Made by a program: the position numbers and the translations under genes
Source: a phage
NCBI GenBank assembly: GCA_025830695.1
Contig: GCA_025830695.1_4111.1
Strand: one strand, 5' to 3'
Length of the DNA stretch: 64,000 bases
Notes under the pieces: model-generated
Database searches by the model: none
Seen by the model: the letters and a program-made list of their open reading frames with translations, nothing else
Told to the model about the DNA's origin: nothing
Shown here: positions 1-64,000 of the stretch, in pieces
Layout of the letters: every line of letters begins with the position of its first letter
Numbering within the stretch: the stretch's first letter is position 1

Positions 1-1
1 G

Positions 2-475
2 TTTGCTGAAAACAATCTAATGGAAGGTAATGCTAAGATTATCCGTCTAATCTGTCGTGATGAAAACCTACACCTAGCAGCAACCCAAATGATTCTACGT
101 CTTCTGAAAAAAGAAGATCCAGATATGGTAAAAATAGCAGAAGAGTGTTATGATGAAGTACTGGAAATGTTTATGTCTGCTATCCGTCAAGAAGAAGCTT
201 GGGCAGACTTCCTCTTTAAAGATGGTTCAATCATTGGGCTGAATGCAGAAATCCTAAAACAATATGTTCGTTGGATTGGTTCTAAGCGTATGACTGCACT
301 AGGAATTAAATGTCCATATACCGTATCTAAGAGTAACCCACTACCTTGGACTGAGCATTGGGTTAGTGGTGGTTCAGTACAAGTTGCACCACAAGAAACT
401 GAAATAAGTTCTTATATCATTGGTGGTATTGTGAATGATATCCAAGTAGATACATTCACACCATTCAAACTATAA
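2..475 (+). CDS. nrdB: Ribonucleotide reductase class Ia beta subunit, C-terminal part (5' end outside window)
   Basis: Frame is open from the window edge. LMEGNAKIIRLICRDENLHL...VQVAPQETEISSYIIG is colinear with the E. coli NrdB C-terminus as I recall it. Confidence 0.9.
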   Translation, partial: FAENNLMEGNAKIIRLICRDENLHLAATQMILRLLKKEDPDMVKIAEECYDEVLEMFMSAIRQEEAWADFLFKDGSIIGLNAEILKQYVRWIGSKRMTALGIKCPYTVSKSNPLPWTEHWVSGGSVQVAPQETEISSYIIGGIVNDIQVDTFTPFKL

Positions 476-488
476 ATTCTAACTAACA

Positions 489-509
489 GGGATTCTATGA
501 ATCCCTTTT
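489..509 (+). terminator. Rho-independent terminator after nrdB
   Basis: Hairpin gggattc-tat-gaatccc (489-505) followed by tttt. Confidence 0.75.
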
Positions 510-525
510 CTTATGGGTATAATAT

Positions 526-2126
<1,601 letters not shown>

Positions 2127-2160
2127 TAAAAAAAGGAGCAACATTTTGTTGCTCCTTTTA
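2127..2160. terminator. Bidirectional rho-independent terminator
   Basis: ggagcaac-attt t-gttgctcc, an 8-bp stem (2135-2155) flanked by an A-run and a T-run. Sits between convergent genes. Confidence 0.85.
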
Positions 2161-2162
2161 TT

Positions 2163-3565
<1,403 letters not shown>

Positions 3566-3650
3566 TGTTAATCTCCAATCTTATTGTTATTTTTATAAAG
3601 TATTTACCCAATTTTACGTTTTACATAGTTTATATGGAGAAAGAAGTAAT

Positions 3651-4953
<1,303 letters not shown>

Positions 4954-4980
4954 CTTGAAATGTATAAATCAGTCGAGGGA

Positions 4981-6324
4981 ATGATGAGTAAAATTAAGCT
5001 TACGGATAAGCAACAAGAAATCTTTGATGATTTTATAGATCGTGTTTACAACTATGCAGGTAAAACAATTTCAGTTTTATCTGCACCAGCAGGAACTGGA
5101 AAAACATTCACTACTGCTGAGATTGTAAAAGCACTATGTAAAAATTATAATATTGCAGTAACTTCACCTACACATAAAGCCAATGCTGTTATTCGTAATA
5201 TGCTAATTAATAATGCTGGTCTTACTAAGGAAGATGCACAAGTCAGTACTATACACTCTTTTTTAGGATTAAAATTAGTATATGAAAAGAATCGTCAAGT
5301 ACTGAAGCATGATCCACAAAGTAAAGTTAGTAATACTAACGTTGACATTCTTATTGTTGATGAGTGTAGTATGATTTCAGATGAACTATTCCAGCACATA
5401 CAAGACCAATTGTGGCGTGTCCGTCGAGCAGTTTTATTCATTGGTGATCGTTGTCAATTGCCTCCAGTTGAGTCAGAAGGAACAATGGGCGAGACTAAAT
5501 TGTCTCCTACGTTTGATGTACCTGTTCAATATGAGTTAACTGAGGTTTTACGACAAGCATTAGATAATCCGATTCTGGCAGTTGCAACTGCTATTCGTGA
5601 GTGTATTGGAACTAGTAAAAATCCATTTGATATTATGCACCAAACATATGGTTTAAGCACTATTACACCTATTGATGATGAAGATTTGTTTTTGAATGTT
5701 TATCGTGAATTCATTATGGAAAACAAGGGGTCATCTAAAAAAATATTTGATTTCGTAAATGAAAATAAAATCTTAGCATATACTAACTATAGAGTTAATT
5801 TGGCTAATATCTACATTAGAAGTCAACTATTTGAAGTACCAGATGAATTTACTAAAGGTGAGCCAATTGTTTTTGAAAGCATAACTGAGAATAGTCCATA
5901 TGTAGTACAACAAATTATACAATGTCCTGAAGTAAAACGTGAAAGTTTCATGGGAATAGATTGTTGGCAATTCCGTTTACCTAATGGTAGTTATATTTTA
6001 GGTGTAGGACCAGAAACAAGAATTGCAATGGACGAAAAACTTGATAAACTTGTTAAGGATATTGAGAAAAAAGAAATAAATCCATTGACAAAGAAACCAT
6101 ATATGTGGCAGGATTACTATGTAATTAAGAACAAATTACATATCATCAATTATCCTTATGCAACCACTGTTCATAAATCACAAGGAAGTACTTTTGATAA
6201 CATTTGGTTTGATACTGATTTTATTGAACGTATTGGTACAAATGATACTAAGTGTAGAATTTTATACACTGCCATGACACGCCCACGCTATAGTGTTATG
6301 TTGAGGCAAAATGCACGATTCTAA
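4981..6324 (+). CDS. Dda/RecD-like SF1 DNA helicase
   Basis: Walker A SAPAGTGKT, Walker B IVDECSM, C-terminal TVHKSQGSTFD. Start chosen after GAGGGA. Confidence 0.8.
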   Translation: MMSKIKLTDKQQEIFDDFIDRVYNYAGKTISVLSAPAGTGKTFTTAEIVKALCKNYNIAVTSPTHKANAVIRNMLINNAGLTKEDAQVSTIHSFLGLKLVYEKNRQVLKHDPQSKVSNTNVDILIVDECSMISDELFQHIQDQLWRVRRAVLFIGDRCQLPPVESEGTMGETKLSPTFDVPVQYELTEVLRQALDNPILAVATAIRECIGTSKNPFDIMHQTYGLSTITPIDDEDLFLNVYREFIMENKGSSKKIFDFVNENKILAYTNYRVNLANIYIRSQLFEVPDEFTKGEPIVFESITENSPYVVQQIIQCPEVKRESFMGIDCWQFRLPNGSYILGVGPETRIAMDEKLDKLVKDIEKKEINPLTKKPYMWQDYYVIKNKLHIINYPYATTVHKSQGSTFDNIWFDTDFIERIGTNDTKCRILYTAMTRPRYSVMLRQNARF

Positions 6325-6407
6325 AAGACTAAATGTTATACGTAAATATTTTTGATTTTTAATAATAAATAATCAAAAGTGTTTTGTATTATGGAGAAGA
6401 ATATACA

Positions 6408-6974
6408 ATGAACAATTTACTACAAGTATTTAAAATTGAAGTTGCAGGGACGAACCTAGATAATATCCCATATTATATGTATGGTGATTATGATTCATCT
6501 TCCCCAACAACCGCACCGACTGACCAGCAAACTATTGATAAGTCAATTGCACTTTTGCGTTACCTACAACTTTCTCGTTTGCTTTCAACTTATTCAGTAC
6601 CAGTTTATAGCAATGTTGAATTTGCTACACCAGGAACTGCAAAAACGATTCCAACTGGTGCAACAATCACCGTTGGATATATTAGTTATCAACCTTTTCT
6701 TAGTACTTTGAGTGTTGAAGAACAAGCAGCACTAACTACTGAAGATATGAAAACAGCAAAAGCTGCTGAGATTATCCAAACACTAATCAATGATTCATTG
6801 AAAGGTAATGGCACTAATGCACTAGAAAATGAAGAAATTACTGTACAAAAAACCATACAACGTATCAAGAATGCTCTTACTACGAGTACTGTTGATTTCA
6901 TTGAGTATGAGAACGTGTATCTTAATGTTCCTTCTGTTTCTGATGCATCTGTAGTATCTTACGTTAAATTATAA
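6408..6974 (+). CDS. Hypothetical protein
   Basis: Track ORF 6384..6974. ATG 6408 follows GGAGAAG. Confidence 0.6.
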   Translation: MNNLLQVFKIEVAGTNLDNIPYYMYGDYDSSSPTTAPTDQQTIDKSIALLRYLQLSRLLSTYSVPVYSNVEFATPGTAKTIPTGATITVGYISYQPFLSTLSVEEQAALTTEDMKTAKAAEIIQTLINDSLKGNGTNALENEEITVQKTIQRIKNALTTSTVDFIEYENVYLNVPSVSDASVVSYVKL

Positions 6975-6997
6975 TTTTATAACATGGAGTTCTTGAC

Positions 6998-7192
6998 ATG
7001 ACTGACAAAACATTTTATGATCGTATTATTGAAGACAAGGGAGTTTTTGATAAGGTAGTTTATGACCTAGAACTTATGATCAAAGACGCACCGAACCCCC
7101 GTGTGCGAACCCAAGCAGAATTTGCAAAAACTTATCTTGTTCAAGTTCAAGCAATCTGTGAAGCAATTAAAAAACACAATGATAGTGCTTGA
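6998..7192 (+). CDS. Hypothetical protein (64 aa)
   Basis: Track ORF with GGAG upstream. Confidence 0.55.
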   Translation: MTDKTFYDRIIEDKGVFDKVVYDLELMIKDAPNPRVRTQAEFAKTYLVQVQAICEAIKKHNDSA

Positions 7193-7217
7193 CAGAACTA
7201 ATGTTCTATCCTATAAT
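7189..7217 (+). promoter_or_regulatory. sigma70-like promoter
   Basis: TTGACA (7189-7194), 17 nt, TATAAT (7212-7217). Confidence 0.7.
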
Positions 7218-7261
7218 TACTATCGAACAAAACATTAAAATCATATTGGAGCTTTTATTAC

Positions 7262-8324
<1,063 letters not shown>

Positions 8325-8335
8325 AATATAGACTT

Positions 8336-10501
<2,166 letters not shown>

Positions 10502-10502
<1 letters not shown>

Positions 10503-11293
10503 TGCCAAGTAAGAGTAAAAGTCAGGCTAAATTCTTCGCAGCCGCCGCACACAATCCAGAATTTGCAAAGAAAGCTGGAATTTCACAAAGTGCTGCTAAA
10601 GAATGGAATGCCGCTGATGAAAAGGAAGGAAATCTTAAAAAAAGTTCTAAACTTCCTAATAAAGTAAAAGAAGCAAGTATGCGTAGTTTAGTCGATATTG
10701 TACAAGATGCAGAATTAGCTGATACAGACGACAGAACTTGTGATATAATGGATTCATGTGAAGACGACAAAGATAAGTTGGATGAAATGCCACAACGTTT
10801 CGATAGTTTTCAAGGTCAAGACCGAGACGAGTTTGTCGATAAAACTGCCGAAATGACAGGTAAGCACAACATGGTTAAGTTCGCAGAACATAAAGACTAT
10901 GATGTATATATGAACAAAAACGGTACTGGATTTATCGCTTACGATAAGTCTGGTAAACAGCTTGCTATAGTTAGTGGGCATTTATCCAATGATGCAGTAC
11001 TTGGTGTTCAAAACGTTTTTGAAATTGCCGCAACTGCTTCTAAAACTGGAACTAAAGGTATAATTTATAATATCTTTATGGATATGATATCACATGGTAT
11101 TAAAGTTCTGAGTGATAGTCTGCATACTGATGATGCGATTAAATTCTGGACCCGTTTAATTGGTTCCCATCAAGTTTATATTGTTGGTGGCGGTGAAGTA
11201 CTTGCAAAGGCGAGTCCAGATAAGGTTCATAAGTACTGGAGTGATGATGAATCAAGTCCAAGTGCCGAACTTCAACTTATGTTAGTAAAATAA
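10502..11293 (+). CDS. Hypothetical protein with DUF3008-like N-terminus
   Basis: MPSKSKSQAKFFAAAAHNPEFAKKAGISQSAAKEWN resembles the DUF3008 N-terminal signature as I recall it. TAATG overlap with the previous gene. Confidence 0.55.
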
Positions 11294-11296
11294 TAA

Positions 11297-11332
11297 TATA
11301 TCGGGACAAATCGTTCCGATATTTTTTTTTTT
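11297..11332 (+). terminator. Rho-independent terminator
   Basis: atatcgg...ccgatat stem followed by an 11-nt T-run. Confidence 0.75.
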
Positions 11333-11360
11333 GAGACAAACAAAACATTGGTGATACAAT
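11331..11360 (+). promoter_or_regulatory. sigma70-like promoter with extended -10
   Basis: TTGAGA (11331-11336), 18 nt, TGaTACAAT (11352-11360). Confidence 0.55.
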
Positions 11361-11394
11361 GTTTTATGACAAAGAGACATGATAAGGAATTCAA

Positions 11395-13359
11395 ATGGCT
11401 AAGAAAGAAAGTGCTGTTCTACAGGAACATGATGTTCAACGACTAAATGATTATCAACATGCTCGTTTGCGTACCGAGATGTATCTTGGTTCTCGTTCAG
11501 TGCATGAAAGTCAAGTACTGATTTTTGGCGAATCAGGTTATGAGGTTAAGAACGTAGAATGGGTTCCTGCAATTCTTACTGCTACACGTGAAATTATTGA
11601 TAACAGCTTAGATGAATTTAAAAAAGCTGGAACCAAAGAACCTGTTTTGAAAGTTGATTTCAATGAAGAAGAACTATCATTTGAAATTAGTGACAATGGA
11701 CGTGGTATTCCAATTGATTATGTTCCAGAGTATCAGAAAAACTTGTGTACTATGGTAATGACTGAAACAAAAACAGGCCGTAACTTTGACGATTCAAAAC
11801 GTGATGAAACGATTGGTCAGAATGGTTTAGGTGGTTCTGTTGCAATGATTGTCAGTTCTAAGGCAGAGTTAGAAATTCATCGCCAAGGTCGTCCGTATAA
11901 AACACAAAGTAGTAATGATGGTTATGATGGGTTTTATAAGTTCAATCAGAAGTTTGAGGAAGGAACTATTATGTTCCCTGAGCTTCATGTACACGAACCT
12001 ACTATTAGAAAGGTACAAACCGATAAAACTGGAACAACAATTCGTTTTACTTTGAGTAAAGAAGTTTTTCCAAACAGAAAACTACCAACCGAATTACTTT
12101 ATAGTATTCTTAAAGAAATGGCAGCAGCTAACCCAACTTATAAAATCTTTCTGAACGGGAAACGTATTGCTATTAAAGGAAACACTGAAAAAGCACTCTT
12201 CAATGCATCTAAATTAATGCAGTTGAATGTTAAAGATGATTCATTCAATTTTAACAGTACTTTTTATATTGTTCCTAATGCAGTAGCTGGCATGAACACG
12301 AATTTCCATATGCATGGGTTGGTTAACAATGCTCCTGCATTTGATGGTGGTACACATCTTGATACATTCAAGAAATTCTTCTCACTCGGTGTAGGAACTG
12401 CACTAGAGAAAGAATCTAAGAAACGTAGGATGAAACCTAATCGTTCTGATATTGAAGAAGGTTTGTTGATTTATAATGTCACAACTATGAAAGCACCTTC
12501 ATTCAACTCACAGATTAAATCTAAACTAACTAATGAAAACGTAATCCGTCCAATTCAACAAGCTATGAATACCGAATGGTTTGATGAATTAGTTAAGAAG
12601 AACAAAGAATGGGTTGATGAAATCTTCGAACGTTGTGCTGCCCGTACAAATAAGAAAGATGCAGAAGAAGATCGTCGCCTAGCAAAGAAACTTCTAAAAG
12701 GTAAAGTTGCAAAACTATTGGATAGTACTGGAACAGACCGTTCACAGTGTATTCTATTGATTGCAGAAGGTGACTCTGCAATTTCCAACATGGCTAGTGC
12801 TCGTATACCAAGTATTCATGGTATTCTACCATTGCGTGGGAAAATTATGAACGTCAGTGGTACTGAGAAAACCAAAGAATTAATGGATTCAATGGCTTTA
12901 CATGATATAATGGCTAGTATCAACTTAGTTCCAGGTGTTAAAGCAGAACGTTCTGAACTAAACTATGGCAAGCTTTACATCTGTGCTGATGAAGATGAAG
13001 ATGGGAAGAACATTGGTGCTCTAGTGTGTAACTTCTTATTTAAATTCTGGCCTGAATTGTTTCAAGACCCAGAAAATCCATTTGTGTATGTATTCAAAAC
13101 ACCATTTATCATTCTTGAGAAAGGTAAAGAATCAAAATACTACTATGGTCATAATGTGCATGAATATAACCCAGATGATTGGAAAGGCTGGAAAGCAACG
13201 CGTGCAAAAGGTTTAGGAACTTTAGAAAAAGCAAACTTCCGTGATGCATTCACTAATAGTGTTGCAGTAGCGATCACCGATGATGGCCGTCTTGGTGAAA
13301 CTCTTGATTTGATTTTCAACAAGAAACGTGCAGATGATCGTAAGAACTGGATGGAATAA
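11395..13359 (+). CDS. DNA topoisomerase II large subunit (GyrB-like ATPase + Toprim; T4 gp39-type)
   Basis: GHKL boxes EIIDNSLDE and DNGRGIP. Toprim LLIAEGDSA, PLRGKIMNV, ADEDEDG. Confidence 0.9.
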   Translation: MAKKESAVLQEHDVQRLNDYQHARLRTEMYLGSRSVHESQVLIFGESGYEVKNVEWVPAILTATREIIDNSLDEFKKAGTKEPVLKVDFNEEELSFEISDNGRGIPIDYVPEYQKNLCTMVMTETKTGRNFDDSKRDETIGQNGLGGSVAMIVSSKAELEIHRQGRPYKTQSSNDGYDGFYKFNQKFEEGTIMFPELHVHEPTIRKVQTDKTGTTIRFTLSKEVFPNRKLPTELLYSILKEMAAANPTYKIFLNGKRIAIKGNTEKALFNASKLMQLNVKDDSFNFNSTFYIVPNAVAGMNTNFHMHGLVNNAPAFDGGTHLDTFKKFFSLGVGTALEKESKKRRMKPNRSDIEEGLLIYNVTTMKAPSFNSQIKSKLTNENVIRPIQQAMNTEWFDELVKKNKEWVDEIFERCAARTNKKDAEEDRRLAKKLLKGKVAKLLDSTGTDRSQCILLIAEGDSAISNMASARIPSIHGILPLRGKIMNVSGTEKTKELMDSMALHDIMASINLVPGVKAERSELNYGKLYICADEDEDGKNIGALVCNFLFKFWPELFQDPENPFVYVFKTPFIILEKGKESKYYYGHNVHEYNPDDWKGWKATRAKGLGTLEKANFRDAFTNSVAVAITDDGRLGETLDLIFNKKRADDRKNWME

Positions 13360-13370
13360 TATAGACTAAT

Positions 13371-13393
13371 GGGGAACATGGTGTTCCCCTTTT
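13371..13393 (+). terminator. Rho-independent terminator
   Basis: ggggaaca-tgg-tgttcccc followed by tttt. Confidence 0.8.
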
Positions 13394-13409
13394 ACCAAGA
13401 GACAATGGA

Positions 13410-14822
13410 ATGGCTAAAAGTAAAAAAACAGAAAATCATAATATCGATAACCAAACACTAACTCTACTAGATTATAACAGTTCTGATTATGTGAATACAA
13501 CATCACTAGAATATTCGATGTATACACTAGACCGTGCTATTCCTGGAATTGATGGTCTAAAGAGTTCACAACGTAAAGCAATCTTCACATTATCTAAAAT
13601 TAGTGGGGAAATTAAAACAGTATCATGTGCTGGAAAAATGATTAGTGATGGTATCTATCTTCATGGGGACACGTCAGCATCGGGAACACTTCAAAATCTA
13701 GCATCTCCAGTAGCTAACAACTATCCTCTTATTGGAAAACGTGGTGGTTTTGGTACACAAGTAAACAGTACACCAGCATCTGCTCGTTACACTTATGTTA
13801 AAAAGAATAAGAGTACTGAGATGCTTGTTTTGCGTGATGCTGATATTATACCAATGAAAGAGAACTATGACGGGACAACATATGAACCTGTTCATTTCTT
13901 GCCTATTATTCCATTATCATTGTTTGGTAATGATAGTATGTCAGTTGGTTATAAGAGTACAATTCTACCACATAAAATTGAAGATATTATTGATAATTGC
14001 ATTCGTGCTATTGATAAAAAACCACTAAAAGAAATGACCCCATATTATGTTTCATGTGGTGCAAGTGATGTTGTGACTAAGCTTGATGAAAATAAGTATG
14101 AATTCTATGGTAAAGCTGAGGTTATTGATGCAAGCACTGTTAAAGTAACAGGCTTACCACCTAATTACAGTATTGAGAAATTCATCGAAAAACTAATCAA
14201 AATGAGTGATGATGGTGAGATTCGTGATTATGACAATGATAGTACTGATGTAATTGATATTACCATTAAACTTCCACGTGGAACGTCAGCTAAATGGACA
14301 GAGATGGATGTTATTGAGTATTTTGGCATTAACAAAAAAATGACTCAACATTTAACTGTTCTAGGTGAAAATGGCAAAGTGAAAGTTTACGATACTACGA
14401 TGGATTTGATTAAAGACTTCGTTGATTTCCGTTTCAAATATTACATCAAGCGTTATGAAAAGAAACTTGATGATTGTGCTGCTGAAGTTCGTTATAAAAT
14501 TCTAATTAAAGAATGTTTCGATAATGATATGATTGCTAAGGTAAAAGGATTTGCAAACCGTGCTGAAATGGTTGAATTCGTTAAATCGTTAAATACCGAA
14601 ATTGAAGCGACGGAAGAGAATATTCAAAGCATTGTAAACTTCCCTTCATATCGCTGGACGCAAGATAATTATCAATCAGTACTACAAGATATTCAAGATA
14701 ATCTTGATTTGATGGATAAGTACAATGAACTGTTATCTAATCATGACTTAATTTGGGACATTTATAAATCTGAACTAAAAGAACTAAGAAAGATTGACTT
14801 TACTCCTAAATCAGACAATTGA
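13410..14822 (+). CDS. DNA topoisomerase II medium subunit (GyrA-like cleavage-religation; T4 gp52-type)
   Basis: DGLKSSQRK and SARYTY (active-site Tyr context). Directly follows the large subunit. Confidence 0.85.
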   Translation: MAKSKKTENHNIDNQTLTLLDYNSSDYVNTTSLEYSMYTLDRAIPGIDGLKSSQRKAIFTLSKISGEIKTVSCAGKMISDGIYLHGDTSASGTLQNLASPVANNYPLIGKRGGFGTQVNSTPASARYTYVKKNKSTEMLVLRDADIIPMKENYDGTTYEPVHFLPIIPLSLFGNDSMSVGYKSTILPHKIEDIIDNCIRAIDKKPLKEMTPYYVSCGASDVVTKLDENKYEFYGKAEVIDASTVKVTGLPPNYSIEKFIEKLIKMSDDGEIRDYDNDSTDVIDITIKLPRGTSAKWTEMDVIEYFGINKKMTQHLTVLGENGKVKVYDTTMDLIKDFVDFRFKYYIKRYEKKLDDCAAEVRYKILIKECFDNDMIAKVKGFANRAEMVEFVKSLNTEIEATEENIQSIVNFPSYRWTQDNYQSVLQDIQDNLDLMDKYNELLSNHDLIWDIYKSELKELRKIDFTPKSDN

Positions 14823-14832
14823 TATATTTAAT

Positions 14833-14860
14833 GGAAGACCTTATGGGTCTTCCTTGTCCT
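14833..14860 (+). terminator. Probable terminator hairpin
   Basis: ggaagacc-ttatg-ggtcttcc, but the T-run is interrupted (ttgtccttt). Confidence 0.5.
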
Positions 14861-14909
14861 TTATATAAATAATCTATAGATAATGGCAGCTTGGCTATGG
14901 AGAATTATA

Positions 14910-17303
14910 ATGACAACTTTTACCCCACGATGGGATATAAAAGCCGATGCTCGATATATACAAGAAGGACAAGACATTCTTGTGCGTTTGAGTATCAATA
15001 AAGAAAGCACAACGGATGATAGCTATGTATTAAATGAAGATGAATACTTAGAAATGATTCTTAACATACAATGCTTGGATAGTTCAGGTGCTGTATTTGA
15101 TCCAGAACCACATTATACTTTTTATGTTGGTAATGACGAAAATACTTTTGTTCCTATTTCAGATGGTACAACTGGTAATAAATTAGTAAATGGTAAGCAT
15201 AAGTGTAAAATCAGCAAAAATGAATTTAACTTATCTGCAAGTACTAATAGTGAAGATGTTTATTTTATAAAAATTCATTGTAAAAATGATGGAACCTATA
15301 ATAATACAGAAATTATAAATTTTTATTTACAAGCAGTAAATGTTATGTATTTTGGAAATATTTCACCAAGTGGTGTTCTAGGATTAACTGATACATCAAT
15401 AACATATGATAGTCAAGAAGTTTGGGTTACACCCGGAGTTGAGATTGGTGATGACAAAAAGCTTTATTGTATTGGTGATGTTGAGTATGGCTCCAACAGT
15501 ACATTGTTCGTTCAAGGATTTGGAAGAAGACGACCTTTCATTTTGGGTACTGACATGACTACTGATATTACACCTCGTGTCTTTTTTCCAGCATATCGTT
15601 TGATTGACATGGATATTTCTGAAGTTCCAGATAAACATATTACGAATGATTTCGCAGTATTCAAGCCAGCACAATCAACATGGCCTATTTCTGGTATAAA
15701 CAAAGAAGTAAAAGTTAATATTCAAAATAGAAATGGTAATTTAATTGACACTGGAATGGTGTTCAACCCAAATGGGCAATTATTGCAAACATTTTTATAT
15801 GACTCAGATGCTTGTGATGCATATTTTAAAGTTGAGATTGTTGATATATTAAGTACATACACCGAAGAAAGTGAAAGGTTTGCTATCAATCAACGATATA
15901 AAGCATATCAAATGTGGGTTTGTCCTGAAGACATAGATACTATATATTCTATTTCAGAAAAACCACTACCCAATCATTTATATCAATTAAAAGATAATGT
16001 TGTGTATCCATACGTAATTAGTGGTGAATACGATAATGGAACAATTAAGCCCGTTTATGATAGTAGTGATTGGATTGATTTAGGATATTATGACTCTACT
16101 CTTGGTGATAATATCATTGGTATGCAAAAAATGTTCAGGGTTTTGATAAACGCAGAAGAAGGTAATAATATAAACTTTATTACTGATAGTGATTTAGGAA
16201 CCATACATGTTGGTGAATATTTTGGAGACAGTATATATCCTAAAATTGAAACTGATAGCTCTAATCAAGTTTCGTATGTTTTAGATGGTGGTGATGACAT
16301 TAGAAAGTATGGGATAGATTTGACACCAGATGGATATCTTGTAGGAACTGCATATGCCAAAAGTATTGATTTTAGTGAAAATGATGATATTAAATTATCG
16401 TTTTATGTTAAAGCATTTAGTACTGAAGGTGGTGAAGCAAGAAAAATATTTAACCTTAAGATTGTAAGAGGATTCGGACAGAATTATTTGAGTGCACATG
16501 TATTACCTTCGGTTGCATTTGAGAGAGAATGGTTTAAATGTATAAGTACTTCATCATTCACTAATCAACTATTTTTCCGACAATCTGACAATAGATATGG
16601 TCTTCAGAAAATACCGAAGATGTTATTGAAAGAAAACTTCCTAAGTCAAACGTATCCATATACTAACCTTTCTGATATCAAGAAAGTATTGAGAAATAGT
16701 ATAATTAACCCAAATGGAACTACTATTCCAAATGGAAAATTTAAAATGGTAATGGGTAATTATAAAATAATATCAGCACTTGACAATCAAGGTAACTTAC
16801 AATATGATCTATTATATAGAGAGGTTTTACCTGAAGGTTCTTTAGTATCTGTATCCAAAAATCCACGTCAATATACTCAAATCGACAACGGTCAGCTTGG
16901 TGAATTATTTGGTTTACGACAAAATATTTTTCAGGCTATTGGTGAAGACACAACCAACTTAGTAAAAGACCCAACCGATTTACAAAATCGTGGTCTATAC
17001 GTTGATGCGATACCAAGTATCAGTGATGAAATGCTTGATACGGTTCCAAGATTTATGAATCACCCATACATTGAAGATGGTATACAGAAAAAATTCATGC
17101 CTATCATTCCAGTTGCATATTGTCAACCAGGCAAAGGTGAAGCATTTTTCAACACTTTACTTCAGAACAATGAACATGGTACAATGGTAGGTGTAGAGTT
17201 CGAAATCACATCGGTTGAATTCGGATACTTTTCGCATGAATCAGTGAATTATGTTTCAGATACATTTTTGATTACATTGCAAAACAATAACATAGGAGGT
17301 TAA
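14910..17303 (+). CDS. Large hypothetical protein (797 aa), function not recognised
   Basis: Track ORF 14883..17303. ATG 14910 follows GGAGAA. No motif I can name. Confidence 0.7.
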   Translation: MTTFTPRWDIKADARYIQEGQDILVRLSINKESTTDDSYVLNEDEYLEMILNIQCLDSSGAVFDPEPHYTFYVGNDENTFVPISDGTTGNKLVNGKHKCKISKNEFNLSASTNSEDVYFIKIHCKNDGTYNNTEIINFYLQAVNVMYFGNISPSGVLGLTDTSITYDSQEVWVTPGVEIGDDKKLYCIGDVEYGSNSTLFVQGFGRRRPFILGTDMTTDITPRVFFPAYRLIDMDISEVPDKHITNDFAVFKPAQSTWPISGINKEVKVNIQNRNGNLIDTGMVFNPNGQLLQTFLYDSDACDAYFKVEIVDILSTYTEESERFAINQRYKAYQMWVCPEDIDTIYSISEKPLPNHLYQLKDNVVYPYVISGEYDNGTIKPVYDSSDWIDLGYYDSTLGDNIIGMQKMFRVLINAEEGNNINFITDSDLGTIHVGEYFGDSIYPKIETDSSNQVSYVLDGGDDIRKYGIDLTPDGYLVGTAYAKSIDFSENDDIKLSFYVKAFSTEGGEARKIFNLKIVRGFGQNYLSAHVLPSVAFEREWFKCISTSSFTNQLFFRQSDNRYGLQKIPKMLLKENFLSQTYPYTNLSDIKKVLRNSIINPNGTTIPNGKFKMVMGNYKIISALDNQGNLQYDLLYREVLPEGSLVSVSKNPRQYTQIDNGQLGELFGLRQNIFQAIGEDTTNLVKDPTDLQNRGLYVDAIPSISDEMLDTVPRFMNHPYIEDGIQKKFMPIIPVAYCQPGKGEAFFNTLLQNNEHGTMVGVEFEITSVEFGYFSHESVNYVSDTFLITLQNNNIGG

Positions 17304-17304
17304 T

Positions 17305-17616
17305 ATGTTTAATCCGTTTTTTGACCCGTCTGGAATGACGGAAAAAGAACTACAGTTAAAAATTAATGAACAGTCAATGCGTTTAACTTCTGCTCGTGCT
17401 GCTGGCCTAAGCGACATGATTATTGGTAATATGCAAACTGTCTTAAATCAATGTTATGCTGAACTAGAACTTCGCCAAGGACAAAAAGAAAAAACTGTTT
17501 ATGACGAAGAAGACCCATGTATCTTCGATATGGATTCATATCTAACTGACAACGAAGAGGCCCAGAAGAAGAAAAATGAAAGTACAAGGAAACAGATTTA
17601 TAAGTCCCAATGGTGA
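17305..17616 (+). CDS. Hypothetical protein (103 aa)
   Basis: Track ORF. AGGAGG RBS lies immediately upstream. Confidence 0.65.
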   Translation: MFNPFFDPSGMTEKELQLKINEQSMRLTSARAAGLSDMIIGNMQTVLNQCYAELELRQGQKEKTVYDEEDPCIFDMDSYLTDNEEAQKKKNESTRKQIYKSQW

Positions 17617-18094
17617 TGTGAAATGTAATCTTAACGCAGTTGTTTATGCAATCAATTGCGGTGCAGATATCCAGTACTTACAATTGCAGGAAATTGATGA
17701 ACCTGAAAGGTTGAAATTCAATGATAACTGTAAAAAATTTGGCTTAGAACAACGTATGCTGGATTATACAATTGAGCATGATAAAAATCATGAACTGTGG
17801 CGATATGATCCAGTATACGACAATATAAATCTGCGTGACTTTTTCTTACAAAAATGCACATCCGATGAAGCACGAAAACGTGTTGAGTATGAACTTGATT
17901 TATATGAATATTATAATATGACAAAGCTACTAAGATGTATGATATGGCTTGTTGATTATATGGAAGAAAATGAGATCTTTTGGGGTCTAGGTCGTGGAAG
18001 CTCTGTTGCATCATACTGTTTGTTTTTGATTGGACTACATATGGTAGATTCATTGAAGTACGAACTTGATGTTAACGAATTTTTGAAATGGTAG
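17576..18094 (+). CDS. DnaE (Pol III alpha)-like fragment ending just before the catalytic Asp motif
   Basis: RKRVEYELDLYEYYNMTKLLRCMIWLVDYMEENEIFWGLGRGSSVASYCLFLIGLHMVDSLKYELDVNEFL aligns by eye to E. coli DnaE [66 protein letters not shown]. Start is uncertain. Confidence 0.5.
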   Translation: MKVQGNRFISPNGDVKCNLNAVVYAINCGADIQYLQLQEIDEPERLKFNDNCKKFGLEQRMLDYTIEHDKNHELWRYDPVYDNINLRDFFLQKCTSDEARKRVEYELDLYEYYNMTKLLRCMIWLVDYMEENEIFWGLGRGSSVASYCLFLIGLHMVDSLKYELDVNEFLKW

Positions 18095-18112
18095 AAAAAC
18101 ATGTGATATAAT
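18083..18112 (+). promoter_or_regulatory. sigma70-like promoter, TGTGATATAAT class
   Basis: TTGAAA (18083-18088), 18 nt, TGaTATAAT (18104-18112). Confidence 0.65.
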
Positions 18113-18157
18113 GTTTATTGTAGGCTTATATCACACATACAATAAAAGGATTTTGAT

Positions 18158-18502
18158 ATGTCTAAACATACAACTTATCGTGGTACAACAATTGACATGG
18201 ATATGCTCAAGTACCAAAATCAACATCAGGTAGCATTAGGTAATGCTAATTTAAACGCACGTGGTGATAAAATCGGTTCAGGTGGAACAATTATTAAAAC
18301 TCGTGAAGAGTTGATTCAAGAAAAAGAACGAGAAATGCAAATTCCTGATTATATCCCTGAACATCAACTTCATAGTACTGAACATGGTACGGATGAAGTA
18401 TGGGATGATGAGAGTTTTGAAGTTAAGCCCGAAGAACAAGAAGCTGAGGTTTCTGAAGAGAAGAAAGCACCACGTCGAGCTAGAACCAAAGATCAGGAGT
18501 AA
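18158..18502 (+). CDS. Hypothetical protein (114 aa), acidic C-terminus
   Basis: Track ORF with AAAGGA upstream. Confidence 0.65.
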   Translation: MSKHTTYRGTTIDMDMLKYQNQHQVALGNANLNARGDKIGSGGTIIKTREELIQEKEREMQIPDYIPEHQLHSTEHGTDEVWDDESFEVKPEEQEAEVSEEKKAPRRARTKDQE

Positions 18503-18510
18503 TATATTAA

Positions 18511-18837
18511 ATGACTAATAAAGTAATGACTGCATGTAAAGGTAAAGTACTGGTAACTGAACTGGAACATGGTGAACGCAAAACAGCAGGTGGTATCGTT
18601 TTAACAAACGATGACGGTAAAATTAGAGGTATTCGTTCTCGCTGGGCAAAAGTTTATTCTGTAGGCGAAGACATTACTGATATTAAAGAAGGTCAATGGA
18701 TTTTAATTGATCATGGTCGATGGTCAAGAACTATTGAAGTTGATGGTATTGAATTAAACTTGGTTGATTATCCAGCCGCAGTTAGTTTAGTTTCAGATGA
18801 AGATCCACGAACTAAAATGCTAACCTTTGGTCGTTAA
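18511..18837 (+). CDS. GroES-like co-chaperonin (T4 gp31 functional analog)
   Basis: GKVLVTELEHGERKTAGGIVL...VGEDI..IKEGQWIL compares to GroES RVIVKR.EVETKSAGGIVL...VG. Confidence 0.75.
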   Translation: MTNKVMTACKGKVLVTELEHGERKTAGGIVLTNDDGKIRGIRSRWAKVYSVGEDITDIKEGQWILIDHGRWSRTIEVDGIELNLVDYPAAVSLVSDEDPRTKMLTFGR

Positions 18838-18851
18838 TAAAATATAATTAA

Positions 18852-18880
18852 AGCTCGGATGAATATCTGGGCTTTTTATT
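18852..18880 (+). terminator. Rho-independent terminator
   Basis: agctcgga...tctgggct stem (with G-U pairs) followed by ttttt. Confidence 0.65.
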
Positions 18881-18893
18881 TGGACAGATTTTG

Positions 18894-19163
18894 ATGATAA
18901 CTGATGATGGAAAATTTAGTTTCAAGGATGTAACATTAGTATCTAAAAACGGAAGATTCATGTTTGAAGATAGAAAAAATACCAAATATGTATATGAAGT
19001 TTCACATGATATGTTTAAAGTTTTATTAGTTGCATCAGCCCAAGCTGAAAGTACTGGGATTAAAAATAAGGCAAATTCTTTTAATTTTTTATTAAATCAA
19101 TTGGAAATGACAGAAGAACTTTTCACGGCTTTATTATATAATTCAGCCGATTGGATTCTATAA
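18894..19163 (+). CDS. Hypothetical protein (89 aa)
   Basis: Track ORF 18891..19163 (TTG or ATG start). Confidence 0.55.
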   Translation: MITDDGKFSFKDVTLVSKNGRFMFEDRKNTKYVYEVSHDMFKVLLVASAQAESTGIKNKANSFNFLLNQLEMTEELFTALLYNSADWIL

Positions 19164-19186
19164 CACGTACACATAAGGAAATACAA

Positions 19187-20140
19187 ATGACCACACTATG
19201 GACTGAAAAATATCGCCCACAATCAATGGAAGATTATGTATCAAAAAACGATGCACTACGCCAGAAAATGGAAGAATGGATTAAGACTGGTGACATTCCA
19301 CATATTGGGTTTTTTGGCCCAGCAGGAACTGGTAAAACATCTGCGATCAAAGTACTAATTAATGGACTAGTTCAAAATGGACACCTTGATCCAAGTGATG
19401 TGACCACGCTTAACATGTCCGATGAAGGCATTGATGCTGTTCGTGACAAAATCGATGCCGCAGCAAAGCTATCATGTTTTGGTAGATATCGTATTTTTGT
19501 TCTTGAAGAAATGGAGCAGATGAACCACAAAGCACAAGGTAGTTTGAAACGTGTAATGGAAGACTATCATGAAAATGCTCGCTTTATTTTAACAAGTAAC
19601 GAACCACATAAAATTCAAAAACCTATCATTTCTCGTGTTCAAGTTATTACAATCGAAAAGCATGATATGGAACAATTCATGACTCGAATTTATAATATTC
19701 TTCTAGCAGAAGGTGTTGATTTGAGTAGTGATGATAGTGTTGAACAAGTTCAAAAGTACATCAATGCTTCCTATCCTGATTTCCGTAAAACACTAAACGT
19801 ATTGCAAAGTTCAGTTGTTGATGGTAAGCTAGTAAAACTTGAAGATAGTATTGAAAATTCAGCAGGGTATCGTACTGCAATTGTTGAAGCATTAAAGGCA
19901 GGCAACATTCGCCAAATGCGTGAACAAATTGTACAAAATATCCCTGATGATGAGATGGATGCATTTTTCTCTTACTTGTACAGAAATGCTGAAATGTTCA
20001 GTACTGATGAAATCACACTGATGAAGATTAAAGTTAAAATTCGTGATGCAGTTGTTAAGCAAGCAACAGTATCAGACCGTGAAATGAATCTTAGTGCTTT
20101 ACTGTGTGAGATTGACCTAATTTGTTCGGGGAACATGTAA
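19187..20140 (+). CDS. Clamp-loader ATPase (RFC small subunit / T4 gp44-like)
   Basis: WTEKYRP, Walker A FFGPAGTGKTS, Walker B VLEEME, SRC-like ISRVQVI. ATG 19187 follows AAGGAA. Confidence 0.85.
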   Translation: MTTLWTEKYRPQSMEDYVSKNDALRQKMEEWIKTGDIPHIGFFGPAGTGKTSAIKVLINGLVQNGHLDPSDVTTLNMSDEGIDAVRDKIDAAAKLSCFGRYRIFVLEEMEQMNHKAQGSLKRVMEDYHENARFILTSNEPHKIQKPIISRVQVITIEKHDMEQFMTRIYNILLAEGVDLSSDDSVEQVQKYINASYPDFRKTLNVLQSSVVDGKLVKLEDSIENSAGYRTAIVEALKAGNIRQMREQIVQNIPDDEMDAFFSYLYRNAEMFSTDEITLMKIKVKIRDAVVKQATVSDREMNLSALLCEIDLICSGNM

Positions 20141-20766
20141 TGAAACCACGTTGTATAGTTTTTGATTGTGATGAAGTTCTATTGGACCATATGGGTATGC
20201 TTTCTGAGTTTGTAAAACAAACTTATAATATCACACCATCAACACCATACCCATTAGAATATGATTTATCAGACTGGTTGGGTGTTCCTCAACCTGAAGT
20301 TAAAAAGATTCTTGAACAGTTCAACCAACAATCATATTTGTTTGGGTTGTTAAAGCCAGTCGAACCAAATACAGTTGATATTGTACAAGAGCTACGTGAT
20401 CGTTTTCATAAAGAAAAATTCGTAGTACTCACAAAATGTGGTAAAAAAGGCTATGGTGAAGTTTTACGAAATGTAAATCTAATGCGTGAATTTGGTGAAA
20501 ACTGCTTTGATGAGATTATTATCATAGAAATGAATGAATCAAAGAAAGAAGCATTAGAGGATTTACAAACACGATATGATGTAAAACTAATGATTGATGA
20601 TTATATCAATAATATTGAAACTGCTATGGGTCTTGGTATTCCATCAGTTATGATGGGATGTTCTCATAATACTATGTATAAGAATCATAGTGGTTTTGAA
20701 TATATCGAAAACTGGACAGAACTTAGACTGAAAATTTATTCAGTACTAGGTAAATATTACAAATAA
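20140..20766 (+). CDS. HAD-superfamily hydrolase (5'-nucleotidase-like)
   Basis: N-terminal CIVFDCDEVLLDH (DxDx[TV] motif). TAATG overlap with the clamp loader. Confidence 0.6.
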   Translation: MKPRCIVFDCDEVLLDHMGMLSEFVKQTYNITPSTPYPLEYDLSDWLGVPQPEVKKILEQFNQQSYLFGLLKPVEPNTVDIVQELRDRFHKEKFVVLTKCGKKGYGEVLRNVNLMREFGENCFDEIIIIEMNESKKEALEDLQTRYDVKLMIDDYINNIETAMGLGIPSVMMGCSHNTMYKNHSGFEYIENWTELRLKIYSVLGKYYK

Positions 20767-20778
20767 AACTTTTAAATT

Positions 20779-20801
20779 GGGGTTTGATTCAAACCCCTTT
20801 T
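20779..20801 (+). terminator. Rho-independent terminator
   Basis: ggggtttga-t-tcaaacccc followed by tttt. Confidence 0.8.
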
Positions 20802-20862
20802 GTTGTATTTTAAAAGTAGTAAATAGTATTATATGTGCTAGTTTTTAAGGATAATATAAAAT

Positions 20863-21426
20863 ATGGACGATTTAGATTATACAGATAATGCTATTCAGCA
20901 GTTGTATGATAACAGTGGTATGTTAGATATACTTCTTGCTGTAGAGAAATATTTCGATGATAATGATTTATATGCGTATAAAGGAATTATTGAGGGTGAG
21001 TTGGTAGAGGGGCCAATTGTAAGTAAGTATTGGTGTACTGTTACATTTAAATACTATCGTGAAAATTTTCCCGATCCTACCGCATTCTCTATTTTAGAGA
21101 AACATGGAACTAAAGTATATGTTAAAGCTGATTATGAAATAACTCCTATTAAAGAACCAAATCGTCAAGCTGACATGAAAAGTGTAGCGACACAATCTGG
21201 CTCTGTACGTATACCAAAAAATGAAAGAATCCCAGTACTATTGGTTAGAGTGCAGATTCCACGAAACTTGATTAATCCAGAAAGTTTTGATGAATATAAA
21301 CTAATGGCAGCAGAATTCAATAGTAATCCAATGAATTCTCCTGAGAATATTGAAGAACCTGTAACTGGTGATGATGTGGATTTGGATGTAGAAGTAACGG
21401 ATGAGACACAAGAAGGTGGAATGTAA
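20863..21426 (+). CDS. Hypothetical protein, acidic C-terminus
   Basis: Track ORF with AAGGA upstream. Confidence 0.65.
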   Translation: MDDLDYTDNAIQQLYDNSGMLDILLAVEKYFDDNDLYAYKGIIEGELVEGPIVSKYWCTVTFKYYRENFPDPTAFSILEKHGTKVYVKADYEITPIKEPNRQADMKSVATQSGSVRIPKNERIPVLLVRVQIPRNLINPESFDEYKLMAAEFNSNPMNSPENIEEPVTGDDVDLDVEVTDETQEGGM

Positions 21427-22106
21427 TGAAAAAGAAATTAAATGAACAAGGCTTACGTCCGCAAGTTCTCAAAGATTTGATTCATCCTATCATTAGTGTT
21501 GATGAATATACTCCTAAAATTGAAGATAGTAATATTGTTATTATGTTTCAGGTACTTAACAACTTTGATGCAGCATATGATTTATCTTCTTTTATTGAAA
21601 AATCACCTATTGACGTAGTTGATACTGAAGCAGCAGAAACACCAAATCTAGATGGTCGTTATCAAGTTTATGTAGAAATGGAACGAAATGCTGAATTCCC
21701 AGAAAAACTATTACGTTTAATTAAAACAATTGAAAATATTTGCCCAGACCCTGGTTGGAAAATCCAACTATATGGTGTTAATGATCCAATCGATGTTGAT
21801 TTTGAAGAAATACAGCAGAGAATTGATTTGGGTATTCCTAGTTCAATTAGTGAGTTTCTTGATTACGCTGGTGTTTCAGTAATCAAAGAAGGAAACATGT
21901 TGACATTAAAAACAGCATATGGTAAATTACATTACAGTACTGGAAGCGGTTTTGTTTCAGAAACATATGTGAAAAAGTTATTAAAGAATGATACACAATT
22001 AGACACTTCGCGTCTTAGTTCCATACTAGGGGAAAGCTATACAGTACTACGAAGTGGTGATCAATATGTAATTGGAAGAAACGGGAAATATTTGGTGTTG
22101 CGATGA
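21426..22106 (+). CDS. Hypothetical protein
   Basis: Track ORF. TAATG overlap with the previous gene. Confidence 0.65.
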   Translation: MKKKLNEQGLRPQVLKDLIHPIISVDEYTPKIEDSNIVIMFQVLNNFDAAYDLSSFIEKSPIDVVDTEAAETPNLDGRYQVYVEMERNAEFPEKLLRLIKTIENICPDPGWKIQLYGVNDPIDVDFEEIQQRIDLGIPSSISEFLDYAGVSVIKEGNMLTLKTAYGKLHYSTGSGFVSETYVKKLLKNDTQLDTSRLSSILGESYTVLRSGDQYVIGRNGKYLVLR

Positions 22107-22921
22107 GAATTTTAAATATGCTTAAATCTCTTCACGAAACAACCAAATTACATCAGGATGAAAAGTATCGTCGCAGCCTTACTAAAGATTTAGCATGTCG
22201 TATGTATATGCGTAGATTTGAAATTTCAAGAATTGGTAAAGGCTGGGATGATGTAAATCGTGAAGACATTGATCCAGATGCAATTTTTAAAGCATACATG
22301 GCTAGAAAAGTTTTCATAAATGAAAAAACTTTTTATATTGATAGTGATAGAGAATTAGAAAATAAATTTACAAAAGGTTTATGGAAGATATGGTGTGTTG
22401 AAGTATTCGGTGAAGTATTACCTGAGCCACCTGTTCCAGAAACTTATAAAGATTTAAAAAGTATTTTTGATAATGAACATATACATTCAAATTTCTCATT
22501 ATATGATACTGTGTCAGAAGCTGTATTTTATGGTGAGTTACATGGTCATAACAAATACTTTGATAGTATGGTTAGTTTTGATTTGTTTTGTCACTTGCCT
22601 GGTGTATCAAGTTGGACATGTGACCAACACAGAGCAAGTAAGATTGATAAGCGAAAATTCTCGGCCCAAAGATTTATGCAAGTTGCTATGAGTATGTATA
22701 AACTTGATTATCTTGGTTGTCCAGAACCATATAAACATTTTTGGAAAGAAAGAGCACAAAAATGTTTAAACTATTGTATAATCCGTTTAATGGACACATA
22801 CATTCTTAAGTTTAGAAATGCAACTGTATACGACATGCCTGAACCACCAAAGAATGAAAAATATCCACCTGTCAAGACATTTGTATGGTACAAGGATAAA
22901 AGTAACAAAAGGATGCACTAA
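22103..22921 (+). CDS. Hypothetical protein
   Basis: Track ORF. ATGA overlap with the previous gene. Confidence 0.65.
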   Translation: MRILNMLKSLHETTKLHQDEKYRRSLTKDLACRMYMRRFEISRIGKGWDDVNREDIDPDAIFKAYMARKVFINEKTFYIDSDRELENKFTKGLWKIWCVEVFGEVLPEPPVPETYKDLKSIFDNEHIHSNFSLYDTVSEAVFYGELHGHNKYFDSMVSFDLFCHLPGVSSWTCDQHRASKIDKRKFSAQRFMQVAMSMYKLDYLGCPEPYKHFWKERAQKCLNYCIIRLMDTYILKFRNATVYDMPEPPKNEKYPPVKTFVWYKDKSNKRMH

Positions 22922-22937
22922 GGTGCGTCCTTTTTTC
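22910..22937 (+). terminator. Rho-independent terminator overlapping the stop codon
   Basis: aggatgcac-taag-gtgcgtcct followed by ttttt. Confidence 0.7.
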
Positions 22938-22947
22938 TTTTCAGGTG

Positions 22948-22976
22948 TTGACATGTGTAGTCGAAGTATGTACAAT
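22948..22976 (+). promoter_or_regulatory. sigma70-like promoter
   Basis: TTGACA (22948-22953), 17 nt, TACAAT (22971-22976). Confidence 0.7.
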
Positions 22977-23017
22977 ATCACCATAGCGTAAATTTTAATT
23001 GATTATGAGGTTTTATA

Positions 23018-24145
23018 ATGAAAGGTAAATATTTTTTCATTGAAAATGGCAAAGAAGTTGAGATTCAAGAATTTAACTATAATTATGTACTGAACTCTTT
23101 ATTGAAACAATATGACCGTTCATCAAACAAAAAATACATTTACAATGTAATTGTACGTCGCACCTATGACTCGCTGGGTAATCCGTTATTTGATGTAAAA
23201 ACTCTGTCATTAGATGAAATCTATTTTGATAATAAACGTCTGAAAGTTCTTGATTTAATGAAGGATAAAATTCATTTTAGTAATATTAGAATTGATCCTA
23301 ACATGCCAGTACCGCCATTAGAGCGTGAATATCGTGAATGGAAAGAAGGTCGTGCCAAACCACGTTTAGACTTGGTACAAACATCACCAGATGTACCTGC
23401 ACCTATTGTTCTTAAGAAAAAACCTATCAACCCAGACGATAGCAGAATTGATGACATTGAAAGATGGGTTGAATTCCCTAGTACTATTGAAAAGAATTCA
23501 GTAAAAGTACTAGACTGGTTTGTAAACTTACCAGTTTGTGCACAAGAAATTGGAACTAAGATTCAACAAATTTCAGAACGTCAATTGGATCTTAACTCAG
23601 CATTACAACAGCATAGTGATTATATTAGAATGCTTATGAATAACCTTACTGTTGCGTTGGAAACGTTGTTCCCATTGAAGCCGACCTTTACACAGAAATT
23701 GTTTGGTAAAACTGATATCAAAGTGCAACCATCAGATTTGCCAAAAGTGATGAAAGCACTAAATGAAGCAGTTAAGTATGACACTAATAAGTTTAGTGGT
23801 CTTAGTACGATGTTTTCAGAACTTAGAAACGAAGTTAATGAAATCAAAAATGAACTTGAATATGGTAAGTTGGGTTGTGAATACGCACTACGTTGTGTGG
23901 ATGATGCGTTTGAATATGAATTAACATTAGAACGTATTATGAAAATGGGAATCACCACCTCCATGACTGAAACGAGCATTATTGCAACAAGTAAGCAATA
24001 TCAAGTTGATATGAATCGTATGGTAGATATTCAAACTATTACTATTCCTTTGATTATCAATCGTTTACAATCACAGACAGGTAAAGCTGTGGATGAGAGT
24101 ACTGTAGAAATTATTCGTAATCTGGCATATGGTAACAAAGAGTAA
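23018..24145 (+). CDS. Hypothetical helical protein (possibly distant TelA-like)
   Basis: Track ORF. The C-terminal half is long and helical, loosely resembling the downstream TelA-like protein. Weak. Confidence 0.6.
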   Translation: MKGKYFFIENGKEVEIQEFNYNYVLNSLLKQYDRSSNKKYIYNVIVRRTYDSLGNPLFDVKTLSLDEIYFDNKRLKVLDLMKDKIHFSNIRIDPNMPVPPLEREYREWKEGRAKPRLDLVQTSPDVPAPIVLKKKPINPDDSRIDDIERWVEFPSTIEKNSVKVLDWFVNLPVCAQEIGTKIQQISERQLDLNSALQQHSDYIRMLMNNLTVALETLFPLKPTFTQKLFGKTDIKVQPSDLPKVMKALNEAVKYDTNKFSGLSTMFSELRNEVNEIKNELEYGKLGCEYALRCVDDAFEYELTLERIMKMGITTSMTETSIIATSKQYQVDMNRMVDIQTITIPLIINRLQSQTGKAVDESTVEIIRNLAYGNKE

Positions 24146-24154
24146 AAAAAATAC

Positions 24155-24183
24155 TTGACTATCATACGTGCTGCCCGTATAAT
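24155..24183 (+). promoter_or_regulatory. sigma70-like promoter
   Basis: TTGACT (24155-24160), 17 nt, TATAAT (24178-24183). Confidence 0.7.
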
Positions 24184-24231
24184 GTTTATCACAGAGCAGC
24201 ACATCATATTAAATTAAACGAGGAATACTAA

Positions 24232-25368
24232 ATGTCCGAGAAAGAAATCAATCCTAAAAAAGCATCCACCGCAGCTAAATCAGCAAAACGCACTACTAAA
24301 ACTGCGTCTAAAGGTCATACAATTGATGCAAGTGATATTTTTAACCAAACTACAAAATCACTACCAGTACTGAAAGATGTTAAGGGAAATACTATGTCTC
24401 TAACAGTTCAAAACATCAATACTGTTGGTACAACTGCTGGTGCTGCTGTTGGGCGTTTGGCTGATGAAATTATGTCTAAAGTTAATGTAACGGATGACAA
24501 TACCGAGTTTGGTAAATCAATCACCACAATTCTTACGTTGACTCGTGCAGTTGATATTGATAGTCTTCAAGAAGATAAATCAATTGTTGGTCGTATTAAG
24601 AAATTCTTTGTTAATGCTCAACAGAAAGTAGGTGATCAGTACAAAAACAGTAAAGAGCAAATTGACGAAATTATGAAAACTCTTCAAACTGGTATTAATC
24701 GCCAGCACGGAGAATGTGAATGGCTTGATAAAGCATATAATGAAAACAAAGAATATTTGTTTGAATTACGTGATACATTAGTTGGTTTAGAAGAAGTAAC
24801 TAAAACACAAGATGCATTATTATTAGAAATGCAAGCAGACAAAAATGTAGACTCTTTTGCTATTCAAGAGCAAAAGATGATTTGTGAAGCACTTTCTAAA
24901 CAAGAAGATAAGATTCGTCGTCTTATCATGATGTGCGAGCTAAGTGGTCCACGTTTGATGAGTATGAAAAAAGTAAACTTGAACACTGTTTCTAAGTTTG
25001 AAGATTTAAAATCTGTTGTTATTCCAGCATGGAAGTCTCAATTGGCTGAACAGTTAATTTCCGAGCGTCAACGTAAGGATAATGAACTAGGCAATCTAAT
25101 TGATAATGAGACAAACCGTCTTTTGGAAACTAACTCTAAAATGGTTGCAGCAAATATGTTGGACGCAGCAAAGGCAAACAACCGTGGTATTGTGGATATT
25201 AAAACCTTGCGTAATGTACATAAAACGATGATTGACAGTATTGAAGCAGTTATTGAAGAAGAGAAAAAAGGTAAATTGGAACGTGAACGTGCTAAACAGG
25301 AAATTGCCCAACTTTCCTATGAACTGGAAGACACTCTTCGTGAAATTGCCGAAAAAGCTAACAAGTAA
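24232..25368 (+). CDS. TelA-like (toxic anion resistance family) protein
   Basis: About 378 aa, all-helical. Size and pattern (LTRAVDIDSL...KKFF...QIDEI...L....) fit the TelA/KlaA family as I recall it. Confidence 0.5.
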   Translation: MSEKEINPKKASTAAKSAKRTTKTASKGHTIDASDIFNQTTKSLPVLKDVKGNTMSLTVQNINTVGTTAGAAVGRLADEIMSKVNVTDDNTEFGKSITTILTLTRAVDIDSLQEDKSIVGRIKKFFVNAQQKVGDQYKNSKEQIDEIMKTLQTGINRQHGECEWLDKAYNENKEYLFELRDTLVGLEEVTKTQDALLLEMQADKNVDSFAIQEQKMICEALSKQEDKIRRLIMMCELSGPRLMSMKKVNLNTVSKFEDLKSVVIPAWKSQLAEQLISERQRKDNELGNLIDNETNRLLETNSKMVAANMLDAAKANNRGIVDIKTLRNVHKTMIDSIEAVIEEEKKGKLERERAKQEIAQLSYELEDTLREIAEKANK

Positions 25369-25371
25369 TAG

Positions 25372-25400
25372 TTGACATATGAGTGCGTTTTTAATATAAT
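25372..25400 (+). promoter_or_regulatory. sigma70-like promoter nested in a terminator hairpin
   Basis: TTGACA (25372-25377), 17 nt, TATAAT (25395-25400). The -10 box lies in the loop of the 25381-25419 hairpin. Confidence 0.65.
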
Positions 25401-25424
25401 CTTATTGAAAACGCACTCTTTTTA
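25381..25424 (+). terminator. Rho-independent terminator
   Basis: gagtgcgtttt (25381-25391) pairs with aaaacgcactc (25409-25419), followed by ttttt. Confidence 0.7.
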
Positions 25425-25447
25425 ATGTACAGATAAGGAACTAACTT

Positions 25448-26137
25448 ATGAAACGTCGTCATATTAGTGTTGATATTGAAGCTCTTGGAACACCTGAACT
25501 TTCCGGTTATGATATTATTATCCCAAATTACGCAGCAGTAGTAGTTCCAAGTAAACCTGAAAATGACATTCGTCAGTTCTTATATATTAAATTACCATAC
25601 CAGGATCAAGTTGCTGCTGGTTTAAAATCAGACGCAGGTGCAATGGATTTTTGGATGAATACATGTCAGAAAGAATACCCTAATGCATATTCTGAAGTTG
25701 CCAGTACTATGAAACTCAAAGCACCTGAACTGTATGGACCGAATGGTCAATCACGACGATTTTTTGCATACAGTAGTATTGTTGATTTCTGGAAAGAATT
25801 ACGTTACAATGATTATGGTGAAGAAGTTCCTCATTCAGTCTGGGGCAACGGATGTAACTTCGATTGTAGTATTTTACAAGCAAACCATTTAAAACTAATG
25901 AACGCTGGTGAGTTGTGGAAGTATGATGCACCTGAAAATGCACGCACATTGAAACGTTTATTGAATGAAGAAGCTCGTATTGAAATGGATGAAATCGTTT
26001 CGGTACAGTTGGATAAATTTATCAGATATGCAAATACGTGTGGGATTAATGGGTTGGAGTTACATCACCCACTGTTTGATGCAGCACGTGAAGCAATCCA
26101 GATTTCATTCTGTCTAAACAAGCTTAAAATGGATTAA
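25448..26137 (+). CDS. DEDDh 3'-5' exonuclease (DnaQ/DexA-like)
   Basis: ExoI VDIEALG, ExoII WGNGCNFD, ExoIII HHPLFDAAREA. Confidence 0.65.
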   Translation: MKRRHISVDIEALGTPELSGYDIIIPNYAAVVVPSKPENDIRQFLYIKLPYQDQVAAGLKSDAGAMDFWMNTCQKEYPNAYSEVASTMKLKAPELYGPNGQSRRFFAYSSIVDFWKELRYNDYGEEVPHSVWGNGCNFDCSILQANHLKLMNAGELWKYDAPENARTLKRLLNEEARIEMDEIVSVQLDKFIRYANTCGINGLELHHPLFDAAREAIQISFCLNKLKMD

Positions 26138-26140
26138 TAC

Positions 26141-27235
26141 ATGAATTTCATTATTCTGTTAATACCTGCTCTTATCGTTGTATTCGTTATGAAATACATG
26201 TACGATAAGCATATCAGTACTAAAGAACTATTGATTCATATTGGTTGTTGTCTGGTTGGTGCGGCTCTTGTTCTTGGTATTTCATACGCAATCAACTATA
26301 GCCAGCTTTATGATGTTGAGATTCTGAATGGTCAAGTAACTTCAAAATACAGCCACAAAGAATATTGCACACAATCTAGTTCATGTAAGCACTATACATG
26401 GCATGAGAAGTGCCATACGCGATATGATAGTAAAGGTAAATCACATCGTGAGTGTGAATCATATAAGGTTTTTGATTACTCATATGAAGTTGATTGGTAT
26501 GTGAAAAGTACAGTAGGTGAGTTTGAGATTGAACGTGTGAACCGTCAAGGTACAATGACACCACCACGTTGGCAGCAAGTTATGATTGGTGACTATGCCG
26601 CCGCAGAGAGTTCATATATCAACTATCTATTTGCTGATAAGAACTCATTGTTTAGTCCTGAAGAACTACACAACATGTATGATGAAAAGTATCTTAGTAC
26701 TATTCCAGAATACCCAAGTGTAGTTGATTATTACAAAACACATCACGTAATTAACACTACAAATTACAACGTTGATGGTTACGATGAATACCTTCGTAAT
26801 GAGCTAAAAACGATGGGTGCACGAAAGCAGGTAAACATCCAAGTACTAGTTTATGATTACAAAGATGTGGATTTTGTTGATGCTACCCTTGCATCGTGGC
26901 GTGGTGGTAAGAAGAATGATGTTATTATGTTCTTTGGTATTGACAATGATGGTAACGTTGTCAAATTTTACAGTACATCATTTGCACAAGGAATGAAGAA
27001 TGAAGAGTTACATGCAAAGATGCGTATTGATGCATTAAATGAAAAATTAACTCTTGACTTACTAGTTAAAGAAGTACATAATATTGACACACAGTTTGAG
27101 AGACTCTCTAATAAAGAGTTTGAGTACTTGTCAGTAAAAATGGAACCTAGAAAAGATGTTCTTATCGGTGCTTCCATTGTTTTGTTGATTCTGTCTATTT
27201 TCATTGGCCTTTATATGAGGGATAACGATTTATGA
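26141..27235 (+). CDS. Membrane protein with N- and C-terminal TM helices and a Cys/His-rich segment
   Basis: Track ORF. MNFIILLIPALIVVFV and IGASIVLLILSIFIGLY. CTQSSSCKHYTWHEKCH...HRECESY. Confidence 0.65.
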   Translation: MNFIILLIPALIVVFVMKYMYDKHISTKELLIHIGCCLVGAALVLGISYAINYSQLYDVEILNGQVTSKYSHKEYCTQSSSCKHYTWHEKCHTRYDSKGKSHRECESYKVFDYSYEVDWYVKSTVGEFEIERVNRQGTMTPPRWQQVMIGDYAAAESSYINYLFADKNSLFSPEELHNMYDEKYLSTIPEYPSVVDYYKTHHVINTTNYNVDGYDEYLRNELKTMGARKQVNIQVLVYDYKDVDFVDATLASWRGGKKNDVIMFFGIDNDGNVVKFYSTSFAQGMKNEELHAKMRIDALNEKLTLDLLVKEVHNIDTQFERLSNKEFEYLSVKMEPRKDVLIGASIVLLILSIFIGLYMRDNDL

Positions 27236-27786
27236 ATGGTAAACTCCTTGCGTTAATTGGTATTTTGGTAGTTATTGTACTAATGGTGTTTGGTTCTATT
27301 AGTATGTATGTTGGTGCACATGATCGTGCAGTTGAGTTTGAAGGAAACATTAAAAAGTACTATGATGCATCTGAAAGTCAACTTAGCAATTATACTCTTA
27401 CTATTCAAGATAAGGTTCAAGTAGCAGATAAGTACAAAAATGCGTTGAAAGAAACGATTGAGTCATACTTTAAAGGGCGTGAAGGTGTTGACCAGAAGTT
27501 TGTAATGTCACAGATTCAACAACAGGTTCCAAATCTTGATCCTAAAATTTATCAGGAATTGATGGTGACAATTGAAGCAGGACGTACAAAGTTCAACAAT
27601 CTTCAGAAAATGAAAATTGACCAGTGTACTGATTATGCTAAGTTCCGCAAAGGCTTCTGGAATTCCAAAATTCTTGATTCGAATACGTTTCCAAGTGAAA
27701 ATATTGAACACCTTTGTACAGTAGTATCTGATACACGTACCAAGAAAGCAATGGATACTGGTATTCAAGAATCAATTAAACTATAA
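27232..27786 (+). CDS. Single-pass membrane protein (LemA-like call uncertain)
   Basis: N-terminal TM LLALIGILVVIVLMVFGSI. ATGA overlap with the upstream membrane protein. Confidence 0.6.
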   Translation: MNGKLLALIGILVVIVLMVFGSISMYVGAHDRAVEFEGNIKKYYDASESQLSNYTLTIQDKVQVADKYKNALKETIESYFKGREGVDQKFVMSQIQQQVPNLDPKIYQELMVTIEAGRTKFNNLQKMKIDQCTDYAKFRKGFWNSKILDSNTFPSENIEHLCTVVSDTRTKKAMDTGIQESIKL

Positions 27787-27795
27787 TTAAATGTT

Positions 27796-27819
27796 GGGAG
27801 TACTTTGTACTCCCCTTTT
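27796..27819 (+). terminator. Rho-independent terminator
   Basis: gggagta-ctttg-tactccc followed by c-tttt. Confidence 0.75.
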
Positions 27820-27821
27820 CT

Positions 27822-28421
27822 ATGGGGTGTACTATGTTTTTAAAAAATACTTATGAATTAATTAAAATGCTTCAAAATATGAATTCCGGTGGCTTGTTTC
27901 CCTATTACTCTGAGGATGAAACTCATCGTTTAGTCCTTAAATTGGATGAAACTGGACGTATTATATCACTAAGAACAACAGTCCCCAGTGTAGAACCAGT
28001 AATTACCAAATCAACTCAAAATTCAGGAACTGCTGTTAAAACACCACAAACATACAACTCTAATTACCAACAACCACAAATGTACACGATTAGCACTCCA
28101 CCTATTAAACGAGTTGCTTGTATTGTGAATATAAAAGTATCTAAGGACTATCGCGACTTAATATCAGTTGAATGGTCAGAACTAACATCATCATTAGCAA
28201 CAAATGGATTTGTAGTAACAAATACAGGTCTAGCACAAAATGTGAAAGAAGGACAACAGATCATGAGTGCATTGTATCTTAGTAATGGTTGTGTTATCAT
28301 CAATGGTAAGTTGTATAGCGATGCCGACCCCACTGCATTCACTGAAGATTTGATTGGTGATAAAGAATACAGCATTCTAGAAATTATGAATTTGAAAAAG
28401 GTATATGAAAACCATGACTAG
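27822..28421 (+). CDS. Hypothetical protein (possible very divergent EE-x-FFQ-x-S family member)
   Basis: Track ORF. C-terminus DPTAFTEDLIGDKEYSILEIMNLKKVY only loosely resembles the family motif. Confidence 0.6.
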   Translation: MGCTMFLKNTYELIKMLQNMNSGGLFPYYSEDETHRLVLKLDETGRIISLRTTVPSVEPVITKSTQNSGTAVKTPQTYNSNYQQPQMYTISTPPIKRVACIVNIKVSKDYRDLISVEWSELTSSLATNGFVVTNTGLAQNVKEGQQIMSALYLSNGCVIINGKLYSDADPTAFTEDLIGDKEYSILEIMNLKKVYENHD

Positions 28422-28986
28422 ATTTCATCAGGATGATTTGCCATTTATCCAAGAACTAGAAGAACTGGTGATAAGTATTATGGATGAAATTAGTACTTGG
28501 GATATAACAGTTTTTCGAAATGTATATGATAAAGTTGTGAATTTTAAAAATGTTAATATTGAAGTAAAACATAATAATTTTTACTTAACAAAACAATTCA
28601 TTCTAACTCGACCAGGATCAAAGCCAGTTAAACGTAATTTATCATTCGGACACCTGATTGGTGCAGAAAATGTACATGATGAATGGGTTGATTCAATCTA
28701 TTCGTATACAAAAGAACTTATTCCTGATATTGAGAAAAAATATTATCTTAGTATCACATTAGATGAACAAGGAAAACTAAATGCGTATTCCATAAATTCA
28801 TCAGCACACGTTCCATTACATTCAACGTCAATTGGTGATAAACAATTACTAATCGATTCATCAACATGGCACAATAGGGAAAGTTTCTCCGCTGAAACTT
28901 TTCAGTACTCGGTATCTGAACCAAAGTCTCCATTTGATTTTGTGTTTGTTAATAACATCCTTTTACGTTTTGGTGTAGGAGTCTAA
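28405..28986 (+). CDS. Hypothetical protein, divergent EE-x-FFQ-x-S family member
   Basis: C-terminal RESFSAETFQYSVSEPKSPFDFVFVNNILL. Confidence 0.6.
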   Translation: MKTMTRFHQDDLPFIQELEELVISIMDEISTWDITVFRNVYDKVVNFKNVNIEVKHNNFYLTKQFILTRPGSKPVKRNLSFGHLIGAENVHDEWVDSIYSYTKELIPDIEKKYYLSITLDEQGKLNAYSINSSAHVPLHSTSIGDKQLLIDSSTWHNRESFSAETFQYSVSEPKSPFDFVFVNNILLRFGVGV

Positions 28987-28988
28987 TT

Positions 28989-29342
28989 ATGCTAATTTAT
29001 TTGAGTGTTCTTGTTATTTCATTACTGGTATCATTAGCAGTACTGAAAGCTGTTGCCATCGGTCGTAGTAAAATTGACAGTACTGAAACGAGTTCCGTTC
29101 TAGATTTGATTATGGATCATCCTAAAGTCTGTGGTATTATTGTATTGTTTGTTATTCTGATTAATACGTATATTGTCAGGGATCATTTATATAATATGTA
29201 TGATTGTAGTGTTAGATCTATATCACAAGGTGTTGAAACTGACTATAGCTGGTACTATGAGAAATGTAGATTTAAAAATCAGCATGGTATTTGGGTTGAT
29301 TTTGACAAACTACGTGGAACTCCTTCAGGAGAAGAAGAATAA
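28989..29342 (+). CDS. Membrane protein (2 TM)
   Basis: Track ORF. MLIYLSVLVISLLVSLAVL and VCGIIVLFVILINTYIV. Confidence 0.6.
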   Translation: MLIYLSVLVISLLVSLAVLKAVAIGRSKIDSTETSSVLDLIMDHPKVCGIIVLFVILINTYIVRDHLYNMYDCSVRSISQGVETDYSWYYEKCRFKNQHGIWVDFDKLRGTPSGEEE

Positions 29343-29344
29343 TT

Positions 29345-29836
29345 ATGTTTGAGTTCCCAGAAGAGTCATTTGACTTTATTGACCCTACTGATGATGGATA
29401 CCGACACATTAACATTTATAGTAAAGCTAGAACTAAGTTAGGTAGAGATCTATCTAACTTTTCTTCACATAGCTTCACACTTGAGCCATATGGTTGGTTC
29501 CCTTCAGTTGAAACATTTTACTTTTGGTTTTTAACTGGGCAAAAACATGATGACCTTAGAAAAGTATCTGGTGCAGCAGCAAAAGCAGCCGCTAACAAAT
29601 ATATGCATGATCGAATTGAAATGACGGATGATTGTATTTCTATTATTCAAGATGCTATTTGTGCTAAGATAATTCAAAATCCAGAGTTAGCCGAAAGATT
29701 AAGAAAAAGCAAGTTACCTTTTTACCATTACTATGTATATGGTGGTAAAGTTGTAGATGTATCCGACGAACATGATTGGTTTGTTAAAACATTCGAATAT
29801 ATAAGAACGGTGTTAAAGGAAAACTATAATGGGTAA
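29345..29836 (+). CDS. NADAR (YbiA/DUF1768)-like protein
   Basis: LSNFSSHSFTLEPYGWFPSVETFYFW...ICAKIIQNPELAERLRKS resembles the NADAR pattern (SNF....F...G..Y.S.EH.YQ...KF.QNP.L...LL.T). Confidence 0.4.
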   Translation: MFEFPEESFDFIDPTDDGYRHINIYSKARTKLGRDLSNFSSHSFTLEPYGWFPSVETFYFWFLTGQKHDDLRKVSGAAAKAAANKYMHDRIEMTDDCISIIQDAICAKIIQNPELAERLRKSKLPFYHYYVYGGKVVDVSDEHDWFVKTFEYIRTVLKENYNG

Positions 29837-30107
29837 ATGTTGGGTATGCTTCAAGGTGTTTGATGAAGAATATGAAATAATATTAGATGTATTGCCACAG
29901 CAGTACATGGTGTGTAATGAAAAATACAAATTGGACACCTACCCGACCCCCAAGTACATGGGAATATGTCCTTTGTGTGATGCAAATGGCGTGTCCAATA
30001 GTGAGATTTCATTCACTAACCAAGCCACAACTAACTGTGTATCTGGGTATATAAGAGAGAATCGAGAATATTTTATTAGGAGATTATATGAACGACAAAA
30101 TCTTTGA
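29829..30107 (+). CDS. Cys-rich small protein (possible zinc ribbon)
   Basis: CWVC...CPLCDANG pairs. Confidence 0.55.
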   Translation: MGKCWVCFKVFDEEYEIILDVLPQQYMVCNEKYKLDTYPTPKYMGICPLCDANGVSNSEISFTNQATTNCVSGYIRENREYFIRRLYERQNL

Positions 30108-30318
30108 TACATATGACATCGATACTTTACTAACACCATCTGATAACAGTACTGTTAAAATGGACATGTACTGGATTGTCGTTGATAAAAAAGTATTTAG
30201 ACATAAAATTACTAAAGTTTGGCAATGTAATAAAAACAAATCTATTGTTGAAGGATTGGCACAATGCATTCCTAATGCAGAGGTTTTATTTTTACCATAT
30301 GCATATACAAAGGAATAA
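30088..30318 (+). CDS. Hypothetical protein (76 aa)
   Basis: Track ORF with AGGAGA RBS. Confidence 0.6.
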   Translation: MNDKIFDTYDIDTLLTPSDNSTVKMDMYWIVVDKKVFRHKITKVWQCNKNKSIVEGLAQCIPNAEVLFLPYAYTKE

Positions 30319-30319
30319 A

Positions 30320-30481
30320 ATGAAAAAAACTTGGAAAATATTCACAATACCTGCTATAATGTTGTTATTGGCACTTTTCACACCGCAGAGTCATGTATTG
30401 TCTCTTAACATTGTGGAAATAATTCTTCTTGTAATTCACTGTGTCGTGTGTTATAATTATGTAAAAGGTGATAAAGAATGA
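30320..30481 (+). CDS. Small membrane protein (53 aa)
   Basis: Internal ATG of track ORF 30176..30481, preceded by AAGGA. The upstream part overlaps 30088..30318 out of frame. Confidence 0.5.
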   Translation: MKKTWKIFTIPAIMLLLALFTPQSHVLSLNIVEIILLVIHCVVCYNYVKGDKE

Positions 30482-30900
30482 AGTTCTTTAAAATTCGAAT
30501 TGGTGTAAGTTCTGGTTTATCTCATTGGGTATTTTATGATTTACCTGATAGTTATACTATTGATGATGTAATTGATTTATATACCGAAGATCAACAATGG
30601 GTGTTAGATACCGAAACACATAGAATTGATTGTCAAGAGATTAGTGAAGAAGATTACAAACACGGAAAGCAAGCCATGAAGTATTTTGAAACAAATATCA
30701 AAATGCTGACTGAAAACGTATTTCCAGTAAAAGAATGGGCAATTTTACTTGCTAATCCTAAAAAACCTGTTAGAATTGGTTATCCAAATTTTCATATGGT
30801 GTATCGTATGAATGATAAGCGAGAGCTTAACTATCAATACGATTACGATTCATCTAAGTTTGGAGTTCTTAAACAATTTTTAAAGGCTTATCCAGTATGA
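30478..30900 (+). CDS. Hypothetical protein
   Basis: Track ORF with ATGA overlap. Confidence 0.65.
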   Translation: MKFFKIRIGVSSGLSHWVFYDLPDSYTIDDVIDLYTEDQQWVLDTETHRIDCQEISEEDYKHGKQAMKYFETNIKMLTENVFPVKEWAILLANPKKPVRIGYPNFHMVYRMNDKRELNYQYDYDSSKFGVLKQFLKAYPV

Positions 30901-31232
30901 GTGAAGATAGTAAAGAGTATATTTTACGTTGTTCTTGTGGCGATAAAATGGAGCATTGCGTTCACATTGCACAATTTGACTTGACAGAGGAATATGGAGA
31001 TGATAAACTTGGTCAATGTCTGATAAGTATGCGTTTAAATCCTTTTTTAAAATGGTATAACCGTGTATGGGTTGCAGTAAAGTATGTTTTTGGTGTAAAC
31101 GACTATCAATATGTAGAAGCAACAATTGATGTTGACATTCTAAAAGAAGTTGTGTTACAATTAGAAGATACTAGAACTGATGAGGTTAAAAAAGAACAAA
31201 GAGAAAAACGTACTGATGTGAAGGTTTTATGA
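30897..31232 (+). CDS. Hypothetical protein
   Basis: Track ORF with ATGA overlap. Confidence 0.6.
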   Translation: MSEDSKEYILRCSCGDKMEHCVHIAQFDLTEEYGDDKLGQCLISMRLNPFLKWYNRVWVAVKYVFGVNDYQYVEATIDVDILKEVVLQLEDTRTDEVKKEQREKRTDVKVL

Positions 31233-31423
31233 GTACTGAACTTTATGAAAAAAAGTACTGTACAAATTGCTCAACTGAGTATACAATACAAGGTATGTTG
31301 ATTTGTACAATATGTCAGTCAAAGAAATCAGCAACTTTCATCGTTGATGATAGATTTGGTGATTTGAAACAGTTTAAAGCAAACCGCAATCTTCGTATTT
31401 TTAGCAATCTAAATAAGGAATAA
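31229..31423 (+). CDS. Small Cys4 protein (possible zinc ribbon)
   Basis: CTNC...CTIC. ATGA overlap. Confidence 0.55.
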   Translation: MSTELYEKKYCTNCSTEYTIQGMLICTICQSKKSATFIVDDRFGDLKQFKANRNLRIFSNLNKE

Positions 31424-31426
31424 TAT

Positions 31427-31855
31427 ATGAATATCGAACAAACTATCCGTGAACATTCTTTCTTCGCTCCAGAAACTGGTCGTGTTATTGAGAGCGTCAA
31501 AATCGAAGAACTAATGGTCAATGTTAAATACAAAGAACCAAATGATGAGATTAGCAGTACTTTTTGTGCTCTACGTGCACCATTCCGTAATGAAAAAGCT
31601 AAGAAACCAGCATATGTTCTTGCCATTGCACTGGGTTGTGTTGTAAAACTTGCAGTTGATGAAAATCTTCTGAATATTAAAGTTGCACCAAGCAATGACG
31701 ATGAAAACATTGATTTGAACTTTGATGGTTCTCTTGATGAAGATGTATTTTTCCAACAGTCACTTGTTTACGACTTCCGTACAGTGACACATTCTCACAT
31801 CAAGTTCATTAATGAAATGGTTGAGATTGTTGCTGAATACGAAGAATCTCTCTAA
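31427..31855 (+). CDS. EE-x-FFQ-x-S family paralog
   Basis: C-terminal LDEDVFFQQSLVYDFRTVTHSHIKFINEMV. Confidence 0.7.
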   Translation: MNIEQTIREHSFFAPETGRVIESVKIEELMVNVKYKEPNDEISSTFCALRAPFRNEKAKKPAYVLAIALGCVVKLAVDENLLNIKVAPSNDDENIDLNFDGSLDEDVFFQQSLVYDFRTVTHSHIKFINEMVEIVAEYEESL

Positions 31856-31864
31856 GTAAATACA

Positions 31865-31889
31865 AAAGCCTCCATTATGGAGGCTTTTA
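31865..31889 (+). terminator. Rho-independent terminator
   Basis: aaagcctcc-attat-ggaggcttt followed by a T-run. Confidence 0.8.
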
Positions 31890-31908
31890 TCACATAAGGA
31901 AATGAAAT

Positions 31909-32460
31909 ATGATAGACCAAATTAAAATCCTTACAAAGCAAATCACTGATTTTCTTTCTGATAAAGATGGATTTAATACAGAAGTAAAAATGCACGGTGT
32001 TAGTGTTGATGTAATTGCACCAAATGGTAATGTAACAAGTTACGACATGTATGAATTACTTCTTTATACTCTAGCAGTACGTAAACTAGGTAGTGATATT
32101 GAACTCAATATCAATACTGATGAAAGTGGGAATAAAATTTTTGCAATCAACACCAGTGCTAAATTCGATATCAGTACTGAAATTAAAAAAATAAATGAAA
32201 GTTTTATTGGCTTTAAGCATGAATCAATTCAAAGTGTTTTTATTGGAAAGCAAACTTCTAATAGTGAATGCCCATATTGTGTAATGACTTTATATAAAGA
32301 TGGAAACTGGATGCGTCAAGATTTAGTATTTGCTGAACTTCTGTATGCATTTACACATGAACTTAAAATCGAATTGGACGATAGTGTTTATTGCTTTAAG
32401 AAAATTCGAAATATAACTAAAGATATACAAACCCAACTTAAAGAATTAAATGATAAATAA
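31909..32460 (+). CDS. Hypothetical protein (183 aa)
   Basis: Track ORF with AAGGAA upstream. Confidence 0.65.
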   Translation: MIDQIKILTKQITDFLSDKDGFNTEVKMHGVSVDVIAPNGNVTSYDMYELLLYTLAVRKLGSDIELNINTDESGNKIFAINTSAKFDISTEIKKINESFIGFKHESIQSVFIGKQTSNSECPYCVMTLYKDGNWMRQDLVFAELLYAFTHELKIELDDSVYCFKKIRNITKDIQTQLKELNDK

Positions 32461-32575
32461 ATATACCAGAAATGGTTAACATATCATGTTACTTTCCTCC
32501 CTTACATAATAATGATGCGTTATTATATTTTCATTTTGTTCTTATTCCCCTTTTGGTACAAAATCATTTTAGTAC

Positions 32576-32599
32576 TGCCCCGATCTTCGGGGCATTTTT
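32576..32599 (+). terminator. GC-stem hairpin plus T-run (terminator or 5'-UTR stem-loop)
   Basis: gcccc...ggggc stem followed by a-ttttt, 20 nt before the next start codon. Confidence 0.55.
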
Positions 32600-32620
32600 C
32601 TTATCTAAAATTGAGGATAT

Positions 32621-33016
32621 ATGAAGAACAATATTGGAACTTCAATAATTAAACCACTTTCTTATTACCTTGAAAAATTTAGAAGCACAAATGGTAATAA
32701 ATTTAATAATATATTTCAGTTCTCTCATAAAGAATATATTACAATTGATCATTTTTCAAAGAAACTAATGTATGTAAATGATAATAGTCATATTATTAAA
32801 TTATCATTCGATATTGAGTTAGATAAATTAACATTTACGGAATACATTAATCAAAAAACTTCTTTTTTATGTCAATACAATAGGAAAGTATATAGTAATA
32901 TTTCTATGTATCTAAATGATGAATATCACTTTCAACAATCTACAATAGAAGAAGTATTGTTCAGTACTGAAGAATTAAAAGAACTATATTACTGGTATAA
33001 TTATTTCACATCTTGA
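32621..33016 (+). CDS. EE-x-FFQ-x-S family paralog
   Basis: C-terminal LNDEYHFQQSTIEEVLFSTEELKELY. Confidence 0.7.
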   Translation: MKNNIGTSIIKPLSYYLEKFRSTNGNKFNNIFQFSHKEYITIDHFSKKLMYVNDNSHIIKLSFDIELDKLTFTEYINQKTSFLCQYNRKVYSNISMYLNDEYHFQQSTIEEVLFSTEELKELYYWYNYFTS

Positions 33017-33041
33017 CATTATTGTGGGTTTATCCTACAAT
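33013..33041 (+). promoter_or_regulatory. sigma70-like promoter
   Basis: TTGACA (33013-33018, overlapping the stop codon), 17 nt, TACAAT (33036-33041). Confidence 0.65.
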
Positions 33042-33071
33042 ACATGATGATGCTGCATTGAGGATAAATTT

Positions 33072-33482
33072 ATGAGTTTAGATTTACACAATGAACTAAA
33101 ATATTTTTTAGATTTGGACATATCAGAATTGAACCACCACGTCAATCATATGACTAGTACTGTATGGTGGTCTAATGATCAAGACGACCCAATTATCCAA
33201 CTAAGTGATGAATCGTCAATTATGCGATTTTATAAGATTAATTATAAAAAGAACATCAAGATCACATATGTACCATACAAAAACATACTACTAGTCGAAA
33301 CACTTAATCCAAGTTCTTTATTAAAAATCACAGATTTAGATACATTACAAACAAGTGAATCTTTATTCCAACGTTCATTAGTTGATGATCTTGGTGGTAT
33401 TACTTTTGAAGATATATTACAATTGAAGAATATGTATAGTGAATTGTTGGAGATTAAAAACACTTTAGTAATGGGGAATTGA
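33072..33482 (+). CDS. EE-x-FFQ-x-S family paralog
   Basis: C-terminal QTSESLFQRSLVDDLGGITFEDILQLKNMY. Confidence 0.7.
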   Translation: MSLDLHNELKYFLDLDISELNHHVNHMTSTVWWSNDQDDPIIQLSDESSIMRFYKINYKKNIKITYVPYKNILLVETLNPSSLLKITDLDTLQTSESLFQRSLVDDLGGITFEDILQLKNMYSELLEIKNTLVMGN

Positions 33483-33483
33483 T

Positions 33484-33888
33484 ATGGTAAGTTTACTAGA
33501 TATTGATAATACCAGTTTAGTGCTGGTGAAAAAAGGTTTAATTCCCAATTCTACAAAAATTGATTATGCTGTTATTGAAACAAATATTGGAAATATCTGG
33601 TACGACTCTGAAAGGGATATTGTGTTTAGCTGTGTAGACAGTGATCGATCTGAATGTTGTAGAGTCGGTCATGACGGACAATTTGTTTTTGAATTTCGTT
33701 ATTGGAAGGACGCAAAATTTCACCAAGAACTGGTTGCTTTGTCAAATGAACTATATACAGAAGAATCGTTCTTCATGGCTAGTACTATTAATGATTTTGG
33801 TTCAGTTACATTTGAGTACTATAAAAAGATATACGCACTATCCAGAGAAGTTATGAAAATTATCAGAACTGCTGAAGGTAAAGAATAA
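33484..33888 (+). CDS. EE-x-FFQ-x-S family paralog
   Basis: C-terminal YTEESFFMASTINDFGSVTFEYYKKIY. Confidence 0.7.
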   Translation: MVSLLDIDNTSLVLVKKGLIPNSTKIDYAVIETNIGNIWYDSERDIVFSCVDSDRSECCRVGHDGQFVFEFRYWKDAKFHQELVALSNELYTEESFFMASTINDFGSVTFEYYKKIYALSREVMKIIRTAEGKE

Positions 33889-33889
33889 C

Positions 33890-34267
33890 ATGACTACTAT
33901 ATATGATATTTTGGGTGTTCTGAGTAGAAATATAGATGATGATTTTGTTATTGTTCAAGATACTAGAAATACATTTCAACTACCAATAGGTTCACCAGAT
34001 AGGTTAATTTTTAATAGATACTCAAATGAACTAACTTACATCCATGATGGGATTGCAATTGTATCAGTTTCTATAAACGACTATACAATACGATATGTAT
34101 ATGACTTCAACGATTATTGTACAAGAATCCACAGTATTGATATTTCCGAAGAGGAACTATTCCAATTGTCATTGATTGAGAAAAATGTAATAGGAATTAC
34201 AGAAATTGGTATTATTAAAAAAGCATTAAACTATACAAATATAAGAATTAATGGTGGGTGCAGATGA
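33890..34267 (+). CDS. EE-x-FFQ-x-S family paralog
   Basis: C-terminal ISEEELFQLSLIEKNVIGITEIGIIKK. Confidence 0.7.
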   Translation: MTTIYDILGVLSRNIDDDFVIVQDTRNTFQLPIGSPDRLIFNRYSNELTYIHDGIAIVSVSINDYTIRYVYDFNDYCTRIHSIDISEEELFQLSLIEKNVIGITEIGIIKKALNYTNIRINGGCR

Positions 34268-34719
34268 ATGTTGACGAAATAAAAAATCATTTTGAAATTG
34301 CAATGTCATGTGAATTTGACACACAACGTGTTCATGACCCGAAAGAACATATACGCATTTGTTGTGAATTGTCAGATGATTGTAATATTTTTATTGGAAA
34401 AACCTATGACATGATCGATCTTTCATGTATAGATCCATTGGAAAGAAAAACAAAATATTTATATCTGTACAACACAACATCAGATACGATTGCAATACAA
34501 CTAATATCAACCACAACATCCCAAAGTTATTATAACATAACTGAGGTTAGTAGTTTAACGTTAACCGAAGAAGGATTCTTTCAACAATCGCTTATTCGTG
34601 AAATTGGTGTTAGTTATGATGAGTTAAATGTATTAGTAGATTGTTTCGAAAAATTGAGTACTTTTGTATTATCCCTTTTTAATATACAGTCGCAAAATCC
34701 AATGGTGGTGAAATGCTAA
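34258..34719 (+). CDS. EE-x-FFQ-x-S family paralog
   Basis: C-terminal LTEEGFFQQSLIREIGVSYDELNVLV. Confidence 0.7.
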   Translation: MQMNVDEIKNHFEIAMSCEFDTQRVHDPKEHIRICCELSDDCNIFIGKTYDMIDLSCIDPLERKTKYLYLYNTTSDTIAIQLISTTTSQSYYNITEVSSLTLTEEGFFQQSLIREIGVSYDELNVLVDCFEKLSTFVLSLFNIQSQNPMVVKC

Positions 34720-35153
34720 ATCCAAGTAAATTTCTCCACTTACTTTCGATAACATCAATACCGGATCTTACCAGTGAAACTAATGAATATCGTGAAGCTG
34801 GGGTGGTGTCTATGGAACTCGATACATTTGACCACAAATGCTATGTGACATATGACCCACCGCGTTATGGTAAAGAACATTCTTCTTTTATTTTTGTATT
34901 CGTATACACTGTATATGATAATACAACACTTGATGATGTTTGTATTGACACTTACGAAATTTGTGATAATATCATAACTGATGACAACAATAACTCATTT
35001 GATATGTCACTATATAACACAGAAGAATCGTTGTTTCAACTTAGTACTGTTATTGATGCACCATCATTAGAAGATATAAAACAATTTCAAGAACATCTTG
35101 ACGCAGTTCGTGAGATGTTCTATAATCATTATCCAGAAGTAGAGTTCAATTAA
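34713..35153 (+). CDS. EE-x-FFQ-x-S family paralog
   Basis: C-terminal NTEESLFQLSTVIDAPSLEDIKQFQ. Confidence 0.7.
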   Translation: MLNPSKFLHLLSITSIPDLTSETNEYREAGVVSMELDTFDHKCYVTYDPPRYGKEHSSFIFVFVYTVYDNTTLDDVCIDTYEICDNIITDDNNNSFDMSLYNTEESLFQLSTVIDAPSLEDIKQFQEHLDAVREMFYNHYPEVEFN

Positions 35154-35167
35154 CTAAAGGTAATAAG

Positions 35168-35428
35168 ATGACTAAAGTAGTTCGTAAACGCCACATGATG
35201 AACATGGATGAATTTCGCACATTTGACAAATATCGTACTATGTTTCGTATGCTTTCACAGGGCCGTCCAATCGTCATTGTAACAGAGAATTACATGTCAC
35301 CTGAGATTATGTTTGGTAATTATGAAAAGGTCTTCATGTTGTACGTGAAGCGTGGATTACTTACAATCAAGACATTAGCTGAAGCAACTGATGAAGATAT
35401 GGATGGTGATAATACCTTTACCATGTGA
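35168..35428 (+). CDS. Hypothetical protein (86 aa)
   Basis: Track ORF with AAGG upstream. Confidence 0.6.
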   Translation: MTKVVRKRHMMNMDEFRTFDKYRTMFRMLSQGRPIVIVTENYMSPEIMFGNYEKVFMLYVKRGLLTIKTLAEATDEDMDGDNTFTM

Positions 35429-35500
35429 GGAAATATATGTCTGAAAAGCCAAAAGAACCATTAGATCGTGATGATGATTTTTATGACGAACGATATGGAG

Positions 35501-35758
35501 ATGATGATGAGTGAACATAGTGCTGTGCTTAAAAAGATTTTAAAGGAACTTGATGGTGAGTTTAATGTCACAGAAGAAGACTATCAGCATTGGAAGAAAG
35601 GTTTTGAACAACTAACCGAGTATGATAAAGTGTTCAATATGATTGGCGTAATTAGCCAGTACTTACTCGGTGGAGGACGTGCAAGTGCTTCAATTCTGGC
35701 ATCTGCAATCATCTGTACATCACGATGGTGTGATGAAAAAAGTTTGGAAGATTTCTAA
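35501..35758 (+). CDS. Hypothetical protein (~85 aa)
   Basis: Track ORF 35468..35758. Start is uncertain (run of ATG codons at 35501-35509). Confidence 0.5.
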   Translation: MMMSEHSAVLKKILKELDGEFNVTEEDYQHWKKGFEQLTEYDKVFNMIGVISQYLLGGGRASASILASAIICTSRWCDEKSLEDF

Positions 35759-35773
35759 ATAAGATGCTATAAT
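35744..35773 (+). promoter_or_regulatory. sigma70-like promoter with extended -10
   Basis: TTGGAA (35744-35749), 18 nt, TGcTATAAT (35765-35773). Confidence 0.6.
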
Positions 35774-35810
35774 ATATTATAGTACCTTAACAATATAAAA
35801 AGGATTTTAT

Positions 35811-36671
35811 ATGAAACCTATCCGAGTACTTTCTCTTTTTAATGGAATGAGTGTGGGATATATGGCATTGCAAGATGCTGGTATCCCAGTTGAAAAATAT
35901 TATTCATCCGAAATTGATAAGTACGCAATAGCTGAATCTCAATCTAACTTTCCTGATATTATCCAATTGGGTGATGTAACTAAGTGGAGAGAATGGGATA
36001 TTGAGTGGGACAAAATAGATTTATTAATGGGTGGTTTCCCATGCCAAGCCTGGTCAGTTGCAGGTAAACAGGGTGGTTTAAATGATATACGTGGGCAGTT
36101 ATTTTTAGTAATGGTTGAAATTTTTGATCATATCAAAAGTCTCAATCCTAACTTGAAATTTCTGTTTGAAAATGTTAAAATGAAGGAAGATTTCAAAGAA
36201 TACATTAATAGTATTTTAGGAATCACGCCAGTACTGATAAACTCCCAGCATTATACGCCTCACTTCAGGCAGAGATATTACTGGTACAGTACTGATAAGC
36301 TTTTTATACCACCTGCATTATCCAATGCACCTAAACTTCAAGATATTATTGAAGATGGTTGGTACACTGACAGAACCGCTTCGTACTGTATAGATGCTAA
36401 CTATTTTAAAGGTGGTGATTGTAACCAGTACTTTAATAAATCCAGACGACAATTGGTGTTTCGTGACCCAGTGATCAGTCGTCAATATCTATTAGAGAAT
36501 GGCAAAAGAAATATTGACTATAGACACTTAAGTGTAGTAGAATGTTGTAAATTACAGGGTGTTCCTGAAGATTTCTTTAAAGTGTCTAGTAAGACACAAG
36601 CATACAAAATGCTTGGGAATGGATGGACTATGCCAGTTATATCACATTTACTAAGAGAGATATTCTTTTGA
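35811..36671 (+). CDS. DNA (cytosine-5)-methyltransferase, no adjacent endonuclease recognised
   Basis: Motif I LSLFNGMSVG, motif IV GGFPCQAWS, motif VI FENV, motif VIII-like RQRYYW, motif X GNGWTMPV. Confidence 0.85.
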   Translation: MKPIRVLSLFNGMSVGYMALQDAGIPVEKYYSSEIDKYAIAESQSNFPDIIQLGDVTKWREWDIEWDKIDLLMGGFPCQAWSVAGKQGGLNDIRGQLFLVMVEIFDHIKSLNPNLKFLFENVKMKEDFKEYINSILGITPVLINSQHYTPHFRQRYYWYSTDKLFIPPALSNAPKLQDIIEDGWYTDRTASYCIDANYFKGGDCNQYFNKSRRQLVFRDPVISRQYLLENGKRNIDYRHLSVVECCKLQGVPEDFFKVSSKTQAYKMLGNGWTMPVISHLLREIFF

Positions 36672-37153
36672 ACATAAACAAATACCAAACTTATATAAAA
36701 CGTACAGAAAGTTTCAAACGGCTGGCTGTAAAATCTGAATTAGAATTTAATTTGTATTATCCTAATATTGGTGATGAGGTATTTTATTGCTCTCATTCAA
36801 AGAATGGAACTTTACTTAAATCGGGTAAAGGAACTATTGTTGATATGACCGCAAATTTCAGAGGTAAACTTAATGTAATGTACAAAGTACAAGATTCAAG
36901 TACTGAGTGTATTCATGAAGTGATGCATAACATACCTGCATATCCAAAAGATTTTGTTCAGCTAATATCTCGAAGGGAGAAACCTATGTTTTATTGTGGT
37001 TACGATAAATTAACCAAACAAATTATTCCTAATACTATGGGAAAATTTAAAAGTGATGTGAAATCTGAACTTGAAAAGAAATTTGGCACGTCATGGGAAA
37101 CTGAAAACGAGTTTATCGAAATTCGTTTAATTGAAATTACTATACTTGAATAA
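36668..37153 (+). CDS. Hypothetical protein
   Basis: Track ORF 36623..37153. The upstream part overlaps the methyltransferase. An in-frame TTG at 36668 overlaps its stop, so the start is uncertain. Confidence 0.5.
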   Translation: MNINKYQTYIKRTESFKRLAVKSELEFNLYYPNIGDEVFYCSHSKNGTLLKSGKGTIVDMTANFRGKLNVMYKVQDSSTECIHEVMHNIPAYPKDFVQLISRREKPMFYCGYDKLTKQIIPNTMGKFKSDVKSELEKKFGTSWETENEFIEIRLIEITILE

Positions 37154-37158
37154 TTACA

Positions 37159-37182
37159 AATCCACGCATTGCGTGGATTTTT
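37159..37182 (+). terminator. Rho-independent terminator
   Basis: aatccacgc-att-gcgtggatt followed by ttt. Confidence 0.8.
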
Positions 37183-37195
37183 CATAGGTGCATAT

Positions 37196-37711
37196 ATGCC
37201 AATTCCTTATGTTAAAATTATTAATAATATTCTCGATTCATGGGAAGATGTTATTACTGGTAAAAAGAAACCATCACCAGTACATGCTTTATCTGGGAAA
37301 CTTCAATTCAGAATGTCAAACCAAACTGAAACATTTAATAATCATGATATTTGCATTACATTAAAAACACCTGTTAGTATTGTAATTAAAAAAAATAAAG
37401 ATGATGAATTGACATTATCTATTGGTCGTGATAAAATCATTTTAAGTAATTTGTCTGAAGAAGAATTCTTTCAAAGAAGTACTATTATCGATATGAAAGA
37501 TTTCACATATGAATCATTGGTTGAACTCAATACACGTTTTAACGATATTCAGGAACGATTGCGACCAATTCTTCGTATCGAAGAAGAAGCCTGGATTGAA
37601 AGTATTAGGAAGATGCAAGAAATGTTGAAAGAAAATATTAACAATCTGGGTAAAGCTACAATGGAATTTGGTAAAACTTTTAAACTGAACTTTTCAAAGG
37701 ATCGTAAATGA
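37196..37711 (+). CDS. EE-x-FFQ-x-S family paralog
   Basis: LSEEEFFQRSTIIDMKDFTYESLVELN. ATG 37196 follows AGGTG; the track start 37169 lies inside the terminator. Confidence 0.7.
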   Translation: MPIPYVKIINNILDSWEDVITGKKKPSPVHALSGKLQFRMSNQTETFNNHDICITLKTPVSIVIKKNKDDELTLSIGRDKIILSNLSEEEFFQRSTIIDMKDFTYESLVELNTRFNDIQERLRPILRIEEEAWIESIRKMQEMLKENINNLGKATMEFGKTFKLNFSKDRK

Positions 37712-38163
37712 AAATTGATAATTTGATTCATGTTTTAGGATCTTTACATAAAATATTATCACATCTACATGAGATAAAGAAACTGGGATTTAACATCTCA
37801 AATTCAATTGAAACTACATTTAAATATCAATCAATTACTGGTGATGGTTATTACATAATCGAATATACTTATGAAACCGATCCAGACTTCTATCCTCTTA
37901 CGTTGAGAATTTATCCAACAAATCCGAGAGGAATTCACGACATATCATCAATTTCACTTGATCCAGATGGTGAAACGAGTATTGAATACAATAATGATTC
38001 AAAACCAGAATTTTACATTGATGATATTAAAATGATGTTCAACGATGAATATGTTTTCCAACAAAGTACTGTGCATGATGTTGGAAGTACTAATGGACAA
38101 TTTTGGAATACATGTTATTATCATATGATTGAAATTTGTAAATTACTAAAAGGTGATGAATAA
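37708..38163 (+). CDS. EE-x-FFQ-x-S family paralog
   Basis: C-terminal FNDEYVFQQSTVHDVGSTNGQFW. ATGA overlap. Confidence 0.7.
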   Translation: MKIDNLIHVLGSLHKILSHLHEIKKLGFNISNSIETTFKYQSITGDGYYIIEYTYETDPDFYPLTLRIYPTNPRGIHDISSISLDPDGETSIEYNNDSKPEFYIDDIKMMFNDEYVFQQSTVHDVGSTNGQFWNTCYYHMIEICKLLKGDE

Positions 38164-38546
38164 TGAAATACTGCATTGAAGTACATTACACTACAGGGGA
38201 CACTGAAACTGAAGATTCAGTTACCAATACATTGGATGTTCAATGGGAATCAAAGGATGAGGCAGTTGTAGCATTACAGTCTTTGAAAGAGCATTGGGTA
38301 TTCTTTAAGAAACTCGATGATGCATATAGTAACGAACGTGCTACAATAATCGATGAAGCCAAACATAAAGAATGGTTTGATCCAATGTCATGTGAATTCT
38401 CTTTCTTTGTAAAAATTGGAGATGAAAAAATCCCAGTACGTACACCGTGGAACGGCTACTTTGAAACTCTTCATAATGCACGAGTTGTCGCTGTTGATAA
38501 TCCTGAACAAATCGATTTCGATTCATTGGACTGGAAAAAACTATGA
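38163..38546 (+). CDS. Hypothetical protein (127 aa)
   Basis: Track ORF with TAATG overlap. Confidence 0.65.
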   Translation: MKYCIEVHYTTGDTETEDSVTNTLDVQWESKDEAVVALQSLKEHWVFFKKLDDAYSNERATIIDEAKHKEWFDPMSCEFSFFVKIGDEKIPVRTPWNGYFETLHNARVVAVDNPEQIDFDSLDWKKL

Positions 38547-38986
38547 CAGTACTGCACCAATTGAAGAAGGTTAAGCATCCAGTTGTATATGAGGACTGGA
38601 AACGTCAGAAGCTGATGGGTGATTTTTATTTCCCAAAATCTAAAGTACTAGCAACGTCAAAAGCTATATACTTGAAATATAAGGATGAAGATTGTTTGTG
38701 TATTCAAATGGGATTCCATCCTAAAGTTGGTTTGTTTACAACAAATCAAACATTTTATAAATTTAGAATTCAAAAAGATACATTTAGTATTCATATCGAA
38801 AAACATGATGTACAAGATACAATTTATCGTGTGGAAAGTGAGCCTTTGAATCTTGTTGAGATCCCGTACAATAATTTAGAAGAAATGTACTTTCAGCAGT
38901 TGACAATACAAGAAGACTTTGGTATGATAGGACTTCAAGAGTTAGAGATGATTAAACAAATTCGTGATATCTACTTTAAGGAGTAA
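38543..38986 (+). CDS. EE-x-FFQ-x-S family paralog
   Basis: C-terminal NNLEEMYFQQLTIQEDFGMIGLQELEMIK. ATGA overlap. Confidence 0.7.
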   Translation: MTVLHQLKKVKHPVVYEDWKRQKLMGDFYFPKSKVLATSKAIYLKYKDEDCLCIQMGFHPKVGLFTTNQTFYKFRIQKDTFSIHIEKHDVQDTIYRVESEPLNLVEIPYNNLEEMYFQQLTIQEDFGMIGLQELEMIKQIRDIYFKE

Positions 38987-38988
38987 CT

Positions 38989-39132
38989 ATGCCAGTACGT
39001 AACAGTACTTCACGCTTTACGCTTCAACAGAAAGCAGATCTTTTGAATATGGCAAACAAAGATTCTAATTTTCACTATCTAGTGCTCGGTGGGTCAGTAG
39101 AAAAGATTGACCTACGTGAGTGTATGAAATAA
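38989..39132 (+). CDS. Small hypothetical protein (47 aa)
   Basis: Hand-translated MPVRNSTSRFTLQQK...RECMK. AAGGAG RBS at 38978-38983. Confidence 0.5.
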   Translation: MPVRNSTSRFTLQQKADLLNMANKDSNFHYLVLGGSVEKIDLRECMK

Positions 39133-39146
39133 CAAAAGGGGCTAAA

Positions 39147-39317
39147 ATGAGTCTACGTGAATCATGGGAACAATTTAAAGAAGAGATTGGTTATCGTGGT
39201 GTTAAGATTGAACCAATCAATCGTACTGAAAGCATCAAAGCTAGTACTAATGGTACTACCTATGATCGTTATGATGAAAAGTATGGTTTACATTCTAAAC
39301 CAAAGGATACTGAGTAA
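39147..39317 (+). CDS. Small hypothetical protein (56 aa)
   Basis: Track ORF 39120..39317. ATG 39147 follows AAAGGGG. Confidence 0.5.
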   Translation: MSLRESWEQFKEEIGYRGVKIEPINRTESIKASTNGTTYDRYDEKYGLHSKPKDTE

Positions 39318-39460
39318 TGGTGTATACTAATATTTTTACTGGTATTATGCGTAAATTTATTAATGGTACTGGATACGTATCTAATGATAACGGTAGTACA
39401 TGGGTAAAAAATAATACGTCTGAATCTTTAGTAAAAAGTCTTCCGTATTATAAAGCTTGA
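39317..39460 (+). CDS. Small hypothetical protein (47 aa)
   Basis: Hand-translated MVYTNIFTGIMRKF...PYYKA. TAATG overlap. Confidence 0.4.
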   Translation: MVYTNIFTGIMRKFINGTGYVSNDNGSTWVKNNTSESLVKSLPYYKA

Positions 39461-39485
39461 CACATGAAAATGGAGTATATATAAT
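39457..39485 (+). promoter_or_regulatory. sigma70-like promoter
   Basis: TTGACA (39457-39462), 17 nt, TATAAT (39480-39485). Confidence 0.7.
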
Positions 39486-39517
39486 ACTCCTATATTAATT
39501 AAACGAGGATATACGAA

Positions 39518-40090
39518 ATGGCTGGTGTTGATAAAATTTGTGAATTCAGTTCAGATTATGAAGGTTACGAGATGTACAAGTCCAAGCGTAATCACATTCA
39601 AGTACTGTCAAAGTACCGTAAAGAATTCAGAGGCCACAAAGCAACATTGTATGTTTTTGAGAATGGATATTCTGAAGTTTTTACAAGTGGTGGGTACAGT
39701 ACAGCTAACATGGCACATATCAACCCAAACCCAACTGAAGATGATTGGAATAGTGGTAACGCTTTTCGTATTTCAATTTTGAATAAAATGAATCGTTACG
39801 ACCGTTATTGTACATTCTTTGAAAATATTTCAGAATACAAGCAAGCATTAAAGAAATATAATCAACGCTTACTAATGAATTATGATTACATTCTTCATGT
39901 GCCAACTGTTCCAGGTCAGGTTAATGGTCTGTATACGAATAGTACACATGATTTAACTGCGGTGAAGCGTCGCCTCAAACGTATGTTGGGTTGTCGTAAT
40001 TTAACAATCAAGGTTGTGCGTAATGAATCAATGTATAACTTTTTAGATGTACTACACTACACATTGAAGGATAATAATGGAAACGATTAA
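39518..40090 (+). CDS. Hypothetical protein (190 aa)
   Basis: Track ORF with GAGGA upstream. Confidence 0.65.
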   Translation: MAGVDKICEFSSDYEGYEMYKSKRNHIQVLSKYRKEFRGHKATLYVFENGYSEVFTSGGYSTANMAHINPNPTEDDWNSGNAFRISILNKMNRYDRYCTFFENISEYKQALKKYNQRLLMNYDYILHVPTVPGQVNGLYTNSTHDLTAVKRRLKRMLGCRNLTIKVVRNESMYNFLDVLHYTLKDNNGND

Positions 40091-40274
40091 GTTTATGTTT
40101 GAGGTGTTTGTTGCATTCATCTTATGTGCTGTGTCTATTACTATTGCTTTAATCCCAGTAATCGTTTACCAAGTTAATGGTGGGACAGATCCAACAATTG
40201 ATATTTTACTTCGTTGTTTCGGGTTTTTTATATGGTTGGCGATGTTTATGTACTACATGCATCTTGAGGATTGA
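40077..40274 (+). CDS. Small membrane protein (2 TM)
   Basis: Track ORF with hydrophobic segments. Confidence 0.55.
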   Translation: METIKFMFEVFVAFILCAVSITIALIPVIVYQVNGGTDPTIDILLRCFGFFIWLAMFMYYMHLED

Positions 40275-40276
40275 TT

Positions 40277-41107
40277 ATGTCATTAGAAAAAATAATCATT
40301 TCTGAATTCCGAAAGTATATCATGGATTGTGATAGAGATGTACAGCGTAAGTTCAATGAGTACCTTGACAAATATCCGTATTTGATGTTTAATCCGTTTG
40401 AAACTGATGATGATTTATATCTTGGTTTTTACATAGGATTTACTCAACGAATTCTTCATAAAGATGAAATGAAACAATCTGAGATTTGGGTAGAAACTGA
40501 CTCATCCGAGTCTAATGTTTTTTATCTTTATACATATTATGCCGAAATTGTTAGAGATACGACACCTGATGGTTGTCTATTTGTACAATCTTCTGATATT
40601 GAAAGAATATATATCGAACCTGTATCTTTAGATATGGTTGCACAGCTTCCAACTATCCAACAGTTAGGTGCAGACGAATTAACTTATTCTGTATTTGAAT
40701 ATCTAGGTAGAGATGATTTGACTCAAGAAATTGATAAAATGGTTTCTAAATATACTTCATCACTTATTTCGAATGGTAAACTTAAATTAGAATTAATTTT
40801 TGAAGATACTAGTATTAATCCAGTAAGAGGGGTTACAATTGGAAAAGTTACCATACGTGTTGTTTACGATAATGAAGTACTAGGATATATTTCAAAACGT
40901 GGACATGATTTATGTATAATTAGTACATTCGTTATTTCTCGTAAAAAATGGAATGATTTAATGCAAAAAATCGTGGACGGCAGTAAAATTCGTGATATAA
41001 TATGTAATGACATGGTAATTATGAATCCTGATGTTGACTGTGATGTATATTTTCCAGTTCCTGGATTTACACGAGAAAACTTTAGTAAATTGAAGGATAC
41101 GAAATGA
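40277..41107 (+). CDS. Hypothetical protein
   Basis: Track ORF 40271..41107; the first ATG is at 40277. Confidence 0.65.
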   Translation: MSLEKIIISEFRKYIMDCDRDVQRKFNEYLDKYPYLMFNPFETDDDLYLGFYIGFTQRILHKDEMKQSEIWVETDSSESNVFYLYTYYAEIVRDTTPDGCLFVQSSDIERIYIEPVSLDMVAQLPTIQQLGADELTYSVFEYLGRDDLTQEIDKMVSKYTSSLISNGKLKLELIFEDTSINPVRGVTIGKVTIRVVYDNEVLGYISKRGHDLCIISTFVISRKKWNDLMQKIVDGSKIRDIICNDMVIMNPDVDCDVYFPVPGFTRENFSKLKDTK

Positions 41108-41394
41108 AAATTTTAGAAGTCTTGCTAGAAAAAGATGCATCTGGTACTCTTTATGTTGGTAATGAGTTCAGTCCAGATCCAATTGATATGTTACAGAGAA
41201 TCCAAACACTGACTCAAAACATCTCGGTTAAAAAACCGTTTCAGAAAGAATTGGAAATCTTTTGTGATAAAGATATTGAACAGCATGATAATGTGATTTC
41301 AGATATTAAAAGTCTATTGACAAAAAATGGTTATGTAGAGTATAATCCTCCTATCGTAATCGTTATTCCAGACTTCATGAAAGGAACAATCTAA
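41104..41394 (+). CDS. Hypothetical protein (96 aa)
   Basis: Track ORF with ATGA overlap. Confidence 0.6.
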   Translation: MKILEVLLEKDASGTLYVGNEFSPDPIDMLQRIQTLTQNISVKKPFQKELEIFCDKDIEQHDNVISDIKSLLTKNGYVEYNPPIVIVIPDFMKGTI

Positions 41395-41663
41395 TGACTA
41401 AAGACGAAATGAAATCTCGCTTAAGCGAACTGAAGAAAGAACGTAAACTAGTACGTTTAGACTGGGATATCCTTAACAGGAAAGATGAGCAATCATATGC
41501 TAACTGGAGTTCTGATAAAGTACGAAATGACCGTTCTAAAGAAGATGCAAAGCAATTCATGGCATTATCGAAGCGACTATCATCTTTGAACAGTGAAATT
41601 ACTGGCCTTCAGAAAGAGATCATTTCCATTCTTAAAGCGGAGATTGAATCACTCTATGAATAA
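41394..41663 (+). CDS. Coiled-coil-like small protein
   Basis: Track ORF, Lys/Glu/Leu-rich heptad-like sequence. TAATG overlap. Confidence 0.6.
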   Translation: MTKDEMKSRLSELKKERKLVRLDWDILNRKDEQSYANWSSDKVRNDRSKEDAKQFMALSKRLSSLNSEITGLQKEIISILKAEIESLYE

Positions 41664-41952
41664 ACATGAAGTAATTCATTTTGATGATAAGATCTATATT
41701 CCAAATATTGATAGTACTGAAACATATTACCTAATCAATAAGATTATGGCTGAAACAAATACGTGTTGTCGTCAACAGCCAGGAAAATATGAGTTCAGTC
41801 AGACTATTGGTTATTACCGATATGATATGTTAGAATCATTTACAATTGATAAGTCTAAAGTTATTGACATTCTTGTACAGAATGGATATAATGAACAACG
41901 TGTAAATGATACAGATTTACCAGTTTCAAAAATTGTTCTTTCTAATAATTAA
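41656..41952 (+). CDS. Hypothetical protein (98 aa)
   Basis: Track ORF 41593..41952. An internal ATG at 41656 avoids the long overlap. Confidence 0.55.
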   Translation: MNKHEVIHFDDKIYIPNIDSTETYYLINKIMAETNTCCRQQPGKYEFSQTIGYYRYDMLESFTIDKSKVIDILVQNGYNEQRVNDTDLPVSKIVLSNN

Positions 41953-41955
41953 AAA

Positions 41956-41984
41956 TTGGACAAGAACAGATATTGTGATATAAT
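41956..41984 (+). promoter_or_regulatory. sigma70-like promoter, TGTGATATAAT class
   Basis: TTGGAC (41956-41961), 17 nt, TGaTATAAT (41976-41984). Confidence 0.7.
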
Positions 41985-42067
41985 GTTTGTTATCGGCAGA
42001 TATTAAAATGCAAACCATTCCTCAATGATGAGGGTTTTTCATAAAAAAGAAATAAAAGGGTATTAAA

Positions 42068-42277
42068 ATGGCTAAAGAAACTAACGCACAAGTACTAGAT
42101 ATCACCGACTTCGACCGCACTGTGAACTACATTCAATTCCAGATTCATCAAGCAGAAGAAGCTCTAGCAGTATTCCACGGTACTGGTGCAAGGCCAATCC
42201 GTTTTGCTCACTTGATTGCATGGAAGAAAAGTCTTCAAGAAGAACTATCTGAACTGCGTAAAGCAAATCGTAAGTAA
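42068..42277 (+). CDS. Hypothetical protein (69 aa)
   Basis: Track ORF with AAAGGG upstream. Confidence 0.6.
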   Translation: MAKETNAQVLDITDFDRTVNYIQFQIHQAEEALAVFHGTGARPIRFAHLIAWKKSLQEELSELRKANRK

Positions 42278-42288
42278 TTTATCTTACC

Positions 42289-42315
42289 GCCTCATCATTT
42301 TTGATGGGGCATTTT
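42289..42315 (+). terminator. Rho-independent terminator
   Basis: gcctcatc-attttt-gatggggc followed by a-tttt. Confidence 0.7.
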
Positions 42316-42342
42316 AATCATATAAAGTAAGAGGATTTATAA

Positions 42343-42849
42343 ATGAGTGTTGAATATTGGTTTTTATTTGTGTGTATTGGTACACTTGCATTAATCACCA
42401 TTGGATTGATTTTCAATACCATGATTAGTGGAAGTAAGTACTTTAAGACATTCCAACTTTTAATGTCTGCTATGCCATATAGTGCTGATGCCGAAAAAAC
42501 AATTTCTCTAATTTTAGATAAGTTCGATGCAAATCTTTTGGTGGCTAAAATTTCAGCATGTGATACAAATATTTCATTCTACTCGGTAGACACGGATCTA
42601 GATGGAATTGATACACAATACTCAAATCCAGTAGTTGCTGAAATTTTCATTGGTTCAAAATATTATGCATATGGATATGTAAGAAAATATTATTCAGAAG
42701 CAAAAGCTGAGTTGACGAAGAAGCGACCATCAATAAAAACTTTAAAACGCATCATTGCGTTGGAAAAATCACTTCGTGGTCAAACAAGCGTTAATGAGCC
42801 ACCATCAGTGATTAAATCCAAAAAAAGTAATGTTGTGGAGTTGGAGTAA
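42343..42849 (+). CDS. Membrane-anchored hypothetical protein
   Basis: N-terminal WFLFVCIGTLALITIGLIF. GAGGA RBS. Confidence 0.65.
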   Translation: MSVEYWFLFVCIGTLALITIGLIFNTMISGSKYFKTFQLLMSAMPYSADAEKTISLILDKFDANLLVAKISACDTNISFYSVDTDLDGIDTQYSNPVVAEIFIGSKYYAYGYVRKYYSEAKAELTKKRPSIKTLKRIIALEKSLRGQTSVNEPPSVIKSKKSNVVELE

Positions 42850-43139
42850 TGGAACCAGAAAAATCAAGAAAAATTCTTATTGATGTCCAAACTAAATTAC
42901 TAGATATTATGGAAATCATCAATGAGTTACCACAGGGTTATCAGTACAAAGTTCGTGAAATGTTATCTTGTGCCGAAACCGTTGTTTCTATGTACGATGA
43001 TATTCAACATGGTATTATCCCTGATATTCTCAAAGATGACGTAAATATTAACACTGAGGTAAAAGAAACTAAATTAGAATCAGAAACAGTATCTAATAAA
43101 AAAGTTCTAGACCTTAGTGGTATAAAAATTAATATCTAA
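42849..43139 (+). CDS. Hypothetical protein (96 aa)
   Basis: Track ORF with TAATG overlap. Confidence 0.6.
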   Translation: MEPEKSRKILIDVQTKLLDIMEIINELPQGYQYKVREMLSCAETVVSMYDDIQHGIIPDILKDDVNINTEVKETKLESETVSNKKVLDLSGIKINI

Positions 43140-43161
43140 AAAACATCCAATAGGAGAAGTA

Positions 43162-43311
43162 ATGAGTAATCAAAAAATCGACTTAGTAGTAAAACTTCAA
43201 GAGATTCAAGCACTAGCTAAAGACCTTGATAACACACGTGCATCAGTAGTTGATTCACTATGTGCAACAATCCTGACTGTTTTTACAGATTACGAAAAGA
43301 AATCTGATTAA
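43162..43311 (+). CDS. Small hypothetical protein (49 aa)
   Basis: Hand-translated MSNQKIDLVVKLQEIQ...DYEKKSD. AGGAGAAG RBS. Confidence 0.5.
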   Translation: MSNQKIDLVVKLQEIQALAKDLDNTRASVVDSLCATILTVFTDYEKKSD

Positions 43312-43324
43312 ACGTTACTTTGTA

Positions 43325-43354
43325 AATACCCAGTCAAGTACTGGGTATTTTTTT
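43325..43354 (+). terminator. Rho-independent terminator
   Basis: aatacccagt-caagt-actgggtatt followed by a T-run. Confidence 0.85.
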
Positions 43355-43365
43355 AAGGAAATAAA

Positions 43366-43758
43366 ATGACTGAATCAGAACTACACGAAATGATAGATTT
43401 CATTTATGAAATGGTACAAGATAAAAATAACATCAATACAATTGCATCAGGCCCAAGACAAATTGGTAACCAAATAACATATTCTTTGTCCTTATGGTTA
43501 CACCCGTGCATTAAGGTTGATTGTTTGTATTTCCGTCCTGATATTGATGCTTATTATTTTGTCAATCATGATGCATTAATGAAACCACATAATCGTCCAG
43601 TTGATGATACCTTTGTGACACACCCATTTTACCTGGCTGATTCCGAAGAAGATGAGTTTCAAAAGAACACAACGTTAAGCCCAGGTGAAATTTGCATCCC
43701 TTACGTACTTAAAGATAAAATGAATCACATCACAGAAGTTATGAAAACATGCTGGTAG
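43366..43758 (+). CDS. EE-x-FFQ-x-S family paralog
   Basis: C-terminal ADSEEDEFQKNTTLSPGEICIPYVLKDK. Confidence 0.65.
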   Translation: MTESELHEMIDFIYEMVQDKNNINTIASGPRQIGNQITYSLSLWLHPCIKVDCLYFRPDIDAYYFVNHDALMKPHNRPVDDTFVTHPFYLADSEEDEFQKNTTLSPGEICIPYVLKDKMNHITEVMKTCW

Positions 43759-43781
43759 ATGCAATGAAACTCTGATATAAT
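43753..43781 (+). promoter_or_regulatory. Extended -10 promoter (weak -35)
   Basis: TGaTATAAT (43773-43781). The -35 region TGGTAG is poor. Confidence 0.4.
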
Positions 43782-43806
43782 ACAAATAATGATAATAGGA
43801 GGATAT

Positions 43807-44025
43807 ATGAAATTTATTGATTTTGATATTTCTAAGGCCAAAGAATTATTTGTAAGAAATGAAGTTTATGATATCATGTTACATAACGGCACTGTACAAG
43901 AAGATGTTGTGTTGTTTTCGTTTGATGGTGAAAATCTCGAAACTATATATAAATTCAGCAACTTAGATGGTGACTTTTGGGAAACCAGTGCTGTTAAAAT
44001 GTATAGAATTAAAAAGGAGCATTAA
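43807..44025 (+). CDS. Hypothetical protein (72 aa)
   Basis: Track ORF 43789..44025. ATG 43807 follows AGGAGGA. Confidence 0.6.
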   Translation: MKFIDFDISKAKELFVRNEVYDIMLHNGTVQEDVVLFSFDGENLETIYKFSNLDGDFWETSAVKMYRIKKEH

Positions 44026-44026
44026 C

Positions 44027-44515
44027 ATGCCAATTCGTGGTGTACCAGAACCATTAATGGAAGTTATTAAGCATGTTCGCATTGGAGATCGAGAAGTTAA
44101 TCTTCGCCGTAATAACATTTATTACTTTAAAACTTCAGAAATGAGTTCTGTACAGATTGTCATTGGTACATCTATTAAGATTACTCGTGTACTTGATGGT
44201 AGTACTGACTTCGTTGAATATAATGTACTTACTAATAAAGTAACGCATATATATAAATGGAGTGGGTATAAAACTATTAAGTATGAATTTGACTTAGCTA
44301 GAACTGAAGAAGAACGATTTATGCTGAGTACTATCAATCCAGCAAACTATCCCGATCTTGATGCATTTTTGCTAATTTTAAAATTGTATAATGAAGCAAA
44401 TCAGAAAGCTAAAGAGTATGATAGAATCATGTATGAACGCCGAAAAGAACGTGCACAAAAAAGTTATGATCTGTATGATAGCCCATACGTGAAATATAGT
44501 AAGGGGTCGAAATGA
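44027..44515 (+). CDS. EE-x-FFQ-x-S family paralog
   Basis: ARTEEERFMLSTINPANYPDLDAFLLILK. ATG 44027 follows AAGGAG. Confidence 0.65.
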   Translation: MPIRGVPEPLMEVIKHVRIGDREVNLRRNNIYYFKTSEMSSVQIVIGTSIKITRVLDGSTDFVEYNVLTNKVTHIYKWSGYKTIKYEFDLARTEEERFMLSTINPANYPDLDAFLLILKLYNEANQKAKEYDRIMYERRKERAQKSYDLYDSPYVKYSKGSK

Positions 44516-44916
44516 ATAAAGAAGTTCAAATTATCATAACTCCACCTATACAAAGTCTGGATGTATCCATTAGTGATTTTTTGGAAAAATACTATGAATG
44601 GTTTAATGAAGATTCAGTAATTTATAACCATTCATTACCAGATGGTTTCGTGGAGCTTATCGAATTAAATTCAAAATCACTATACTTCTGTGTTGAATAC
44701 AATGATTATATGACAGATGAAGCTTATCGCTTTCGTTGTACATTGTATCCGAATTATTTTTCAATAGGTTATAAAGATTACCAGTACTGTACCACTAACT
44801 ATAGTGTTGAGGAAGAATTTCAGTACAATTTACTTTATCCTGATTTAGATTATACGATTGCAGTACTGTTGACTAAAATCATGGATTTTTATAAAGATAA
44901 ATATAATGCAGCCTAA
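44512..44916 (+). CDS. EE-x-FFQ-x-S family paralog
   Basis: C-terminal YSVEEEFQYNLLYPDLDYTIAVLLTKI. ATGA overlap. Confidence 0.65.
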   Translation: MNKEVQIIITPPIQSLDVSISDFLEKYYEWFNEDSVIYNHSLPDGFVELIELNSKSLYFCVEYNDYMTDEAYRFRCTLYPNYFSIGYKDYQYCTTNYSVEEEFQYNLLYPDLDYTIAVLLTKIMDFYKDKYNAA

Positions 44917-45091
44917 GACATTTGATGAGTGGTTTAATCTACACTATAATATAAATGCAGCAGATATATACTATTTTAAGCTTGAATTGTATATATCATT
45001 GCGTAACCCAATTGAGTACTATAACAACATTATCAATTGTGATGATTTTGGTACATATTTTAGTATAGCCGTTATGGATATTAAGAGATGA
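44906..45091 (+). CDS. Hypothetical protein (61 aa)
   Basis: Track ORF. Confidence 0.5.
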   Translation: MQPKTFDEWFNLHYNINAADIYYFKLELYISLRNPIEYYNNIINCDDFGTYFSIAVMDIKR

Positions 45092-45267
45092 CACATGAAG
45101 AATGGATGGCAATGATGAAAAAACGTTATGACCAGTTTGGAAATGGATTTATTGATGGTCATTTCGATATTTTACGAGACAAATATAAGTTCGAATCATA
45201 TGTACTAGATGAGAATGGAAATCGTTGGTTCATCTATGAGCTTGCGGTTAGAGACAAAAAAATATAA
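45088..45267 (+). CDS. MTHEEWM mini-protein family, copy 1 (59 aa)
   Basis: Hand-translated MTHEEWMAMMKKRYDQFGNGFIDGHFDILRDKYKFESYVLDENGNRWFIYELAVRDKKI. ATGA overlap. Confidence 0.6.
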   Translation: MTHEEWMAMMKKRYDQFGNGFIDGHFDILRDKYKFESYVLDENGNRWFIYELAVRDKKI

Positions 45268-45270
45268 TAA

Positions 45271-45344
45271 CCTTTTCCATTGTCCATTGCAATGCTTTCT
45301 TTACAGAAGAATAAATGAAACACTTAATTGAACTGGATACATAA
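45271..45344 (+). pseudogene. Decayed duplicate of the 3' end of ORF 45648..45863
   Basis: SIVHCNAFFTEE*MKHLIELDT* vs intact SIVHDSAFFTKEEMQHLIVLDT*. About 80% nt identity by eye; in-frame TAA at 45312-45314. Confidence 0.6.
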
Positions 45345-45345
45345 A

Positions 45346-45522
45346 ATGACACATGAAGAATGGATAGAGTCACTAAAATATAAACATGATCATTTTGGAT
45401 TTGGTATACGCCAAGGCCATTATGATGTTTTGAACGATAAAAAAACGTTCGAATCATTGGTTTTGGACGAAGATTCCAACCACTGGTTCATCTACGAGCT
45501 TGCTATTAGAGATAAAAAATAG
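45346..45522 (+). CDS. MTHEEWM mini-protein family, copy 2 (58 aa)
   Basis: MTHEEWIESLKYKHDHFGFGIRQGHYDVLNDKKTFESLVLDEDSNHWFIYELAIRDKK (internal ATG of track ORF 45328). Confidence 0.6.
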   Translation: MTHEEWIESLKYKHDHFGFGIRQGHYDVLNDKKTFESLVLDEDSNHWFIYELAIRDKK

Positions 45523-45527
45523 TAAGA

Positions 45528-45863
<336 letters not shown>

Positions 45864-45864
45864 A

Positions 45865-46047
45865 ATGACACACGAAGAATGGATGTCCAAACAGCATAAA
45901 GAACATGACTGCTTTGGGAATGGCATTCGTCAGGTACATTATGATATATTAAGAGATGAAAATCTTTTCAGGTCATATGTTTTGGATACCAGAAAACCCT
46001 GGTTTATATGCGAACTGGCATTTAGAAAGTCAAATAATCAAAACTAA
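45865..46047 (+). CDS. MTHEEWM mini-protein family, copy 3 (60 aa)
   Basis: MTHEEWMSKQHKEHDCFGNGIRQVHYDILRDENLFRSYVLDTRKPWFICELAFRK (internal ATG of track ORF 45847). Confidence 0.6.
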   Translation: MTHEEWMSKQHKEHDCFGNGIRQVHYDILRDENLFRSYVLDTRKPWFICELAFRKSNNQN

Positions 46048-46063
46048 ACAAGGAATACAAAAA

Positions 46064-46282
46064 ATGGAAACAACTTTATTTGAAGTTATTCAATCATTAA
46101 AACCTGAAGATGAGGTTCAAGTACTACTACATGGTTATCGTGTAAAAGGTACTGTGGTTTTAGTCAATGATACAACATTGGTTATTACAGAAACAAACCC
46201 ATATGATAGTAATCAACTTGCCAATATCCATATCGATATCACTGGAATTATTGGTGTCGGTGTATCTAAAACACTTGCATAA
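46064..46282 (+). CDS. Hypothetical protein (72 aa)
   Basis: Track ORF 45956..46282. ATG 46064 follows AAGGAA. Confidence 0.55.
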   Translation: METTLFEVIQSLKPEDEVQVLLHGYRVKGTVVLVNDTTLVITETNPYDSNQLANIHIDITGIIGVGVSKTLA

Positions 46283-46335
46283 ATCATTAATTCATTATAT
46301 AATGATTATCACTGGTTCTAGATGAGGATAATATT

Positions 46336-46608
46336 ATGCATTTTGAAAAATTCAACGTAAATCGTAACACACGCATTGAAGTTCTTTATGAAACTCAAGA
46401 CACCATTAGTATTCGTACAAGTAGTGGGGATGTATATCATGACTGTACGATTGGCTGGGAACAGGGAAGGACGCGTAGTGCAGTATTTGATAATTATCGC
46501 TTTTATCAAGGAGACACTACGATTTGGCCTGAATACGTAGAAGATATTGCGTTTGAAGATGAACATAAAGATGAATTTATCAAATTTAATCCTCAAACTG
46601 AATCATAA
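46336..46608 (+). CDS. Hypothetical protein (90 aa)
   Basis: Track ORF with GAGGA upstream. Confidence 0.6.
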   Translation: MHFEKFNVNRNTRIEVLYETQDTISIRTSSGDVYHDCTIGWEQGRTRSAVFDNYRFYQGDTTIWPEYVEDIAFEDEHKDEFIKFNPQTES

Positions 46609-46612
46609 ATAA

Positions 46613-46742
<130 letters not shown>

Positions 46743-46745
46743 AAT

Positions 46746-46846
<101 letters not shown>

Positions 46847-46848
46847 CA

Positions 46849-47009
<161 letters not shown>

Positions 47010-47013
<4 letters not shown>

Positions 47014-47170
47014 CACATGAAGAATGGATGAATGACATTAATTTTAGATATTCGGGTATCGGTAAATGGCTAAAGTATCATTGGGAATTCATTTCAGAGC
47101 CACATCTGTATGATAAACTTATCAACGATCCAGCATATGAAATGTACTTAATTGAACTACTGGTACGATT

Positions 47171-47174
<4 letters not shown>
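47010..47174 (+). CDS. MTHEEWM mini-protein family, copy 5 (54 aa)
   Basis: MTHEEWMNDINFRYSGIGKWLKYHWEFISEPHLYDKLINDPAYEMYLIELLVRL. The first ~55 nt are almost identical to copy 4. ATGA overlap. Confidence 0.6.
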
Positions 47175-47336
<162 letters not shown>

Positions 47337-47344
47337 AAAAAAAG

Positions 47345-47754
<410 letters not shown>

Positions 47755-47758
<4 letters not shown>

Positions 47759-47784
47759 CTAAATAATTCAGTACTGAGGATATT
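47755..47784 (+). promoter_or_regulatory. Second copy of the promoter cassette (weak -10)
   Basis: TTGACT (47755-47760) + AAATAATTCAGTACTGA. The best -10 is GATATT (47779-47784). Confidence 0.4.
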
Positions 47785-47815
47785 AATATGTTTAAAGATG
47801 AACGTCCAGATTTGT

Positions 47816-47853
<38 letters not shown>

Positions 47854-47859
47854 GAATTC

Positions 47860-48201
47860 CACAATCAGACGTATATGGTGTAAGTTACGTCGATGCAATC
47901 CAGAACAAGATCTCTGGTACTCTAGGAAGTGGTGAATGTTAACCTAGACGGGTTTGATAATTGGACGATAGGCAATTATTACTTGACTAGCAGGTTTAAA
48001 CTAGAGGTGACTATCCTTCACCAAACTGGAAAACCGGATGGACTTTTATTTAAAAGGGTAAGGCGTGGAAATATGTTTACAGAAGTTGCTTTTAGTAGCC
48101 TGTACGCCCCACGTCAAGGTAGCCGAAAGGCAAGTTAAGACGGGTGGTTATAAAGCTGAATTAACAGCGGCGTTTAAAAGCGTCACCATCCATTTTTTTT
48201 T
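47860..48201 (+). ncRNA. Candidate structured RNA or long structured leader (~340 nt), class unknown
   Basis: Lies downstream of a strong promoter and is locally more G+C-rich. No ORF with an RBS. Helices ggcgtgg/ccacgtc (48061-48067 with 48107-48113) and gcc-GAAA-ggc. Terminal stem gggtggt/accatcc (48142-48148 with 48185-48191) followed by T9. Confidence 0.35.
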
Positions 48202-48217
48202 AATTAAAGTTGGTGAT

Positions 48218-49027
<810 letters not shown>

Positions 49028-49051
49028 ACGAAATTACAATAGGAAATTAAA

Positions 49052-49237
49052 ATGCAACTTTTAATTCTTTCAATATTGTATATTATTATAATGGTTCCGA
49101 TATCAATACGTTTAATTACACTTGAACGATTTTTATCGAAACATGGAAATAGATCTATGATCTTAGTACCAATCGGGCTTATATTGTTTGGTATTTTTGC
49201 ATTTATAATGGGAATTAACGCTACATTCATTTCATAG
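49052..49237 (+). CDS. Small membrane protein (61 aa)
   Basis: Track ORF with two hydrophobic segments. AGGAAA upstream. Confidence 0.55.
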   Translation: MQLLILSILYIIIMVPISIRLITLERFLSKHGNRSMILVPIGLILFGIFAFIMGINATFIS

Positions 49238-49246
49238 GAAACAAAT

Positions 49247-49504
<258 letters not shown>

Positions 49505-49512
49505 GAATTTAA

Positions 49513-49914
49513 ATGAAAAAGAATGACTTGATCAAAATGCTTCAAGAAATTGACGGCAATCCAGAGATTGTTATTTGGAATGGATACGTCGATGATTATA
49601 TGAACATCGAAAAAGGCTTGACTAAAATCACTCTAGTCAAAGAAACCGAACAGTTTCTTCAGGGTGCATTAGAGCACGAATGGTGTGAACGTAACAATAC
49701 ATTCGACATTCCAGAAGACCAACGAACCAAGATTGCAGAACGTGCTAAAGAACTGCATAAGAAACGTGAATACGATTTCCAGAACCCATATGTCACTGAA
49801 GACGAATTCAATCGCTGGTACGGTAAAAAGAAATTGATAAAGTATGTCCTTTCACCTAAACTACGTGGTAAGACTTCACTTGGTGTATTCAACGCCGCAG
49901 ACTTAAACTACTAA
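49513..49914 (+). CDS. Hypothetical protein (133 aa)
   Basis: Track ORF with AGGAA upstream. Confidence 0.65.
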   Translation: MKKNDLIKMLQEIDGNPEIVIWNGYVDDYMNIEKGLTKITLVKETEQFLQGALEHEWCERNNTFDIPEDQRTKIAERAKELHKKREYDFQNPYVTEDEFNRWYGKKKLIKYVLSPKLRGKTSLGVFNAADLNY

Positions 49915-49926
49915 GAGAGTATTTAA

Positions 49927-50694
<768 letters not shown>

Positions 50695-50696
50695 TA

Positions 50697-50753
<57 letters not shown>

Positions 50754-50838
50754 AGTAAGAGTAAAAATGAAAGTAAGTAAAAAAACTACCAAGCAGCTTG
50801 AAGAACTTTGTAGTGCTGCACCTATGCCGACTCTTGGC

Positions 50839-50939
<101 letters not shown>

Positions 50940-50951
50940 TATCTTACTTCT

Positions 50952-51041
<90 letters not shown>

Positions 51042-51047
51042 TACACT

Positions 51048-51473
51048 ATGAAATACAACATTGTTAAAATGGTGAACTATATATTAAAAAACAACGCATG
51101 GTCACTGCATGATGTACAATTAGAAGATATTGGTGAAGTTAGAGTATTTTGCTATGATCCAGATTTGAATCAAACCACAGATTTGAGTAAATGTTTTAAT
51201 ATTTTTCTTGGTTATGAATTCAATAATCATTTTTATTCATTTGATGTGTATTTTGAAAAAGTTATATTCAGAAGTTATGAATGTGATAATGAAGATTATG
51301 ATTATGATGATGAATCAATTGAATTGAATGTTAACGATATTGATACTGAAGAAAAATTCTTCCAGTACTGCCTCCTTAACGACACATTAGGATTAACATT
51401 TGAGGACATTAAAGCTATACTTAAAGTTCAAAAGTTGATTCCAGAAGAGGTTCTAAATCCATTAAATGACTAG
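51048..51473 (+). CDS. EE-x-FFQ-x-S family paralog
   Basis: C-terminal DIDTEEKFFQYCLLNDTLGLTFEDIKAILK. Confidence 0.7.
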   Translation: MKYNIVKMVNYILKNNAWSLHDVQLEDIGEVRVFCYDPDLNQTTDLSKCFNIFLGYEFNNHFYSFDVYFEKVIFRSYECDNEDYDYDDESIELNVNDIDTEEKFFQYCLLNDTLGLTFEDIKAILKVQKLIPEEVLNPLND

Positions 51474-51831
51474 TCTAATAGTACGTATAATGCAAGATGT
51501 TTGTAATAACCTTTATACAGGCAATTTTGACGATCCGAACATAAAAATATTATGTTATGATGGTTTTACAATGGTACATCCATCCTATTCAAATAATATC
51601 TACGTAGCATATACAGGTGAAAATCTATTATATCAATTTGATATATATAGTACAATGACAAAGATAATTTTGGATGCCTCTAAACCAGCAATCTTTATTG
51701 CTTCTCATGATTACCATTACACTGAAGAATCACTATTTCAGTACTCAATGATTAATGACATTGGTGGGTTGACATTGGATGAGGTTAATGCTATACTAGC
51801 TGTCTCACGTTTGGTTAAAACCCACAATTAG
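51466..51831 (+). CDS. EE-x-FFQ-x-S family paralog
   Basis: C-terminal HYTEESLFQYSMINDIGGLTLDEVNAIL. Confidence 0.7.
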   Translation: MTSLIVRIMQDVCNNLYTGNFDDPNIKILCYDGFTMVHPSYSNNIYVAYTGENLLYQFDIYSTMTKIILDASKPAIFIASHDYHYTEESLFQYSMINDIGGLTLDEVNAILAVSRLVKTHN

Positions 51832-51840
51832 GAGATTCAT

Positions 51841-52032
51841 ATGTTCTGGAATTTATTATGCTTGTTTGGTCGTACATTGGTTCTTGCTATTATTCATACA
51901 CCTGGTATTCGTAATTATGTTTCTTATGAATTTAAGAAAAATTATCACAACAATACTGAAGTTCGTACAACTAAGATGTGCAAAGACTTCAAGGTAGATG
52001 TTCCACCATTCAAGAAGTACGAGGATGAATAA
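51841..52032 (+). CDS. Small hypothetical protein (63 aa), hydrophobic N-terminus
   Basis: Track ORF with AGGAGA RBS. Confidence 0.55.
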   Translation: MFWNLLCLFGRTLVLAIIHTPGIRNYVSYEFKKNYHNNTEVRTTKMCKDFKVDVPPFKKYEDE

Positions 52033-52316
52033 TGGAATTCATTGTTGCACCTGATGAACTTAAAACATTCACGTTCAGAGATAATAACAATTATCCTTAT
52101 ACAAATCATTCATTGAATTCATTACATGTTATTGCAATCATTGCATCTGAATACAGGGATAATCCATGTATTGATTTTAAAACCACTGATGGCGAATATA
52201 CATGGGTGATCCCAAAAGATAAATATAGTTATCAAGGGGCAGTAGAAATTCGTGACTCGATTCTAAAACAAATCGAAGATGGAAATACTCATCCTAAACT
52301 AAACACTCAGTACTGA
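52032..52316 (+). CDS. Hypothetical protein (94 aa)
   Basis: Track ORF with TAATG overlap. Confidence 0.6.
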   Translation: MEFIVAPDELKTFTFRDNNNYPYTNHSLNSLHVIAIIASEYRDNPCIDFKTTDGEYTWVIPKDKYSYQGAVEIRDSILKQIEDGNTHPKLNTQY

Positions 52317-52329
52317 AATCGTTTAACCC

Positions 52330-52384
52330 GATAGCTTCTAGTCAGTACTGATTCCTCCTTATGTATAGAAGCTATCACTTTTTT
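52330..52384 (+). terminator. Rho-independent terminator with TCAGTACTGA in the loop
   Basis: gatagcttcta (52330-52340) pairs with tagaagctatc (52366-52376), followed by ac-tttttt. Confidence 0.7.
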
Positions 52385-52472
52385 ACGTATAATGATATTA
52401 CCCTCAAATTCATTATATTCGTTACCCTCTAACAGTATCTTTTTATTCCTCTTGGATGCTGTAATTTAGAAG

Positions 52473-52502
52473 TTGACTTTTTAACTTCTACTGTGTTATA
52501 CT
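52473..52502 (+). promoter_or_regulatory. sigma70-like promoter with extended -10
   Basis: TTGACT (52473-52478), 18 nt, TGtTATACT (52494-52502). Confidence 0.6.
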
Positions 52503-52503
52503 T

Positions 52504-52532
52504 AAGGCTGATTCGATGAATCGGCCTTTTTT
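52504..52532 (+). terminator. Strong hairpin plus T-run abutting the promoter (promoter/stem-loop cassette)
   Basis: aaggctgattc-gat-gaatcggcctt followed by tttt. Confidence 0.6.
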
Positions 52533-52550
52533 CTTATATAGGTGAATGCA

Positions 52551-52970
52551 ATGAGTTATTTGTTTACTTTAATTGATAAGTATGTTGACATTGTATACCG
52601 TCAAGTTTGTAGTGATACGTTTGAAACAAAAAACCCAATTAGAGATGGCATTTTTGATGTTGTCGTTGGATCATTTTTGAATGGATACACCGAGACATTA
52701 TACAACAGTAATAATATTTTTATTTCAGTTCAATCCAGACATACATCAGACTATGCTGTTAGCATTGATATTTGGGAAAATAATATAGAAATAGATATAA
52801 CGGAACATACTAACATTCATGTTGATGATACATTTAATCAATTAACTGAAGAAATGTACTTGCAGTTGAATTTTGTACATGATCTTACAAATATCAGTTA
52901 TGATACATTAAGGAAAATATGTTTTCTTAGTGGGGCGATCCGTAGTAATATGAGTAAGGATGGGAAGTGA
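52551..52970 (+). CDS. EE-x-FFQ-x-S family paralog
   Basis: NQLTEEMYLQLNFVHDLTNISYDTLRKI. ATG 52551 follows AGGTGA. Confidence 0.65.
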   Translation: MSYLFTLIDKYVDIVYRQVCSDTFETKNPIRDGIFDVVVGSFLNGYTETLYNSNNIFISVQSRHTSDYAVSIDIWENNIEIDITEHTNIHVDDTFNQLTEEMYLQLNFVHDLTNISYDTLRKICFLSGAIRSNMSKDGK

Positions 52971-52971
52971 A

Positions 52972-53388
52972 ATGTTAAAAATTCCACCTAAGTCGTTAAC
53001 ACATCTTATTGAATGTGGTGTAATATTTTCCGAAGGTGATACCTCATCATACACATTGGTCGATGAACCTTATAATTTTTCATACCAATCTTATAAAAAT
53101 AATTCTAAAATTTCTTGTAGAGATGCTGAAAACATATTAATAGATGTTTCGTTACATAATGTTCCGAAATTTTACATTGATATCTTTGGTGATTCTTTGA
53201 CAATTCGAACATATGATTATTTTATTAATAACGACCTCTTGAGTCTTCCAATTGAACATGATACTATAGATTCAGAGATGTTCTTTCAACTATCAACAGT
53301 TTACGATTTACAGGGTTTAACTGTTGAGCAGTTGAATGGAATATTTGAGATTTCACGAAACATACGAAGCAGGAATAAAAATGTCTAA
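52972..53388 (+). CDS. EE-x-FFQ-x-S family paralog
   Basis: TIDSEMFFQLSTVYDLQGLTVEQLNGIF. The first ATG after the previous stop. Confidence 0.7.
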   Translation: MLKIPPKSLTHLIECGVIFSEGDTSSYTLVDEPYNFSYQSYKNNSKISCRDAENILIDVSLHNVPKFYIDIFGDSLTIRTYDYFINNDLLSLPIEHDTIDSEMFFQLSTVYDLQGLTVEQLNGIFEISRNIRSRNKNV

Positions 53389-53797
53389 TATTTTAAATGA
53401 AAAAACAGTTGATGTTGTTATTGGTGTTCTTAACACCGCAACTTCATTTCAGAAGAAACACAGTACTGTATACTTCGGTGACGATTGTTGGCTGAACTAT
53501 ACATCTGATAATTCGTTTATAATTCGTGTTGAGAAGGGTGATATTGGATTAACGATACATGCTTCCCACACTAAAACTGATAAGAAAATCACTGTTATTG
53601 CAAACAAGCCAAGTGTCTCAGATTTCTGGGATAGAATTGATGATTGCGACCATTTCATGTCAACATTCTATAAAACAGAAGAAGAACATTTCATGGATAG
53701 TACGGTCAAAGAATTAGCTATTCCATTTAAACTTATGAAAGCAGTAAGAGATTTTATTTTAAAATACAAAAAAATAGGAGTTACTAATGCAATTTAA
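53381..53797 (+). CDS. EE-x-FFQ-x-S family paralog
   Basis: YKTEEEHFMDSTVKELAIPFKLMKAVRDF. ATG 53381 follows AGGAA. Confidence 0.65.
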   Translation: MSNILNEKTVDVVIGVLNTATSFQKKHSTVYFGDDCWLNYTSDNSFIIRVEKGDIGLTIHASHTKTDKKITVIANKPSVSDFWDRIDDCDHFMSTFYKTEEEHFMDSTVKELAIPFKLMKAVRDFILKYKKIGVTNAI

Positions 53798-54233
53798 TGG
53801 TAAAGTTTCCAAAGTAGGTTTGGTTTTTGAAAACTGTGAATTTGTTGATATTGATGTAAAGAATGTTTTATGGATGCATATTGCTGATGAGAAGACTCTT
53901 TGTAGCCGTTTTTCAAACGGACTGACAATTAGTACTGTTATCGGTGAGTTCGGTATTGCATTACGCAGCAATACACCATCGGATTTCATGGACAACTCTA
54001 CACTGTTAGACCGTTTAAAAATGCGTGACGTTACACATGTTTATCTATATGATACTAACGGTGTTGAACAGCGTTATGTAGTTGAATGGGCTAATTATAA
54101 CCTTAGTGATCAATATTCAGTAAACCAGCGTGTTCAACTCACCCCTGGTGGTAATATTGTGTTTGTTAGTTCAACTGGTAAATTAATCAGTGTAGATGAT
54201 AAAAACATTGACCTATTCACCGCATATAACTAA
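53787..54233 (+). CDS. Hypothetical protein (148 aa)
   Basis: Track ORF with AGGAG upstream. Confidence 0.65.
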   Translation: MQFNGKVSKVGLVFENCEFVDIDVKNVLWMHIADEKTLCSRFSNGLTISTVIGEFGIALRSNTPSDFMDNSTLLDRLKMRDVTHVYLYDTNGVEQRYVVEWANYNLSDQYSVNQRVQLTPGGNIVFVSSTGKLISVDDKNIDLFTAYN

Positions 54234-54244
54234 TACGAGCTTCC

Positions 54245-54664
54245 ATGAAAACAATCCAAATTCATTTCAAAGACACTTGGACAGAAGTAAGTACTGGTAA
54301 TATTCAGGATATTTTATATAGTACTGAAACTATTCATGTTTATGATGAAGAGACTGCTTCCGAGCAGTTAAAAGTTTTGCATCGTAGTGTTGGTGTGCAC
54401 ACTGAATATGGCATTAAACATACTCGTGAATTACTTAATACTAATCACATTGAAACCCGTAAAGCAAACTTATCAAAAGAAGAAATGTTCGATTTCATCC
54501 TGAACCATAAAGTTCATATTGAGCCTGATGGGTCTATATGGGAGAACACTGCTGGACAAAAAGTGCTGAAAAAATATCATGTTTCAATTGATAATGTAAA
54601 AATGTCAGGGTATGATTTGGAAGATGCAATTAATGAATATGTATCTAGGCAGAGGGCAAATTGA
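54245..54664 (+). CDS. Hypothetical protein (139 aa)
   Basis: Track ORF. Confidence 0.65.
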   Translation: MKTIQIHFKDTWTEVSTGNIQDILYSTETIHVYDEETASEQLKVLHRSVGVHTEYGIKHTRELLNTNHIETRKANLSKEEMFDFILNHKVHIEPDGSIWENTAGQKVLKKYHVSIDNVKMSGYDLEDAINEYVSRQRAN

Positions 54665-55035
54665 TGAGCTTGATAACATTTACAATTATTTGTTGCATTA
54701 CTATTGTACTTTGTCGCCTGATTCATGTATACTCATATCATAAAGCGTTGCGAATCGAACAAGAGATTTACAACGAAAACCGAGAACCAGAACCAGTCAA
54801 GAAGCCACCATCACCTTATGGGTTGAAACGTGAGATGCATTCTCAAAGTAAAAAGTGGGGTTATGCAATTACTAAAAATGGCTACATCTATACTGCAAGT
54901 AATGGTTATTTTCAAATTCACCACGAATTAGAAGTGGCAGTTCAAATTTTGTGGGAGATGGAGGACATTGGTGGTTATGAGCGTACTAAGTTTGAATTCA
55001 TATCAAATGATCCAGGAACTTCACGAGAAACATGA
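54664..55035 (+). CDS. Membrane-anchored hypothetical protein
   Basis: Track ORF 54661..55035. N-terminal LITFTIICCITIVLCRLI. Confidence 0.6.
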   Translation: MSLITFTIICCITIVLCRLIHVYSYHKALRIEQEIYNENREPEPVKKPPSPYGLKREMHSQSKKWGYAITKNGYIYTASNGYFQIHHELEVAVQILWEMEDIGGYERTKFEFISNDPGTSRET

Positions 55036-55041
55036 TATAAT
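55013..55041 (+). promoter_or_regulatory. Extended -10 promoter (weak -35)
   Basis: TGaTATAAT (55033-55041). Confidence 0.35.
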
Positions 55042-55069
55042 TGTTGATGTGGAGAAGAAGGAAGTCGTT

Positions 55070-55180
55070 ATGAAAAAGCAAGCATATAGAATTTTAGAAG
55101 ACTTCCATCTAAAAGCATTTATAATGAAGTTCTGTACAGATGAACATCTTACCGGACGAGTAATACGTAAGGAGTTGTAA
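55070..55180 (+). CDS. Very small hypothetical protein (36 aa)
   Basis: Internal ATG of track ORF 54968..55180, preceded by GAAGGAAG. The upstream part overlaps 54664..55035. Confidence 0.35.
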   Translation: MKKQAYRILEDFHLKAFIMKFCTDEHLTGRVIRKEL

Positions 55181-55522
55181 ATGAACTTAAGTTCAACAAT
55201 TCAGTACTTGAGCAGTAACTTCGAGAAAATTATTTCTCGCGGTGGGATGATTGTACACCCAGAAACAGAGGAAATGTACATCATTGGATTTGATAAAAAT
55301 TCTTATGATCAAGTACTTGTAATTTCCAAGTTAGAAAGTTATAATGAAGTTGTTCAGTTTTGCTGTACCGAATTTGGTATCTATATTAAAGACGCTGAAA
55401 CTAATACAATTTCGCATTATTTTTACCACACACTGATGGGTACTAAAGACTTCGGCTTGAAGTTCGATGATTTAGTACAATGTCACTATATGTTTAAAAC
55501 CTTCCCAGCTAGTGGGCATTAA
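55181..55522 (+). CDS. Hypothetical protein, divergent EE-x-FFQ-x-S family member
   Basis: C-terminal ISHYFYHTLMGTKDFGLKFDDLVQCHYMF parallels FFQ.S...D.GG.TFEDI. AAGGAG RBS. Confidence 0.6.
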   Translation: MNLSSTIQYLSSNFEKIISRGGMIVHPETEEMYIIGFDKNSYDQVLVISKLESYNEVVQFCCTEFGIYIKDAETNTISHYFYHTLMGTKDFGLKFDDLVQCHYMFKTFPASGH

Positions 55523-55535
55523 GGAGTATATCAAT

Positions 55536-56324
55536 ATGAGCAACATTTTCTTCAAAACTATTTCTTTCAAAAAAGCATCTTACTCCTACGCCTACGTTGA
55601 TGGTAAAGTGCTTAATATTGTACTGGATGGTGTTGACGTACCAGTTGAATTTAAAACACATGAAGAAGCAGTTGAAGGTGCTAAAGAATTGAATTCAATT
55701 CTTAATGGTGAAGTAAGTCAAAAACAACATGTAAAATCTGATTTAGATGTACTTTTGGAAAAAATCAAAACTGGTGAAGTATTAGAAATTTTAGACAACT
55801 GTAATGAAAAACTTCGTAATGTAGTTAATAATGTTCGTGACCAGATTCAAGAAAAAGCACTAGAGCAAGCATTCAAACATGTATCCAAGAATGCTGAATC
55901 TCGTATTGACGGTATGGTTAAAAATCTTGATGATGTACTATCTCATCTCTTTACTAAAGAATACGAACAAGAAGTTGAAGAAGAACCAGTAAAAGAAACT
56001 AAAAAAGAAAAACGTAGCTTTGGCTCAGGTGATGATGTGTTTGGTTTTACGAATGTCCGAACAAGTGCAGATGAACCAAAAGAAATTAGTGAGATGCTCA
56101 TTGGTGACATGACAACTAAGCAGCTTCGTAATGAAATTGACAAGTTTGTAACTAGTTGTATCAAATCAGAACGTGCACAAAGTATGTTTAAAAGCATTAG
56201 TGAGAACTTTGGTCCAGAAGCAACTGAGCAGGCACTAACTGCATTTAAAGAATTGATTTATAATGTAGCCATTAGCAATCCAGATAAAACACTTGAAGAA
56301 GTTCTACGTGACAATTTCAAATAA
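55536..56324 (+). CDS. Hypothetical protein (262 aa)
   Basis: Track ORF 55512..56324. ATG 55536 follows AAGGAG. Confidence 0.65.
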   Translation: MSNIFFKTISFKKASYSYAYVDGKVLNIVLDGVDVPVEFKTHEEAVEGAKELNSILNGEVSQKQHVKSDLDVLLEKIKTGEVLEILDNCNEKLRNVVNNVRDQIQEKALEQAFKHVSKNAESRIDGMVKNLDDVLSHLFTKEYEQEVEEEPVKETKKEKRSFGSGDDVFGFTNVRTSADEPKEISEMLIGDMTTKQLRNEIDKFVTSCIKSERAQSMFKSISENFGPEATEQALTAFKELIYNVAISNPDKTLEEVLRDNFK

Positions 56325-56336
56325 TTAGATAAAATT

Positions 56337-56365
56337 AAAGCCACTACAATGTAGTGGCTTTTTTT
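56337..56365. terminator. Bidirectional rho-independent terminator
   Basis: aaagccactac-aat-gtagtggcttt flanked by an A-run and a T-run, between convergent genes. Confidence 0.85.
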
Positions 56366-56366
56366 A

Positions 56367-57521
56367 TTATGCGTTGTAACCAACTATTACGACTGAGCAG
56401 TCAAGCGGTTCTACTACTTTAAGAATTACATTATCATCTTCATCCACTTGTATTTCACTATGAACTACATGATTGTCTGAAGAATATAATTGAACTTGTG
56501 GTAGTGCTTTACCATGTTCAGTTACTGGAACTGAGATAGAGTACATAGAGTCTTCACCGAGAACCCACTCACTTAAAGTATATTCTTTATGGAAAGGAGT
56601 AGTATGCAGTGTTTTTCCGATTATACTCAAAGAAACAGGTAAATTGTCAGTTTGATACACAGTAATATTACCTTCTGCGTCTACAGAAAGATCTACACCA
56701 ACTTGATATAAGTCACCACTGTATGCTTGAAGTGCTAAGTACTGTCCACGATCATGAACATCAAATGGAACAACCGCAGAAAATACACCTTCCGAAACAG
56801 GTTCAAATTGGGATAGAAGAACTGATGTAACAAAATCAATATCCTCACCACTTTCAAGAACATCAAATTCCACCACTTTAGTGTTATAATATGGAGAAGT
56901 GAGTGTAGCAGTACCTTTTCCTGATTGTGTGATAACATCAACTGGAATTGTAAATGCATCATTAACAAATTGGGTAGTAAAGTATTCTGTTCCGTCTGGT
57001 AATACGATTGTTATTACCATACCGTTAGTATCAATTTCTGAACCAGTATTGAATAATTTACCACTAATTGAGTCATTACCAACAAATACTGGTGAAATGA
57101 GAATATTATCTATATCACGATCTATAATACCACATTCAGGTGTATACATATGATACAAGGTTTGTGAACTACCTAAAATTGTTCTATGTAGCATGAATTT
57201 ATATACAAATCCAGTATCAGTTTCTTGTGGCTCTTCAGAATATCCACGAACAAAGAAACAATTTTTATTAATTTCACTTAATAGTTGGTCATTAGTTTTA
57301 TTGTAATTTAATAGATAACCTTTATTATCTTTAGTTGTTATTTGTACTTTACGATATATTATATTAGTTCTTGGATCAACTAAATCATATAATCTATGGC
57401 TTCTTTGGCGATAGATTCTAATATTTTTTAGTCTAGTTCCATCATTGAGGATTGCACCATCAACAACATAACCACATTCACCAAACTTATAGCGTCCAGC
57501 CGCAGCAATTGACCTTGACAT
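56367..57521 (-). CDS. Hypothetical protein (384 aa), lone minus-strand gene
   Basis: Track ORF. GGAGGG RBS on the minus strand. Beta-rich sequence, function not recognised. Confidence 0.7.
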   Translation of the reverse strand: MSRSIAAAGRYKFGECGYVVDGAILNDGTRLKNIRIYRQRSHRLYDLVDPRTNIIYRKVQITTKDNKGYLLNYNKTNDQLLSEINKNCFFVRGYSEEPQETDTGFVYKFMLHRTILGSSQTLYHMYTPECGIIDRDIDNILISPVFVGNDSISGKLFNTGSEIDTNGMVITIVLPDGTEYFTTQFVNDAFTIPVDVITQSGKGTATLTSPYYNTKVVEFDVLESGEDIDFVTSVLLSQFEPVSEGVFSAVVPFDVHDRGQYLALQAYSGDLYQVGVDLSVDAEGNITVYQTDNLPVSLSIIGKTLHTTPFHKEYTLSEWVLGEDSMYSISVPVTEHGKALPQVQLYSSDNHVVHSEIQVDEDDNVILKVVEPLDCSVVIVGYNA

Positions 57522-57543
57522 TTATCCCTCCATTGGTATAATT

Positions 57544-57572
57544 ATTATAACGTATTTATTATGCATATCCAA
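57544..57572 (-). promoter_or_regulatory. sigma70-like promoter for the minus-strand gene
   Basis: Reverse complement reads TTGGAT (57572-57567), 17 nt, TATAAT (57549-57544). Confidence 0.6.
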
Positions 57573-57581
57573 AAAATGAGC

Positions 57582-57610
57582 TTGACTGGTGTATGATTTG
57601 GTGTTATCAT
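57582..57610 (+). promoter_or_regulatory. sigma70-like promoter (divergent partner)
   Basis: TTGACT (57582-57587), 17 nt, TGtTATCAT (57602-57610). Confidence 0.55.
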
Positions 57611-57637
57611 GTAGTGAATGAATAATGAGGTGTTTTT

Positions 57638-58222
57638 ATGAATGTTATTGATAATAGATTAGTACTGAAAAATGGAAAAATGACTGTTAAGTTATATAAA
57701 GATGAAGCTGATTCTTTTATGGCAAAAGCGATTGAAAAATCAGAACGATATAAACTTTTGGCTCCAGCAAGTAAATCGCCATATGGTTTTAATCATGCAC
57801 ATAGTCATTTTGTTGGTATGGTGTGTGAGCACGCATCTTTAGTACTTTTTAATGAAATTGAAAACAATACTGGTATTAAACTTAATATCGATCCAGCATT
57901 CCAAAATGAAGCACGTGACGGTGAATGTGATATTAAGGTAAACAACCTTCGTATTGAAGTAAAAGGTATCAAGTATAAATCATGGACTGACTTTGGACCA
58001 TGTGTTAGTACTCGACAGTTAAAAAATATCCAGAAAAAAGCTGACGTAATACTATGGGTATTGTATAATGAGAAAAAACAAGAGTTCACGTTTGAGGGAT
58101 TCAACTATGTAAAAGATATTAGTTCTATCCCAGTTATCCTCACTGGTGTACCAGGGCGACCAATGATTGAAAATCACCCAGTACTCGGTATTATGAAACC
58201 ACTACAGGAGTTACCATTGTGA
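57638..58222 (+). CDS. PD-(D/E)XK nuclease-like protein
   Basis: ARDGECDIKVNNLRIEVKGIK fits D...(D/E)xK spacing. Weak, motif-only call. Confidence 0.4.
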   Translation: MNVIDNRLVLKNGKMTVKLYKDEADSFMAKAIEKSERYKLLAPASKSPYGFNHAHSHFVGMVCEHASLVLFNEIENNTGIKLNIDPAFQNEARDGECDIKVNNLRIEVKGIKYKSWTDFGPCVSTRQLKNIQKKADVILWVLYNEKKQEFTFEGFNYVKDISSIPVILTGVPGRPMIENHPVLGIMKPLQELPL

Positions 58223-58446
58223 TTACTGCAACTGTATATCAAGATATCAATGAAGAATTTCATTCTAAAATTGCGTTCTTATCATTTCCTGTACTCCCAG
58301 CAGTTGGGTCAACGTTGAATCTTACCATTTGTGGTTTTGAGAAATATTATAAAGTACTAGATATTGAGTACTGTGCTGATGTATATTCATGTAATAGTGA
58401 AATTGCAATTCCAGTATCAATCGATATTATTGTAAAAGAGGTTTGA
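58219..58446 (+). CDS. Hypothetical protein (75 aa)
   Basis: Track ORF. GTG start in a GTGA overlap. Confidence 0.5.
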   Translation: MITATVYQDINEEFHSKIAFLSFPVLPAVGSTLNLTICGFEKYYKVLDIEYCADVYSCNSEIAIPVSIDIIVKEV

Positions 58447-58448
58447 TT

Positions 58449-58904
58449 ATGTTTAAGAATTTTATGGTTATCGTAGCAGTACTGTTTGGTACATCATGTT
58501 TCATTTCCCCAGTACACGCAGAAGAACAACGTCAAACTATTAAAACTATTGGGACTGGTAAAACTCCCCCTAAACGTACTGCTGAAGAATACATGCCTGA
58601 AATGCGTGAACGTTATCGTCAGACATACAGGGAAAAACATGCTAATGATAAACCCATCAAGAAGCATAAATGGGAAGTTGTTAAATCTCCTTCATTTTGT
58701 GCTGGATATGCTAAAGTAAAGATTGAGCAGCACAAAAACCAGTACTATAAAGATATGTATTCCTTCTATGACTCCAGAATTTCTGACACAGATATGATGG
58801 CAGGGAAGGTTGATAAAGAAGAATTTCTACAAGGCTATGATATGATGGACGATGACAAAATCATGGAATGCGTTGAAGTGTATGAAAAATACAGAGGCTT
58901 CTGA
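58449..58904 (+). CDS. Secreted or periplasmic hypothetical protein
   Basis: Signal-peptide-like MFKNFMVIVAVLFGTSCFISPVHA-EEQ. Confidence 0.6.
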   Translation: MFKNFMVIVAVLFGTSCFISPVHAEEQRQTIKTIGTGKTPPKRTAEEYMPEMRERYRQTYREKHANDKPIKKHKWEVVKSPSFCAGYAKVKIEQHKNQYYKDMYSFYDSRISDTDMMAGKVDKEEFLQGYDMMDDDKIMECVEVYEKYRGF

Positions 58905-59380
58905 TGTTAACAATAGTGTTGTTGGTAAGTCCATTTGTGTATTTTGTGCTGTATAATATTTTTAGTAATGCTAATCATTTTAAATATGCACAAACAATTG
59001 CAAAGCATGAAGGTTTTTGGAATTTTTTCCCAGCATTACTATGCTCATATCTATACCATGAACGCTATTTCATTTTTCCTGAATATAAAAATTATGGTTA
59101 TGATTCTAAAGTAAATGGTATAATTGAGTACTGTATAAGAAATTATCTTAATAATAATGATAACGTCCAAGTAAGAATAGGAAATGGTAATATATCAAGA
59201 ATAGTTTTCATACCTGATATACAAGATCCAATATACTTATATCCATATGATTATAGTATTAGTGTAGGTTGTTCGATACATGGTAGTAAATCTATGTACG
59301 ATTACTTTATCTTACCACCAACACAAATTAGATTAATAGAAAAATATTTGAGGGAAAAGTTTGACAACAAAGATTCTTAG
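58904..59380 (+). CDS. Membrane-anchored hypothetical protein
   Basis: Track ORF. N-terminal LTIVLLVSPFVYFVLYNIF. ATGA-type overlap. Confidence 0.6.
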   Translation: MLTIVLLVSPFVYFVLYNIFSNANHFKYAQTIAKHEGFWNFFPALLCSYLYHERYFIFPEYKNYGYDSKVNGIIEYCIRNYLNNNDNVQVRIGNGNISRIVFIPDIQDPIYLYPYDYSISVGCSIHGSKSMYDYFILPPTQIRLIEKYLREKFDNKDS

Positions 59381-59389
59381 TATTATAAT
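59361..59389 (+). promoter_or_regulatory. sigma70-like promoter
   Basis: TTGACA (59361-59366), 17 nt, TATAAT (59384-59389). Confidence 0.65.
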
Positions 59390-59421
59390 TAACACACCAA
59401 GTAACCCAAGGGGGGTGGAAA

Positions 59422-59880
59422 ATGGATGTATTAGCTACAAATTTCAAACGTAATGTTGAAGAGCGTGAAGGTTATTTTAGTATTAGTGAAGTTGTCGATG
59501 ACAATTTTAAACAATACATTTTTAATAGTGCAATTAAATTAAAATGCACAAAAGATTCACCTGATCGTAGCTTTACTAAATGGATTGCGTATTGGGAAGA
59601 TTCACCAGTTGCAATTGAAATGACTGTGATTACAACAGTACTTGAAACTGGTTACATCAAAGCCATTATAGTTGATAAGAAAGTCCGTACTCTTGATGAA
59701 ATTAATCCATATCCAGCCCGAAATTCTAAAGTTTTTGGTGTGTTGGTTGATGGTAAATTTATGATAGAAAAAGATGCAAAGGAATATGTAATTAATAAAC
59801 TTCAAACTACATCAGAAAAAAAGGAAGTAGTGGACCAAAACTCTGTTGATGCAATCAAAAAAGCATGGGGACTAAAGTAA
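59422..59880 (+). CDS. Hypothetical protein (152 aa)
   Basis: Track ORF with AAGGGGGG RBS. Confidence 0.65.
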   Translation: MDVLATNFKRNVEEREGYFSISEVVDDNFKQYIFNSAIKLKCTKDSPDRSFTKWIAYWEDSPVAIEMTVITTVLETGYIKAIIVDKKVRTLDEINPYPARNSKVFGVLVDGKFMIEKDAKEYVINKLQTTSEKKEVVDQNSVDAIKKAWGLK

Positions 59881-59881
59881 T

Positions 59882-60304
59882 ATGTTCACACTAAGTAATG
59901 CAAAATATCTTTTTCTTATTAGTATTATTGGTTGGGTTATGGCTCCAGTGCTAAATGCACTGGGGTTTTCCGATGAACATAAACTTTTAAATGTTTCAGG
60001 TTTAATTCAGGGTATTTCATGGTATACATTAATTACATTTTCAGTGTGCATCAATACATTTGCCCGTGATTATCGACGTTTGTTATATCTGAAAGTATTT
60101 GGAACTACACGATATAGTTTTGTTTACACTTTCATTTTAGTACCGTGTATGTTATATGCATTTGTATTTGATTACTATACATATCTATGGGTATGTGGAA
60201 CTATGTTTGTTATGTTGGAATACATCAGAACTGTTCAAAACTCATATGCCGATGAGTTTCATGATCTAGAAGTTAAACGAAAATTAACGGAGCTAAACAA
60301 ATGA
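59882..60304 (+). CDS. Multi-pass membrane protein
   Basis: Track ORF with about 4 hydrophobic segments. Confidence 0.65.
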   Translation: MFTLSNAKYLFLISIIGWVMAPVLNALGFSDEHKLLNVSGLIQGISWYTLITFSVCINTFARDYRRLLYLKVFGTTRYSFVYTFILVPCMLYAFVFDYYTYLWVCGTMFVMLEYIRTVQNSYADEFHDLEVKRKLTELNK

Positions 60305-60726
60305 GAGGCTATAATAAGATTTGTATTTTTGTATTTTTAGTTTGTGCATTCAATTCGTTTGGTTACTACTGTACAGAAAATAATATTTCATATGGTTTAA
60401 ATCCTTTGTGGTTTACAATTTCCAATGTAGCACAAATTGGTATTGCTCTTATGTCTGCACTTATGTTCTGTCCAATTGTCACTATGGATACTGATCATGA
60501 AAGGCTTGGATTTCTCCGTGATACTGGAGACGAACCTTACAGTAGATTGATTGTGTTGTATCCATTTATTGTTATTTTAGGTACTAACATCCAACTTGGG
60601 TCATTATCTAATAGTGTTACATCAGCAGCTATTGCTATATTTGCATTCACATTTTTTATGGTACACAAATCAGTACTTAATTGGTATATCACAAAAATGG
60701 CAGAAGAAGGTACTAAAAATACTTGA
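60301..60726 (+). CDS. Multi-pass membrane protein
   Basis: Track ORF with about 4 hydrophobic segments. ATGA overlap. Confidence 0.65.
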   Translation: MRGYNKICIFVFLVCAFNSFGYYCTENNISYGLNPLWFTISNVAQIGIALMSALMFCPIVTMDTDHERLGFLRDTGDEPYSRLIVLYPFIVILGTNIQLGSLSNSVTSAAIAIFAFTFFMVHKSVLNWYITKMAEEGTKNT

Positions 60727-60751
60727 CATAATTTAGTATGTTATATATAAT
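60723..60751 (+). promoter_or_regulatory. sigma70-like promoter
   Basis: TTGACA (60723-60728), 17 nt, TATAAT (60746-60751). Confidence 0.7.
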
Positions 60752-60785
60752 TATTTTGTTAAAAACAAATTAGAGTAAGGAACTT

Positions 60786-61037
60786 ATGAACATCGATAAG
60801 GTCAAAGAACTTAGTGCTGCACTAATTAAGAATGAAGAAGTTTGTGAAGAACTTCGCAGTACTATCAAAGTTGAGTACGCACGACTCCAAGGTATGCTTC
60901 AAGAATCAGAATGGGTAGTAACTAAATCTATCGAAGCAATCTATAAGGATATCGAATCCCTTTTCAACAAGAAAAGTAAGATTGAATCTGATTCATATAA
61001 CAAACGTAAAGAGTTATCTACTGCACTTGGTATCTAA
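60786..61037 (+). CDS. Hypothetical protein (83 aa)
   Basis: Track ORF with AAGGAA upstream. Confidence 0.6.
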   Translation: MNIDKVKELSAALIKNEEVCEELRSTIKVEYARLQGMLQESEWVVTKSIEAIYKDIESLFNKKSKIESDSYNKRKELSTALGI

Positions 61038-61043
61038 AAGTAT

Positions 61044-61072
61044 TTGACATAACAAATAATATGGAGTACAAT
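61044..61072 (+). promoter_or_regulatory. sigma70-like promoter
   Basis: TTGACA (61044-61049), 17 nt, TACAAT (61067-61072). Confidence 0.7.
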
Positions 61073-61111
61073 GTGCTCCTAATTTAATTATCAGCTAGAA
61101 AGGAAAACATT

Positions 61112-61372
61112 ATGAAATCTATTCTCGTTGCAGTTAACTTGGTTGCTTCCCCATCTTTCAACTTCAAACAAGTTGTTGCTGATAATCTGAAGAAGATCTG
61201 TCCAAACGCTGAATTAACTTTCTGTGTGTTTGATTCAGAAAAAGTAACTAAAGTTGATCTAAACTATCTTTTGAACGAAGTAAAAAGCGTTTCTGGTGAA
61301 AGTAACTTAAAAGTTCTTCATGATATTGCTGATGATTATGATGATACACTTGTAATTTCGGAGAAATTCTAA
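61112..61372 (+). CDS. Hypothetical protein (86 aa)
   Basis: Track ORF with AAAGGAAA upstream. Confidence 0.6.
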   Translation: MKSILVAVNLVASPSFNFKQVVADNLKKICPNAELTFCVFDSEKVTKVDLNYLLNEVKSVSGESNLKVLHDIADDYDDTLVISEKF

Positions 61373-61377
61373 ATAAA

Positions 61378-61797
61378 ATGTTTAGATTTCTTCAGTACTT
61401 AATCATTAAGTTCTTTGGTTATCATACGATTGAAGGAAAAGCTACACTTGCACATAAAATCTTTGTAGCATTATGTACGGGTGATTATGACGTATTGAAT
61501 AAGTACTGTAAATCGCAAGCATGTATTGATATAATGGCACTTCGTATCTATGAGTGCCAGTTCAATAGATATAATTTTTACCAGTACAGATTTGATAAAG
61601 AAGAATTTGATAGCATCAAAATGCTAAAGAATTTATGTAACAATAAAAAGAATATGCATATATCAGAATTTGTTGCTTTGTATTTTTATTTAAAAAGTTC
61701 ATTGTATATGAACACGATGCAAAGATTCGATACTAGAATTAATGTATTCACCGATAAAGAATTTTATATATACGATAAATTCTTAGATAAGGTTTAA
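61378..61797 (+). CDS. Hypothetical protein (139 aa)
   Basis: Track ORF. Confidence 0.6.
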   Translation: MFRFLQYLIIKFFGYHTIEGKATLAHKIFVALCTGDYDVLNKYCKSQACIDIMALRIYECQFNRYNFYQYRFDKEEFDSIKMLKNLCNNKKNMHISEFVALYFYLKSSLYMNTMQRFDTRINVFTDKEFYIYDKFLDKV

Positions 61798-61798
61798 T

Positions 61799-62296
61799 AT
61801 GACAACTGTTTATATTGATAAACGATTAAATTTATTGATTACCGATTCTAGAGTTACGTCAACTATACCACGAAACTTATTTGGTTTTTTCCCACTAAGA
61901 CCAAAATATCAATATGGAGTTGTTAATCAAAAAACTTTATATGTACATGACCGTTTATTCAGTGCTAGTGGGGTAGTAAGTGAAATTGATAAAGTACTGG
62001 ATTGGTTAATTAATAAAGTACCAGTTATACCTGACAGAAAGTTAAGTTGCCATTGTGTGCTTCTTTCTAAAGATTATGTTATTCATATGATTTTAACTAA
62101 AGGAAAGTTTATTAAAAAACTTGAATATCTACATGAAGACTACACTTTCTTTATGGGAAGTGGTGGAGAATACATGCTAGATGCTGCTATTCATGAAGAA
62201 CATACAACTTTATATGATAAAGTGTTTAGTACTTTCATGGATGTGCACAACCATGATTGCTTCACAGATGATAATATTAATGTATATCGATTTTGA
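61799..62296 (+). CDS. HslV / proteasome beta-like Ntn-hydrolase homolog
   Basis: [21 protein letters not shown] (Thr right after Met). [26 protein letters not shown] vs HslV [41 protein letters not shown] vs LIAIGSGGPYAQAAA. Confidence 0.5.
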   Translation: [165 protein letters not shown]

Positions 62297-62317
62297 TTTC
62301 GTCATTAGGAGATGTAA

Positions 62318-63283
62318 GTGAAAAAGCTTGATTTAAATACAATTGCCGAAGAAGTTCTGGATGAATGTTTTGCTAATGAAGAAGTCAACACACTAGAAGC
62401 CTTAGATTTCGTTGAAGATAAAGATGATAATGAAGGTAAAGTACAAAGCAGTTTCAAATATAATATTACACTTAAGCGACCACCAAATGTTTCCAATGAA
62501 GATCTAATTCGTGATATTCAAGCTGGTATCAATGTAAAGAAAAACACTGAACTGTTAGTTCGTTACAATTATGGACTGATTATTGATGTAGCAAGTAAAT
62601 GTACTTGTTATATCCCATTTGAAGATAAGATTTCATATGGTGTTGAGGGGTTCATGAGAGCACTAAAAACCTTTGATCTTAATAAGAATGTTAAGTTCAT
62701 TACCTATGCTTCTTCTAGTATTTACATGACAGTCTATAACGAAAGTTCTGACGCTAACTATATGGTACACTTCCCACGTTATATGAGTGTTCATAAGATC
62801 AAAGTAAAAAGATTCTGCCAGGAATATATGCGTAAACATGGTGTTCGCCCAACACCTGAAATAATCTCAGAGGGTACTGGGATTGAGATTCAGCATGTTA
62901 ATAATTGTTTATTATTTCAAAGCGAATACACTTCACTGGATGCACCATTAGACGGTGTTACAGATGGTACATTAGGTGACATTATTCATTCACCTGCTTC
63001 TGATTTTAACCTCAATGTTGATAGTATCCGTGCACCTTTACGTTATGCTATCAATGAACTAACTAACGAATTGAGTACTAAAGAACGTGAGATTATCCAG
63101 CGTGTTCATGGTCTAGGTGAATATGAACCTGAAACGCTTCGTGAGATTGCTGATAATGGTTTTGTTGATGATAATGGAAAATATGTTAAATCCCGTTCAT
63201 CAATACACCGAAAGTACAGTGAAGCTATGCAAAAGCTTAAGAAGTTAGTACTTGCAAAAGGGTACGAATACGAAGATTTCTAA
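62318..63283 (+). CDS. Sigma-70 family RNA polymerase sigma factor
   Basis: Region-2-like YGLIIDVASKC...YGVEGFMRALKTFD...KFITYASSSIYMTVYN. Region-4-like LSTKEREIIQRVHGL...TLREIAD...SRSSIHRKYSEAMQKLKK. GTG start after AGGAGA. Confidence 0.7.
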   Translation: MKKLDLNTIAEEVLDECFANEEVNTLEALDFVEDKDDNEGKVQSSFKYNITLKRPPNVSNEDLIRDIQAGINVKKNTELLVRYNYGLIIDVASKCTCYIPFEDKISYGVEGFMRALKTFDLNKNVKFITYASSSIYMTVYNESSDANYMVHFPRYMSVHKIKVKRFCQEYMRKHGVRPTPEIISEGTGIEIQHVNNCLLFQSEYTSLDAPLDGVTDGTLGDIIHSPASDFNLNVDSIRAPLRYAINELTNELSTKEREIIQRVHGLGEYEPETLREIADNGFVDDNGKYVKSRSSIHRKYSEAMQKLKKLVLAKGYEYEDF

Positions 63284-63289
63284 AGAACA

Positions 63290-63316
63290 AGGGTTGGCTT
63301 ATGCCAACCTTTTTTT
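63290..63316 (+). terminator. Rho-independent terminator
   Basis: agggttggc-ttat-gccaacct followed by a T-run. Confidence 0.85.
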
Positions 63317-63317
63317 A

Positions 63318-63346
63318 TGGGATGAAGTAAAAGTTTGTGATATAAT
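63318..63346 (+). promoter_or_regulatory. Promoter, TGTGATATAAT class
   Basis: TGGGAT (63318-63323), 17 nt, TGaTATAAT (63338-63346). Confidence 0.65.
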
Positions 63347-63354
63347 TATCTTGT

Positions 63355-63830
63355 ACAATTCTGTTGGCATGATATTCATGTACCTGATCCACTCGAAAAC
63401 GTAGAGGGCAGTTGAGCAGTCCGACAGTGCGAACAGCAAAAGAAACCCGTTAGATGTGGGCATAGTTTGAACCCCTCACGGCAATGCGGCTGTATAAAGA
63501 ACCACGTTAGGATAGCTGGTGGTTCCTTGATAGACATATAAGGATAACACCTTACGAATTATCTAAGGGAGAGTTATCGAATTTTGTACAGGAAAGTTGC
63601 GTCCAAAATTTGAGTACTCACATTAAGTATTTGATTGCATAGATACTTAATGAAGATACACTATGTTTAAAAGTGTAGACCGTCATATGAAACTGAAGTA
63701 GAGAGAAACAGGATGACCCGCTTTCGCACTCGTTATGAGTAATCTTCAATGCAATAGCTCTGATACCATCAGCGTCAAATTTCCCTCCTTGTGGGGGGAA
63801 GAAAAATCCCTTCCTCAAATCCCGTCAATA
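63355..63830 (+). ncRNA. Candidate large structured ncRNA (~470 nt), class unknown
   Basis: Own promoter and no credible + strand ORF. Locally G+C-richer. Helices include gaaccac/gtggttc (63499-63527), nested gataac-cctta...taagg-gttatc (63543-63578), aagtat/atactt (63625-63648) and ttccctcc-ttgt-ggggggaa (63781-63800). The next promoter is at 63841. Confidence 0.4.
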
Positions 63831-63840
63831 TTAAAAGTCC

Positions 63841-63869
63841 TTGACAGTTATTAATCATTCGCGTAGAAT
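63841..63869 (+). promoter_or_regulatory. sigma70-like promoter
   Basis: TTGACA (63841-63846), 17 nt, TAGAAT (63864-63869). Confidence 0.65.
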
Positions 63870-63933
63870 ACGTAGTATTAGAAGCGAACAGACATCTCGA
63901 AGAGATGGATGATTAACCATTAAGGAATATCCA

Positions 63934-64000
63934 ATGAATTCAGTAATCTTTTTAGTAATAGCTTTTTCTGTTAATTCCGGTGTACAAATAACCCCAATGA
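63934..64000 (+). CDS. Start of a hypothetical protein with hydrophobic N-terminus (3' end outside window)
   Basis: ATG 63934 after TAAGGAA. MNSVIFLVIAFSVNSGVQITPM... runs off the window. Confidence 0.5.
   Translation, partial: MNSVIFLVIAFSVNSGVQITPM

What the first reader, a model, noticed from the sequence alone, without database searches (positions are those of the whole stretch)
61799..63283. HslV/proteasome-beta-like protein without an HslU partner, directly upstream of a phage sigma-70-family factor
ORF 61799..62296 starts M-TTVYID...[10 protein letters not shown], so a Thr would become N-terminal after Met removal, as in Ntn-hydrolase proteases. It also matches HslV blocks ([26 protein letters not shown] against [27 protein letters not shown], and [11 protein letters not shown] against GSGGPYAQAAA), with a ~20-aa insertion after the first strand pair. 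No AAA+ unfoldase gene is adjacent. The next gene (62318..63283) has sigma-70 regions 2 and 4. Together with the ClpS-like gene at 7779, this suggests the phage manipulates host proteolysis as well as transcription. The link between the two genes is only positional.
Basis: partly seen in the sequence, partly recalled or inferred. Interest (0 to 1): 0.6.

Follow-up and report, generated by a model that had tools for sequence, protein, structure and literature searches.

The report
Phage proteasome-like peptidase beside sigma factor
A giant E. coli phage carries a small, divergent relative of the bacterial proteasome-like protease HslV, apparently switched on early together with the phage's own sigma factor; it belongs to an already described but functionally unstudied class of phage proteasome homologs.

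The parts
61044..61072 (+). Sigma70-type promoter-like site (TTGACA-17-TACAAT, 11/12), the probable start of the transcription unit
   Evidence: It is one of 16 near-consensus sites in the window, all on the + strand. Genome-wide there are 40 such sites, all on one strand, against 2-4 in shuffles.
61112..61372 (+). ORF86, small protein of unknown function (phrog_26969), first gene of the predicted operon
   Evidence: A weak homolog exists in RaK2 only.
61378..61797 (+). ORF139, unknown function (phrog_37211). Its stop lies 1 nt before the peptidase start.
   Evidence: Not detectably conserved in RaK2, Munch, fENko-Kae01 or Hallingskeid.
61799..62296 (+). Divergent HslV/proteasome-beta-like (T1, Ntn) threonine peptidase, 165 aa
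61802..61804 (+). Thr2 codon, the predicted N-terminal nucleophile after Met removal (equivalent to Thr1)
   Evidence: Invariant in 44/44 sequences, all of which start M-T-T. E. coli HslV has the same MTT start and is matured by Met removal (established knowledge).
61844..61846 (+). Asp16 codon (equivalent to Asp17)
   Evidence: Invariant 44/44. Lies at the end of strand S2 in the model. Aligned to HslV Asp17 by hhalign.
61850..61921 (+). Extended S3/S4 beta-hairpin (residues 18-41), about 13 residues longer than in HslV, with a conserved hydrophobic tip (F/L-x-G-x-F/I-P-L)
   Evidence: Strands 18-27 and 31-41 in the model. Conservation of R25, P32 and L33. The paralog and HslV have a short hairpin.
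61931..61933 (+). Lys45 codon (equivalent to Lys33)
   Evidence: 43/44 sequences; the exception is an alignment ambiguity. It immediately precedes strand 46-49, as Lys34 precedes strand 35-43 in the paralog.
61970..61972 (+). Gly58 codon (equivalent to the Gly47 oxyanion-hole position)
   Evidence: Invariant 44/44. Lies at the end of strand 52-58, before helix H1.
62015..62047 (+). Residues 73-83: a short loop where canonical HslV and the phage paralog have helix H2
   Evidence: Model secondary structure compared with the paralog model, which has H2 at 84-104. H2 loss is described for PPH/RPC in PMC8665760.
62156..62164 (+). Gly120-Ser121-Gly122 codons (equivalent to Gly128-Ser129-Gly130)
   Evidence: Invariant 44/44. 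Aligned to the HslV GSG motif by hhalign.
62255..62257 (+). Asp153 codon (equivalent to Asp166)
   Evidence: Invariant 44/44. Lies in the loop after helix H4.
62307..62311 (+). AGGAG ribosome-binding site for the sigma gene, inside the 21-nt intergenic gap
   Evidence: Sequence read directly.
62318..63283 (+). Phage sigma-70-family factor (regions 1.2-4), the only homolog of this sigma family in the genome
   Evidence: Pfam r2/r3/r4. phrog_351 E 2e-60. NCBIfam RpoD_Cterm E 6e-25, below the equivalog cut-off. Single hit in the genome.
63289..63312 (+). Intrinsic terminator (10-bp stem, T tract) 6 nt after the sigma stop codon
7779..8324 (+). ClpS-like adaptor gene. This is context for the proteolysis theme, not part of the operon.
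   Evidence: Pfam ClpS E 2e-5, above the cut-off. phmmer vs E. coli ClpS E 1e-3.

Best explanation
ORF 61799-62296 encodes a divergent threonine peptidase of the proteasome/HslV (T1, Ntn-hydrolase) superfamily. It belongs to the phage-borne branch of that superfamily.

Shown:
- It has the T1 fold.
- The T1 active-site residues are conserved across the family (Thr2, Asp16, Lys45, Gly58, Ser121, Asp153).
- It has no propeptide.
- It is under purifying selection.
- It is absent from the virion proteome of a near-identical phage.
- No HslU is encoded in the genome.

Inferred:
- Host methionine aminopeptidase removes Met1, exposing Thr as the nucleophile, as happens for E. coli HslV.
- Host RNA polymerase transcribes the gene early, from a sigma70-consensus promoter at 61044, on one mRNA with the phage sigma factor. 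That mRNA ends at the terminator at 63289.
- Helix H2 is lost and the neighbouring S3/S4 hairpin is enlarged. In HslV, H2 forms the apical face and pore that HslU docks on and gates. The enzyme therefore most likely works without HslU, as an ATPase-independent PPH-type peptidase.
- It probably cleaves unstructured or specifically recognised proteins during the early takeover phase.

Its substrates are unknown.
For: Fold:
- AF2 model pLDDT 90.9, pTM 0.80.
- Foldseek PDB gives 70 hits at E<=1e-3; the 50 listed are all HslV, proteasome subunits or Connectase.

Sequence:
- phrog_1040 'peptidase HslV family' E 9e-6 for this protein. 25/44 members hit it, best 6e-14.
- Intermediates P0042-44 hit both PHROG families over their full length.
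- The paralog family links to E. coli HslV at hhalign probability 95%.

Active site: of nine invariant columns in 44 sequences, seven are T1 active-site or flanking positions (Thr2, Asp16, Gly58, Gly120-Ser121-Gly122, Asp153). The others are Met1 and Thr3. Lys45 is 43/44.

Selection: dN/dS 0.17 and 0.08.

Architecture: no H2 and a long S3/S4 hairpin, whereas the paralog has H2 and a short hairpin. H2 loss is the described feature of PPH/RPC (PMC8665760).

No HslU: blastp and phmmer on all ORFs of a 98-99% identical complete genome found none. The listed tblastn HslU hits in phages include no Rak2-like phage.

Early operon: promoter and terminator sites. All 40 near-consensus sigma70 sites in the genome lie on one strand, against 2-4 in shuffles. 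The gap to sigma is 21 nt with an RBS.

Non-virion: phAPEC6 gp067c is absent from the 62-protein MS table, and a separate gp21-like prohead protease is present. The fENko-Kae01 ortholog carries no LC-MS/MS note, although neighbouring genes do.
Against: - No biochemical data exist for this or any phage proteasome homolog.
- Sequence-only links to cellular HslV are weak: phmmer and a family profile against the PDB find nothing; hhalign to E. coli HslV gives E 0.002, probability 14%; hhalign to the paralog family gives E 0.013.
- Catalytic geometry and oligomeric state could not be inspected, because no model coordinates or multimer prediction were available.
- HslU independence is inferred from missing secondary structure alone. 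All hosts of these phages have HslU, so use of the host's HslU is not excluded.
- Early timing rests on consensus promoter matches; no transcriptome was found.
- A role in host takeover is conjecture.
Confidence: 0.6

Rival explanations
1. Host-HslU hijack. The phage protein assembles into HslV-like rings that dock onto the host's HslU hexamers, forming a hybrid ATP-dependent protease with altered specificity or titrating HslU away from host HslV.
For: HslV is the single best structural match, with the same MTT N-terminus. The phage encodes no HslU, while its enterobacterial hosts have one (established knowledge). Helices H3/H4, which make ring-ring contacts in HslV and the proteasome, are retained. 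Orphan HslV-family genes are widespread in phages of HslU-containing hosts.
Against: Helix H2 and the short S3/S4 hairpin are lost or remodelled. In HslV these form the apical surface, the pore motif and the HslU C-tail pocket region (established knowledge; see also PMC8665760). Identity to HslV is only 13-19%. Curated HslV models do not hit.
Confidence: 0.18
2. Sigma-linked specific processing enzyme. The peptidase is a sequence-specific protease or transpeptidase, Connectase-like in logic. It would act on the co-expressed phage sigma factor or on host RNA polymerase or sigma70. The arrangement would be analogous to B. subtilis spoIIGA-sigE, where a protease gene sits directly upstream of the pro-sigma gene it processes.
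For: The peptidase-then-sigma order, directly adjacent or within about 2 kb, holds in 7 of 12 lineages, down to about 27% identity. The two genes are the ones retained in all four named relatives, whereas the immediately upstream ORF is not. The insertion sits at S3/S4, the site of Connectase's specificity element. The sigma factor has a roughly 55-residue acidic leader with a partly conserved start.
Against: The whole region is collinear, so adjacency may simply be inherited gene order. The linkage is absent in five divergent members. Munch has an annotated terminator between the genes. Nothing in the sigma sequence indicates a cleavage site, and RaK2 lacks part of the leader. The protein keeps helix H1, and its insertion is a beta-hairpin, not Connectase's two helices.
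Confidence: 0.1
3. It partners with the phage's own ClpA-like unfoldase instead of, or in addition to, ClpP.
For: The genome encodes a 769-aa ClpA-like protein with two AAA+ modules. This is the only unfoldase-type AAA+ protein detected.
Against: The ClpA-like protein keeps an IGM tripeptide at the position of ClpA's ClpP-docking IGL loop. The phage also encodes a ClpP with intact Ser-His-Asp motifs, which is the expected partner. The genes lie about 135 kb from the peptidase gene in the genome. No ClpA-type unfoldase is known to dock on a T1 peptidase (established knowledge).
Confidence: 0.04
4. A non-catalytic relic: a structural or decoy protein that keeps the fold but not the activity.
For: No activity data exist. 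The protein is very divergent from characterised enzymes.
Against: All catalytic positions, and the exposed-Thr start, are conserved across 44 sequences that are otherwise as little as 18% identical. That pattern is hard to explain without catalysis. Purifying selection is strong.
Confidence: 0.05

Closest known systems
[quoted passage not shown]
   Same: Encoded by tailed phages. Compact group-I (HslV-like) proteasome homolog with no propeptide and a conserved Thr1/Asp17/Lys33/Gly47 set. Lacks helix H2. No co-occurring AAA+ partner. Function unknown.
   Different: PPH is described as about 140 residues without insertions. This protein is 165 residues because of a roughly 13-residue extension of the S3/S4 hairpin plus small loop differences. 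Sequence clustering with PPH could not be tested, because no PPH sequences were available to me. The family is very small: 18 representatives among 1.84 billion proteins.
phrog_1040 'peptidase HslV family', the orphan phage HslV-like peptidases (T5-like phages, Aeromonas and Vibrio phages, Geobacillus E3), which includes the second copy in this same genome
   Same: Phage-encoded, starts MT(T/C), conserved Asp/Lys/G-S-G, no HslU in the genome. 25/44 members of the ORF165 family hit this profile.
   Different: The paralog keeps H1 and H2 and a short S3/S4 hairpin, and links to E. coli HslV at 95% hhalign probability. ORF165 lacks H2, links only weakly, and forms its own PHROG (phrog_24804, labelled 'unknown function').
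Bacterial HslV (ClpQ), peptidase of the HslUV protease
   Different: 13-19% identity. No hit to the curated HslV models. No H2, the apical helix and pore motif. Longer S3/S4 hairpin. No cognate HslU gene. Dodecamer formation and ATPase dependence are unknown.
BPH and Anbu (bacterial proteasome homologs without a known unfoldase)
   Different: Both retain H1 and H2. BPH has a long acidic pore loop and Anbu a long C-terminal helix. Both are cellular, not viral.
Connectase (archaeal proteasome homolog acting as a sequence-specific protein ligase)
   Different: Connectase lacks both H1 and H2 and its insertion is two helices. Here H1 is present and the insertion is a beta-hairpin. There is no evidence of ligase activity.
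B. subtilis spoIIGA-sigE (protease gene immediately upstream of the sigma factor it activates)
   Same: Gene order of protease then sigma factor, in one operon.
   Different: SpoIIGA is a membrane aspartic protease unrelated in fold. There is no evidence here that the sigma factor is made as a precursor. This is an analogy only.

Membership tests
T1 / proteasome-HslV Ntn-hydrolase superfamily | Alpha-beta-beta-alpha Ntn fold with the S1-S11 beta core | tested here: met
T1 / proteasome-HslV Ntn-hydrolase superfamily | Thr (or Ser) as the N-terminal nucleophile of the mature chain | tested here: met
   M-T-T is invariant in 44/44 sequences. Thr at position 2 permits Met removal by MetAP (established knowledge). 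Actual N-terminal processing was not testable here.
T1 / proteasome-HslV Ntn-hydrolase superfamily | Asp17, Lys33, Gly47, Ser129 and Asp166 equivalents | tested here: met
   D16, G58, S121 and D153 are invariant and K45 is 43/44. Their positions relative to the strands and helices match. The 3-D geometry could not be measured because no coordinates were returned.
T1 / proteasome-HslV Ntn-hydrolase superfamily | Peptidase activity | not testable with these tools
   Needs biochemistry.
HslV proper (ClpQ; NCBIfam TIGR03692 / PRK05456; Pfam PF00227) | Scores above the curated family cut-offs | tested here: not met
   No Pfam hit and no NCBIfam hit. Only 3/44 relatives touch PF00227, best E 1.3e-3.
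HslV proper (ClpQ; NCBIfam TIGR03692 / PRK05456; Pfam PF00227) | Two apical helices H1 and H2, with the pore motif | tested here: not met
   The model has H1 (60-72) followed by a loop at 73-83, with no H2.
HslV proper (ClpQ; NCBIfam TIGR03692 / PRK05456; Pfam PF00227) | Cognate HslU ATPase encoded with it | tested here: not met
   No HslU homolog in the complete near-identical genome and none adjacent.
HslV proper (ClpQ; NCBIfam TIGR03692 / PRK05456; Pfam PF00227) | Double hexameric ring | not testable with these tools
   No multimer prediction was available.
PPH (Fuchs et al. 2021) | Encoded by tailed phages or prophage regions | tested here: met
   52 phage records, all Rak2-like jumbo phages.
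PPH (Fuchs et al. 2021) | Lacks helix H2 | tested here: met
   One search compared with the description in PMC8665760.
PPH (Fuchs et al. 2021) | About 140 residues, compact, without insertions | tested here: not met
   165 residues, with an extended S3/S4 hairpin.
PPH (Fuchs et al. 2021) | Clusters by sequence with the PPH group | not tested
phrog_1040 'peptidase HslV family' | Best PHROG assignment | tested here: inconclusive
   Hit at E 9e-6 over residues 1-130, but the best family is phrog_24804 (E 2e-103). 25/44 relatives hit phrog_1040.
Connectase | No H1/H2 pair, and a two-helix S3/S4 insertion covering the active site | tested here: not met
Sigma-70 family (neighbouring gene) | Regions 2, 3 and 4 | tested here: met
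   Pfam Sigma70_r2, r3 and r4. phrog_351 E 2e-60. NCBIfam sigma70 superfamily model above its cut-off.

The most novel reading that the evidence does not exclude
The loss of H2 and the conserved hydrophobic-tipped S3/S4 hairpin have turned this proteasome homolog into a partner- or substrate-specific enzyme. It would form a functional module with the co-transcribed phage sigma factor. For example, it might cleave or remodel host sigma70 or RNA polymerase, or mature the phage sigma. That would make it the first proteasome-family enzyme dedicated to transcription takeover, and the first functional context for the PPH-type phage proteasome homologs.
Probability: 0.1. Interest if true: 0.75.

Novelty: new member of a known kind. 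Interest (0 to 1): 0.4.

Why it matters
Proteasome homologs in phages (PPH, AAH, the PHROG 'HslV family') have been catalogued, but none has a known function, partner or informative gene context. The authors of the survey say so explicitly (PMC8665760).

This locus adds three usable facts:
- The gene is predicted to be an early, host-RNAP-transcribed gene that shares an mRNA with the phage sigma factor.
- One jumbo phage carries both a conventional and an H2-less, hairpin-extended version of the enzyme, alongside its own ClpA/ClpP/ClpS.
- The protein is not a virion component.

The phage infects E. coli K-12-type hosts, so these facts make the class experimentally approachable. They do not yet reveal anything mechanistically new.

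Tried and rejected
- **Direct sequence search against the PDB:** phmmer with the protein and hmmsearch with a 15-sequence profile found no HslV or proteasome match. Sequence alone is too weak at this level.
- **hhalign, ORF165 family vs E. coli HslV and vs the paralog family:** the register was correct but the scores were poor (E 0.002 with probability 14%; E 0.013). I did not use these as primary evidence.
- **AFDB50 fold search:** the library was unavailable. I used BFVD instead.
- **PPH reference sequences:** not retrievable from the paper's supplement, so PPH membership stays open.
- **Relaxed PHROG scan for further T1 families:** nothing found.
- **tblastn with the intermediate P0042:** a single hit, in Salicola phage SCTP-2.
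- **Reading the SHEFM2K annotation for partners:** almost every gene is 'hypothetical'. I replaced this with a local scan of an unannotated complete genome.
- **Head-maturation protease idea:** rejected. phAPEC6 has a separate gp21-like prohead protease, and the HslV-like protein is not in the virion.
- **Recent capture of host hslV:** rejected. Canonical HslV matches in the phage collection are bacterial records or short unannotated contigs that look like host contamination, and identity to HslV is below 20%.
- **The 667-aa AAA_28 protein next to distant member P0044 as an unfoldase:** rejected. It is a NadR-type P-loop protein and sits near an NMN transporter.
- **Literature:** no transcriptome for Asteriusvirus or Rak2-like phages, and no functional study of phage proteasome homologs.
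Full report
**1. What is in the sequence**

The window comes from an Asteriusvirus-type jumbo phage of E. coli. It is 99.9% identical to phage SHEFM2K and about 98% identical to PBECO4, 121Q, slurp01 and phAPEC6.

The two are 21 nt apart, and an AGGAG lies 6 nt before the GTG. The conserved N-terminus of the orthologs supports the GTG start.

The 165-aa ORF is a real gene:
- It is found in 52 phage records, all Rak2-like jumbo phages of Escherichia, Klebsiella, Salmonella and Erwinia, down to 29% identity.
- dN/dS is 0.17 against UE-S1 and 0.08 against fEgEco12, although dS is saturated in the second comparison.

The family is tiny. An exhaustive HMMER search of 1.84 billion representative proteins found 18 hits. 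Most GenBank records call it hypothetical. Among the records listed, fEgEco12 and Turkey3 label it as an HslV-type ATP-dependent protease, but the fEgEco12 paper does not discuss the label.

**2. Is it HslV/proteasome-like?**

Sequence methods alone are at their limit here:
- No Pfam or NCBIfam hit.
- phmmer and a family profile against the PDB find nothing relevant.
- hhalign against E. coli HslV gives the expected register (Thr2=Thr1, Asp16=Asp17, GSG=GSG) but only E 0.002 and probability 14%.

Three other lines of evidence are decisive.

(a) PHROGs. The protein hits phrog_1040 'peptidase HslV family' at E 9e-6. 25 of 44 relatives do so independently, with a best E of 6e-14. Three divergent members hit both phrog_1040 and the protein's own phrog_24804 over their full length. 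That gives a continuous chain of similarity. phrog_1040-type proteins link in turn to E. coli HslV at hhalign probability 95%.

(b) Structure. The AlphaFold2 model is confident (pLDDT 90.9, pTM 0.80).
- Foldseek against the PDB agrees.

(c) Conservation. In a 44-sequence alignment with members as low as 18% identity, only nine columns are invariant: M1, T2, T3, D16, G58, G120, S121, G122 and D153.
- K45 is 43/44, and the single exception is an alignment ambiguity.
- These are the T1 positions Thr1, Asp17, Lys33, Gly47, Gly128-Ser129-Gly130 and Asp166.
- They sit at the expected places relative to the predicted strands and helices.

**3. How it differs from HslV**

I compared the model with HslV, and with a model of a second T1-type protein from the same genome.
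- ORF165 has H1 (60-72) but no H2; residues 73-83 form a loop.
- Its S3/S4 hairpin is long (18-27 and 31-41). Asp-to-Lys spacing is 29 residues, against 16 in HslV and in the paralog.
- The hairpin tip is conserved and hydrophobic (F/L-x-G-x-F/I-P-L, with R25, P32 and L33 conserved).
- H3, H4 and the terminal strand are retained.

The survey 'An astonishing wealth of new proteasome homologs' (PMC8665760) describes phage-borne proteasome homologs. [quoted passage not shown] The survey states:
- PPH and RPC are the homologs that lack H2.
- S3/S4 is the insertion site that carries Connectase's specificity element.
- The loop after H1/H2 lines the pore and is regulatory in HslV.
- No genomic context or co-occurring AAA+ partner was found for any of the new homologs.

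ORF165 therefore looks like a PPH-type protein with a hairpin extension: 165 minus roughly 13-24 residues is about 140-150.

BFVD shows about 20 further T1-fold proteins in other phages, several of them jumbo phages (CcrBL9, Noxifer, RisingSun, PhiPA3, RP12). Only the Munch/7t3-type ortholog is structurally close, at TM 0.85.

**4. The partner question**

I assembled a complete, 98-99% identical genome (OR844650.1, 351,992 bp) and scanned all ORFs of 80 aa or more.

There is no HslU homolog. The HslU, ClpX, FtsH and Lon queries all hit a single protein: a 769-aa ClpA-like ORF (genome 155203-157512) about 75 kb beyond the window.
- It has Clp_N, AAA, AAA_lid_9, AAA_2 and D2-small domains.
- It has an IGM tripeptide where ClpA carries its ClpP-docking IGL loop (IGL position from established knowledge).

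The genome also encodes:
- A ClpP homolog (phmmer E 3e-33) with intact Ser-His-Asp motifs.
- The ClpS-like protein in the window at 7779-8324 (Pfam ClpS above cut-off).
- A second T1 peptidase (197 aa from its internal MTCIIAH start). It is a clear phrog_1040 member (E 4e-24) with canonical H1 and H2.

That paralog family occurs in 198 phage records, including T5-like phages, Aeromonas and Vibrio phages and Geobacillus E3.

HslU-like genes do exist in other jumbo-phage lineages (RAY/Ea35-70 group, Miami; ClpX in PA5oct, phage G and Lak phages). None appeared in a Rak2-like genome among the 60 of 181 records listed.

Another jumbo phage, pSal-SNUABM-04, was already reported to carry two HslV genes and no HslU (PMC7823757). 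So 'HslV-like without HslU' is true here, but it is the norm for phages. The ClpA-like protein has its expected partner in the phage ClpP.

**5. Transcription context**

The + strand upstream carries sigma70-consensus promoters in the intergenic gaps:
- TTGACA-17-TATAAT (12/12) at 59361 and 60723.
- 11/12 at 61044, directly upstream of ORF86.
- 11/12 at 63841.

A strong intrinsic terminator lies at 63289-63312, 6 nt after the sigma stop codon.

Genome-wide there are 40 TTGACA-N16-18-TAnAAT sites, all on one strand, against 2-4 in shuffles. Sixteen are in this window.

The simplest reading is an early transcription unit read by host RNA polymerase: P61044, ORF86, ORF139, peptidase, sigma, terminator. 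This is inference from consensus matches. I found no transcriptome for this phage group.

The phAPEC6 orthologs of the peptidase (gp067c), sigma (gp066c) and the paralog (gp345c) are not among the 62 virion proteins detected by MS. That phage has a separate gp21-like prohead protease. The fENko-Kae01 ortholog also lacks the LC-MS/MS note that some of its neighbours carry. The protein is therefore non-structural and made after infection.

**6. Is the link to sigma meaningful?**

The order peptidase-then-sigma is found in:
- The window itself.
- RaK2, Munch and fENko-Kae01 (directly adjacent).
- Hallingskeid (two small ORFs between).
- Metagenomic members P0033 and P0035 (directly adjacent).
- P0036 (2.1 kb apart).

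These are supported.

It is not found within about 4 kb, or within the available contig, for P0034, P0037, P0040, P0042 and P0044.

The whole segment is collinear among the named relatives. The peptidase and sigma are the two genes conserved in all four, whereas the ORF immediately upstream is not. Munch has an annotated terminator between the two genes.

The linkage is real and fairly old, but inherited gene order explains it as well as functional coupling does. The sigma factor is a full sigma70-family protein with an acidic leader that is only partly conserved. Nothing indicates that it is made as a precursor.

**7. Most likely mechanism and rivals**

Best-supported reading (overall confidence about 0.6; the fold and active-site layers are above 0.9, and HslU independence is about 0.5):
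- It is a catalytically competent T1 threonine peptidase.
- Its nucleophile is exposed by Met removal.
- It is made early, together with the phage sigma.
- It probably acts without HslU, because the apical H2/pore element is gone and the adjacent hairpin is rebuilt.

Rivals:
- Hijack of host HslU (about 0.18).
- A sigma- or RNAP-directed specific processing enzyme, in the spoIIGA-sigE or Connectase logic (about 0.10).
- Pairing with the phage ClpA-like protein (about 0.04).
- A non-catalytic relic (about 0.05), which the invariant active site argues against.

**8. Novelty and verdict**

The class of phage proteasome homologs is published, and a PHROG family and a few GenBank records already carry the HslV label. 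Both the identification and the 'orphan' status are therefore not new.

What is new is modest:
- Placement of phrog_24804 ('unknown function') in the T1 superfamily, with structural evidence.
- Its H2-less, hairpin-extended architecture, coexisting with a conventional paralog.
- The predicted early-operon context with the sigma factor.
- The accompanying phage ClpA/ClpP/ClpS set.

I file it as a new member of a known kind, with an architectural twist, and score interest at 0.4.

Noticed in passing
window 7262-7765 (+): A phage-encoded translation initiation factor IF3 homolog (Pfam IF3_N E 6e-16 and IF3_C E 8e-14). It lies immediately upstream of the ClpS-like gene and downstream of a sigma70-consensus promoter at 7189-7217.
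   Followed up: partly
window 8396-8941 (+): A KTSC-domain protein (Pfam PF13619, E 6e-14) directly after the ClpS-like gene.
   Followed up: no
window 2817-63869, + strand (16 sites, e.g. 7189, 25372, 39457, 41864, 50638, 57515, 59361, 60723): Sixteen near-perfect sigma70 promoters (TTGACA-N16-18-TAnAAT), all on the + strand. Genome-wide there are 40, all on one strand, clustered at two regions (about 10-60 kb and 300-320 kb of OR844650.1), against 2-4 expected by chance. This looks like a map of the early regions.
   Followed up: partly
outside the window: OR844650.1 155203-157512 (-), within locus L009: A 769-aa ClpA-like double-AAA+ protein (Clp_N, AAA, AAA_lid_9, AAA_2, D2-small). It has an IGM tripeptide at the position of ClpA's ClpP-docking IGL loop.
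   Followed up: partly
outside the window: OR844650.1 238986-239681 (-), within locus L010: A ClpP homolog (phmmer E 3e-33 vs E. coli ClpP) with intact Ser-His-Asp motifs. Together with the ClpA-like and ClpS-like genes, the phage has a full Clp set of its own.
   Followed up: partly
outside the window: OR844650.1 234180-234770 (-), within locus L010 (= phAPEC6 gp345c): A second T1-type peptidase (197 aa, starts MTCIIAH). It is a clear phrog_1040 'HslV family' member, with a canonical H1+H2 architecture in its AF2 model. Its family is present in 198 phage records, including T5-like phages.
   Followed up: yes
window 45550-51031 (+): A cluster of six tRNA genes (Gly-tcc, Ser-tga, Ser-gct, Met-cat, Asn-gtt, Thr-tgt). 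The stretch at about 46.3-50.4 kb is also where the window differs most from the near-identical genome OR844650.1 (broken or lower-identity alignment, down to 81%).
   Followed up: no
window 62048-62056 and 61946-61948 (Cys84-His85-Cys86; His50): A Cys-His-Cys motif on strand S7, plus His50 and His96, are conserved within the closer family members but not in the most distant ones. This could be a lineage-specific metal or redox site. I could not examine it without model coordinates.
   Followed up: no
window 63313-63840: A stretch of about 530 nt after the sigma terminator with no convincing ORF; SHEFM2K annotates only tiny no-PHROG ORFs on both strands there. No tRNA or Rfam family was found. 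It is followed by another sigma70-type promoter at 63841-63869.
   Followed up: partly
locus L016 4557-6560 (metagenomic contig carrying distant family member P0044): In this 144-kb contig the peptidase homolog is followed by a 667-aa AAA_28 (NadR-like P-loop) protein, with an NMN transporter nearby, instead of a sigma factor. This is a different neighbourhood for the most divergent members.
   Followed up: no

What the first reader, a model, noticed from the sequence alone, without database searches (positions are those of the whole stretch)
63355..63830. Independent transcription unit encoding a ~470-nt structured RNA candidate
After the sigma-factor terminator (63290-63316), a TGTGATATAAT-class promoter (63318-63346) opens about 470 nt with no credible + strand ORF. 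G+C content is visibly higher and there are multiple local helices: 63499-63527, nested 63543-63578, 63625-63648 and 63781-63800. The next consensus promoter follows at 63841. The only track ORF here (63618..63818, minus strand) has no RBS or promoter that I can see. Large ornate RNAs are known to be carried by phages, often near tRNA or translation-related genes, but I cannot assign this one to a class from memory.
Basis: partly seen in the sequence, partly recalled or inferred. Interest (0 to 1): 0.6.

Follow-up and report, generated by a model that had tools for sequence, protein, structure and literature searches.

The report
New pseudoknotted RNA gene in jumbo phages
The gap after the sigma-factor gene holds its own promoter and a roughly 425-475-nt non-coding RNA with an intricate conserved fold; it matches no catalogued RNA family, occurs 4-5 times in every related jumbo phage, and also turns up on a few bacterial mobile islands.

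Summary
Window 63353-63829 (+) is a non-coding transcription unit. It lies between the sigma-gene terminator (63289-63312) and the next sigma-70 promoter (63841-63869). It has its own extended -10 promoter (TGATATAAT, 63338-63346).

The sequence belongs to a family found in 62 GAP32/121Q/BF-type jumbo phage genomes, with 4-5 diverged paralogs per genome. All four 121Q copies are on the + strand in unannotated gaps.

On 49 non-redundant members, a 95-pair, 19-helix structure with four pseudoknot helices is 97% canonical. Shuffled controls give 79% and slid partners about 40%. Seventy pairs show changes on both sides. G·U cells outnumber A·C cells 323 to 25, which fixes the + strand as the RNA strand.

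There is no conserved ORF and no period-3 signal. No Rfam 15 model matches, ARAGORN finds nothing, and I found no paper describing this RNA.

Full-length, structurally intact copies also sit in integrative, defence-gene-carrying islands of E. coli, Citrobacter and an Enterobacteriaceae MAG.

Best reading: a new class of large, ornate, host-RNAP-transcribed ncRNA that works as a folded RNA, probably in trans. Its function is unknown. The rival readings are a primer/origin RNA and a cis antitermination leader.

The parts
63289..63316 (+). Intrinsic terminator of the upstream sigma-factor gene. It marks the 5' boundary of the unit (context only).
   Evidence: 10-bp stem plus a T-run. G17 and UE-S1 annotate a terminator at the same place.
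63338..63346 (+). Extended -10 promoter TGaTATAAT of the RNA gene. The predicted transcription start is about 63353-63355.
   Evidence: Sequence read. TGnTAnAAT is present upstream in 65 of 66 unique family members, 52 with a TGAAAC-like -35. The start site is inferred, not measured.
63353..63779 (+). Structured RNA body of about 425 nt, from the conserved 5' ACAAUUCUG to ...CAUCAGCGUCAAA.
   Evidence: Full-length nhmmer match. Alignments A1 and A2. Covariation. Strand fixed by 323 G·U against 25 A·C cells.
63361..63430 (+). Pseudoknot 1. The 5'-terminal CUGUUGGC (63361-63368) pairs with 63421-63427, which lies inside the loop closed by 63416-63418/63428-63430. The region also contains the P2 hairpin (63384-63411), whose loop is the conserved GAAAAYGUA.
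   Evidence: helix 1 has 8 of 8 pairs with double changes (97.4% paired); helix 4 is 100% paired, and its pair 93-106 reads UA 23 / AU 22 / CG 4; helix 3 has 7 of 8 pairs with double changes.
63433..63493 (+). P3 (63433-63437/63489-63493) enclosing P4 (63447-63456/63475-63481), with the invariant blocks GAAACCCG and CACGGCAAUGCGGC.
   Evidence: helices 5 and 6. Invariant columns.
63484..63537 (+). Pseudoknot 2. AUG (63484-63486) pairs with CAU (63535-63537) of the invariant GAUAGACAUAUAAGG. It spans the P5 hairpin (63499-63525).
   Evidence: helix 7 is 100% paired, with pair 188-249 GC 36 / AU 13; helix 8 has 6 of 6 pairs with double changes.
63510..63564 (+). Contact between the P5 loop (63510-63511) and the segment just 5' of the invariant UAAGGGAG (63563-63564). 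It spans the P6 hairpin (63539-63554).
   Evidence: pair 214-279 reads UA 22 / GC 21 / AU 5 with 49 of 49 canonical. Only 2 pairs are modelled because the loop alignment is noisy.
63571..63619 (+). P7 plus a hairpin 'module' (AUUUUGUACA..GUCCAAAAUUUGA). In other family members this module sits at this position, at a second position after P11, or at both.
   Evidence: inverted repeat I1. helix 11. The alternative positions are visible in alignment A2, columns 317-352 against 486-520.
63621..63755 (+). P8 long hairpin (63621-63652) whose loop AUUGCAU (63634-63640) pairs with AUGCAAU (63749-63755); this is pseudoknot 3. The span also encloses P9 (63656-63678), pseudoknot 4 (63682-63686/63713-63717), P10 (63694-63698/63744-63748), P11 (63701-63725) and P12 (63728-63740).
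   Evidence: helix 13 has 7 of 7 pairs with double changes (99.4% paired); helices 12 and 14-18 are 96.8-100% paired.
63780..63801 (+). Tail hairpin UUUCCCUCC-UUGU-GGGGGGAAG. It is stable in every member. In 28 of 66 members an intrinsic terminator sits between the body and this hairpin; the window copy has none.
   Evidence: -11 to -20 kcal/mol in all 49 members. The 5' arm varies only through C/U opposite G, so the pairing works at the RNA level on the + strand. helix 19. for the terminator count.
63816..63829 (+). Conserved tail motif CAAAUCCCGUCAAU, which repeats the body's 3' end (AUCAGCGUCAAA). Its role is unknown.
   Evidence: Invariant columns. The A/G change after CGUCA occurs at both sites together (columns 564 and 654).
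63841..63869 (+). Sigma-70 promoter of the next gene cluster. It marks the 3' boundary of the unit (context only).
   Evidence: TTGACA-17-TAGAAT, 11 of 12 matches.
63618..63818 (-). A 66-aa ORF, judged spurious.
   Evidence: interrupted by stops or frameshifts in nearly all of 48 relatives, with a stop at codon 3 in the close UE-S1 ortholog.

Best explanation
Window 63353-63829 (+) is a stand-alone gene for a large non-coding RNA with several pseudoknots.

What is shown:
- It is a conserved structured RNA read from the + strand.
- It does not encode a protein.
- It is not an Rfam family.
- It is multi-copy in a jumbo phage clade (Asteriusvirus, Mimasvirus, Eneladusvirus and relatives).
- It has been exchanged horizontally with chromosomal islands.

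What is inferred:
- Host sigma-70 RNA polymerase transcribes it from a conserved TGAAAC-N17-TGnTATAAT-type promoter, so expression should start at the onset of infection. The same promoter would also work in uninfected cells that carry the chromosomal copies.
- The roughly 425-nt body folds into at least 17 helices held together by four pseudoknots. One of these ties the 5' end into a hairpin loop, which would protect that end.
- A GC-rich tail hairpin follows the body.
- The RNA acts as a folded particle in trans rather than as an mRNA leader or a DNA site.

Most likely mode of action: a structural or scaffolding RNA, or a ligand-, protein- or RNA-binding (possibly catalytic) RNA, of the same general kind as the phage-borne ornate RNAs ROOL and GOLLD. 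High dosage would come from 4-5 paralogous genes. I put the identity as a new structured ncRNA gene family at about 0.95, and trans action of this kind at about 0.5-0.6. The confidence value given here is for the whole statement, trans action included.
For: Family and copy number:
- blastn finds 62 phage records with 253-275 places, which is 4-5 per genome, mostly unannotated.
- 121Q has four copies, at 90.3, 192.8, 247.5 and 326.6 kb. All are on the + strand in CDS-free gaps, and copy D lies between minus-strand genes.
- One degenerate motif recovered 86 true loci from IMG/VR and metagenomes.

Structure:
- RNAalifold on 16 sequences gave 69 pairs, 35 of them with compensatory changes.
- The curated 95-pair structure on 49 sequences is 97.0% canonical, against 78.6% in shuffles (0 of 500 reached it) and 37-43% with slid partners.
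- 70 pairs change on both sides. The covariation score is 0.529, against 0.189 in shuffles and about 0.09 with slid partners. All four pseudoknot helices are supported.
- G·U cells outnumber A·C cells 323 to 25.

Not coding.

Own unit: the promoter is conserved in 65 of 66 members, and 28 of 66 have their own terminator. The unit is flanked by a terminator and by the next promoter.

Not a known family: Rfam at gathering and at E-value thresholds, on the window and on 11 diverse members, found nothing. ARAGORN found nothing.

A self-contained module:
- Full-length copies lie in the E. coli LR-29-1/EEC_W5 island next to ffs, in a Citrobacter amalonaticus prophage-like element next to a serine integrase and a cI-like repressor, and in an Enterobacteriaceae MAG.
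- These copies keep 86-90 of 95 pairs.
- They are at most 80.6% identical to any phage copy.
- Their flanking proteins have no homologs in these jumbo phages.

Precedent: RNA-seq of the related jumbo phage PA5oct found abundant 236-619-nt ncRNAs, each up to about 5% of phage reads (PMC7318152).
Against: - No expression data exist for this RNA. The transcription start, the 3' end and the stability are all inferred.
- The window copy has no intrinsic terminator before the next promoter, so its transcript may continue into downstream genes or need processing.
- Paralogs at roughly 70-80% identity have been kept at syntenic positions across genera without homogenisation. A position-dependent (cis) role would explain that more naturally than plain dosage.
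- The tail is conserved even downstream of terminators, and this model does not explain why.
- Nothing here identifies a target, a partner or an oligomeric state.
- I derived the structure from the same alignment on which it was scored, which inflates the counts somewhat. The slid-partner control argues that the effect is real.
Confidence: 0.6

Rival explanations
1. Cis-acting replication-origin or primer RNA, working like ColE1 RNA II or the T4 oriF/oriG transcripts. The promoter-driven structured transcript would form a persistent RNA-DNA hybrid at the G-rich tail (GGGGGG over a C-rich template). That hybrid would prime leading-strand synthesis by the T4-like replisome. The 4-5 copies would be the origins of a 350-kb genome, and chromosomal islands would carry a copy so that an infecting jumbo phage replicates them, as a satellite would.
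For: - The 4-5 copies are spread around the genome, 55-112 kb apart in 121Q, all in one orientation whatever the neighbouring genes.
- Paralogs sit at syntenic positions across genera.
- The G6 run in the tail is invariant.
- 121Q encodes T4-type replication and RNase H proteins.
- Copies occur on small integrative islands.
- From general knowledge, T4 has about five origins, some of which depend on a transcript.
Against: - 28 of 66 members have a strong intrinsic terminator between the body and the G-rich tail.
- Cumulative GC skew in 121Q follows gene orientation only and shows no inflection at the four loci.
- No AT-rich unwinding element or iterons stand out.
- A 17-plus-helix fold with four pseudoknots and dozens of invariant unpaired bases is far more than known primer RNAs need.
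- The Citrobacter-type host element looks like an ordinary temperate element with its own repressor.
Confidence: 0.12
2. Cis-acting processive antitermination or leader RNA, working like HK022 put or Bacillus EAR. The nascent RNA would fold and modify the polymerase that made it, letting it read through the terminator just downstream and through the many terminators of the long gene arrays that follow.
For: - The layout is promoter, RNA, then (often) a terminator, then a same-strand gene array for copies A, B and C of 121Q and in the Citrobacter element, where the order is int, RNA, 165-aa gene.
- The tail hairpin is conserved at the RNA level even after terminators, which implies that some read-through matters.
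- By analogy with PA5oct, these phages rely on host RNAP.
Against: - Copy D points into about 1 kb of minus-strand genes.
- Strong promoters lie between the element and the downstream genes: 63841-63869 in the window, and TTGAC motifs in other genera.
- At 425 nt it is several times larger than any known antitermination RNA.
Confidence: 0.12
3. Self-processing ribozyme. The fold would catalyse cleavage or ligation at the duplicated ...AUCNNCGUCA(G/A) motifs, one at the body's 3' end and one at the tail's end. This would define the RNA's own 3' end or release the tail segment.
For: - Many unpaired nucleotides are invariant.
- The architecture is rich in pseudoknots, as is typical of ribozymes.
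- The two CGUCA(G/A) motifs change together, A in Asteriusvirus and G elsewhere.
- The window copy lacks a terminator, so it needs some other way to form a 3' end.
Against: - No match to any ribozyme model in Rfam.
- No gene is interrupted, so this is not an intron.
- Nothing in sequence alone shows chemistry.
- The resemblances I noticed by eye to hammerhead and RNase P CR-V motifs fit neither the base-pairing found here nor the covariance models.
Confidence: 0.1
4. Protein-coding region, either the annotated minus-strand 66-aa ORF or another small ORF. Several GenBank records annotate 'hypothetical proteins' over this gap.
For: Some records annotate several hypothetical proteins under the match. 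The window has a 66-aa ORF on the minus strand.
Against: The ORF is broken in nearly all relatives. The longest open stretches are no longer than in shuffled sequence and are not conserved in place. There is no period-3 signal. Substitutions are compensatory in helices.
Confidence: 0.01

Closest known systems
ROOL and GOLLD (large ornate RNAs carried by phages and prophages; shown by cryo-EM to form RNA-only homo-oligomeric cages, PMC12286853)
   Same: Several hundred nucleotides long, with many helices and pseudoknots kept by covariation. Carried by phages and by integrated elements. Own promoter and terminator. No ORF and no obligate neighbouring protein gene. Function unknown.
   Different: No sequence or structure homology: no Rfam hit at any threshold. 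Not next to tRNA genes, the nearest being about 12 kb away. Present as 4-5 diverged paralogs per genome. The host range is enterobacterial jumbo phages. The oligomeric state is untested.
ncRNA001-004 of Pseudomonas jumbo phage PA5oct (defined by RNA-seq, PMC7318152)
   Same: A distantly related jumbo phage. ORF-free regions of 236-619 nt on the + strand. Two of the four are highly transcribed throughout infection. Function unknown.
   Different: No detectable sequence similarity: nhmmer found no hit in L023, and the sequences of ncRNA001 and ncRNA002 show none of the family's motifs. Structural homology was not tested with a covariance model.
ColE1 RNA II and the T4 oriF/oriG origin transcripts
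   Same: A promoter-driven, non-coding transcript a few hundred nucleotides long with a G-rich segment. Several copies per phage genome would match the T4 multi-origin logic.
   Different: Terminators precede the G-rich tail in 28 of 66 members. There is no skew signal. The fold is far more constrained. R-loop formation is untested.
HK022 put RNA and the EAR antitermination RNA
   Same: Sits directly after a strong promoter and before terminators and long same-strand gene arrays (copies A-C).
   Different: Five to six times larger. Copy D is antisense to its neighbours. Downstream genes have their own promoters.

Membership tests
Any Rfam 15 family (4227 models; to my knowledge these include GOLLD, ROOL, OLE, HEARO, raiA, RNase P, tmRNA, 6S, group I/II introns and the small ribozymes) | Match to the family's covariance model at or near its gathering score | tested here: not met
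   Window at gathering threshold: only 5 tRNAs, all elsewhere. 801-nt region at E<=10: only chance hits of 11-20 bits against gathering scores of 37-111. Eleven diverse family members at E<=0.5: no hit apart from an unrelated TPP riboswitch.
tmRNA / tRNA | tRNA-like domain and tag reading frame detectable by ARAGORN | tested here: not met
   ARAGORN found 0 genes in 63000-64000.
Large ornate phage-borne ncRNAs (a descriptive class: GOLLD/ROOL-like) | More than 400 nt, many helices and pseudoknots supported by covariation, no ORF | tested here: met
Large ornate phage-borne ncRNAs (a descriptive class: GOLLD/ROOL-like) | Carried by phages and by prophages or integrated elements | tested here: met
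   62 phage genomes. Chromosomal elements in E. coli, Citrobacter and a MAG.
Large ornate phage-borne ncRNAs (a descriptive class: GOLLD/ROOL-like) | Frequent adjacency to tRNA genes | tested here: not met
   The nearest tRNA in the window is at 50958-51030. None of the four 121Q copies is next to a tRNA gene.
Large ornate phage-borne ncRNAs (a descriptive class: GOLLD/ROOL-like) | Homo-oligomeric RNA-only assembly | not testable with these tools
   Needs SEC-MALS, native gels or cryo-EM. The two loop-strand helices (helices 9 and 13) could be within one molecule or between molecules.
Origin / primer RNA (ColE1 RNA II, T4 ori transcripts) | Uninterrupted transcription into the hybrid-forming (origin) segment | tested here: not met
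   28 of 66 members have a hairpin plus U-run terminator between the body and the G-rich tail.
Origin / primer RNA (ColE1 RNA II, T4 ori transcripts) | Replication initiates at the locus (skew change, marker frequency, R-loop) | tested here: inconclusive
   The cumulative GC skew of 121Q follows gene orientation, with no inflection at the loci. Skew is a weak test for phages that replicate by recombination.
Processive antitermination RNA (put, EAR) | Lies in the same transcription unit as, and upstream of, the genes it serves | tested here: inconclusive
   True for 121Q copies A-C. Copy D faces minus-strand genes. A strong promoter lies between the element and the next gene in the window.
Group I / II intron | Interrupts a host gene (flanking exons) and has the conserved catalytic core | tested here: not met
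   The element is flanked by a terminator and a promoter, not by exons. No Rfam intron hit.
Retron msr-msd RNA | Immediately upstream of, and co-oriented with, a reverse transcriptase gene | tested here: not met
   No RT is annotated next to any of the four 121Q copies. In metagenome contig L075 a type II-A retron RT lies about 3 kb away on the opposite strand.
Protein-coding gene | ORF conserved in frame and position, with period-3 substitution pattern | tested here: not met

The most novel reading that the evidence does not exclude
This is a previously unrecognised class of ornate RNA that behaves as a self-contained, horizontally mobile 'RNA gene cassette' (promoter, roughly 430-nt pseudoknotted body, optional terminator, tail hairpin). 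It is shared between virulent jumbo phages, which hold 4-5 copies each, and integrative elements of their hosts that carry defence genes.

It would act in phage-host or phage-island conflict in one of these ways:
- as an RNA-only assembly or ribozyme that the jumbo phage needs;
- as an anti-defence sponge;
- from the islands, as a decoy, or as a handle by which a satellite of jumbo phages exploits its helper. No satellite of a jumbo phage has been described, as far as I know.
Probability: 0.3. Interest if true: 0.9.

Novelty: categorically new. Interest (0 to 1): 0.8.

Why it matters
New classes of large, intricately folded bacterial or phage RNAs are rare, and each one found so far has opened new biology. 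RNase P, group I and II introns and the HEARO/omega RNAs did so, and ROOL, GOLLD and OLE now have their cage-like assemblies.

Four features make this one unusually easy to work on:
- It sits in cultivable E. coli, Salmonella and Erwinia phages.
- It has a clear sigma-70 promoter.
- About 50 diverged sequences already define at least 17 helices and four pseudoknots.
- It has natural paralogs for swap experiments.

Its strict retention at 4-5 copies in every member of a jumbo phage clade suggests an important role in the infection cycle of phages whose genes are more than 80% of unknown function. Its presence in defence-carrying chromosomal islands points to a role in phage-host conflict.

There is also a practical gain. 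Many GenBank records annotate spurious 'hypothetical proteins' across these loci, and those annotations can be corrected.

Tried and rejected
- Asteriusvirus-specific motif scans of IMG/VR gave 0 and 2 hits. The 2 hits (L013, L014) are chance matches with none of the other family motifs.
- In the successful motif scans, 12 of 98 loci from metagenomes and IMG/VR and 6 of 8 loci from GTDB genomes were chance matches. They have no nhmmer hit and no other motifs.
- There is no second copy inside this window.
- Single-sequence MFE z-scores are unremarkable and do not tell the strands apart. Only comparative data are informative.
- GC skew as an origin test gave no signal.
- PA5oct ncRNA001 and ncRNA002 are not sequence homologs.
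- I looked for a protein partner among the flanking proteins of the E. coli island (303, 257 and 118 aa). None has a homolog in these jumbo phages. The 257-aa protein is unrelated to the 264-aa protein downstream of an Eneladusvirus copy.
- The plasmid collection has no copy. Only 2 of 5426 E. coli genomes carry one, and it is the same island in both.
- By eye I noticed resemblances to the hammerhead core (GAUGAG...GAAA), to RNase P CR-V (ACAGA..ACCCGCUU), to the sarcin-ricin loop (AGUACGA) and to a Shine-Dalgarno mimic (UAAGGGAG). None fits the base-pairing found here or the Rfam results, so I dropped them.
- Pairing of the invariant GAUAGAC with the 3' CUAUC/GUC motifs has no covariation support.
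- Literature searches for prior descriptions found none.
Full report
**What is at the coordinates**

The window is part of an Asteriusvirus jumbo phage of the 121Q/PBECO4 type, 99.9% identical to phage SHEFM2K over the queried 801-bp stretch. The sigma-factor gene (62318-63283) ends in a clean intrinsic terminator at 63289-63312 plus a T-run. The next same-strand gene starts at about 63935 and has an 11/12 sigma-70 promoter at 63841-63869.

Between them lie about 520 bp with 42-45% G+C against about 31% around them. This stretch has an extended -10 element, TGATATAAT, at 63338-63346. It has no credible ORF on the + strand. In 121Q and G17 the equivalent gap is unannotated. Other records place several 'hypothetical proteins' over it.

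**It is a repeated, conserved element**

A blastn search of 50,697 phage records found the sequence in 62 genomes, with 253-275 places, which is 4-5 per genome. These genomes are Asteriusvirus, Mimasvirus (GAP32, CBB, XbC2), Eneladusvirus (BF, pEa_SNUABM, Yen9-04), the Munch/7t3 Salmonella phages, fENko-Kae01, XaC1 and new Erwinia phages. The distant genera match at about 66-76% identity over the region corresponding to window 63383-63830, nearly always with no annotated feature.

I fetched the whole 121Q genome and found four copies at 90.3, 192.8, 247.5 and 326.6 kb. All are on the + strand and all lie in CDS-free gaps. Copy D lies between the minus-strand endonuclease VII and baseplate-hub genes, so it cannot be part of its neighbours' transcripts. 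This window holds only one copy.

One degenerate motif built from two invariant blocks, CGGCRAYRCGGC-N35-65-GATAGAYRTWTA, pulled 58 metagenome and 40 IMG/VR loci. An nhmmer profile confirmed 86 of the 98 as family members. That gave 66 unique full-length sequences, of which 49 are below 96% identity to each other. The other 12 loci are chance matches.

**It is a structured RNA read from the + strand**

RNAalifold on the first 16 sequences predicted 69 pairs, 35 of them with compensatory double changes. On the 49-sequence alignment A2 I scanned all column pairs for double-sided covariation and extended the seeds into helices. The resulting structure has 95 pairs in 19 helices. The count of structure pairs gave these figures:

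| Measure | Observed | Column shuffles | Slid partners |
|---|---|---|---|
| Canonical pairs | 97.0% | 78.6% (0 of 500 reach the observed value) | 37-43% |
| Covariation score | 0.529 | 0.189 | about 0.09 |

In addition, 70 of the 95 pairs change on both sides.

Four helices cross others and so form pseudoknots:
- The 5'-terminal CUGaUUGA pairs with the loop of a 3-bp stem (8 of 8 pairs with double changes).
- AUG in the invariant CAAUGCGGC pairs with CAU in the invariant GAUAGACAU (GC 36 / AU 13).
- The loop of the 12-bp P8 hairpin pairs with a strand immediately 3' of P10 (7 of 7 pairs with double changes, 99.4% paired).
- GUUGC pairs with GCAAC inside the loop of P11.

A fifth long-range contact joins the P5 loop to the segment 5' of the invariant UAAGGGAG.

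G·U cells outnumber A·C cells 323 to 25, so the folded strand is the + strand. Window coordinates of every helix are and in the parts list. There is a caveat: the structure was derived from the alignment on which it was counted. The slid-partner control and the earlier independent RNAalifold result argue that the signal is real. Single-sequence folding energy is not informative (z = -1.4 and -2.0).

**It is not coding**

The longest stop-free stretches differ in strand, frame and position between members. They are no longer than in shuffled sequence, with a median of 75 aa against 66 aa. The window's 66-aa ORF on the minus strand is interrupted in nearly all relatives, and the 91%-identical UE-S1 copy has a stop at codon 3. 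Column variability shows no period-3 signal (p = 0.2).

**It is its own transcription unit**

In 65 of 66 unique members a TGnTAnAAT element lies 7-45 nt upstream of the conserved 5' ACAAYYCUG. In 52 of them a TGAAAC-like -35 lies about 17 nt further upstream. This is a host sigma-70 type promoter, so I infer early, host-RNAP-driven expression.

In 28 of 66 members a strong hairpin plus U-run follows the body's end (...CGUCAGA). The window copy has none.

After that, in all members, comes a tail with two parts. The first is a stable hairpin (UUCAUUCCCC-UGC-GGGGGGAUGAA, -11 to -20 kcal/mol). Its 5' arm varies only by C/U opposite G, so it is constrained as + strand RNA. The second is the motif CAAAUCYCGUCA(G/A)UA, which repeats the body's 3' end. 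The two CGUCA(G/A) sites change together. I cannot explain the tail.

**It is not a known family**

Rfam 15 (4227 models) gives nothing at gathering thresholds over the whole window. It gives nothing credible at E<=10 over the region, and nothing at E<=0.5 over 11 diverse members. ARAGORN finds no tRNA or tmRNA.

Full-text searches found no description of this RNA. That includes genome papers on fEgEco12 and UE-S1 and a 10,006-motif survey of viral structured RNAs. UE-S1's record merely marks part of the locus as a 'repeat_region'.

The nearest experimental precedent is RNA-seq of the distantly related jumbo phage PA5oct. It revealed four ORF-free transcripts of 236-619 nt, two of them at up to about 5% of phage reads (PMC7318152). 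Those transcripts show no sequence similarity to this family.

**An unexpected second habitat**

A blastn search against 5426 complete E. coli genomes hit two chromosomes. The profile shows a full-length copy with promoter, body, terminator and tail (E = 1e-123). It lies in a 1.4-kb unannotated gap of a roughly 10.5-kb island inserted between ffs and ybaA. The island has an IS3-split integrase, a DuOB/DUF488/DUF4326-mSLOG cluster (PADLOC candidate system PDC-M45A) and a serine recombinase.

The GTDB scan added two more hosts:
- Citrobacter amalonaticus P55, where the copy lies directly after a large serine integrase and before a cI-like repressor, next to ppdD-hofB.
- An Enterobacteriaceae MAG, where the copy lies next to a cI-like repressor beside thiM.

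Metagenome contigs L030 and L075 carry the Citrobacter-type element, and L025 holds a closely similar RNA copy. On L075 a type II-A retron lies 3 kb away on the other strand.

These chromosomal copies keep 86-90 of the 95 pairs. They are at most 80.6% identical to any phage copy. The flanking island proteins I tested have no homologs in the jumbo phages. The RNA cassette therefore moves and survives on its own.

**How it most likely works**

Shown: a conserved, elaborately pseudoknotted, non-coding + strand RNA with its own sigma-70 promoter. It is multi-copy in one jumbo phage clade and present in a few integrative elements.

Inferred:
- It accumulates as a stable folded RNA. The 5' end is tucked into a pseudoknot, and the 3' end has a terminator or a GC hairpin.
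- It acts in trans as a scaffold, or as a binder of protein, RNA or ligand, or as a catalyst, in the manner of ROOL and GOLLD.
- The several genes supply dosage.

The arguments for trans action are the cassette's independence from its neighbours, its presence both in virulent phages and in repressor-controlled elements, and the orientation of copy D.

Two observations pull toward a cis role. Diverged paralogs have been kept at syntenic positions for a long time. The tail remains unexplained. I therefore keep two cis-acting rivals alive:
- A primer/origin RNA, which fits the dispersed same-strand copies and the G-run, but is weakened by the terminators before the G-run and by the flat skew.
- A put/EAR-like antitermination leader, which fits the promoter-RNA-terminator order, but is weakened by copy D and by the downstream promoters.

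A self-processing ribozyme is a further possibility.

**Verdict**

This is a new RNA class relative to Rfam 15 and to the searchable literature. Its function is open, and it is highly tractable. Interest 0.8.

Noticed in passing
L122:6959-7546 (E. coli LR-29-1, NZ_AP027515.1; island spans L122 ~2957-13440); identical in NZ_CM130020.1: A full-length copy of the RNA cassette lies in a roughly 10.5-kb chromosomal island between ffs and ybaA. The island carries an IS3-split integrase, a DuOB/DUF488/DUF4326-mSLOG cluster (PADLOC PDC-M45A) and a serine recombinase. The island may be a defence island or a satellite; which one is unresolved.
   Followed up: partly
L127:3519-4119 (Citrobacter amalonaticus P55); L125:6426-7034 (Enterobacteriaceae MAG); L030:623-1225, L075:5174-5778, L025:571-1173: A distinct subfamily of the RNA sits in temperate-type elements, directly after a 520-aa serine integrase and before a 165-aa gene and a cI-like repressor. 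L075 also carries a type II-A retron (RT plus NDT) 3 kb away on the opposite strand. A 118-aa protein is shared between the Citrobacter-type element and the E. coli island.
   Followed up: partly
A2 columns 317-352 versus 486-520; window 63581-63613: A hairpin module with a conserved loop (UUUGUACAAUAUAGAUCCGUCCAAAAUUUGA) occupies one of two alternative insertion points in the fold, or both (121Q copy C). This looks like a relocatable peripheral tertiary-contact domain. Its loop shares UACAAU with the RNA's 5' end and with the partner strand of pseudoknot 3.
   Followed up: partly
L006:42760-42835, L015, L016, L017, L021, L022 (B-type copies): In the syntenic 'B' paralogs, the TGnTATAAT promoter is followed within a few nucleotides by a strong hairpin plus U-run, and the conserved RNA start comes only after that. 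Either the upstream gene's terminator is nested inside the RNA's 5' leader, or this is an attenuator.
   Followed up: no
downstream of the tail in Mimasvirus/Eneladusvirus copies (e.g. L010:1940-2075, L121, L114, L118): Further conserved sequence follows the tail: GTRTTRAACRTA, then TTGAC-[4-5-nt stem]-GAA-[stem']-GGCAA, in which the two stem halves covary. This could be a promoter spacer hairpin or an RBS hairpin. It is absent from the window copy.
   Followed up: no
window 46652-51030: Rfam finds a cluster of five tRNA genes. It is about 12 kb upstream of the RNA and not adjacent to it.
   Followed up: no
L005:35195-37160 (121Q 135195-137160; outside this window): A stretch of about 2 kb with no annotated CDS follows an array of about 17 small paralogous genes. 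There is no Rfam hit at E<=0.1 and it is not a copy of this RNA.
   Followed up: partly
window 63618-63818 (-) and equivalent loci in GenBank records (e.g. SHEFM2K, E9.1, JP4, WPEC3): Several deposited genomes annotate 2-6 'hypothetical proteins' across the RNA loci. Comparative data indicate that these are spurious calls.
   Followed up: yes
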